Assembly: GCA_964566185.1 (NCBI GenBank)
Contig: CAZMHS010000002.1
Span: forward strand, 39,228-103,227
DNA length: 64,000 nt
Source: an uncultured Alphaproteobacteria bacterium
GTDB lineage: Bacteria > Pseudomonadota > Alphaproteobacteria > UBA3830 > CAYLKK01
Direction of reading: 5' to 3'
Shown one piece after another: positions 1 to 64,000 of the stretch. How positions within the stretch are numbered: position 1 is the stretch's first letter; each line of letters begins with the position of its first letter. Below the pieces are notes generated by a model. That model was given only the letters and a program-made list of their open reading frames with translations. It had not been told where the DNA came from and searched no databases. Both the position numbers and the translations under genes were made by a program.

Positions 1-15140: not shown

Positions 15141-16596
15141 CTAACACTCTAATTATTTCTTGTGGATCTGTAAAATTCAATGCATCTTTCACCGATTGAT
15201 GAAACGTTTTTGTTAACGGAAATTCAAAAAAATTTGAGGAAATTTTTTGCTCTATCACTTTGTTTACACAAAAATATTCAGTTAACGGAATACGATCTTT
15301 ATAATCTTCCTCACTTTTTTTACGTACTAATCTTTGTGAAAAAATACCTATTAACTGAGATGCTAATGTCTGCATATCAACGCCAAGATTTGCCAGACGC
15401 CGTAACGCATCTATTGGAGATGTAGCATGTAATGTCCCTAAAACTAATCTACCAGTTAAAGACGCTCTTAATATTGCAGCTGCTGTACATTCGTCGCGAA
15501 TTTCGCCTACTAGCATAACGTCTGGATCCTGGCGTAAAATCGATTTAATGCCATCAGAATACGAAATAATGCCTTCGCTTTTTATATCTAGCTGACGTAT
15601 GCCATAAATTTTGTATTCAATAGGATCCTCCAGTGTCATAATATTTAATGAACCATCGTTAATTTCCTGTAATAATGAGTATAACGTTGTAGTTTTTCCT
15701 GATCCTGTCGGTCCTACTATTAAAAATATTCCACTCGGTTTACGAATCACATTAGAAAGAAAAGATGTATCTTCACTAGAGAAGTTAAGGTCTGCTAGCT
15801 TTCTCAAGCCAAAACTAGCATCTAAAATTCTGATTGCTATACATTCTCCAAATATACTTGGATGAGTTGATATTCTCATATCTATGCACCTGTTATTAAT
15901 ATTTAAAGTAGCATGTCCACTTTGAGGTTTTCGACTATCAGCAATGTTTAAATCAGACATTATTTTAAGTTTAGATCTAATCCTTCCCCACATAATAATC
16001 GGAAATGTACTAAATGATTTTAATACGCCATTTTTTCTTGCGCGTATTTCTACGATATTATCGTTTGGTGTAAAATGTAAATCACTAACATTTTCTTCTA
16101 CCGCTAAACGTATAACACTATTCAAAAAAGGTATTGCCTCGGAATGCTCTATAGCACGACATTCAGATATTATGTCTTTAATTTTTTGTTTATCAGCAAG
16201 AAAAAATTTTACTTTATAACATTTTAATGCTGATATTAACGCATCTGTTGCTACAATGTCCCCAGGATCACTAATTGCGACACAAATAGTTGATTGCGTA
16301 ACTTCAAATGGAATTGCTTGATACTCAGAGAAGATATTATTCGTTATAAGTATTTCATGACATACATTTTGCAGATCCAAGTCAATATAATCAATTTTAT
16401 AAACTATGCTAAGTATTTTGCAAAGCTCAATATCAGAAACAAATTTCATTTGAACAGCTAATTTGCCAAACAATATATTAGAACTTCTTTGTTCTCTTAG
16501 TATCACATCCATTTCATTCCGCGAGATGTATCCCAAAGACACCATCAATTCACCAATTTTATAGTTTTCCGTAAGATGTATTGAACCTTGCGCCAT
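15124..16596 (-). CDS. Type II secretion / type IV pilus assembly ATPase (GspE/PilB family) with T2SSE_N/MshEN-type N-terminal domain
   Basis: 490 aa. Walker A GPTGSGKTTT, Asp box/Walker B DPDVMLVGEIRD, His box LGTLHA. The N-terminal repeat is KIGELMVSLGYISRNEMDVILREQ ... LFGKLAVQMKFVSDIELCKIL. Confidence 0.93.
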   Translation of the reverse strand: MAQGSIHLTENYKIGELMVSLGYISRNEMDVILREQRSSNILFGKLAVQMKFVSDIELCKILSIVYKIDYIDLDLQNVCHEILITNNIFSEYQAIPFEVTQSTICVAISDPGDIVATDALISALKCYKVKFFLADKQKIKDIISECRAIEHSEAIPFLNSVIRLAVEENVSDLHFTPNDNIVEIRARKNGVLKSFSTFPIIMWGRIRSKLKIMSDLNIADSRKPQSGHATLNINNRCIDMRISTHPSIFGECIAIRILDASFGLRKLADLNFSSEDTSFLSNVIRKPSGIFLIVGPTGSGKTTTLYSLLQEINDGSLNIMTLEDPIEYKIYGIRQLDIKSEGIISYSDGIKSILRQDPDVMLVGEIRDECTAAAILRASLTGRLVLGTLHATSPIDALRRLANLGVDMQTLASQLIGIFSQRLVRKKSEEDYKDRIPLTEYFCVNKVIEQKISSNFFEFPLTKTFHQSVKDALNFTDPQEIIRVLGDAYI

Positions 16597-16673
16597 ATGA
16601 TCAATATGTTAAAAATTATTAATCGACTTGTTACATATAGAAAGTATAACGATATTATATTAAAATCTTATTA

Positions 16674-19370
16674 ATGCAACATTTTATGGAGCTTACAATG
16701 AACGAAATTAGCGATGTTTCTAACGAAGAATTAAGTGAAGCCACGCCTATGATGCAGCAGTACTTTGCGGCAAAGAAAGCGCACCCAGGAATATTAGTGT
16801 TTTTTCGTATGGGAGATTTTTATGAGCTATTCTTCGAAGATGCAAAAATCGTTGCTTCAGAGTTAAATTTAGTACTTACGACCAGAGGAAAACATCTCGG
16901 AGAGGATATTCCAATGAGTGGAGTCCCTGTAAGTTCCGTAGATTATTATCTTGGCAAGTTAGTTAAACTTGGATATAAAATAGCAATTTGCGAACAACTT
17001 GAATCTCCAGAAGAAGCTAAAAAACGTGGTTACAAGGCCATCGTAAAGCGTGGTATAACAAGGATTGTAACACCAGGAACAGTAACAGAGGAATCATTAC
17101 TTGACGCGAAAGAAGGAAATTTTTTAATGTCTATTGCTCCAAATATGAAAAAAGGCTCTGAACCTGATACAATATCATTTGCAGTAGCTGATGTATCGAC
17201 AGATAAACTTTTTGTACATACCGTTACAGCTTCCGATTTTTTAAACAGTTTGGAACAGTACGCTCCTCAAGAAGTGTTATGCCCAGCTGCTATAGAAGGA
17301 TGTAATTGGTTTAAGACAATAAAAAATTATGTTACAGGTCATATTACAATACTGTCTGATTCAAAATTTAATCCTATTACTGAAACAGATAGAGTAAAAA
17401 ACTATTATCAAGTTTCCGCTTTAGATGGTTTTGGACTTACATCAAGCTACGAAATTAGCGCATGTGGTGCAATTATAGAATATATCTCTGTTACACAATG
17501 TACAAATGCTCAAAAATTATCAAAGCCTATCAAAATAAATCAATCAAAGTTCATGATAGTTGATTCTGCAACGCATAGAAATTTAGAAATTGTACGTTCC
17601 AATAATGATAACAAACATAGTTTATTGCGACATATTGATAACACATGTACAGCATTTGGAGCTAGAATGTTAATGGCTAGACTAGTGACTCCAATCATTG
17701 ACATACAAGAGATTAATGATAGGCTTGATTCTGTCGAATTTTTTGTAAATAACGTCGATATTAGAAAAAAGCTGATGACAGTTATGAAGACGTGTCCTGA
17801 CATAGAGAGAATTATTGTAAGAATGCGCTTTAATAGATATTCTATAAGAGATTTGTCAGCGATTCGCCAATGCATAATCGTTGTTGAATCAATTAAGGAT
17901 ATTTTTATAAATTTAAATATAAAAATAGAAAACAAATTTTGTGCATCGGAATTGCCTGATTTGTCAATGTTACTTTCGAAGCTTCAGTCTGCACTGGTAG
18001 ATGATGTTCCAGCAACATATAAAGCTGGAGATGTTATAAAACGTGGATATTCTCAAAAATTAGATGAAATAAGATTTTTAGTAGAAGACGGTCACTCTTT
18101 AATTGCTGACTTACAAGCTAAGTATATATCAAAGTATGCAATCAATACGCTAAAAATTAAGAATAACAATATCTTAGGATGGTATATTGAAATCCCATTA
18201 TCGCAAAAGGGTAAGGTCGATAATTTTCTAATACACAAGCAGACTCTCGTCAATAACGTAAGGTATGTATCTGATGAACTAAATGAACTGCAAACACGTT
18301 TAGAACAAGCGTCTACTGATTTAGTTAGAGTAGAAAATGAAATAATTACAGAATTGGTTAATCTTATTACTGAGCTTATGGATGATTTCGCTGATATCGC
18401 GAACTTTATTGCAAGACTAGACATAGCTATTTCTATGGCATCTCTTGCAACCAATTGTCATTATTGTAGACCTCAGTTAACAACTGATAAAATATTGTCG
18501 ATAAAAAGTGGACGACATCCAGTACTAGAATCGCTAGTAGATGAATTTGTGCCTAATGATTGTGACTTGTGTGATCCTGGTCGCTTAAGTATCTTAACAG
18601 GGCCAAATATGGCCGGTAAAAGTACATATTTAAGACAAAATGCGTTGATTGTCTTAATGGCTCATATAGGTTCATTTGTTCCGGCACATTCAGCAATAAT
18701 AGGTATTACTGATAGGTTATTTAGCCGTATTGGAGCTTCAGATGATTTGGCTAAAGGTAGATCTACGTTTATGGTAGAAATGATAGAAACAGCGTCTATC
18801 TTAAACCAAGCTACTGATCGATCTTTTGTTATTTTAGATGAAGTAGGGCGAGGAACATCGACGTATGATGGAATATCAATTGCATGGTCTGTTGTGGAAT
18901 ACTTATATAATACAAACAGATGTAGAACTATTTTTGCTACACATTACCTTGAGCTTCTTGGAATAAAAAAAGATATTTCAGAATTAAAATGTCAAACATT
19001 AAAGGTGAATGAATGCAAGGGGAGGGTAATGTTTTATCACTCGATCATTGACGGCGTTGCTGATAAGGCATACGGCGTATATGTAGCTAAATTAGCAGGA
19101 TTACCAAAATCTGTAATACAAAAAGCGAATAGACTACTTGCAAAACTTGAAAATGGACCATTGAATCAAAAAAAATACATTTCACGTCAATTATCTATGT
19201 TTTCAGAATTTTCAGATAACACAGAAGATGATGATAGTATGTTATCAGCACATAATACTGATACAAAAAACGACGTAATCGCATCCATAACCTCTTTGGA
19301 TTTGAATGAAATGACGCCGAAGAAAGCACTAGACTTGCTATATGACCTCAAAAGAAAGTTAGTAGATTAA
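16674..19370 (+). CDS. mutS: DNA mismatch repair protein MutS
   Basis: 898 aa. Motifs TPMMQQY...GDFYELF, Walker A GPNMAGKST, and DEVGRGTSTYDG. Confidence 0.97.
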   Translation: MQHFMELTMNEISDVSNEELSEATPMMQQYFAAKKAHPGILVFFRMGDFYELFFEDAKIVASELNLVLTTRGKHLGEDIPMSGVPVSSVDYYLGKLVKLGYKIAICEQLESPEEAKKRGYKAIVKRGITRIVTPGTVTEESLLDAKEGNFLMSIAPNMKKGSEPDTISFAVADVSTDKLFVHTVTASDFLNSLEQYAPQEVLCPAAIEGCNWFKTIKNYVTGHITILSDSKFNPITETDRVKNYYQVSALDGFGLTSSYEISACGAIIEYISVTQCTNAQKLSKPIKINQSKFMIVDSATHRNLEIVRSNNDNKHSLLRHIDNTCTAFGARMLMARLVTPIIDIQEINDRLDSVEFFVNNVDIRKKLMTVMKTCPDIERIIVRMRFNRYSIRDLSAIRQCIIVVESIKDIFINLNIKIENKFCASELPDLSMLLSKLQSALVDDVPATYKAGDVIKRGYSQKLDEIRFLVEDGHSLIADLQAKYISKYAINTLKIKNNNILGWYIEIPLSQKGKVDNFLIHKQTLVNNVRYVSDELNELQTRLEQASTDLVRVENEIITELVNLITELMDDFADIANFIARLDIAISMASLATNCHYCRPQLTTDKILSIKSGRHPVLESLVDEFVPNDCDLCDPGRLSILTGPNMAGKSTYLRQNALIVLMAHIGSFVPAHSAIIGITDRLFSRIGASDDLAKGRSTFMVEMIETASILNQATDRSFVILDEVGRGTSTYDGISIAWSVVEYLYNTNRCRTIFATHYLELLGIKKDISELKCQTLKVNECKGRVMFYHSIIDGVADKAYGVYVAKLAGLPKSVIQKANRLLAKLENGPLNQKKYISRQLSMFSEFSDNTEDDDSMLSAHNTDTKNDVIASITSLDLNEMTPKKALDLLYDLKRKLVD

Positions 19371-19566
19371 ATTTATATAACGAATGCTATAATAAGAATC
19401 ATTATATATAACAATCCCATTTTTACAGCCTCGTCTTTACTCATGCAATTGCCGCCTATTTTCACATAGCTAGACTTACTGTCATTATTAATTTTTTTAT
19501 CGCTCATAAGTACAACATCCTATAATGCTATACCAATTATCTCATATAAAAATTAAAAAATAGTAA

Positions 19567-20118
19567 CTATACGTTACGAGTTAATTTAAGTAATAATTTA
19601 TAGTAAAGGAATCCAGAATACAACGTAGTACAACATACGAAAAATGATGTACAATCCACTATCAATACTACATTTTTAAAAAACAATGTGCAGTATACTA
19701 AAACTATAAAAATCAACTGTACTGCGGTATTTATTTTGCTTTCAACAATAGGAGAAAATACTATTTTTATTTTATTGGCATACAAGAAAAAGATCCCAAG
19801 TATAATCATAATATCTCGAAATATTACAATTGCACTGACAAGCCAATATATGTGTCCAGACATCGAAAAATATAAATACATCGCCGTCATTAATATCTTG
19901 TCTGCTAACGGATCTAAAATTGCGCCAAATTTAGAGGTTATATTAAATTTCCTAGCAAGAAATCCATCGAAAAAATCTGACGCTACCGCAATCATAAAGA
20001 TACAGAATGATAGACGAATATCATTTTGTACTGCATACACTACTATTGGTAGTGGAGATACTAGCCGAAAGAAAGATAATGCGTTTGGAATATTAACAAA
20101 ACTAATGAATGTCTTCAT
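19567..20118 (-). CDS. pgsA: CDP-diacylglycerol--glycerol-3-phosphate 3-phosphatidyltransferase
   Basis: 183 aa, multi-TM. CDP-alcohol phosphatidyltransferase motif DFFDGFLARKFNITSKFGAILDPLADK. Confidence 0.88.
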   Translation of the reverse strand: MKTFISFVNIPNALSFFRLVSPLPIVVYAVQNDIRLSFCIFMIAVASDFFDGFLARKFNITSKFGAILDPLADKILMTAMYLYFSMSGHIYWLVSAIVIFRDIMIILGIFFLYANKIKIVFSPIVESKINTAVQLIFIVLVYCTLFFKNVVLIVDCTSFFVCCTTLYSGFLYYKLLLKLTRNV

Positions 20119-20680
20119 ATCGATGCCTTATATTGAAGGAATTAAACAGCTCATCTAAATAACTAGAATAAAGATACTTAACAGACTCTTTTGTGAAAGA
20201 ATATGGCATGTATTTTCTTTGTTGCTTTTTTAATGCAGAGTTTATTTGTGAAAATACAGCAGATATATCTTGAGCATCTACTACTATTAATTTATTACGA
20301 TTCTGTATTACATCTATAGCAGCTTTTTTATTCTTAAGAAGATTAGATAAAGTAGTTAAGTTCACTCGATATGTTACGTTTGCGCTATATGACCTCGTAC
20401 CAATAACCTCATTTCTTATCGAATAACCATCAATGCAATCTGCTAAATCTTTATTTGATATATTCACGTACCGCTTCGATCCACTATGGATTTTATCTGA
20501 AACAGCACGAATAGCTTCATCTTTACCTAAATCTAACGCCGCATTCTTTGCTAATTCAGAATCTTTGTTTTCGTTATATACAGGAATTTCAATTGCGACT
20601 AAAGTATCCTGCTCTATAGATCTAACGAAAGAAAAATAGAGCAAAATAAAGATTATGAAAATGTGCTTACTTACGGCCAT
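20102..20680 (-). CDS. Hypothetical exported protein
   Basis: 192 aa with an N-terminal signal-like sequence (HIFIIFILLYFSFVRS). It is wedged between ndk and pgsA with overlaps. I recognise no motif. Confidence 0.5.
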   Translation of the reverse strand: MAVSKHIFIIFILLYFSFVRSIEQDTLVAIEIPVYNENKDSELAKNAALDLGKDEAIRAVSDKIHSGSKRYVNISNKDLADCIDGYSIRNEVIGTRSYSANVTYRVNLTTLSNLLKNKKAAIDVIQNRNKLIVVDAQDISAVFSQINSALKKQQRKYMPYSFTKESVKYLYSSYLDELFNSFNIRHRYEDIH

Positions 20681-21114
20681 TACGAAACGATTTCGACATC
20701 AGCAAAGAAAAACGAAATTTCCTTTTTTGCATTATCCAAGCTATCTGAACCATGAATAGAATTCTGCTCAATGTTTAAAGCGAATTCTTTGCGAATAGTA
20801 CCTGGCGCAGCGTTAGCTGGGTTTGTTCCTCCCATTAATTCCCTGTTCTTTAAAACAGCATTTTCGCCTTCTAAAACTTGAACGATTACAGGTCCAGAGC
20901 ACATATATTCACATAAGCTATCGTAAAAAGATTTATCTTTGTGAACTTCATAAAACTTCTTAGCCATTTCTCTTGTCATCCTTATACGCTTCTGCGCTAT
21001 TATTCTCAGGCCTGCCTCTTCCAGCTTTTTATTAATCGCACCTGTAAGATTTCTAACTGTTGCATCAGGCTTTATTATAGAAAAAGTACGTTCGATCATA
21101 ATTTGATACTCCAT
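20680..21114 (-). CDS. ndk: Nucleoside diphosphate kinase
   Basis: Motifs [11 protein letters not shown] and the active-site His in NSIHGSDS. An internal ATG at 21099 (MIERTF...) may be the true start. Confidence 0.95.
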
Positions 21115-21121
21115 AAAAAAC

Positions 21122-21553
21122 TTATAACACTTGTTCCCAAGCTTTTGTTGTTTGTTTCCAGTACGTTGCTGCGTGTTTATTTATTCGCAAGTTTTGACAT
21201 AACTCCAGAGCTTGTTGTTCTAGACTAGTATCAAAAACAAAAACGCATCTCTTCAAATCAAGTCCACGAAAAGCATCTATATCGATACAATTCACGGAGA
21301 TAAAAACAGAAGAGTTATTTGTATTTTCAACACTTGTTGTTAATATAACGTGTTGATAATCATGCTTTTCTACACCATGTGGAACGAACGAACTTGTAGA
21401 AAACGTCCACAAGACGCTATCTAATTCCTCAATCCGTTCCTGTTCATTCGCATATACAGTTACACGATTACCTGACATATACACTTTCTCTGTAAGCTTT
21501 GCGATTGTTCGGACAAAAACTTCAGGAAGAATCGAATAAAAATTATACTCCAC
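21122..21553 (-). CDS. holC: DNA polymerase III chi subunit
   Basis: 143 aa. Chi-type pattern: N-terminal [18 protein letters not shown]...SFVPHG. Confidence 0.75.
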
Positions 21554-21748
21554 AACGACACAAAGACGAAAACATTATTTATGATAACTGATTTACTATT
21601 AAAAGTCTATAAAATAAATTCTTTCCAACAAAACTACATAAATCGAAAAGTTCTAACCGTGTGTTATATTTTTAATGCACATCAGATACGCCTCATCAGT
21701 CGTACTAATATCTTTTTCTAATCGCAAATTATCTAAAACGATATTGTA

Positions 21749-22750
21749 TCATTTTGAAAGCATCCATCTCGGCATCAGTGGAGAAGATATATTGGCCTCA
21801 GTAAAACCAGCATTAAGATTTTCCACGCAATTCCAAGCGATCATAGCAGCGTTATCTGTGCATATTTTTAGACTTGGTATAAAGAACGAAATATTATGCT
21901 CATCAGCCAATATCATCAACTTTTCCCTTATCAGCATATTAGCAGCTACGCCGCCTGCGACAACAATAGATTTGACGTCTACACTTTGTAACGCAAATTT
22001 ACACTTTTTATAAACAATATTACATACAGTTTGTTGAAAAGAGCAGCATACATCATTAATAATCACATCATCAAGTCGTTCAGATTGTATAACATTCCGT
22101 ACTGCTGTTTTTAGTCCTGAAAACGACATATCACATGTATTCCTATTACAAAGTGGCAACGGTAATTTATACCGCATATTACCATTCTTCGCATGTTTTT
22201 CTATTTCTGGCCCACCGGGATATTTAAGGCCTAGCATTTTCGCAACCTTATCAAACGCTTCACCTAAAGAATCATCTAGAGTCCGCCCTAATACTTGAAA
22301 ATGCTTTGCTCCATGCACTACACAAATTATACAATGACCACCGGAAGCTAACAGAAGCAGGTAAGGAAATTCTAACTGAGGATTTTCTAATCTAGCAGAT
22401 AATGCATGTGCTTCAATATGGTTTATCGGGAAAAACGGCTTATTTAACATTACAGCCAAAGTTTTTGCAAAAGTCGAACCGACGATGAGACCTCCCATTA
22501 GGCCAGGTCCACACGTTGCGGCAATAGCATCTATTTTATCGGGCGATATATTTGTTTTTCGTAACGCTTCTTCGTATACAAGTTCTATATTGCTAATATG
22601 CTCTCTTGCCGCTATTTCTGGTACGACTCCACCAAACTCTCTATGTAATTCTATCTGAGATGATACTACATTAGACAACACTTTTCTTTCTGACGACACA
22701 ACAGCCACTGACGTATCATCACAACTAGATTCTATACCAAGAACTAACAT
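21749..22750 (-). CDS. tsaD: tRNA N6-adenosine threonylcarbamoyltransferase TsaD
   Basis: 333 aa. Motifs MLVLGIESSCDDTSVAV and metal-binding HIEAH. Kae1/TsaD family throughout. Confidence 0.95.
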   Translation of the reverse strand: MLVLGIESSCDDTSVAVVSSERKVLSNVVSSQIELHREFGGVVPEIAAREHISNIELVYEEALRKTNISPDKIDAIAATCGPGLMGGLIVGSTFAKTLAVMLNKPFFPINHIEAHALSARLENPQLEFPYLLLLASGGHCIICVVHGAKHFQVLGRTLDDSLGEAFDKVAKMLGLKYPGGPEIEKHAKNGNMRYKLPLPLCNRNTCDMSFSGLKTAVRNVIQSERLDDVIINDVCCSFQQTVCNIVYKKCKFALQSVDVKSIVVAGGVAANMLIREKLMILADEHNISFFIPSLKICTDNAAMIAWNCVENLNAGFTEANISSPLMPRWMLSK

Positions 22751-24015
22751 TTCGTTAATGAGCTGTACCAGTTACTACAATCTTTGTTTCCAACAGTAAC
22801 TAACGTTGGTTTACTAGACAGCAGCGTATCAGTGTATTGTTCAACCATATCTATAGTTACCTCATCTATCTTCCTTATAATTTCATCATTTAGAATTGGA
22901 GCTCCAAATAGTATTGTTTGGCTAGCACGTTGATCACATGTCGCAGATGTACTCTCGTGACTCATTAATAAGTCAGCTCTATACTGCGCTTTCGTACGTT
23001 CAAACTCAGCTTTTGTTATTCCTTTTCGCATTTTACAAATTTCAGAAAAAGTAACGTCTAACAACTCCTCTAACTTTGCAGGAGATGTCGCTGCATATAT
23101 TCCAAACACTCCTCCGTGCATATAACTAGACATAAACGAATAAACCGAGTATACAAGACTGCGTTTTTCTCTTATTTCCTGGAACAATCGTGAAGACATT
23201 CCGTTTCCAAGAATAGACGAAAATAATGTCGCAGTGTAGTAATCTGCATCAAGATAACTAACGCCATTATAACCTAAAATAACATGCGTTTGCTCAAGTT
23301 CACACCTCTCGTCAAAAAAGTACCCACCATCATACCTAGGTTTTACATCATAAAACTTTCGTTGCGTTGCTAACTCATTACCTGCATATTTCTGGACTAA
23401 GTCAAAAACCGTCCTTTCTTGCACATTCCCAGCAGCAGAAAACACAATTGAGTCTGTAGTATAATTTTGCGCTCTGTATTCTCTCAAATCATCCGTTGTC
23501 ATTTTTGAGACATTCTCGATACTTCCAAGTATCGGTCTTCCCATTGACTGTTCTTGAAACGCTATACGTTGAAAGTGATCAAAAATAATATCATCTGGAG
23601 CATCAACTGTCTGATTTATTTCTTGCAAAATGACGTTTCGTTCCTTTTCCATTTCATCTTCTATGAAGCTTGGGTCGAAAATAATATCAGACAATATATC
23701 GAGTGCTAATTCTATGTCTCTCTTTAGAACTTTCGCATGATAAGCTGTTACATCACGAGACGTATAAGCATTAAGATAACCACCGACGCTTTCAATCTCT
23801 TCGGCTATTTCACGAGCTGACCGGGTAGCTGTACCCTTAAACGCCATGTGTTCTATGTAATGCGATATGCCATGATTACTTAAAACCTCGCTAACGCCAC
23901 CAGCCTTTACCCAAAAACCAAGGCTAACACTTTCTACGCAATCAATTTCTTTTGAAACTACACTAATTCCGTTATTTAACTTTAGTACCTTTTCGTTTTT
24001 CACTTTGATTCCCAC
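22744..24015 (-). CDS. M16 family zinc peptidase (mitochondrial-processing-peptidase-like)
   Basis: 423 aa. Inverted zinc motif HxxEH (HYIEHMAFKG). Two-lobed M16 length. Confidence 0.9.
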   Translation of the reverse strand: MGIKVKNEKVLKLNNGISVVSKEIDCVESVSLGFWVKAGGVSEVLSNHGISHYIEHMAFKGTATRSAREIAEEIESVGGYLNAYTSRDVTAYHAKVLKRDIELALDILSDIIFDPSFIEDEMEKERNVILQEINQTVDAPDDIIFDHFQRIAFQEQSMGRPILGSIENVSKMTTDDLREYRAQNYTTDSIVFSAAGNVQERTVFDLVQKYAGNELATQRKFYDVKPRYDGGYFFDERCELEQTHVILGYNGVSYLDADYYTATLFSSILGNGMSSRLFQEIREKRSLVYSVYSFMSSYMHGGVFGIYAATSPAKLEELLDVTFSEICKMRKGITKAEFERTKAQYRADLLMSHESTSATCDQRASQTILFGAPILNDEIIRKIDEVTIDMVEQYTDTLLSSKPTLVTVGNKDCSNWYSSLTKC

Positions 24016-24922
24016 TCTTTTTACCGGTAAAGCATCTCTTAGCTGTTTTACCAGAACAGTATATCAAATGTCCTGGTGACGAAACAATAGAATTTGGTTT
24101 TATTTTATTAAAGCCACATTGAAGAAGGTGTTTCATCCTTTCATCCCTCCAACGTCCTGTTCTGCCACCTAAAATGATAGCAATAATCCTTTTCTCTTTT
24201 CCATTTTCATTTCTTTTAGCAGAAGCGACAAGGTTGTAACCTGATGCTGCAACATATCCGGTTTTTATACCATCGACAACTATGCCGCCAGGTAAATTAC
24301 CCAACATATGATTGTGATTTTTTATAACAGACCCACAGTACCTAACCTGTTTTATTGAAAATACAGAATAAAAATCCTTCATATTTATGAGTAATGCTCT
24401 TGCCAACTTAGCCATATCTACCGCTGTAGTATATTGAGCTTTACATTTCCAACCAGATGGATTACAAAAATTTGTATCATTCATACCAAGTATTTTTGCA
24501 TGACAATTCATTAGTTGCACAAAGCTGCATACATCTTGCGCAACAGTTTCTGCCAATGCGACAGCAGCATCATTCGCAGATTTCACAACAAGAGCAATGA
24601 TTGCTTCTTGAACAGATATACTTGATCCGACTTTAACTCCTAACTTGCTAGGTCTTTGACTATTTGCGTTTCGTGAAAATACAACCCTGTCATCCAATTT
24701 TAGTTTACCTTTTTCAATTGCCTTAAAAACGATATACAAAGTCATCATTTTAGCTAACGATGCAGGCTGTGTTTGATTTAGTGCATTTTTCGCATATAAA
24801 ATATCACCAGAATTTGCATCTAAAACTATCTCGCTATATGGTGGCGTATATGTATTTGCCAACGCTGCTGGCAAAGAGGAGAAACTGATTAAAAGTATAC
24901 AACAGAAAATAAAACGATACAA
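23972..24922 (-). CDS. D-alanyl-D-alanine carboxypeptidase (S11, PBP5-type)
   Basis: 316 aa with a signal peptide. Motifs SxxK (SLAK), SxN (SAND) and KTG (KTGY). Confidence 0.88.
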   Translation of the reverse strand: MYRFIFCCILLISFSSLPAALANTYTPPYSEIVLDANSGDILYAKNALNQTQPASLAKMMTLYIVFKAIEKGKLKLDDRVVFSRNANSQRPSKLGVKVGSSISVQEAIIALVVKSANDAAVALAETVAQDVCSFVQLMNCHAKILGMNDTNFCNPSGWKCKAQYTTAVDMAKLARALLINMKDFYSVFSIKQVRYCGSVIKNHNHMLGNLPGGIVVDGIKTGYVAASGYNLVASAKRNENGKEKRIIAIILGGRTGRWRDERMKHLLQCGFNKIKPNSIVSSPGHLIYCSGKTAKRCFTGKKSGNQSEKRKGTKVK

Positions 24923-25007
24923 AACGCCACCATATAAACACTATCTACAATATATTGAAATGGTTAAAATTTCAATAACAAAGTCTATTTTTTTCAAAAT
25001 AAATTTT

Positions 25008-26015
25008 CTATTTAATACTATCATCTGTAACGTTACAGTTCTTCTCCAACGGATGAGTTTTTTGATATATCTGCAACAATGATTCATTGTTAATCTGTGT
25101 ATAAATCTGCGTACTATTAAGCGATGAGTGTCCGAGTAATTCTTGAACATATCGTATATCAACACCTGATTGTATCAAGTGACTTGCAAAGCTATGTCTG
25201 AGAGCATGTGGAGTACAATATTCTGGCCATATATTTTCTTTACGTAAACGACGTAATTTATGTTCAACGGTTGTAGCTAACAAACGTTTTCCACGTTCCC
25301 CCCAAAATAAATAGCATTCAGTATCATCCTTATCTATAAAAGGACAGAAACTTATATACTTAGTTATTGCGGTATATACGTTATCCAATAAAGGCGTCAA
25401 CCTATACTTTCGTCCTTTTCCCAAAATAGTAAGAAATTCACCTATGTTTTTTAGCTTAAGATCTAAAGCCTCTTGAATGCGCAATCCTGCTCCATATAAT
25501 AACGAGTACAGGGCCTTATCTCGCATTGTTACCCAAGGCTGTTCATTTTTTTTATATGAATCAGCATCTAAAATTTCCATAATAATACTGAAATTGATAG
25601 GGTGGGGGAGTAGCTGCTGCAACTTAGGTAAGTTTAACAAGTCTATATTTTTTATACATATATCATTTTCTTTTCCAACAAATTTCAATAACGATTTTAC
25701 TGCCGATATTGATCTAGCATTCGAACGATAAGACCGTCCGTTATCTATCATAGTAGACAACCACAGTCTATAATCTGACGTTAGCAATGCTTCAACGTCA
25801 TTTACGGATAAAGGCCTGTTTTTCCCAAAGAATTGTAAAAAACTACGCACGTCAAGCAAGTAAGCCTTTAATGTGTTTTCAGAATATCTCTTTTGGAAAC
25901 GAAGAGAAGCATACCAACGACAAACATAATCATAAAACTCGCGAGTTACGTACGCGGCTAGCTCTGTTAATATGCTATCTTCTTTGTTTTGTTTACTACA
26001 GCTTTCCAGCGTCAC
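25008..26015 (-). CDS. Tyrosine recombinase XerC/XerD family
   Basis: 335 aa. Catalytic motifs AGLRIQEAL, HALRHSFASH and LLGHSSLNSTQIYTQ. No phage or IS context, so it is probably the chromosome dimer resolvase. Confidence 0.9.
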   Translation of the reverse strand: MTLESCSKQNKEDSILTELAAYVTREFYDYVCRWYASLRFQKRYSENTLKAYLLDVRSFLQFFGKNRPLSVNDVEALLTSDYRLWLSTMIDNGRSYRSNARSISAVKSLLKFVGKENDICIKNIDLLNLPKLQQLLPHPINFSIIMEILDADSYKKNEQPWVTMRDKALYSLLYGAGLRIQEALDLKLKNIGEFLTILGKGRKYRLTPLLDNVYTAITKYISFCPFIDKDDTECYLFWGERGKRLLATTVEHKLRRLRKENIWPEYCTPHALRHSFASHLIQSGVDIRYVQELLGHSSLNSTQIYTQINNESLLQIYQKTHPLEKNCNVTDDSIK

Positions 26016-26655
26016 GCAAAAACTTCTCTAACCCAACATCAGTTAATGGATGCTTCAACATCATTTCAAGTATTTTTGGTGGAATAGTAACTACGTCAGC
26101 TCCAATTTTAGCTGCTTCAACAACATGTGATACTGAACGCACAGACGCAACGATAATTTTTGTGTCAAAATAATTATAGTATATGTCTCGAATATCCTCA
26201 ATTAATCGCAATCCGATATCGCCAATATCATCTAACCTTCCGACAAAAGGCGATACGTATGTTGCACCGCATTTCGCAGCGAGAATAGCCTGAGCGGCAG
26301 AAAAACATAGCGTCATATTAACAGGTATACCGTCAGCAGATAGATCTTTACAAGCGTTCAATCCATCTTTCGTGATAGGAAGCTTGATTACAATATTATC
26401 GCTAAGCTTTCTGTAGCTCATTGCTTCGGACATCATCTCTTCATACCGCGTTGCAATGACCTCTAAACTTAGTGGGCCGCTTTTGTACTTTAGTATTTCT
26501 TTTGCTACATCACATACGCTCCTATCTTCTTTTGCTACCAATGACGGATTCGTCGTTACTCCATCAATGAATGCAGCTAGTTCTTTCACATCATCAGCAT
26601 TCGCTGTATCAAGAAAAATCTCCATATCCTTTACTCCATTCGTAATTACAAACAA
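25996..26655 (-). CDS. tal: Transaldolase / fructose-6-phosphate aldolase (short type 3B)
   Basis: Motifs FLDTAN, TTNPS and a Schiff-base Lys region (IVIKLPIT). The likely true start is the internal ATG at 26625 (MEIFLDTAN). Confidence 0.9.
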   Translation of the reverse strand: MFVITNGVKDMEIFLDTANADDVKELAAFIDGVTTNPSLVAKEDRSVCDVAKEILKYKSGPLSLEVIATRYEEMMSEAMSYRKLSDNIVIKLPITKDGLNACKDLSADGIPVNMTLCFSAAQAILAAKCGATYVSPFVGRLDDIGDIGLRLIEDIRDIYYNYFDTKIIVASVRSVSHVVEAAKIGADVVTIPPKILEMMLKHPLTDVGLEKFLRDAGKL

Positions 26656-26703
26656 AATATTAACAGAAAAATATTAACAAATAGCTAACGTTTTGCCCAT
26701 ATT

Positions 26704-27696
26704 CTAAAAATAATTAATTTTTACTGCCTGTTTTATTTCTTTCATCGTTTCTTTCGCAATTTTTCTAGCTTTTTCTGTTCCATGACAGATTATTTCTTTT
26801 ATATCTTTCTGACACACAGCCAAACGTTGTTCTCTGATTGGAGTAATAAGTTTTTGTAAAGTATCATTCAATAGTGTTTTCAATTTGACATCACCCAACC
26901 CGCCTTTTGTATATTGTCGTTTCAACGATTCTACTTCATCTTTATCTTCGTAAAATGCATCAAGATACGCAAATACAACATTTCCTTCTACTCTACCAGG
27001 ATCGCGAACATTAACATGCCCAGGATCAGTATACATGGAAAACACCTTTTCCTTTATTTCTTCTTGAGAATCAGATAAAAAAATCGCATTATTCAATGAT
27101 TTCGATGCCTTAGCCTTGCCGTCAATTCCAACCAGCCTTGGCGTATTACTAAGCAAAATTCGAGTTTCCTTCAAACAGTCTGTATTGTATATCCTATTAA
27201 ATTTTCGCACCAACTCATTTGTTTGTTCTATCATAGGCGATTGGTCATCTCCAGCAGGAACTAACTCAGCTTTAAATAGCGTTATGTCAGCAGCCTGACT
27301 AACAGGATAGCACAAAAATCCAGCTGGAATTGACGAGTCGAATCCCCTTAGTATTATTTCTGATTTTATCGTTGGGTTACGCTCTAGCCTTGACGTTGTT
27401 ACAAGATTGAGGAACAACATCGTCAACTCTGCCAATTCCTGAATTTGAGACTGAATAAATATCGTATTTTTTTCAGGCATTATACCAACGCCTATGTAAT
27501 CTCTAACTACTTCCTCAACACTATTAGCAACGTGTTCTGGACGTTCGAAATAATCCGTCAGTGCTTGCATATCAGCAATCATTATAAATTGCTCATACTG
27601 TTCCTGTAATTCGGTCCTACTGCGTAGTGAACCAATGTAATGACCTAGATGCAACTTTCCAGTCGGACGATCACCAGTCAATATAACTTCTCGCAT
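26704..27696 (-). CDS. trpS: Tryptophan--tRNA ligase
   Basis: 330 aa. Class I HIGH motif (KLHLGHY) and KMSKS-type motif (KASKS). Confidence 0.96.
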   Translation of the reverse strand: MREVILTGDRPTGKLHLGHYIGSLRSRTELQEQYEQFIMIADMQALTDYFERPEHVANSVEEVVRDYIGVGIMPEKNTIFIQSQIQELAELTMLFLNLVTTSRLERNPTIKSEIILRGFDSSIPAGFLCYPVSQAADITLFKAELVPAGDDQSPMIEQTNELVRKFNRIYNTDCLKETRILLSNTPRLVGIDGKAKASKSLNNAIFLSDSQEEIKEKVFSMYTDPGHVNVRDPGRVEGNVVFAYLDAFYEDKDEVESLKRQYTKGGLGDVKLKTLLNDTLQKLITPIREQRLAVCQKDIKEIICHGTEKARKIAKETMKEIKQAVKINYF

Positions 27697-27727
27697 AATA
27701 ACTCCTATTTTCTCGATAAACTAAAGA

Positions 27728-27814
27728 TGGTGCCCCTGGCCGGAATCGAACCAGCACGCCCTTGCAGGCAATAGATTTTGAGTCTATCGCGTCTACCAGT
27801 TCCGCCACAGAGGC
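27728..27814 (-). tRNA. tRNA-Leu (anticodon CAA), type II long variable arm, CCA encoded
   Basis: The reverse complement GCCTCTGTGGCGGAACTGGTAGACGCGATAGACTCAAAATCTATTGCCTGCAAGGGCGTGCTGGTTCGATTCCGGCCAGGGGCACCA folds by hand. It has a 7-bp acceptor stem, anticodon stem ATAGA/TCTAT with loop CTCAAAA, a 15-nt variable arm, and T arm GCTGG-TTCGATT-CCGGC. Confidence 0.93.
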
Positions 27815-27825
27815 TCAATTCAAAT

Positions 27826-27902
<77 letters not shown>

Positions 27903-28038
27903 ACAACCGAACTACGAGTATGGTACCACGCTAATTTTATTACGTCAAGCATTTTTTTATGGTCACATGAGATAAAATGCTTCGTTTACAAACGTAATTA
28001 TGTTACAGTAGCACGTTATATGTAGAAATGAGGAAAAA

Positions 28039-28836
28039 GTGAAGTCATCAGCGTTAGCGGCTATACAGCGAACATTTCCGTGCGAATTAGATTTTCTAAA
28101 CAGTATCCCACTGAATAGCATTGTTACCTGCTATGAAAGCGAAGCTGCTGCTTGTGATTCGCCGGTTATAATTCGATTGGCAGGACAGTCAGGTAGTGGA
28201 AAATCATCGCAACTTTTGCCTGCTGTTTCAGATTCATTATCTACGACGAGTTTTATGCATATAACTGTTGGTAAATTTGCGAAATTTCACCCAAAATATC
28301 AGGATTTTTTAGAGCATACGCCACAAAATGTAAGAGAATTAACTAACGGATTTGCATTAAGATCATTGCTGTATTTTTTGGAACATTGCATAAAAAAACG
28401 AATGAATATCGTTTTGGATTTAACATTTTTAGATCCTGATTTTGAAATATACATTTTTTCATTAGCTAAAGAATACGGCTATAGATGTGTAACCAACGTA
28501 ATATGCATGCCGAAACGTCTTTCTGATAGTTTTATTTCAAAACGCGCCGAAGAAACAGGTCGGCTAGTGTCAAAGAAAACAGCTTGGTATCATTTTTCAA
28601 TATTGCCAGTTGCATTAAAAGCTATAATAAAATCTAATATTTTTGATGAAAAAGACCGTTTGATACTGTGGAGCAACACATGTTTAGAGCCAGTGTACGT
28701 ATCAAAACACAATGATTCACATTGCATGAATGTGCTGAATAGATGTCGAGCATCAAGTAACATGAACTTCTACGATTTAGACGCAGTGAAAAAAGCAAAA
28801 ACTGCGTGGTTAAAGGCTTTTTTTAAGGCGGAATAA
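28039..28836 (+). CDS. P-loop kinase, zeta-toxin/UNAG-kinase-like family
   Basis: 265 aa with a GTG start. Walker A LAGQSGSGKSS, followed by VGKFAKFHPKYQDFLEH...NIVLDLTF. This resembles the zeta-toxin layout (GxxGSGK[ST] ... D.fr..HP ... hydrophobic strand ending in T). Confidence 0.6.
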   Translation: MKSSALAAIQRTFPCELDFLNSIPLNSIVTCYESEAAACDSPVIIRLAGQSGSGKSSQLLPAVSDSLSTTSFMHITVGKFAKFHPKYQDFLEHTPQNVRELTNGFALRSLLYFLEHCIKKRMNIVLDLTFLDPDFEIYIFSLAKEYGYRCVTNVICMPKRLSDSFISKRAEETGRLVSKKTAWYHFSILPVALKAIIKSNIFDEKDRLILWSNTCLEPVYVSKHNDSHCMNVLNRCRASSNMNFYDLDAVKKAKTAWLKAFFKAE

Positions 28837-28837
28837 T

Positions 28838-29746
28838 ATGTATAAGTTTTTCGATTCAGATGAGAATGAGTTACGCAATATTATTAAAACGTCAATCCAG
28901 AGGATGAGGCAAGAAGCCATCACTATTAGCTGTATAAAAACTGGGTGGACTAACGTTGTGTTTGATGTGCAGTGCTACAACTGCGAATATATCTTTCGCT
29001 TTCCTAGAACTTCGTTTTTCGCTAAAGAGATGATTCGTGATTGTACCATGTGTAACTTAATACATGGCAAATTACCAATGCAGACACCGAACATACGTCT
29101 TGAGTTTGACAATGGCAGGCCTTTTTCGATACACAAAAAGATCCTAGGCACAGCGCTCAGTGATTTCGATTATAATATGATTTCCGACGAAAATTTACGC
29201 AATATAGCGGATTCTTGTGGACATTTTCTAGCAAAATTACACGAGCTGCCTACAGGACTTTTGCCTGCTGATTATCAAATTACTTTGAACGACTATCTGC
29301 TTAAACTAGCAGAAGTACACAACGGAGACTATATGTCATCACTTCATCAAGGATTACAAGAAATTGAGGAATCATGTAGCGATATGTGTATTGTACACGG
29401 AGATTTTCACCCTGGAAATATACTTATAGATGCAGACATGAATGTTGCTGCAGTTATTGACTTTTCGTTCTCGTCGCTGTCTGACCGAAGCTCAGATATT
29501 GGTAGATTCCTTAGCAGAACTAATCACATATTTAGCAATTTGCTAATTGAGTCTTACAATAAATACTCTAGAATTAAGTGCAATAAAGAATATGTAAATA
29601 CCATTGCAGATATATTTAAATATGTTGATTGTAAATATATAAATTATATGCATAAAAGTCATCCTTCTGTTGCTATATCTGATGCAGTGCTAGATCATGC
29701 TAATAGTTTTTTAAATTGTATAAATTTGAAAACAGCTTGTAATTAG
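28838..29746 (+). CDS. Phosphotransferase of the APH/choline-kinase (eukaryotic-like kinase) fold
   Basis: 302 aa. Catalytic loop IVHGDFHPGNILID, metal-binding VIDFSFSSLSD, and SSDIGRF. It starts 2 nt after the preceding kinase gene. Confidence 0.75.
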   Translation: MYKFFDSDENELRNIIKTSIQRMRQEAITISCIKTGWTNVVFDVQCYNCEYIFRFPRTSFFAKEMIRDCTMCNLIHGKLPMQTPNIRLEFDNGRPFSIHKKILGTALSDFDYNMISDENLRNIADSCGHFLAKLHELPTGLLPADYQITLNDYLLKLAEVHNGDYMSSLHQGLQEIEESCSDMCIVHGDFHPGNILIDADMNVAAVIDFSFSSLSDRSSDIGRFLSRTNHIFSNLLIESYNKYSRIKCNKEYVNTIADIFKYVDCKYINYMHKSHPSVAISDAVLDHANSFLNCINLKTACN

Positions 29747-29810
29747 AATACAGTTGTTAGATAATGAGTTTGATTGTTATACATGTTATACATTTCTTTG
29801 GGGTATTGAT

Positions 29811-30698
29811 GTGAAGGGAATTTTATTAGCTGGCGGAACTGGAAGTAGGTTGTATCCTTTAACTAGCGTTGTATCTAAACAGTTGCTACCTGTGTATGAT
29901 AAACCGATGATATATTACCCGTTATCAACACTAATGATGTTTGGAATAAAAGACATACTAATAATATCTACGCCAAATGACACACCAAATATCGAACATT
30001 TTCTGCGAAATGGAGAACATGTTGGGCTGAACTTGCAGTATGCTGTGCAAGAAAAACCTAACGGCATAGCACAAGCGTTTGTCATCGGAGATGACTTTAT
30101 AGGTAATGATGATGTTTGTTTGGTCCTTGGTGATAATATCTTTCACATGGGTGATCAATTTCATAAATTTAAAGAAATTGTGAAAAAAAACCAAGGCAAG
30201 AGCGCTACGATTTTTGCTTATCATGTTTCTGATCCAGAACGTTTTGGAGTAGTAGAGTTCGATGAGAATTTGAATGCGTTATCTATCGAGGAAAAACCTG
30301 CATTGCCGAAATCTAACTATGTTTCTGTTGGTTTGTACTTTTATCCACCAGACGTCATTACAAAAGCGAAGGAACTAAGGCCTTCTTATCGCGGAGAATT
30401 AGAAATTACGGATTTAAATAACGCATATCTAAATGAAAATCGTCTATCTGTGGTTCCGATGGGACGCGGAAATGCATGGCTAGATGCAGGAACACCGGAT
30501 AGCTTAATGGATTCTGGCGCGTTTGTTCAAATTATAGAAAAACGCCAGGGGCAAAAAATAGCCTGTATTGAAGAAATCGCATACAGAAATGGATACATAG
30601 ACAGGTCACAAATGGAAAAAATAATAGCAGCTTTAAAACCTGGTATGTATAAAACATATTTAGAGAAAATAATCAGTGAAGATCATGAAATTTTTTAA
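29811..30698 (+). CDS. rmlA: Glucose-1-phosphate thymidylyltransferase
   Basis: VKGILLAGGTGSRLYPLT... G-rich loop, and RmlA-like throughout. I prefer the GTG at 29811 to the upstream TTG used by the ORF track (29754). Confidence 0.95.
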   Translation: MKGILLAGGTGSRLYPLTSVVSKQLLPVYDKPMIYYPLSTLMMFGIKDILIISTPNDTPNIEHFLRNGEHVGLNLQYAVQEKPNGIAQAFVIGDDFIGNDDVCLVLGDNIFHMGDQFHKFKEIVKKNQGKSATIFAYHVSDPERFGVVEFDENLNALSIEEKPALPKSNYVSVGLYFYPPDVITKAKELRPSYRGELEITDLNNAYLNENRLSVVPMGRGNAWLDAGTPDSLMDSGAFVQIIEKRQGQKIACIEEIAYRNGYIDRSQMEKIIAALKPGMYKTYLEKIISEDHEIF

Positions 30699-31224
30699 GA
30701 CTGATATTGATGGCGTTGTGATTATTGAACCTAACGTTTTTACTGATGCTAGGGGGTATTTTTTTGAAAGCTATAACGAAAAAGAATTTTTTGAAAATGG
30801 TATTACAAACCGTTTTATTCAGGATAATCAGTCAGAATCTTGTTATGGCGTAATTCGCGGTCTTCACTGCCAAAGAGGAAGTTATGCGCAAGCCAAACTC
30901 GTTCGAGTTTTATACGGCAAAGTTCTTGACGTTGCTGTGGATATTCGACCAGGTTCTAGTACTTTCGGTAAGCATGTTTCTGTCGAGCTATCAGACATAA
31001 ACAAACGACAGCTATTTATACCGAAAGGTTTTTTGCATGGTTTTTCCGTTCTAAGTAAAAATGCAGTTTTCATGTATAAGGTAGATGCATTGTACTGTAA
31101 AGAGAGTGAATATGGCGTTAGATTTGACGATCCGGATATCGGGGTAGATTGGAAGATACCATCTGCTGATATAACAGTTGCAGACAAGGACAAGATGGCT
31201 AGGAGTTTTCGTGAATGCTTTTGA
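30685..31224 (+). CDS. rmlC: dTDP-4-dehydrorhamnose 3,5-epimerase
   Basis: Cupin epimerase with motifs FTDARGYFFESY, RGLHCQ and GFLHGF. I prefer the ATG at 30685 (MKFFKTDIDGVVIIEP). Confidence 0.93.
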   Translation: MKFFKTDIDGVVIIEPNVFTDARGYFFESYNEKEFFENGITNRFIQDNQSESCYGVIRGLHCQRGSYAQAKLVRVLYGKVLDVAVDIRPGSSTFGKHVSVELSDINKRQLFIPKGFLHGFSVLSKNAVFMYKVDALYCKESEYGVRFDDPDIGVDWKIPSADITVADKDKMARSFRECF

Positions 31225-32036
31225 TAACTGGTGGTAACGGACAGCTTGCGAGTGCATTAAAACCTTTTTTAAAAGATGCTTTGTTTGCAGACAGAAAAGC
31301 TCTTGACATTACTGATGAAAAGATGTTAGGTTATTATATAGTTCCGAATCGTATAGATACCATAATAAATTGTGCAGCATATACGTCAGTTGATGGAGCT
31401 GAAGAAGACGGACAACGTGCATTTGACGTAAATGTTGTTGGGGCTAGGAATGTAGCACGAAGTGGATGTCGAGTAATTCATATTTCTACAGATTACGTGT
31501 TCGATGGTAGTAAAAACACGCCGTATTTAACGACAGATGTAGCAAATCCATTATCTGTATACGGAAAGACCAAGTTGCTTGGAGAAAAGGAGATTGAAGA
31601 AAATGCGGATGTTTACGCGATAATACGAACGTCGTGGTTATATTCCGCGAAAGGACGGAATTTTTTTACAACGATGAGAAACCTAGGGCAGAGTAAGGCG
31701 GAGGTTAATGTAGTTTGTGACCAAATCGGCACACCTACGTATGCGGTTGATTTAGCTAGTGCCATTGTTCAGGTTACAAAATATCTTGATAAAAGAAATA
31801 CTGGGATATACCATTTTTCTAATGAAGGCGTATGCTCATGGTATGATTTTGCCTTTCAAATTATGGAAATGAACGGCTATTCTTGTGCCGTAAATCCAAT
31901 ATATAGCGTCGATTATCCGACTAAAGCAACAAGGCCAGCCTATTCTGTACTTGATAAGACGAAGATAAAAGACGTATTTAATGTAAAAACTAGACATTGG
32001 CAGAGAGGAGTAGAAGAATGCACAAGGTCATCTTAG
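31215..32036 (+). CDS. rmlD: dTDP-4-dehydrorhamnose reductase
   Basis: 273 aa. Rossmann start LITGGNGQL and YxxxK (YGKTK). Confidence 0.93.
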   Translation: MLLITGGNGQLASALKPFLKDALFADRKALDITDEKMLGYYIVPNRIDTIINCAAYTSVDGAEEDGQRAFDVNVVGARNVARSGCRVIHISTDYVFDGSKNTPYLTTDVANPLSVYGKTKLLGEKEIEENADVYAIIRTSWLYSAKGRNFFTTMRNLGQSKAEVNVVCDQIGTPTYAVDLASAIVQVTKYLDKRNTGIYHFSNEGVCSWYDFAFQIMEMNGYSCAVNPIYSVDYPTKATRPAYSVLDKTKIKDVFNVKTRHWQRGVEECTRSS

Positions 32037-33046
32037 TAACTGGAGGAGCAGGTTTTATCGGTTCGAACTTTGTTACTTATTTTTGTGAAAAGTATCATGA
32101 ATATGACATAGTCAATTTCGATAAATTAACGTATGCAGCAGATTTAAATAACTTGCAAGAATGTGAATCGCTGATGAATTATCACTTCGTTCACGGTGAT
32201 ATTTGCGACTTTGACTTTGTCTTTAATTTTATGCAAGAGAAAAGAGTTACCGATATTATTCATTTTGCAGCCGAAAGCCATGTTGATAATTCGATAAAAA
32301 ACCCTGGTGCATTCATAAATACAAACATAGTTGGAACGTTTAATTTGCTTGAAGCGGCAAGGCAGTGCTGGATGGATTCACCAGGAAATGTAAAAGAAAA
32401 CTATAAGATGAGTAGGTTTCATCATGTTTCTACAGACGAGGTGTTTGGCACGCTTGGTAAAAGAGGCGAGTTCACTGAAGAATCTCCGTATGCACCGAAT
32501 AGCCCGTACGCAGCAAGTAAGGCTAGTTCTGATTTTCTAGTTCGTTCATATTATCGTACCTACGGTTTGAATGTAACTACAAGCCATTGTTCAAATAACT
32601 ATGGACCAAAACAGCATCCTGAAAAATTAATTCCTAATACTATACGCCGAGCTCTTGAAGGTAAGGCAATACCTGTTTATGGAGATGGAATGAATGTCAG
32701 GGATTGGTTATATGTTTCCGATCATTGCGAAGCTATAGACTTGATCTTTCATAATGGAAGATCTGGAGAAACCTACAACATTGGATGTGAGAATGAGATA
32801 ACAAATATCCAACTTGTGAAAACCGTATGCTATATTTTAGATCGAAACTGTCCTAAGGAAAACATGCATTCTTATACAGAGCAAATTACGTTTGTAGAAG
32901 ACAGAGCAGGGCACGATTTCAGATATGCAATCGATGCCTCGAAAATTTGTAAGGAACTCGGATGGTGTTACAATATATATTTTGAAGAGGGTATAGAAAA
33001 AACGGTTGAGTGGTATGTAAGGAGATATCGATGCGAAAAAAACTAA
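32018..33046 (+). CDS. rmlB: dTDP-glucose 4,6-dehydratase
   Basis: MHKVILVTGGAGFIGS and YxxxK (YAASK). The ATG at 32018 is preceded by GAGGAG. Confidence 0.96.
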   Translation: MHKVILVTGGAGFIGSNFVTYFCEKYHEYDIVNFDKLTYAADLNNLQECESLMNYHFVHGDICDFDFVFNFMQEKRVTDIIHFAAESHVDNSIKNPGAFINTNIVGTFNLLEAARQCWMDSPGNVKENYKMSRFHHVSTDEVFGTLGKRGEFTEESPYAPNSPYAASKASSDFLVRSYYRTYGLNVTTSHCSNNYGPKQHPEKLIPNTIRRALEGKAIPVYGDGMNVRDWLYVSDHCEAIDLIFHNGRSGETYNIGCENEITNIQLVKTVCYILDRNCPKENMHSYTEQITFVEDRAGHDFRYAIDASKICKELGWCYNIYFEEGIEKTVEWYVRRYRCEKN

Positions 33047-34911
33047 AAAAGTTGGTTGTAAAAACAATTACAGCAGCATTGCTGTTTCCGTTTCCAAGCG
33101 CGCGTCGATTTGTAAATAAGTTTCTCATACATAATTCAATTCGGCGTGCATTTTTGACGTGTGCTTACGTCATATTTAAACGAAAGTATAAATATTATTT
33201 ATCATTAACGATTTGTATAAAAAATGAAGGAGAGTACATAAAAGAATGGATAGAATATTATTTAATTCAAAAAGTAGACCATTTCTACGTATATAACAAT
33301 AACGGCACAGATAGCACAAAAGAAATCTTACAACCTTATATCGATGCAGGATTCGTCACATGGATCGATTATCCAGGAATTGGAAAGCAAATAGAAATAT
33401 ACAATGACGCTATAAATAAATTTAGTTATGAAACCAAGTGGATGGGATTCATCGATGCAGACGAATTTATAGTTCCCCAGAAGCACGAAGACCTAGCATC
33501 TTTAATGAAAGAATATGAGGAATATTCTCAGCTATACATATATTTGGTAATATATGGCAGTTCATTTCATAAAAAAAAGGAAGCAGGATTTGTCATCGAT
33601 CGCTTTACATGGCATGAAGATATAACGCAACCGTTAACCCCAAGTTTAGGAAGGTGCATTATAAATCCAAGAAAGTGTTATTTCATGCGAATTCATTGTG
33701 CACGCGTTTTTGGTAAAACAGTAAATGCGAATAAAGACATTTTAAAGGTTGATAGAGATACACCAGAAATAAAACACGTTGTCGATATAGTTAGAATAAA
33801 TCATTATACTGTAAAATCGTATGAAGAGTGGCAAGCCAAAAGAATAAGAGGATATCCCGTGTCTATAAACGGCATTTCACAGCAGGTTCCTAACGAAAAT
33901 TTTAATGTACATGACTTAAATCATGTCAATGAGCCAGAATTAATGAGGAAATACTCGTCAGCTATTCGTTCTAATATAGCGAACAGGTTTCGGACATTAG
34001 TGCATGTACACATTTATTACGAAGAAATGTGGGAACAACTGAAAAACTGTGTATTAAATATTTCATGTCCGTTTAAGCTTTATGTAACTCTAGTGAAGGA
34101 AAATAACGCTATCAGGCTTGATATAGAACGAACGTTTCCTGACGCAGAAATTATTGTTATCGAAAACAGAGGTTATGACATATGGCCATTTGTGTATGTG
34201 TTAAATAAAGTAAATTTAGATGAGTTTGAATACGTTATTAAGCTGCATACGAAGAGAAATATGCACAAATATGCCAGAATGAATGGGTATAAGTTCGGAG
34301 GTAGTCGCTGGCGCGATTATATGCTTTCTATAGTTTCTTCAAGAAATAATTTTGCAAAAACTTTGCGAGCTTTTGAGCATACCAAACAGCTTGGCTTAAT
34401 CGCTGATTTTCGATTGCAGCATTCCAAAAAAGATCCTGATAAAGTAGCAAAAACGAAAGTACTTAATCTAGCCAAAAAACTAGGTATGAATGTCCCTAAA
34501 TATACGTTCGTCGCAGGAAGTATGTTTATGTGCAGAGCGAAATTGCTGAAACCTCTACAAAATCTGAAACTTAGAGAAACGGATTTTGAAGAAGGTTGTA
34601 AAGGACATTCAGGAGGCCAAATGGCTCATGTGATAGAACGCTTTATCAGCTTATCTGTACTAAGTACTGGTTTCGAGATAAAAGATGTTATAACGCCAAA
34701 TCAAACCATGCTAAAGCTGTATAAATTTATTACAGATTTTATCTTTTTGGCTAGGGTAACGCTGTCAGGTCATTTTATCGTAACAATATTTGCAATTCCT
34801 GTATTCTATATGCCATTACATATCGTTCGTAATATGAAGCGAGCAATATATGGATTAGTTAAGAGAATTGTTATCAAAATATATCAGAGTTGCAGAATCT
34901 GGGGCAGCTAG
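33031..34911 (+). CDS. Two-domain glycosyltransferase: N-terminal GT-A (GT92/GT2-like) domain fused to a rhamnan-synthesis-F (RgpF)-like domain
   Basis: N-terminal half: KNEGEYIKEWIEYYLIQKVDHFYVYNNNGTD ... GFIDADEF (DxD). C-terminal half: HVHIYYEEMW ... ENRGYDIWPF ... HTKR, with a hydrophobic tail. The ATG at 33031 is preceded by AAGGAG. Confidence 0.75.
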   Translation: MRKKLKKLVVKTITAALLFPFPSARRFVNKFLIHNSIRRAFLTCAYVIFKRKYKYYLSLTICIKNEGEYIKEWIEYYLIQKVDHFYVYNNNGTDSTKEILQPYIDAGFVTWIDYPGIGKQIEIYNDAINKFSYETKWMGFIDADEFIVPQKHEDLASLMKEYEEYSQLYIYLVIYGSSFHKKKEAGFVIDRFTWHEDITQPLTPSLGRCIINPRKCYFMRIHCARVFGKTVNANKDILKVDRDTPEIKHVVDIVRINHYTVKSYEEWQAKRIRGYPVSINGISQQVPNENFNVHDLNHVNEPELMRKYSSAIRSNIANRFRTLVHVHIYYEEMWEQLKNCVLNISCPFKLYVTLVKENNAIRLDIERTFPDAEIIVIENRGYDIWPFVYVLNKVNLDEFEYVIKLHTKRNMHKYARMNGYKFGGSRWRDYMLSIVSSRNNFAKTLRAFEHTKQLGLIADFRLQHSKKDPDKVAKTKVLNLAKKLGMNVPKYTFVAGSMFMCRAKLLKPLQNLKLRETDFEEGCKGHSGGQMAHVIERFISLSVLSTGFEIKDVITPNQTMLKLYKFITDFIFLARVTLSGHFIVTIFAIPVFYMPLHIVRNMKRAIYGLVKRIVIKIYQSCRIWGS

Positions 34912-35144
34912 CCCAAATCCAGCAATAGTAAGGTCTATCAAGTCCTTTATTGTAGCATAACCGGCACCACCAAACCGAGAATTCCAATGTTTTTTTCTCT
35001 TGCCAGTAAATCTCGTGTAACGATATTAGTCTGTCTTTATAAACATCCCATCAAAAGTAGAGTCAGACACGAAATATTATTTCGCTTTTAAAATACAAAA
35101 AAATGTATCATAATTATCGGAGTATTTCATGAAATTGGTGTGTA

Positions 35145-36092
35145 ATGGTAGACGTTATTGAATGTGCGAAGTCAGTAATTAGCTCTGAAATTGCCGGCTT
35201 AACAGAATCTCTTAAATTAATTTCTGACGATTTCAAAAAAGCTGTTGATTTGCTATTTGCAACGAAAGGACACGTTATAGTCTCAGGAATGGGCAAACCT
35301 GGACATATAGGAAAAAAGATTTCAGCGACGTTAGCATCGACTGGTACTCCGTCGTTTTTTCTTCATCCAGCAGAAGCTAGTCATGGAGATTTAGGAGAGA
35401 TCTCGAAAGATGATGTGCTATTAGTTTTATCGCTATCTGGAGAAACGTCAGAATTGTTTCCTATGCTAGAATATAGTAAGCGTTTTGGAATTAAAATCAT
35501 CGGCGTTACGGCTAATTTAAATAGTACGCTAGCTAAGCTGTCGGATTTCGTCATTCAGATTCCGAAATTAAAAGAGGCTTGTCCGAATAATTTAGCACCG
35601 ACGACGTCATCTACGATTATGCTTGCGATCGGTGATGCGATTGCGGTATGTTTACTTGAGTTAAGGAATTTTTCAAAAGATGATTTTAAAGCTTTGCATC
35701 CAGGCGGATCTTTAGGAAAAAAACTCTTAAAAGTGTCAGATTTAATGCATTCGAACGTACCGATAGCTACAGAAAACGAAAAAATGTCTGATGTATTAAT
35801 TCAAATGACAAAAATGGCATTTGGTTGTATAGGCGTTATCGACAAGAGTAACAATTTAGTTGGTATTATTACTGATGGCGACCTAAGACGTCATATTGCT
35901 GATAATATTCTGGAAAAAACTGCAGTTCAAACCATGACGGTTAGTCCTATCACCGTTAGTGACGGACTATTTGCTGCAGAAGCGATAAAAATTATGAATG
36001 ATAAACAAATAACTAGCCTGTTCGTAACAAAAGATAGCAAACCTATTGGAATTTTGCATATTCATGATTGCCTACGCGCAGGAATTGCTTGA
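35145..36092 (+). CDS. kdsD: Arabinose-5-phosphate isomerase (KdsD/KpsF)
   Basis: 315 aa. SIS domain (VSGMGKPGHIGKK, LSLSGET) plus tandem CBS domains. Confidence 0.93.
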   Translation: MVDVIECAKSVISSEIAGLTESLKLISDDFKKAVDLLFATKGHVIVSGMGKPGHIGKKISATLASTGTPSFFLHPAEASHGDLGEISKDDVLLVLSLSGETSELFPMLEYSKRFGIKIIGVTANLNSTLAKLSDFVIQIPKLKEACPNNLAPTTSSTIMLAIGDAIAVCLLELRNFSKDDFKALHPGGSLGKKLLKVSDLMHSNVPIATENEKMSDVLIQMTKMAFGCIGVIDKSNNLVGIITDGDLRRHIADNILEKTAVQTMTVSPITVSDGLFAAEAIKIMNDKQITSLFVTKDSKPIGILHIHDCLRAGIA

Positions 36093-37114
36093 TGCATAAA
36101 AATAGTAAAGTAAAGTCGCTAGCAGTATGCCTGTTTGCATTGTCGTTTATGCTACTTGGTTATTTTTTTGCAAAGACACGAGATAGCGATGGTGTTCAAC
36201 AGACATGGGGTACCAAGGTAGCTGACAATGTTGCGGTATTTCGTAAAGTCGAATTTAATGTTGACGACGTAGAAGGGAGTAAAGCACGTATACTGGCAGA
36301 TAAGATTAATAAAGATCGAGATAACGTATTTTTAAGCAGACCAATTATTTATGCTAATAAAAATGGTGATAATATTAAGCTAACGTCTAAAACGATGTCA
36401 ACATCCGCCGGTAAGTGCGTTTTTGATTCAGACGTTCGTGTCGAATTATTCGATAAAATAAATATAAAAACGGATTTAGCACATGTAGATGTTAAAGCTA
36501 AAAAAGCAGAGGGAAAAAGTAAAATAAATGTAAAATATAGAGACATTTCTATAAATGCCGATTCATATTTTATAGATCTTAATTCGAATTTAATAAAATT
36601 TAAGAAGAATGTTATTTTACGCCGAATAAACGGAGTATTACACTGTGATGTAGCTAAGTGCTATCTCAGCAAAGATAGCGGACAATACGACCTCAAAAAA
36701 TCTATTCTTGATGGAGCAATTTCATATCTTTCTCCAACTCACTGTATCTCCACAGATGGACGAATAGAAATTGATGAAAGCAACGCGGATTTTCATGCAT
36801 TTACGACAGTCACCGGAGTTACGCAAAAAAAACGATATAAACTAGAATCGAATAAAATGAAAATTAGCTTTCGTAAGAATGAAATACAATGTATAAGGTG
36901 CAATAATGGCTTTAAGTTTTACATTGCAAATAAACAAATCAGCGGAAATAGCTGCGTATATAAGAACAATATTGTTAATGTCACAGGAAATGTTGTTATA
37001 AAAACAGAAAATGGTGTTGCGCGTGGAGATAAAGCAAGTTACAATGTCTCCACGGGGAAATTAAATATGCAGAATATTGGCGGAGTGTTGTTTAGAAATG
37101 GACGCAGTGCATAA
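36092..37114 (+). CDS. LptC-like membrane-anchored protein with an extra OstA/LptA-like C-terminal half (possible LptC-LptA fusion)
   Basis: About 340 aa from ATG 36092 (TGATG overlap with kdsD). N-terminal TM anchor (LAVCLFALSFMLLGYFF) followed by about 310 residues of beta-rich repeats. It occupies the lptC-lptA slot between kdsD and lptB. No second signal peptide or stop divides it. Confidence 0.55.
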   Translation: MHKNSKVKSLAVCLFALSFMLLGYFFAKTRDSDGVQQTWGTKVADNVAVFRKVEFNVDDVEGSKARILADKINKDRDNVFLSRPIIYANKNGDNIKLTSKTMSTSAGKCVFDSDVRVELFDKINIKTDLAHVDVKAKKAEGKSKINVKYRDISINADSYFIDLNSNLIKFKKNVILRRINGVLHCDVAKCYLSKDSGQYDLKKSILDGAISYLSPTHCISTDGRIEIDESNADFHAFTTVTGVTQKKRYKLESNKMKISFRKNEIQCIRCNNGFKFYIANKQISGNSCVYKNNIVNVTGNVVIKTENGVARGDKASYNVSTGKLNMQNIGGVLFRNGRSA

Positions 37115-37823
37115 ATTTGAATGTATAAACGTATGTAAAAGTGTATCAGGACGTCAAATTCTTCATAACATTGACATGCATGTATCTCGTGGAGAGATTA
37201 TCGCATTATTAGGCTCGAATGGAGCAGGGAAAACTACATGCTTTTCTATTTTAAGTGGTTTAATAAAACCAGACTCCGGAGAAATAAAACTCGATGGGGT
37301 AGACGTATCAGCGTTACCGATGTATCGTAGAGCTAGATTAGGTGTAGGATACCTCCCTCAAGAAGCGTCAACATTTCGTGGATTAACCGTTTTCGAAAAT
37401 CTCATTGTCGTATTAGAGCATAAAAAGTGCAAGAATAAAGAAGAAGTTGCAGAACTGTTATTAAACGATTTTGCACTTTCACATGTGAGAAACACTAAAT
37501 CTGTTCTTTTGTCTGGAGGAGAGCGTAGAAAACTTGAAATAGCAAGAGCATTAGCAAATGATCCAAAGTACATTTTACTTGACGAACCGTTTGCTGGTGT
37601 CGATCCAATATCCATTACAGATATGAAACAAACAATTGTTGGTTTAAGAAAACGAAATATCGGTGTTATTATTACAGACCACAATGTTAGAGATACTTTA
37701 CCGATTGTTGATAGAGCTTATATCATTGATGGTGGAACTATAATCGCAGTAGGCAACATGAATGAAATCATTAAAAATGATAACGTAGTTGCCGCATATC
37801 TTGGAGACGTATCGTTTACGTGA
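37098..37823 (+). CDS. lptB: LPS export ABC transporter ATPase LptB
   Basis: Walker A GSNGAGKTT, signature LSGGERRKLE, Walker B ILLDEPF. I prefer the ATG at 37098. The ORF track starts at 37077. Confidence 0.93.
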   Translation: MDAVHKFECINVCKSVSGRQILHNIDMHVSRGEIIALLGSNGAGKTTCFSILSGLIKPDSGEIKLDGVDVSALPMYRRARLGVGYLPQEASTFRGLTVFENLIVVLEHKKCKNKEEVAELLLNDFALSHVRNTKSVLLSGGERRKLEIARALANDPKYILLDEPFAGVDPISITDMKQTIVGLRKRNIGVIITDHNVRDTLPIVDRAYIIDGGTIIAVGNMNEIIKNDNVVAAYLGDVSFT

Positions 37824-37826
37824 AAA

Positions 37827-37844
37827 TACGGTCCATCGACCGTA
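37827..37844. terminator. Short hairpin between convergent lptB and the Cys-rich gene
   Basis: TACGGTC (37827..37833) / GACCGTA (37838..37844) with a 4-nt loop. It lies in the 27-nt gap between two convergent stops. Confidence 0.4.
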
Positions 37845-37850
37845 CTTTCG

Positions 37851-38807
37851 TCATGGCTTCTGCGGCACTTTAATGTTGTCTATGGCTATTATATTATCAA
37901 ATCCATCTATATTTCCTATACAGTAGAACACATGAAGGGCACAACTATTTCCTATACACTCATACATATGAGGAACGTACAAATCCAAGAATGGGACAAG
38001 AATATAATCCACATAATCAGAGCACATGTTTAAAAAGCGGCACCAAAATTGGTTTTCCATACACGCCTTAACTCCGGCCTCAAAAATAGAATCACGCTTA
38101 TCACAACCACACGAAACAACCTCCCCATAAACTTTTTTGCGTTCACTTACACGCGAACTTTCCATAGCGACGCACGTATTTTTAATATTATCTTTCAAAT
38201 CCACCAAATCCTTACACCATGACAAAACCGGTGACCTACCATTCGCACTCGCACAATCTAATGCTTTTATTTTTTCAAAATACCGCCCCAATATCTCCGA
38301 GAGGGAATCTGGTACACTTGGCCTACAATTCACCCCCTCACATACATCCCACATCATACGTATATCAACTATATCCGCCTGTATTTTTTTGGCAATCCCC
38401 GCAGAACGCTCCCGAACTGCCTTAAGCATCCTATGAGATTTAGAGTACCTTGAATCATCATCAAGATCATAACTTACCACACGAGTCGCACTATCCCGAA
38501 TCCCATCCTTTTCAAACCCCGCAAAATTCATCTTCATACATTCACCAACAGTATCTTTCATTTCTTTTCTAAGATCACTAATCCCAACATGACCAGTAAG
38601 AAATTCACTCATACCGTCTTTAGACTCAACGTCCTTCTCAATATTGCCCACCGTTGTCTCAACAAACTGTGGTGACAAAAGTTGTCCGGATACAAAGTTA
38701 TACTCTGGAGAGTTCCACATACCGCAAGCGATATTTGCATTTCCTGCACTTGCTAAAGCAATACCAATAGCAACATATTTTACTATATTCATAAAAAAAC
38801 CTTTCAT
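37851..38807 (-). CDS. Hypothetical Cys-rich exported protein
   Basis: 318 aa with a signal-like N-terminus (MNIVKYVAIGIALASAGNA) and more than 15 Cys residues. I recognise no family. It looks locally less AT-rich than its neighbours. Confidence 0.55.
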   Translation of the reverse strand: MKGFFMNIVKYVAIGIALASAGNANIACGMWNSPEYNFVSGQLLSPQFVETTVGNIEKDVESKDGMSEFLTGHVGISDLRKEMKDTVGECMKMNFAGFEKDGIRDSATRVVSYDLDDDSRYSKSHRMLKAVRERSAGIAKKIQADIVDIRMMWDVCEGVNCRPSVPDSLSEILGRYFEKIKALDCASANGRSPVLSWCKDLVDLKDNIKNTCVAMESSRVSERKKVYGEVVSCGCDKRDSIFEAGVKACMENQFWCRFLNMCSDYVDYILVPFLDLYVPHMYECIGNSCALHVFYCIGNIDGFDNIIAIDNIKVPQKP

Positions 38808-38942
38808 TATTACGCAATATATGTAATATATTACCTAACCATTTGTCAAGCTTATTTTTACAGAAAAATATACTTTCTTAGAAATATAGATATACGTACC
38901 ACTTAGTGATACAATTGTACGAGAGTTGTTGTAAGAGTTGTT

Positions 38943-41015
38943 ATGTTATCATCAGATGAAATCATTAATTTGTTGAGTTTATATCAGGTGAACGTAAATA
39001 AATCGCTAGTAAAAAAGGCGTATATGTTCGCTATGGAAGCACACGGAGAACAAAAACGAGTATCTGGGATACCGTATCTATCTCATTCTACAGAAGTCGC
39101 AGGAATCCTCCTAGGTATGCATTTTGATGAAAATATGATAATTGCCGCCCTGCTTCATGACGTAGTAGAAGACACGCGAGTTACGCTAGAATGCATAAAA
39201 AATGAGTTCGGAGAATCTATAGCTTCGTTAGTAAGTGGTGTTACAAAATTAAATAACGTAGAATATAGCTCAGGACATGATAAGCAAGCTGAAAATTTTC
39301 AAAAGTTTATTTTATCAGTTTCTGGCGACATACGCGTCCTAATTATTAAATTAGCTGATAGATTACATAACATACGCACATTGCATGCAATAACCAATAA
39401 AGAAAAGCGTAAGAGAATCGCTATCGAGACACTCGATATATATGGCCCACTTGCAGAAAAAATCGGCATGCAAAATATTAAAGAAGAACTAGATGATAGA
39501 GCTTTTTATTCACTGTGTCCAAATGAGTATAGCACAATTGTAGCTAAACTTGAGCAAATTCGCAACGAAGATAAAAATTTCGTCAATAATTTCATCCAAC
39601 AGCTAACAAAAAAATTAAGTGAACATGGCATAAAGTCGTCAATATCAGGTAGAGAAAAACGTCCATATTCAATATGGAGAAAACTAAGCGCACACAATAT
39701 TACTCTGGAGCAAATTAATGATATTGTAGCCTTTCGAGTATTAGTTGATACTGTGGAAGAATGTTATAGAGTTTTAGGAGTAGTGCATGTTACGTTTCAT
39801 ATTTTACCTGGACGCTTTAAAGATTATATCAGTATTCCTAAACTTAATAATTATAGATCATTACACACAACAATTTTAGGTCCATCAAAGCAAACGTTAG
39901 AAGTTCAAATAAGAACGTATGAAATGCATAAAGAAGCTGAAAATGGTATCGCAGCGCATTGGTCATACAAAAGTGGAGATGTAGTATGCACTGACACAAG
40001 TAAATTCACAGCATTAAGGAATCTTATTGATACTTTAAAAGATACTGCGCATACTGCAGACGAAATACACAAGATAGAAACATATATTGATTGTATATAT
40101 TGCTTTACGCCGAAAGGAATGGTAGTCGCATTACCAATCGGTGCAACATGTGTTGACTTTGCATACGCTATTCATACATTGGTTGGGAACAAATGCATCG
40201 GTGCAAAAGTAAATGGCCGTGTTATGCCTTTAAATACCAAGCTAGCGAATGGTGATAAGGTTGAAATTCTTACTTCACCGCGTCAAAAACCAAATGTTTT
40301 GTGGTATGAATTTGTCGCGACAGGCAAAGCTAAAACAGGCATAAGAAAATTCATAAAAGAACAACGAAGTACCGAATTTGTAAAATTAGGAAGATCAATT
40401 GTTCAGAGGATTTTTGGAATGCTTGGACTTACATTCCGAGAAAACAATATTCCGTTAAGTAAATTTAATTGTGACTCTACACGTTTGTTTTATAAAAAAG
40501 TCGCATCAATGGATATCAATTTAGACGAATTGAAAAAAGCACTTTCGAAAATACCAGCAGACGTGCAGCCTTACGAAAAAGATGTTTGCATATTTGGCTT
40601 ATCACAAGGAGTGTCAATTCATATTGCTAATTGTTGTTCTCCACATACTGGAGATCACGTAGTTGGAGAATTAGCACGAAATAAAGGTTTGTTAATTCAT
40701 TCAATTGAATGTAAAAACATTGTCGATCGTAGTTCAGTAATAAATTTACGTTGGGAAATAGACGAACAATTTTGTAACAAATCGTTTATAGCTAGAATAA
40801 AAATCGTGCTTCTAAATAAGCCTGGAAGTCTGTCTCAAGTGTTAAGCGCTATAAGTAACCTCGGAGCTGATGTTACGAATTTGATATTTGAAACTCGTTC
40901 TCACGATTTTTACACTATTGAAATTAATGTAGAAGTAGACGATATAGTTCAGTTAAAAGAATTACAGTCATCTATTAGCACTAATCCACGTGTACGCAGT
41001 ATACGACGAATATAA
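38943..41015 (+). CDS. spoT: Bifunctional (p)ppGpp synthetase/hydrolase (RelA/SpoT homolog)
   Basis: 690 aa. HD hydrolase motif (LLHDVVEDT), a RelA/SpoT synthetase region, and TGS and ACT-like C-terminal domains. Confidence 0.93.
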   Translation: MLSSDEIINLLSLYQVNVNKSLVKKAYMFAMEAHGEQKRVSGIPYLSHSTEVAGILLGMHFDENMIIAALLHDVVEDTRVTLECIKNEFGESIASLVSGVTKLNNVEYSSGHDKQAENFQKFILSVSGDIRVLIIKLADRLHNIRTLHAITNKEKRKRIAIETLDIYGPLAEKIGMQNIKEELDDRAFYSLCPNEYSTIVAKLEQIRNEDKNFVNNFIQQLTKKLSEHGIKSSISGREKRPYSIWRKLSAHNITLEQINDIVAFRVLVDTVEECYRVLGVVHVTFHILPGRFKDYISIPKLNNYRSLHTTILGPSKQTLEVQIRTYEMHKEAENGIAAHWSYKSGDVVCTDTSKFTALRNLIDTLKDTAHTADEIHKIETYIDCIYCFTPKGMVVALPIGATCVDFAYAIHTLVGNKCIGAKVNGRVMPLNTKLANGDKVEILTSPRQKPNVLWYEFVATGKAKTGIRKFIKEQRSTEFVKLGRSIVQRIFGMLGLTFRENNIPLSKFNCDSTRLFYKKVASMDINLDELKKALSKIPADVQPYEKDVCIFGLSQGVSIHIANCCSPHTGDHVVGELARNKGLLIHSIECKNIVDRSSVINLRWEIDEQFCNKSFIARIKIVLLNKPGSLSQVLSAISNLGADVTNLIFETRSHDFYTIEINVEVDDIVQLKELQSSISTNPRVRSIRRI

Positions 41016-41307
41016 TATTATAAAAAAATGTCGAGAAATATCTAAAATTTTATATATTCAGGCTCGTTTAGTAGGGTAAACTGGGCTGGTTGTATACAAT
41101 TTTAACTAATTTTTTATCGCATTTTCAGGCGTTACGTCGATTTTTGGCGCTATTTTCGTAAAAATTTCTTTACAATGTAATTTTTAGGTGAGAAAATGTC
41201 TTTAGATTTATCATAGGAAATTGAATATTAGAGAGCGTGAGGCGTTGTTCTATCGGCTGTTTCGCGTTGAGATTTAGATAAATCGATTTTTTTTATAGGA
41301 GCCTAAA

Positions 41308-42228
41308 ATGAAGAAACTTTTACTAGGGATAGTTATATCTAATCAAACATCTTACGGTTGTGTTAGCTGCGACGTGTATTTTCGTAATGATATCTCACGA
41401 ACGCAGACACCGACTGTCGAGTATAGTTCGATTTCGTACGACAAATGCGCGTATAAGTGGTATTACGAAACATTTACTAAAAACATTTTCGAAAATACTT
41501 TAGACGGAGAAAGTCGTCAGGCATTTGAAGAAGATTTTATGAAAATAACGCAATCGAAGGTCGGAAGAACGCTGCTACATAGAATTTTCTGTGAGATTCG
41601 ACGACGAAAAAGCGATGATAAAAACGCGAAATTACGCATAATTTCAGACGATATGGGGTTTGTGCAAGAAGATAAAAATGGCTACGCGACACTGAGATAT
41701 TCAACCAAAAAGATTAATGCATGTACGATAGATTTATCGAAAAAGCATTGGTATTCGAGGCATCTTAAGCTTTCTCCGGATATAGAAGATAACCGGCATA
41801 TTCATCTGTTTCACGAACTCTGCCACTGGTTTCATTTTCTGCGAAATCCAGAGCGCAAACATAAAGAAACAAATTTTCATGGCAATATATTAGACTATCC
41901 GTTAGGAAGGTATTATTTTAAAGGTGCAAAGCCTAAGTGGATGGGAAAAAGCGGAAATATAACGCATGAAACATGTTTATGGGTGCATGATTATGGCGTT
42001 GGAATAGAGGAAGTGCGTACTATATTTGGAGCACCAAATGATCAAAGCTATAGAGAAGGAGATGACTTATGTGAGAATTTGTATAGATATGATGTTGGAG
42101 CTCCGTTGTGGTATGGGCATGTAGCTTATGATAGTTATCATATACAACTTTTTAAATATCGTGCTGATATCGACGTCATAGATCGAGCAATAACAATATG
42201 CAAACAGAATTATAAGCGTTATAAATAA
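41308..42228 (+). CDS. Hypothetical protein with HExxH zinc-metalloprotease motif
   Basis: 306 aa. The motif is HIHLFHELCHWFHFL (HELCH followed by xxH). Downstream acidic motifs are GIEEVRTIFG and LCENLYRYDVGAPL. It has a short hydrophobic N-terminus and sits behind a 290-nt upstream spacer. Confidence 0.55.
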   Translation: MKKLLLGIVISNQTSYGCVSCDVYFRNDISRTQTPTVEYSSISYDKCAYKWYYETFTKNIFENTLDGESRQAFEEDFMKITQSKVGRTLLHRIFCEIRRRKSDDKNAKLRIISDDMGFVQEDKNGYATLRYSTKKINACTIDLSKKHWYSRHLKLSPDIEDNRHIHLFHELCHWFHFLRNPERKHKETNFHGNILDYPLGRYYFKGAKPKWMGKSGNITHETCLWVHDYGVGIEEVRTIFGAPNDQSYREGDDLCENLYRYDVGAPLWYGHVAYDSYHIQLFKYRADIDVIDRAITICKQNYKRYK

Positions 42229-42278
42229 TATATTAAATGTATTACAATATACTATCATCATATCTTTTTTTAGGAGAT

Positions 42279-43019
42279 ATGATGAGAGTAATAATGTTAA
42301 CTGTTTTCGTCTGTACAGTTCTGAATGTATTTAGCATGCGTCAAATACATAAATCAGTCGAATTGTGGAACGGAGAAACAGAAGCAGTAATGGCTTGTGT
42401 TCGGCATGAGGATAGAAGATTTATTCTTGATGAAATAAAAGTATGTCGAGCTAGCAATGTTGATCAATTTCCAGTAGATTTAAGACAGTTCTACAAAGGC
42501 GTGTATGAATCTGAACTTTGTTCTGACACTTATTTGTATGTAGATTTGTTGTTTCATAGTTTGTTTTATAAATATTCAACATCTGATAAAAATTTTGAAA
42601 CACGAGTGGCAAAATGCATGTCGATTCCATACGTTCGAGAATCGCAAACAGGCCTTGCGGTTGAGACGTTGATCAAGCGGTTGGAAAACATACGTATATT
42701 AGAAATTTTCGGAAAATCAATATATACAAAAAAGACGTCAGTATTACAAATTTTTACTCAAGAAGCATTAGATGCAGTTCGACTTATGAATAACGAGTGG
42801 AGCGATCATCACGACGATCCTGAGTACGACCATGGTGCAGCAAAGTATTGGTTTGCTGATTTAGACAGCGATCTTGAAACAGAAATTCAACGAGTAGAAC
42901 CAATATTGCAGAAAATTGCTAGTCAATGGCTTCCAACTGCTAATCGACAACGTGCTCGCAATATCTTGTACGATTGGAGAGAGTATTTCTCTGAAAATTA
43001 TGAGGAATACGCGTATTAA
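42279..43019 (+). CDS. Hypothetical exported protein
   Basis: The signal-like start is MMRVIMLTVFVCTVLNVFS. AGGAG at 42272..42276 lies upstream, 5 nt before the second Met codon at 42282, so the start could be either ATG. I recognise no motif. The ORF track starts at 42237. Confidence 0.5.
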   Translation: MMRVIMLTVFVCTVLNVFSMRQIHKSVELWNGETEAVMACVRHEDRRFILDEIKVCRASNVDQFPVDLRQFYKGVYESELCSDTYLYVDLLFHSLFYKYSTSDKNFETRVAKCMSIPYVRESQTGLAVETLIKRLENIRILEIFGKSIYTKKTSVLQIFTQEALDAVRLMNNEWSDHHDDPEYDHGAAKYWFADLDSDLETEIQRVEPILQKIASQWLPTANRQRARNILYDWREYFSENYEEYAY

Positions 43020-43141
43020 TTGATGTATGTAATATGATGAAAATATTTGCTATAGAAAGAGCTAGATATAGCATACTCTTGCGCGTTGCTTTTCCTTTAA
43101 AATTCTGATACACTCAAAATGATGAGTGTCGTCGAGTTGCT

Positions 43142-44377
43142 GTGTTAACATCTGTTGAAAATAAGCTTCGTTCAATTTTGCGCGTGGCAGATTTTAATCA
43201 TGCGTCTAGGAAGTGTCTATACTTTATACTAGTGATGAATGTCATATCGTCAGCTATGGTAACAATTTTCATTCCTGGTTTTTCATCAGCAGCGTCAGAT
43301 CTACATGCAACACAAAGTTCACTGCAGTTAACAGTCGTGTTACATCTAGTCGGCGAGATCATCGGACGTTTCTTGTGTGGACCATTAAGTGACTATGTCG
43401 GAAAACGCAATGGTTTAATTCCAGCTGTAACGTTATCCATATTTGGACAACTTGGCTGCTTATGCTCAAATTCAATAGAAATGTTGATGTTGATGCGCTT
43501 TGTTCAAGCAATCGGAAGCGGCGTTGTGTATGTCGTGTCAGTAAATTATGTTGCTTGTCACTTCGACGGAATCGCTCGAAATAAAGCATACAGTACACTT
43601 GAAATGTATCAACCAATAGCAAACCTTACAGCTCCGTTATTTGGGAGCATATTGTGCATGATAGGTGGGTGGAGATTTATCTTCTTGTTTTTGCTAATTG
43701 CTCAGTGTCTAATAAGAATTTTCTTATCGCTATATATGCCAGATGATAAACCAATTGCACAAAAATTTTCTATTGGGTTGCTATTTAAAAATTATGCTTC
43801 AATCATTCGAAATAAAAAATTTTTAATATACGCTGTTATTCCAGGTTTTTCTGTTGGAAGCTACATGATTTTTTCGTCACATTCTCCAGAAATATATCAC
43901 TATTTATCAGTCGGTAATGACGGCTGCGCATCATTACATATAGCGTCAATACAGTCACTACCTCTATTATTTAACGTTTTCTCCACCACAATATACAGAA
44001 GAATGTTACAAAGATACGGGCTGAAAATATCACAAAGAGTTGGGGCATTTTTTAATATACTGTTCACCGTTAATTTGCTGCTTATCATTCTAAATAAAAC
44101 GCCATTTTGTTACACAAGCCTAATGTTGGCAATGTGCATACATGGAATAAGCTGCGCGTTCTTAGTTCCGGCATCAGTAACAAACGCAATGGAGTGCATT
44201 CAGGCAAATACTGGAGCTGTTGCAGCATCTGTTGTAGTACTTCGCAATGCGATTATGTCTGCATGCATTAGCATATGTACAATCCATAGCGGCATGAGCG
44301 CATTACTATATGAACTTTTGTTTCCGGCTATTTTTGTTCTAATGTTTTTATTCTTAAAAAGGATTGTATCAAATTAA
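43142..44377 (+). CDS. MFS transporter (Bcr/CflA-like)
   Basis: 411 aa with about 12 hydrophobic segments. The MFS motif-A-like loop is GPLSDYVGKRNG. GTG start. Confidence 0.85.
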   Translation: MLTSVENKLRSILRVADFNHASRKCLYFILVMNVISSAMVTIFIPGFSSAASDLHATQSSLQLTVVLHLVGEIIGRFLCGPLSDYVGKRNGLIPAVTLSIFGQLGCLCSNSIEMLMLMRFVQAIGSGVVYVVSVNYVACHFDGIARNKAYSTLEMYQPIANLTAPLFGSILCMIGGWRFIFLFLLIAQCLIRIFLSLYMPDDKPIAQKFSIGLLFKNYASIIRNKKFLIYAVIPGFSVGSYMIFSSHSPEIYHYLSVGNDGCASLHIASIQSLPLLFNVFSTTIYRRMLQRYGLKISQRVGAFFNILFTVNLLLIILNKTPFCYTSLMLAMCIHGISCAFLVPASVTNAMECIQANTGAVAASVVVLRNAIMSACISICTIHSGMSALLYELLFPAIFVLMFLFLKRIVSN

Positions 44378-44443
44378 TTCATATCATTAACGTAATATTA
44401 ACATATGTTGTATATACTCATATGAAGTGATATGGATTAAGCT

Positions 44444-44596
44444 ATGGATGTTAGAGGAACAACACTTCTTGAATATGTTATGATAGCTTCGTTGGTTGCA
44501 GTTGTAACAATAACAGGAATGCGAGCTGTATCTTCATCTACATCGAACCAATGGAATTATGTTTCTGATACCGTTGTAAGAAGTATAGAGAAATAA
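44444..44596 (+). CDS. Flp/Fap-type (type IVb, Tad-class) prepilin
   Basis: 50-aa ORF below the ORF-track size cutoff: MDVRGTTLLEYVMIASLVAVVTITGMRAVSSSTSNQWNYVSDTVVRSIEK. It has a short leader ending in Gly, then TTLLEY (Glu5-Tyr6 of the mature peptide), then a hydrophobic helix. This is the Flp processing motif G/xxxxEY. Confidence 0.7.
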   Translation: MDVRGTTLLEYVMIASLVAVVTITGMRAVSSSTSNQWNYVSDTVVRSIEK

Positions 44597-44632
44597 TACA
44601 ATTAGTGTGTTGCATTTTTTGGAGGTATTATT

Positions 44633-45145
44633 ATGAGTTTTTCTTTTTCTGGAAAGCATATGAATGTTGGGGCCTCACTAACTCATCACGCAGCAGAAAT
44701 GTGTGAAAGTGTGTGTGAAAAATATAAATTTAACTTCATCGATGTTTCTGCAGTCATGGAAAAAAAATCGTTTTTATACATAACAGAACTTAAGGTGCAG
44801 CTATTTACTGGTGAAGATATTTTGGCTACAGGAGAATCAAAAGACGCGTACCAAAGTTTTGATACAGCGTTACATAAAGTAGTTTTACAAGCGAAAAAAA
44901 AGCGCGATATAGCTAATGAGACAGATAAGACGACAATATGTGAAATCGATGATTATTGTTTTGAGGATTTAGATACATACACGCAAGAAACAATAGAAGC
45001 TGTTCAGCTCACACCAAATGAAGCATCGAAATTGCTAAAATGTGAGAACAGTTCAATGGTTGTTTTTAGGAATAAAATCTCTAACTGTATAAACATAATG
45101 TTTAAAAAGTCAGACGGAACTCTAAACCTAGTTTGCTACAAGTAA
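44633..45145 (+). CDS. hpf: Ribosome hibernation promoting factor (long form)
   Basis: 170 aa. RaiA/HPF N-terminal domain (FSGKHMNVGASLTHHAAEM...) plus a C-terminal dimerisation-type extension (LTPNEASKLL...VVFRNK...DGTLNLVCYK). Confidence 0.85.
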   Translation: MSFSFSGKHMNVGASLTHHAAEMCESVCEKYKFNFIDVSAVMEKKSFLYITELKVQLFTGEDILATGESKDAYQSFDTALHKVVLQAKKKRDIANETDKTTICEIDDYCFEDLDTYTQETIEAVQLTPNEASKLLKCENSSMVVFRNKISNCINIMFKKSDGTLNLVCYK

Positions 45146-45161
45146 GTCTTGACCTATCGCT

Positions 45162-45196
45162 AACAATGAAAAAGCGAAAAATGCTTTTTCATTGTT
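45162..45196. terminator. Bidirectional terminator hairpin between convergent hpf and thrS
   Basis: Perfect 14-bp inverted repeat AACAATGAAAAAGC (45162..45175) / GCTTTTTCATTGTT (45183..45196) with a 7-nt loop. Confidence 0.6.
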
Positions 45197-45210
45197 TATA
45201 ATTCTACATC

Positions 45211-47058
45211 TTACTTTGAACATTCTTTCTGAATTTGATTTACAAACTCATCTTGCGGCATCGTACGTTGCGAGCCGTCATGCAGCCTTACTGTAACTGT
45301 AAGCTCTGTGGCTTCTTTTTCCCCTATTATCGCAATCATTGGAACCTTTTTCAATGTGTGCTCTCTAATCTTGTACGAAATTTTTTCAGCACGAGTATCT
45401 AGAGCACATCTAATGCCTGAGAGCTTTAACTTTTCAACCAAAGACGCAGCAGCATTATCATACGCATTCGTTATAGTAGCAACTACTACTTGCACAGGAG
45501 TCAGCCATAAAGGAAGCCACCCGGCATAATTTTCCAACAGAATTCCGACAAACCTCTCAAAAGAACCGAGGACTGCTCTATGTAACATTACAGGATGATG
45601 TCTTTCACCATCTTCTCCAACATAAAATGCATTTAATCTATACGGAAGCTGAAAATCAACCTGCAACGTACCACATTGCCAGTCTCTTCCTAACTTATCT
45701 TTTAACACAAACTCTAATTTAGGGCCATAAAACGCTCCTTCGCCCTTATTCACAGTATATGCTAAACCAGCTTCTACAGTTGCCTGTTGCAGCAATTTTT
45801 CAGCTAAATCCCAATCAGTGTCAGAGCCGGCCCTTTTTTCTGGGCGATCTGAAAACTTAACGGAAAAAGTATCAAAACCAAAATCTCTATAAACAGAACT
45901 TAACAAATTACAAAACCTTTTCGTCTCTTCGCTAATTTGATCTAATGTGCAAAATATATGTGCATCATCTTGCACAAATCCACGTACACGCATAGAACCA
46001 TATAGAGAACCTGAAGGCTCATTTCTATGACAGCATCCAAATTCTGCCATCCTTAACGGTAGGTCCCTATAACTTTTTATTCCTTGATTAAATATTTGTA
46101 TTGCTCCAGGACAATTCATCGGTTTAATTGCAACTATTCGTCCTTCTGATTCAGCAATAAACATATTTTCCCTATATTTTTCCCAATGGCCCGATGCTTC
46201 CCATAAAGATCTGTCGAGCATCTGCGGAGTACAGACTTCTATATACCCGTCATCTAGTACTCTTTTTCGCATATAATGCTTTATAATATTATACAATATC
46301 CAACCATTATGATGCCAAAATATACATCCTGGAGCTTCATCCTGCATGTGGAACAGATCCATTTCTTTAGCTATTTTTCTGTGATCACGCTTTTCCGCTT
46401 CCTCAAGCATATGCAGATACGCATCTAACTCGTCTTTTGTTCTCCACGCTGTAGCATATATTCTCTGCAGCATCTTATTTTTTGAATCACCTCGCCAATA
46501 CGCACCAGCAACCTTTAATAGTTTAAAAGCCTTTGGAATAACCCCAGTAGATGGTACGTGGGGCCCCTTACACAACTCGTAGTAATCGCCTTGTTTATAA
46601 AGAGTAACAGTTTCTGCATCGATCGATTCTAGTATTTCCAGCTTATACGTTTCAGACCTTTTGCTAAAAATATTTTTTGCCTCATCTTTTGTAACAGTCA
46701 ATCGTTCAATCTTCAGATTGTCCTTAATCAGTTTTTTCATACGAGCTTCTATCTTATCAAAGTCAGCCTGAGAAAACGAATAGCTGCAATCGAAATCATA
46801 ATAAAAACCATCTTTAATTTCCGGACCTATCGCCACATTACATTCAGGAAACAATTCCTTCACTGCGTGCGCCAATAAGTGAGCCGTAGAATGGCGAATT
46901 ATAGGTAACGCTTCATCGGATGTGATGTCGATAATACTTACACACTCGTTATCATTAAAAACAGTACACAAATCAAATAATTGATCATTTACTTTAGCCA
47001 CTACGGCGTCCCTCTTGTTAACCTTCTTCGCCAACTCAAAACCAGAAATACCACCCAT
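45211..47058 (-). CDS. thrS: Threonine--tRNA ligase
   Basis: 615 aa. Editing-domain motif RHSTAHLLAHA, a class II catalytic core and an anticodon-binding C-terminus. The N-terminal TGS region looks shortened: an in-frame stop lies 17 codons upstream of the ATG. Confidence 0.97.
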   Translation of the reverse strand: MGGISGFELAKKVNKRDAVVAKVNDQLFDLCTVFNDNECVSIIDITSDEALPIIRHSTAHLLAHAVKELFPECNVAIGPEIKDGFYYDFDCSYSFSQADFDKIEARMKKLIKDNLKIERLTVTKDEAKNIFSKRSETYKLEILESIDAETVTLYKQGDYYELCKGPHVPSTGVIPKAFKLLKVAGAYWRGDSKNKMLQRIYATAWRTKDELDAYLHMLEEAEKRDHRKIAKEMDLFHMQDEAPGCIFWHHNGWILYNIIKHYMRKRVLDDGYIEVCTPQMLDRSLWEASGHWEKYRENMFIAESEGRIVAIKPMNCPGAIQIFNQGIKSYRDLPLRMAEFGCCHRNEPSGSLYGSMRVRGFVQDDAHIFCTLDQISEETKRFCNLLSSVYRDFGFDTFSVKFSDRPEKRAGSDTDWDLAEKLLQQATVEAGLAYTVNKGEGAFYGPKLEFVLKDKLGRDWQCGTLQVDFQLPYRLNAFYVGEDGERHHPVMLHRAVLGSFERFVGILLENYAGWLPLWLTPVQVVVATITNAYDNAAASLVEKLKLSGIRCALDTRAEKISYKIREHTLKKVPMIAIIGEKEATELTVTVRLHDGSQRTMPQDEFVNQIQKECSK

Positions 47059-47477
47059 TATACACCTACAAAAATGACACGTTAAGTTTACATATATAAA
47101 CAGGATATTTCAACCATAATGTAACCAAACTTTGTATCTAAAAGAAGTATACAACATATTAACAAAATTATCTAAAAGTAGTTAAAAAGCCCAGTTACAA
47201 CTCTGCCACAAAAAAGTGCAATTAGCCTAAAACGGCTGTTTATTAGCGAACTGCTGCGACTTTCTATAGTTTTTGCACAAAGTTATCAACAGATTCTGTT
47301 AAAAGACCGAAAAAGAGTCTAACTACCAAGATGTTTTTAAAAAATCGACCTACATCTACACCTGCGTAAGTACATCACTTATATGAGCAAATTTTATAAA
47401 ACACACATACTCATAAAAATGAGCTCAACAAAAAAACTCTTGATTACAAACAATTTTTACAATACGATGTACATAGT

Positions 47478-48266
47478 ATGTGTTGTGTTGATTCTCCTGA
47501 TGCGTCGATCAGGTTTTTTCTAGGAAAAAAGTTTCTCTGCTTACACTTCGACAGTGTATGTTCAACGCAGTTGTGGTCAGACGATCACATTGATAATGCG
47601 GCTTTTGCGAATGGGATTGATTATATTCTGGTTACAGCAGATCAACAAACCTCAGGGATTGGAACACACAACAGAAAATGGATGTCAGAAACAGCTGGAA
47701 ATGTATATGCGAGCTTATCGTTTATTAGTAATACGACGCATCCATACAGAATATATTCGCAAATTTCAGCGCTTGCAGTGTGTGAATCCTTAGCAGATGT
47801 TATTCAAAAAGATCATATACAGTTTAAGTGGCCAAATGATGTCATTGTCAGAGGAAAAAAGATATCTGGATCAATCGTTCATGCAAAAAGTATAGCAAAT
47901 AGATCGATATGTACTATTGGTGTTGGCATAAACGTTAATTTATCCAGCCAGCACCTTAGTGCGATTGATCAACCTGCAACGTCAATATATTCCGAAACAG
48001 GAAAACACCAAGATGTGCATGAAATACTTTCTAGATACGTTGAGGCTTACTTAGTTTTAACAAGTAAATTTTACGCTGATAGTACAGCTATATTCCAAAA
48101 TTTTTATAATAAAATGGCATATATAGATGAACAAATATCTGTGTATGATGACTATTCTAATGCTAAATTATCAGGAACTATGGTCGGTGTAAACGATGAT
48201 GGTTTTTTGTTGCTAAAAGATGAGACATCGACAAGAATTATCATGAGTGGAACCATTATAAAGTGA
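47478..48266 (+). CDS. birA: Biotin--protein ligase
   Basis: 262 aa. BPL catalytic domain with KWPNDV. The glycine-rich biotin loop reads GIGTHNRKW instead of the usual GRGRxGRxW. Confidence 0.8.
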   Translation: MCCVDSPDASIRFFLGKKFLCLHFDSVCSTQLWSDDHIDNAAFANGIDYILVTADQQTSGIGTHNRKWMSETAGNVYASLSFISNTTHPYRIYSQISALAVCESLADVIQKDHIQFKWPNDVIVRGKKISGSIVHAKSIANRSICTIGVGINVNLSSQHLSAIDQPATSIYSETGKHQDVHEILSRYVEAYLVLTSKFYADSTAIFQNFYNKMAYIDEQISVYDDYSNAKLSGTMVGVNDDGFLLLKDETSTRIIMSGTIIK

Positions 48267-48329
48267 AACTATTGATATTATCTCTTATGTCTGTCATCAA
48301 AAATCTATTACTGCCTAGAAAACGTCCCG

Positions 48330-49427
48330 TCATTCTTCTTCCTCGCTGTCATCAGAAGACTCGACGTGTTCATCATCTTCTAATTCGCCTTCGCGAACAT
48401 CGTCTGCACTTGAAGAGCTCTCTGACGATTCGTCTTCAGCAGAATCTACCTCTGAATCTTCATCATTAACCACGCTGTCATTGGCATTTTCCGTCATTTT
48501 TGCATCATCATTGTCATGTTGCACATGTTTGCTTTGATCTTCGCTAGCATTATCGACAGAGTTTGCATCACCAGCTGATGCTACATCAGTATTATTTTTT
48601 TTATTCTCACCAACTTCTTCAACAGCTGAAGTACGCGCGTTATCATCGCTGTTTATTTTCTTACGTGTTCTCGTCTTCCGTACATTTTTGTTTTTCTTTG
48701 CCTTATATGTTCTTTTTCTTCTTTCATCCATATTTGGTTGCAAAGCCTCGTTTTCAACATCAAATTCTTCCAAATTAACATTTTCTGTTTGTAGCACCTC
48801 ATGTGACAATAATCTAACATTTTTAAAACCATTATCCTTTAACCAATGAATTAAATTTGTAGATGATTGCCTTTTCTTAAATGGGCCACAAAACAAAAAA
48901 CACTCATTATCGTTCAACTTTGAACTTTGAATATGCATAGGATATCCTTTTGCCATCATTAGTTGAGAAATTTCTTCGCACATATCTTTTTGAAAATAGC
49001 CTAAAAATACAACATACCGCCTCATACGATTCATTGTCACATGTTCTTTGTTGAGTAATTTTACATCGTCTGTTAAACAGGCATCTGTCGTGTCATGAGA
49101 GGCGACTATTTCGTTAAGTAGACTATCTAAATTTATAGCAGATTTATCTTTTTTATTGTTATCAATTACTATATTTTCAGTATTAACATGCTGTTCTATC
49201 GTACTCTCTTTTCTCTTTGAAGACGGAATGAAATCTTGCAATTTATTAATGAATGAATCTTTTACATCTGTTTCATTTTCTATTTTTTTTGTTGCCTTAA
49301 CAGCTTCTTCTGTCACAACAGAAACATTCGTCCCAAAAAACAAACCTGCGCAAAAGAACAGACCTCCAATTACACAAACCGCTAATACTCCAGCTGTAAA
49401 AACGACCTTATTCATGAATCGCTCCAT
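48330..49427 (-). CDS. Membrane-anchored SPOR-like domain protein with basic and poly-acidic C-terminal extension
   Basis: 365 aa with an N-terminal TM helix (VFTAGVLAVCVIGGLFFCAGLFF). The central segment is YVVFLGYFQKDMCEEISQLMMAKGYPMHIQ...CFLFCGPFKKRQSSTNLIHWLKDNGFKNVRLL (SPOR-like beta-alpha-beta-beta repeat). This is followed by RRKRTYKAKKNKNVRKTRTRKK and an Asp/Glu/Ser-rich tail. Confidence 0.6.
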   Translation of the reverse strand: MERFMNKVVFTAGVLAVCVIGGLFFCAGLFFGTNVSVVTEEAVKATKKIENETDVKDSFINKLQDFIPSSKRKESTIEQHVNTENIVIDNNKKDKSAINLDSLLNEIVASHDTTDACLTDDVKLLNKEHVTMNRMRRYVVFLGYFQKDMCEEISQLMMAKGYPMHIQSSKLNDNECFLFCGPFKKRQSSTNLIHWLKDNGFKNVRLLSHEVLQTENVNLEEFDVENEALQPNMDERRKRTYKAKKNKNVRKTRTRKKINSDDNARTSAVEEVGENKKNNTDVASAGDANSVDNASEDQSKHVQHDNDDAKMTENANDSVVNDEDSEVDSAEDESSESSSSADDVREGELEDDEHVESSDDSEEEE

Positions 49428-49504
49428 AACATTACGTAATTATTTTATATGAAAAAGGTTTATAATTTATCAATTTTAGGGCATAATACTGACGTTTTTG
49501 TGGA

Positions 49505-50836
49505 TTGATGATGGCGATTCAAAATTTTTGTTCAATAGTCTTAGCCGCAGGTAATGGTTCTCGGACGAAATCTAGTTTTCCGAAAGTATTTCAGTCAGTA
49601 GCCGGATTGCCGATACTTGGTCATATAATTTTAACATTAAAGCGGAGCTTAATTTCTCAACACATATTAGTTTTATCTGAGAATGCTCCTGTTGAACTAC
49701 TAAAAGATAACTTGGAAAATGTGAATACAGTAACGCAAATCGAAAAAGATGGAACTGGTGGCGCAGTTGGTGTAGCACTGGATTCTATCAGAAATGATAT
49801 AACTCATGCAGTTATTCTATACGGCGATACACCATTGATCAATAGTGAATCCATAAATATAGCACTAAATAAGACTAATGATAGTGACATAATGGTTTTG
49901 GCAATTGAAACAACAGAAAAGAATACTCTTGGAACGTTAGAAATAGATAAGCATGGTTTTGTAAAATCTATAGTAGAAAAGTGCGACGTAAATCGTTGTG
50001 AGTGTAAAAGAAATTTACATAATGTTGGCATTATTGCTAAGACCGATGTCTTAAAACAATTTTTGCCGCAGGTAAAACTAAATAAAGAGAAACGTGAGTT
50101 TTTCCTTACAGATATCGTTCATTTAGCGTACAATGCCGGACGTAAAACTTCATATACAGTATTACCAGCAGATGAGATGCATGGTGTAAATACGATGTCA
50201 GATCTAGCTGCTGTAGAACGTATCTACCAACAAAAGCGTAGGCAACATTTTATGAATTTAGGTGTAAAACTTATCGCGCCAGAAACTGTATTTTTCTCAT
50301 ACGACACTAATATTGAACCAGACGTTGTTATTTTTCCATATGTAGTTTTTGGACAAGGTGTTTCAGTAAAACGTGGAGCGACTATAGAATCGTTTACGCA
50401 CATAAGCGGGGCAGAGATTGAAAACGCGTCCGTTGGCCCATTTGCACGACTAAGAGCAGGCACTAAGCTACATAATGACGTAAAAATTGGAAATTTTGTG
50501 GAAGTAAAGAACAGCGAGGTAGCTGAAAAGTCAAAAGTAAATCATTTAAGTTACATTGGCGATACTATATTAGGGACAAGAACAAACGTTGGAGCTGGTA
50601 CAATCACGTGTAATTATGATGGATACAATAAATACAAGACTATTATAGGCGATGAAGTTTTTGTTGGTTCAAATTCTACCATCATAGCGCCAATAAAAAT
50701 AGGCGACAAAACTGTAATAGCAGCTGGTAGCACTCTAACAAAGGATGTTCCGAGCGAATCTATGGCGATAAGCCGTAGCGAACAAAAAAATATCCTTGAT
50801 GCAGGAAAAAGATATCACATAATGAGAAAGAAATAA
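49505..50836 (+). CDS. glmU: Bifunctional GlcNAc-1-P uridyltransferase / GlcN-1-P acetyltransferase
   Basis: 443 aa. N-terminal LAAGNGSRTKS nucleotidyltransferase loop and C-terminal hexapeptide-repeat beta-helix. Confidence 0.93.
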   Translation: MMMAIQNFCSIVLAAGNGSRTKSSFPKVFQSVAGLPILGHIILTLKRSLISQHILVLSENAPVELLKDNLENVNTVTQIEKDGTGGAVGVALDSIRNDITHAVILYGDTPLINSESINIALNKTNDSDIMVLAIETTEKNTLGTLEIDKHGFVKSIVEKCDVNRCECKRNLHNVGIIAKTDVLKQFLPQVKLNKEKREFFLTDIVHLAYNAGRKTSYTVLPADEMHGVNTMSDLAAVERIYQQKRRQHFMNLGVKLIAPETVFFSYDTNIEPDVVIFPYVVFGQGVSVKRGATIESFTHISGAEIENASVGPFARLRAGTKLHNDVKIGNFVEVKNSEVAEKSKVNHLSYIGDTILGTRTNVGAGTITCNYDGYNKYKTIIGDEVFVGSNSTIIAPIKIGDKTVIAAGSTLTKDVPSESMAISRSEQKNILDAGKRYHIMRKK

Positions 50837-50837
50837 C

Positions 50838-64000: not shown

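Follow-up and report, generated by a model that had tools for sequence, protein, structure and literature searches.

The locus and its surroundings

The window, that is the whole stretch of 64,000 nucleotides analysed here, contains two consecutive kinase genes on its plus strand, a zeta-like P-loop kinase gene and an APH-fold kinase gene, and the following features are referred to below.

28030-28041, plus strand: ribosome-binding site GAGGA (28030-28034) and GTG start of the zeta-like gene, read from the sequence
28039-28836, plus strand: zeta-like P-loop kinase gene, 265 aa, of a distinct subfamily of Pfam Zeta_toxin (PF06414, AF2, Foldseek)
28183-28206, plus strand: Walker A loop G49-QSGSGK55-S56, aligned to the zeta GGQPGSGKT loop, with Lys55 corresponding to zeta Lys46
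28270-28272, plus strand: Gly78 codon, in the column of the zeta catalytic base Asp67 (family alignment)
28333-28335, plus strand: Arg99 codon, a family-specific invariant Arg in the motif R-E-x-T-N-G-F-A (alignments)
28417-28446, plus strand: Walker B Asp127 (zeta Glu116), T129-F-L131 in place of GTXR, and family-specific Glu136
28834-28840, plus strand: TAA-T-ATG junction, with the zeta-like stop at 28834-28836, one nucleotide, and the APH-like ATG at 28838
28838-29746, plus strand: APH-fold kinase gene, 302 aa, conserved partner of the zeta-like gene (PF01636, AF2, PDB matches)
29396-29461, plus strand: catalytic loop H187-G-D189-F-H-P-G-N194 and metal-binding Asp208 (IDF)
29747-29810, plus strand: AT-rich 64-nt spacer from the APH-like stop to the probable rmlA start, a module boundary

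Both open reading frames are as described in an earlier note on this DNA, and the motifs quoted there are all present (LAGQSGSGKSS, FAKFHPKYQDF and NIVLDLTF in the zeta-like gene, HGDFHPGN and IDF in the APH-like gene). The close spacing claimed for the two genes likewise holds, except that the gap is one nucleotide and not two, and judging from this junction the genes are tightly coupled. The zeta-like protein aligns with its homologues from residue 1. Upstream of its gene lie tRNA genes Leu-CAA and Met-CAT on the minus strand (27728-27902), followed by 135 nt of non-coding DNA, and no epsilon- or PezA-like open reading frame was found upstream of the zeta-like gene, in agreement with the earlier note. 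The tRNA adjacency was considered as a mark of integration and dismissed, since an upstream tRNA is found in 4 of 85 loci, approximately the number expected from tRNA density.

Downstream of the pair follow rmlA, rmlC, rmlD, rmlB and a gene for a 633-aa GT92/GT2 and RgpF protein, and Pfam confirms all of these, as it does the earlier description of the pair as lying upstream of rmlACDB and a rhamnosyltransferase-like gene. The rmlA gene probably starts at GTG 29811, following the gene call in a 98%-identical strain (L091), and this start leaves the 64-nt spacer after the APH-like stop. Promoter-like hexamers overlap the spacer, with a total for the region that is no higher than in shuffled sequence, and no terminator-like site was seen between the pair and the rml genes. 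No riboswitch was found near the pair in Rfam scans covering the window, the 5' region at a permissive threshold and 29 loci, which gave tRNAs and one unrelated lysine riboswitch only, and this speaks against vitamin-salvage routes that commonly carry riboswitches, for instance that of thiamine. A mobile-element origin was rejected, as close plasmid or phage homologues were not found. Membership in a defence system was discarded as well, since PADLOC gave no match for the zeta-like protein and weak generic kinase matches only (E 2e-4 or worse) for the APH-like partner, and matches in PHROG were to families of unknown function only.

A zeta-like kinase with a rebuilt acceptor site

The zeta-like protein matches PF06414 (Zeta_toxin) with E 1.9e-23 (83.4 bits against a gathering cut-off of 22.3), which is its best P-loop match, the score for AAA_33 being under the cut-off of that family. 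The top Foldseek matches of its AF2 model (pLDDT 93.3) are zeta (3q8x, 1gvn) and PezT (2p5t), with E 2e-12 to 6e-10 and TM 0.69, and a profile of the zeta-like family matches PezT with E 2.7e-18, so that the previous assignment to the zeta family is well founded in both sequence and fold.

In characterised zeta enzymes the catalytic base Asp67 (PezT Asp66) contacts the 3'-OH of GlcNAc (PMC3062530), the GTXR motif binds the UDP phosphates (PMC6362051, which also defines the motif), and the toxicity of the UNAG kinase requires both Asp67 and the GTXR arginine (PMC3062530, PMC6362051). An action on UDP-GlcNAc, which the earlier note had brought in from these toxins, is not supported here, since both residues are missing. 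Asp is found in the Asp67 column in 41 of 41 other zeta-like proteins and in 0 of 61 members of the present family, where the column holds R (55), G (3), a single Q and a single S, and never D or E. The GTXR region (zeta Gly117-Thr121) reads L-T-F-L-D in the zeta-like protein with the Thr alone retained, and the column of zeta Arg120 is L, V or I throughout the family. The parts that handle the nucleotide are on the other hand kept, inasmuch as Walker A, including Lys55, is invariant across 144 family members and both the Walker B acid and the lid arginines Arg169 and Arg175 are conserved. In addition, the acceptor region has acquired family-specific invariant residues, namely R99, T102, N103 and E136; Arg99 is present in 144 of 144 and 61 of 61 members and unconserved in other Zeta_toxin-like proteins, and Glu136 is invariant in this family only. 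The protein accordingly looks like an active NTPase, as far as its residues tell, but one that is unlike zeta. Phosphate-acceptor kinases are not known to need a general base. In the clade of this gene, however, the Asp67 column holds Gly and not Arg, which makes the argument for a phosphate acceptor weaker for this gene, and the role of general base, with an ordinary hydroxyl as acceptor, could have moved to Glu136.

The idea that the gene is an orphan zeta toxin of a toxin-antitoxin or abortive-infection system, with the APH-like protein or an unlinked gene as antidote, draws on its Zeta_toxin Pfam membership and zeta/PezT fold, on the precedent of reported orphan PezT/zeta genes (PMC10532202) and on a homologue (P0006) that carries an N-terminal RelB/DinJ antitoxin-type domain. 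It must however be regarded as exceedingly improbable, considering that Asp67 and the GTXR arginine are missing from every member of the family, that no conserved small upstream open reading frame was found across the loci, that a PADLOC match is absent, that the gene lacks an adjacent partner in many genomes, that it is surrounded by core genes and not by islands, plasmids or phages, and that purifying selection keeps it in very small genomes. The suggestion that the first gene encodes a domesticated, non-toxin zeta-type kinase is probably correct.

The APH-like partner

The second protein matches PF01636 (APH) with E 4.7e-24 (85.9 bits against a cut-off of 23.2), and its AF2 model has a pLDDT of 92.3. 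Its top PDB matches are APH(2'')-IVa/IIIa and Mph(2') (phmmer E 4e-10; Foldseek E 3e-15, TM approximately 0.67). D189, G193, N194 and D208 are invariant in a cross-phylum alignment of 24 APH-like sequences, the catalytic residues are intact, and the earlier assignment to the APH fold is thereby borne out. The family also has invariant motifs of its own, TGWTN, FRFPR and RPFS. Relative to the 98%-identical strain, pN/pS is 0.11 for the zeta-like and 0.17 for the APH-like gene; both genes are under purifying selection and functional.

Since the closest solved structures of the APH-like partner are those of APH(2'')-IVa/IIIa/Ia and Mph(2'), the pair might be a two-enzyme antibiotic-resistance cassette that inactivates a compound of aminoglycoside, macrolide or nucleoside type produced in the gut, and it would fit such a function that the family is patchy across phyla, that it comes from gut samples wherever a source is stated, and that two ABC exporter genes adjoin the pair in Clostridia. 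We nonetheless consider a resistance cassette unlikely: the NCBIfam models for APH(2''), APH(3') and Mph give the APH-like protein 20-31 bits where the cut-offs are 205-650, that protein is only 12-20% identical to the APH(2'')/Mph proteins of known structure, the pair occurs in Saccharibacteria and intracellular Holosporales but on no plasmids, and divergence between phyla is deep (25-45% identity), which makes recent spread unlikely.

Occurrence of the pair in other genomes

At 47 of 85 non-redundant loci, all of them from MAGs, the zeta-like gene has an APH-family gene as its immediate neighbour. The carriers, whose labels place them in at least six phyla, comprise Alphaproteobacteria, Rickettsiales/Holosporales, Clostridia, Synergistales, Saccharibacteria, Nomurabacteria and Prevotella. 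Every record title that names a source names animal gut, and the pair is widespread in bacteria of animal digestive tracts. The combination of a zeta-like protein without Asp in the Asp67 column but with Arg99 and Glu136 and an APH protein with TGWTN and FRFPR is present in the window and at 46 other loci. A metagenome scan with an APH profile returned mostly unrelated APH-family genes and only six loci (L092-L097) belonging to this family.

The two genes are co-directional at 14 of the 47 loci, convergent with a 3' overlap at 29 and fused into a single open reading frame at 4, the last all in Holosporales MAGs; the convergent arrangement implies that in most lineages the pair is not co-transcribed. 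At homologous loci the zeta/APH junction is an overlap of 8-31 nt or a full fusion, and at one locus the order is reversed, with APH preceding zeta. Metagenomes supply two more Zeta-APH fusion proteins, in which the zeta C-terminus passes directly into the APH N-terminal motif. Zeta-like homologues also occur in fusions that point in different directions (Z-IspH, HAD-Z and RelB-Z). Pairwise identities of the zeta-like and APH-like proteins are correlated over the 47 loci with a Pearson r of 0.86, a value that may reflect mere shared ancestry. The APH gene is absent within 10 kb in about 45% of the loci, including all 15 from Verrucomicrobia and several from Rickettsiales and Saccharibacteria, and the zeta-like enzyme would thus be able to work alone or with an unlinked partner.

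The tight coupling and the fusions, along with the loss of a catalytic base found in all other zeta-like proteins, might also be taken to mean that the zeta-like protein is a pseudokinase, binding nucleotide without catalysis and regulating the APH-fold kinase as its subunit. This is however poorly reconciled with the strict conservation of Walker A, Walker B and both lid arginines on top of the invariant R99, T102, N103 and E136, a pattern typically seen where an enzyme stays active but takes a different substrate, and with the occurrence of the zeta-like protein in places where no APH gene is adjacent, and we hold a purely regulatory role to be highly unlikely.

Independence from the rhamnose genes

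The earlier note suggested that the two kinases belong to the dTDP-rhamnose or rhamnan pathway, with a nucleotide sugar as their substrate or a phospho-substituent on the glycan as their product. The notion stems from the position of the pair directly 5' of rmlACDB and the GT2/RgpF gene, on the same strand and with no terminator-like site in between, both in the window and in the 98%-identical strain, and furthermore sugars and nucleotide sugars are the substrates of characterised relatives of both enzymes. Within 10 kb of the pair, however, no rml or RgpF homologue was found at any of 88 related loci when RmlA, RmlB, RmlC, RmlD, the glycosyltransferase and KdsD were compared by BLASTP with all open reading frames of these loci, and strain L091 alone retains the pair together with the rml neighbourhood. 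Relatives at 39-55% identity are instead flanked by unrelated housekeeping genes: the 55%-identical relative has RNase HII, the pair and then DedA/DsbB, and others have AddB/MutS, LolA, Lgt or IleRS. In Saccharibacteria and Clostridia too the pair lies beside unrelated genes, and in the window itself 64 nt separate it from rmlA compared with the single nucleotide between the kinase genes. The glycan reading is not supported, because both genes occur independently of glycan genes in relatives; comparative genomics has largely refuted it, we regard it as very unlikely, and the conserved co-occurrence with rml genes that might have sustained it is confined to L091. The rml genes are neighbours and not parts of the two-kinase module, and the adjacency is incidental.

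No other gene takes their place. The 1109 open reading frames adjoining the loci were clustered and Pfam was run on 149 distinct families, which yielded 185 Pfam families, none of them more than twice, so that a recurrent third partner was not found, nor was a recurrent upstream gene; conservation of neighbours amounts to lineage-specific synteny only, and the neighbours are housekeeping genes. A family locus in Opitutales adjoins the core operon rpsD-rpoA-rplQ. In about 11 Clostridia loci the APH gene is found 3' of glmS on the same strand, at a gap of approximately 35-90 nt, which is a weak hint at amino sugars.

Proposed function

On the evidence that the genes are paired and sometimes fused, that the divergence of the two proteins is correlated, that the pair occurs without rml genes, that the active site of the zeta-like protein is remodelled and that purifying selection acts on both genes, we somewhat favour the explanation that the two genes form a self-contained and vertically maintained two-kinase module, which serves a housekeeping or salvage route for one metabolite and is unrelated to the rhamnose genes. 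The two enzymes would act together on one small molecule, probably as a complex. The APH-fold enzyme would phosphorylate a hydroxyl, as its closest solved relatives do on amino sugars, and the zeta-like enzyme, which has kept its ATP-binding machinery, lost the catalytic aspartate and the UDP-binding arginine and gained an invariant Arg99 and Glu136, would phosphorylate the same molecule or the product of the APH-fold enzyme, the order of steps being conjectural. This would yield a bis-phosphorylated or diphosphorylated compound, and the substrate may be anionic or of an amino-sugar or nucleotide-like type.

A more specific and decidedly more tentative proposal is that of an unrecognised two-step pathway of gut bacteria, in which an APH(2'')-like kinase and then a zeta-derived P-loop enzyme, with its catalytic aspartate exchanged for Arg or Gly, would turn a salvaged metabolite (for example an amino sugar, an isoprenoid alcohol or a compound of nucleoside type) into its diphosphate or bisphosphate. 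Such a pathway would be important enough to be retained in ultra-small Saccharibacteria and intracellular Holosporales, reduced genomes in which the pair is indeed found, and no housekeeping family would stand closer to the APH(2'') and Mph resistance enzymes than the APH-like one. A single Z-IspH fusion, an upstream DAGK_cat in CPR bacteria and the Mla, LolA, Lgt and DedA neighbours have some bearing on an isoprenoid-alcohol or lipid substrate, which is a possibility only, because each of these clues is limited to one lineage.

What is known of kinases with the zeta fold concerns mainly toxins, which poison the synthesis of the cell wall; in the present case a whole subfamily has a rebuilt acceptor site, is free of antitoxin and is steadily accompanied by a second kinase, sometimes in fused form. 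The genes are best read as encoding neither a UDP-GlcNAc-kinase toxin nor a known resistance enzyme nor an enzyme of the rhamnose pathway. If a new salvage or precursor pathway is true, it would add a missing reaction to metabolic models of little-understood gut lineages (Saccharibacteria, gut Alphaproteobacteria and endosymbionts of termite-gut protists) and furnish a clear case of a toxin fold in housekeeping chemistry. The source databases carry the generic names 'zeta toxin family protein' and 'aminoglycoside phosphotransferase', and such labels would mislead surveys of toxin-antitoxin systems and resistomes. In the literature searched on zeta/APH pairing, on zeta toxins of Saccharibacteria and on zeta homologues without the aspartate, neither a description of the family nor a characterised member was found.

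Comparison with known systems

The UDP-GlcNAc 3'-kinases zeta and PezT of the epsilon-zeta and PezAT systems (1gvn, 3q8x, 2p5t) belong to the same Pfam family as the zeta-like protein, have the same fold and are its best matches in sequence and structure. Both groups have in common the Walker A motif GxxGSGK(T/S), the F-x-x-x-H-P motif, the Walker B acid, Thr118 and the lid arginine (zeta Arg158, here Arg169). The Asp67 of zeta and PezT is however replaced by Gly in the window and by Arg in most members, zeta Gly117 and Arg120 of GTXR have given way to hydrophobic residues, and zeta Glu100 and Thr128 are unconserved. The zeta and PezT toxins furthermore come with an antitoxin gene, whereas the zeta-like gene has none and is accompanied by a second kinase at a chromosomal site among core genes. 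Kinases of the adenylate kinase type, which are among the weaker Foldseek fold matches of the model, share the P-loop core and lid arginines, and in them too strand 2 ends without a carboxylate base; there is however no detectable sequence relationship between NMP-type kinases and the zeta-like protein past the P-loop core, and the analogy would be one of mechanism only.

The APH-like protein shares with APH(2'')-IVa/IIIa/Ia and Mph(2') the fold, the HGD...N loop and the DFG-like Asp, but it differs, beyond the low identity given above, in the invariant motifs of its family and in a zeta-like partner that looks obligate. A superficially identical Pfam pairing is found on Inc18-type resistance plasmids and transposons of enterococci and clostridia, where zeta toxin genes lie near aph genes. 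Those are however canonical epsilon-zeta addiction modules in the company of unrelated resistance genes on mobile elements; neither kinase here resembles the Inc18-type versions, and the pair is on no plasmid.

Further parallels are AvrRxo1 (an NAD 3'-kinase, 4z8t) and Rv0366c of M. tuberculosis, both of them enzymes of zeta fold that act on something other than UDP-GlcNAc and whose GTXR region is divergent. AvrRxo1 has been described as having a catalytic aspartate, and Rv0366c retains it, unlike the zeta-like family; each is paired with an antitoxin or chaperone where the zeta-like protein has a second kinase, and the TM of the zeta-like model to AvrRxo1 (0.57) is lower than that to zeta (0.69). 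The two proteins nevertheless show that the zeta fold has been re-targeted before.

The kinase pair and its chromosomal setting

Two tightly packed kinase genes precede the rml genes in the window, as the earlier note had described, although they are separated by one base between stop codon and ATG rather than by two.

28039-28836, plus strand: zeta-like gene, 265 aa, Pfam Zeta_toxin (E 1.9e-23)
28838-29746, plus strand: APH gene, 302 aa, Pfam APH (E 4.7e-24), with the motifs HGDFHPGN and IDF

The zeta-like gene starts with GTG four bases past a GAGGA ribosome-binding site and carries the motifs previously quoted for it, while the related Pfam model AAA_33 remains below cut-off for its product. 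Since two minus-strand tRNA genes, Leu-CAA and Met-CAT (27728-27902, directly upstream of the zeta-like gene), and a TrpRS gene occupy the upstream side, there is, as noted before, no antitoxin-like ORF ahead of the pair. A tRNA gene is found upstream of the zeta-like gene in 4 of the 85 loci compared (L005, L057 and L079 among them), which is no excess over the prediction from tRNA density. Downstream of the pair, Pfam identifies rmlA, rmlC, rmlD, rmlB and then a GT92/GT2+RgpF protein of 633 aa. The start of rmlA is likely the GTG at 29811, matching the gene call in a 98%-identical strain, and a 64-nt AT-rich spacer separates it from the APH stop. The rml operon is very compact, in the order A-C-D-B, with ORF overlaps of ~10-40 nt at rmlA/rmlC, rmlC/rmlD, rmlD/rmlB and rmlB/glycosyltransferase (30676-33046, plus strand). 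The 633-aa protein (33010-34911, plus strand) has a GT92/GT2 glycosyltransferase domain in its N-terminal part and an RgpF domain, of the kind involved in rhamnan synthesis, in its C-terminal part. Its ORF overlaps rmlB at the 3' end of that gene, and no NCBIfam model covers the protein.

The remaining window is ordinary core chromosome (ATP synthase, GyrB, MutS, SpoT, ThrRS, GlmS, GltX, FtsZ). In comparison with a closely related strain, the zeta-like gene has a pN/pS of 0.11 and the APH gene one of 0.17, and both genes are functional. All genes at 21.7-27.9 kb lie on the minus strand and all at 28.0-37.8 kb on the plus strand. This switch at ~27.9-28.0 kb coincides with the minimum of cumulative GC skew and could be replication-related or merely reflect strand-linked skew. 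MutS (16674-19370, plus strand) lies ~9 kb upstream of the pair, and in a 49%-identical relative (L001) directly after it, which may be a leftover of older synteny. G+C is low (0.28-0.31) at 1-1000 and 12000-15000 and high (0.42-0.44) at 4000-5000 and 60000-61000, inside the ATP synthase alpha and ftsZ genes.

Conservation of the pair but not of its neighbours

The location of the pair had suggested a zeta-type kinase recruited to a dTDP-rhamnose glycan pathway. Comparative genomic data oppose this notion, since BLASTP found no homologue of the window RmlA, RmlB, RmlC, RmlD, glycosyltransferase or KdsD within ~10 kb of the zeta-like gene in any of 88 loci, and rmlA and rmlC are kept after the pair in the 98%-identical strain only. 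Zeta-like homologues at 49%, 46% and 39% identity are each adjoined by an APH-family gene but are otherwise flanked by different genes (AddB/MutS; glycogen synthase/DUF2147; short-chain dehydrogenase/IleRS). Likewise, a relative with a 55%-identical APH protein has the order RNase HII, pair, DedA/DsbB, and two further relatives have LolA or Lgt upstream of the pair. The kinases thus occur apart from glycan genes in relatives, a glycan or rhamnose role is contradicted, and the claim of such a recruitment should be dropped.

A family profile scan with one genome per species gave 78 loci, and the six-frame ORFs of every locus were searched with HMMs of both families. In 47 of 85 non-redundant loci an APH-family gene directly adjoins the zeta-like gene. 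The two are co-directional and overlapping or near-abutting in 14 loci, from gut Alphaproteobacteria (window included) and some Rickettsiales, and convergent with overlapping 3' ends in 29, labelled Clostridia and other Firmicutes, Synergistales, Saccharibacteria, Nomurabacteria and some Rickettsiales, together with one Prevotella-labelled and one Eggerthellaceae-labelled MAG. The latter locus (L045) is identical in gene order and gene lengths to the Clostridiales loci L007 and L047, which suggests either that its contig was mis-binned or that the genes were transferred recently. In one metagenome locus the order is inverted, with APH ahead of zeta. In four Holosporales MAGs the pair forms one fused ORF of 570-659 aa, and an exhaustive protein search added two more Zeta-APH fusions, in which the zeta-like C-terminus passes directly into the conserved APH N-terminus ('...KLTYF...'), just as would be predicted if coupled genes had lost the stop codon separating them. 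Furthermore, pairwise identities among the zeta-like proteins correlate with those among their APH partners (Pearson r = 0.86, Spearman 0.51), which fits co-inheritance, but which shared phylogeny alone could also produce. In ~45% of loci, including all 15 from Verrucomicrobia, no APH gene lies within 10 kb.

A census of 149 distinct neighbour gene families revealed no third conserved component: they matched 185 Pfam families, none more than twice, and were mainly housekeeping (e.g. RecA, tRNA synthetases, RRF, SecDF, NDK). Synteny around the zeta-like gene is lineage-specific only, with DAGK_cat immediately upstream in CPR bacteria, two ABC exporter genes upstream and glmS and a GNAT gene past the APH gene in one Clostridia group, rpsD-rpoA-rplQ upstream in Opitutales and MlaEFD upstream in Puniceicoccales. 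In Saccharibacteria and Nomurabacteria the DAGK_cat lipid-kinase-like gene overlaps the zeta-like start (L008 7123-9983; L076 and L077 ~9100-12000; 13 CPR loci), followed by an AAA_17/18 P-loop kinase gene and sometimes by an APH gene or a small DxDG-motif ORF, possibly HAD-like, that has no Pfam match; up to four kinase genes then stand in series, adjoining polA. In the Clostridia group glmS precedes a co-oriented APH gene (L007 7185-10212, minus strand; L045, L047, L050, L052, L055, L060, L064, L072, L075, L088), sometimes with a 109-aa ORF between, and an Rfam scan of four of these loci (L007, L050, L060, L072) found no glmS ribozyme. Rfam likewise revealed no riboswitch tied to the pair, whether in the window or in 29 loci, which speaks against vitamin-salvage routes usually under riboswitch control; a lysine riboswitch in L061 (4414-4595, plus strand; 104 bits) precedes a 588-aa gene two genes downstream of the pair and has nothing to do with it. 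The same zeta-like domain also occurs fused to a C-terminal IspH/LytB, an N-terminal HAD phosphatase and an N-terminal RelB/DinJ ribbon-helix-helix domain (P0091, P0094 and P0006), and these fusions indicate no single pathway.

The exhaustive profile search placed the family in 86 clusters (50% identity, E <= 1e-30) among 1.84 billion representatives, full-length members scoring ~196-335 bits as opposed to ~120 bits or less for other zeta-like proteins. Wherever a record title gives a source, it is an animal digestive tract (rumen; termite gut; human, mouse, rabbit, horse and yak gut). The source databases give these proteins generic names ('zeta toxin family protein', 'aminoglycoside phosphotransferase family protein', 'hypothetical').

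The zeta-like protein

The zeta-type layout ascribed to the first gene is confirmed by its AlphaFold model (pLDDT 93.3), which in a structure comparison matches zeta (3q8x, 1gvn) and PezT (2p5t) best (E 2e-12 to 6e-10, TM ~0.69), ahead of PFK-2, adenylate kinases, AvrRxo1 (TM 0.57) and polynucleotide kinase, and by a match of the family profile to PezT (E 2.7e-18). The UDP-GlcNAc kinase activity of zeta and PezT is defined by the Walker A lysine, the catalytic base Asp67 (Asp66 in PezT) and the GTXR motif (Gly117-Thr121), assisted by Glu100 and Thr128 (PMC3062530, PMC6362051). Pairwise and profile alignments agree on the following correspondence.

Zeta residues and their counterparts in the window protein
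Lys46: Lys55
Asp67: Gly78
Glu100: Leu111
Glu116: Asp127
Gly117: Leu128
Thr118: Thr129
Arg120: Leu131
Thr121: Asp132
Arg158: Arg169

When 61 representatives of the family and 41 further Zeta_toxin-like proteins retrieved in the same search were aligned to one HMM, the Asp67 column held Asp in all 41 outsiders but never in the family (Arg 55, Gly 3, Gln 1, Ser 1); in the alphaproteobacterial clade of the window, position 78 is Gly and the next residue varies. At Arg120, 25 of the 41 outsiders have Arg, as opposed to Leu, Val or Ile in the family, and Arg99 (61/61) and Glu136 (60 Glu, 1 Asp) are invariant in the family alone. Over 144 members R46, the Walker A loop, Q58, P85, R99, T102, F105, Y148, R169, R175, F185, W211 and K254 are invariant or nearly so. 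Conserved ATP-site residues and changed acceptor-site columns together indicate an enzyme with an intact ATP side and a remodelled acceptor side, and the strict conservation at both sites makes a pseudokinase subunit unlikely.

That the protein is an orphan toxin is contradicted by the loss of catalytic and UNAG-binding residues, the lack of a conserved antidote gene, the solitary occurrence of the zeta-like gene in many genomes and its core-gene context, although this leaves the one RelB fusion unexplained. No PADLOC defence model matches it.

The APH partner

The APH partner (model pLDDT 92.3) most closely resembles APH(2'')-IVa/IIIa/Ia and macrolide 2'-phosphotransferases among solved proteins (phmmer E 4e-10; Foldseek E ~3e-15, TM ~0.67, identity 12-20%). 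Its catalytic machinery is complete, the residues invariant across phyla being G36-W-T-N39, R54-F-P-R57, P95-F96, D189, G193-N194, D208, D220 and R227. The strand-3 lysine of APH(2'')-IVa (FKFPK) aligns to an invariant arginine (FRFPR) in this family, as is common in non-antibiotic members of the fold, e.g. choline kinases. Antibiotic resistance is an unlikely function, since the protein scores 20-31 bits against cut-offs of 205-650 in curated resistance models and is thus not a known resistance gene, and since the pair is deeply divergent, absent from plasmids (no close homologues were found on sequenced plasmids or phages) and present in endosymbionts.

Proposed function

The pair is conserved, sometimes fused, diverging in step, independent of glycan genes and located among core genes, and both kinases look catalytically competent. 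Fusion and tight coupling of two kinases normally point to a shared pathway, usually with a single molecule as target, and the pair would act accordingly. The nearest relatives of the APH partner phosphorylate amino-sugar hydroxyls, and zeta-fold enzymes are known to place a phosphate on a sugar hydroxyl where the substrate is nucleotide-linked. P-loop kinases of zeta architecture activate a hydroxyl acceptor through a carboxylate at the end of strand 2, whereas kinases with a phosphate acceptor (NMP-kinase type) have arginines in its place. The systematic replacement of Asp67 by Arg, along with the new invariant Arg99, tentatively suggests an anionic acceptor, possibly a phosphate, and the pair might then catalyze X-OH -> X-P -> X-PP or form a bisphosphate. 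Confidence in the phosphate-acceptor step is low, since the window clade has Gly in the Asp67 column and the general base could have been relocated to the invariant Glu136.

As to the substrate, the APH gene downstream of glmS in ~11 Clostridia loci hints weakly at an amino sugar or cell-wall precursor; DAGK_cat in CPR bacteria, the one IspH fusion and Mla, LolA, Lgt and DedA neighbours hint as weakly at a lipid or isoprenoid; and the one HAD fusion, as well as the AAA_18 kinase gene and PolA that lie close by in CPR bacteria, at nucleotide metabolism. Each hint is restricted to one lineage.

Relation to known systems

The zeta and APH folds are both familiar, and orphan homologues of zeta have been reported (PMC10532202), but we found no description in the literature of this zeta-like subfamily, its Asp67 replacement, or its pairing or fusion with an APH-fold kinase. 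In place of a glycan function we propose that the pair is a conserved two-kinase module of gut bacteria, based on a zeta fold that has been remodelled and directly testable by expression and metabolite-kinase screening. Compared with the zeta and PezT toxins, its zeta-like family has retained the Walker A lysine but has neither the Asp67 base nor Arg120 of the GTXR motif.
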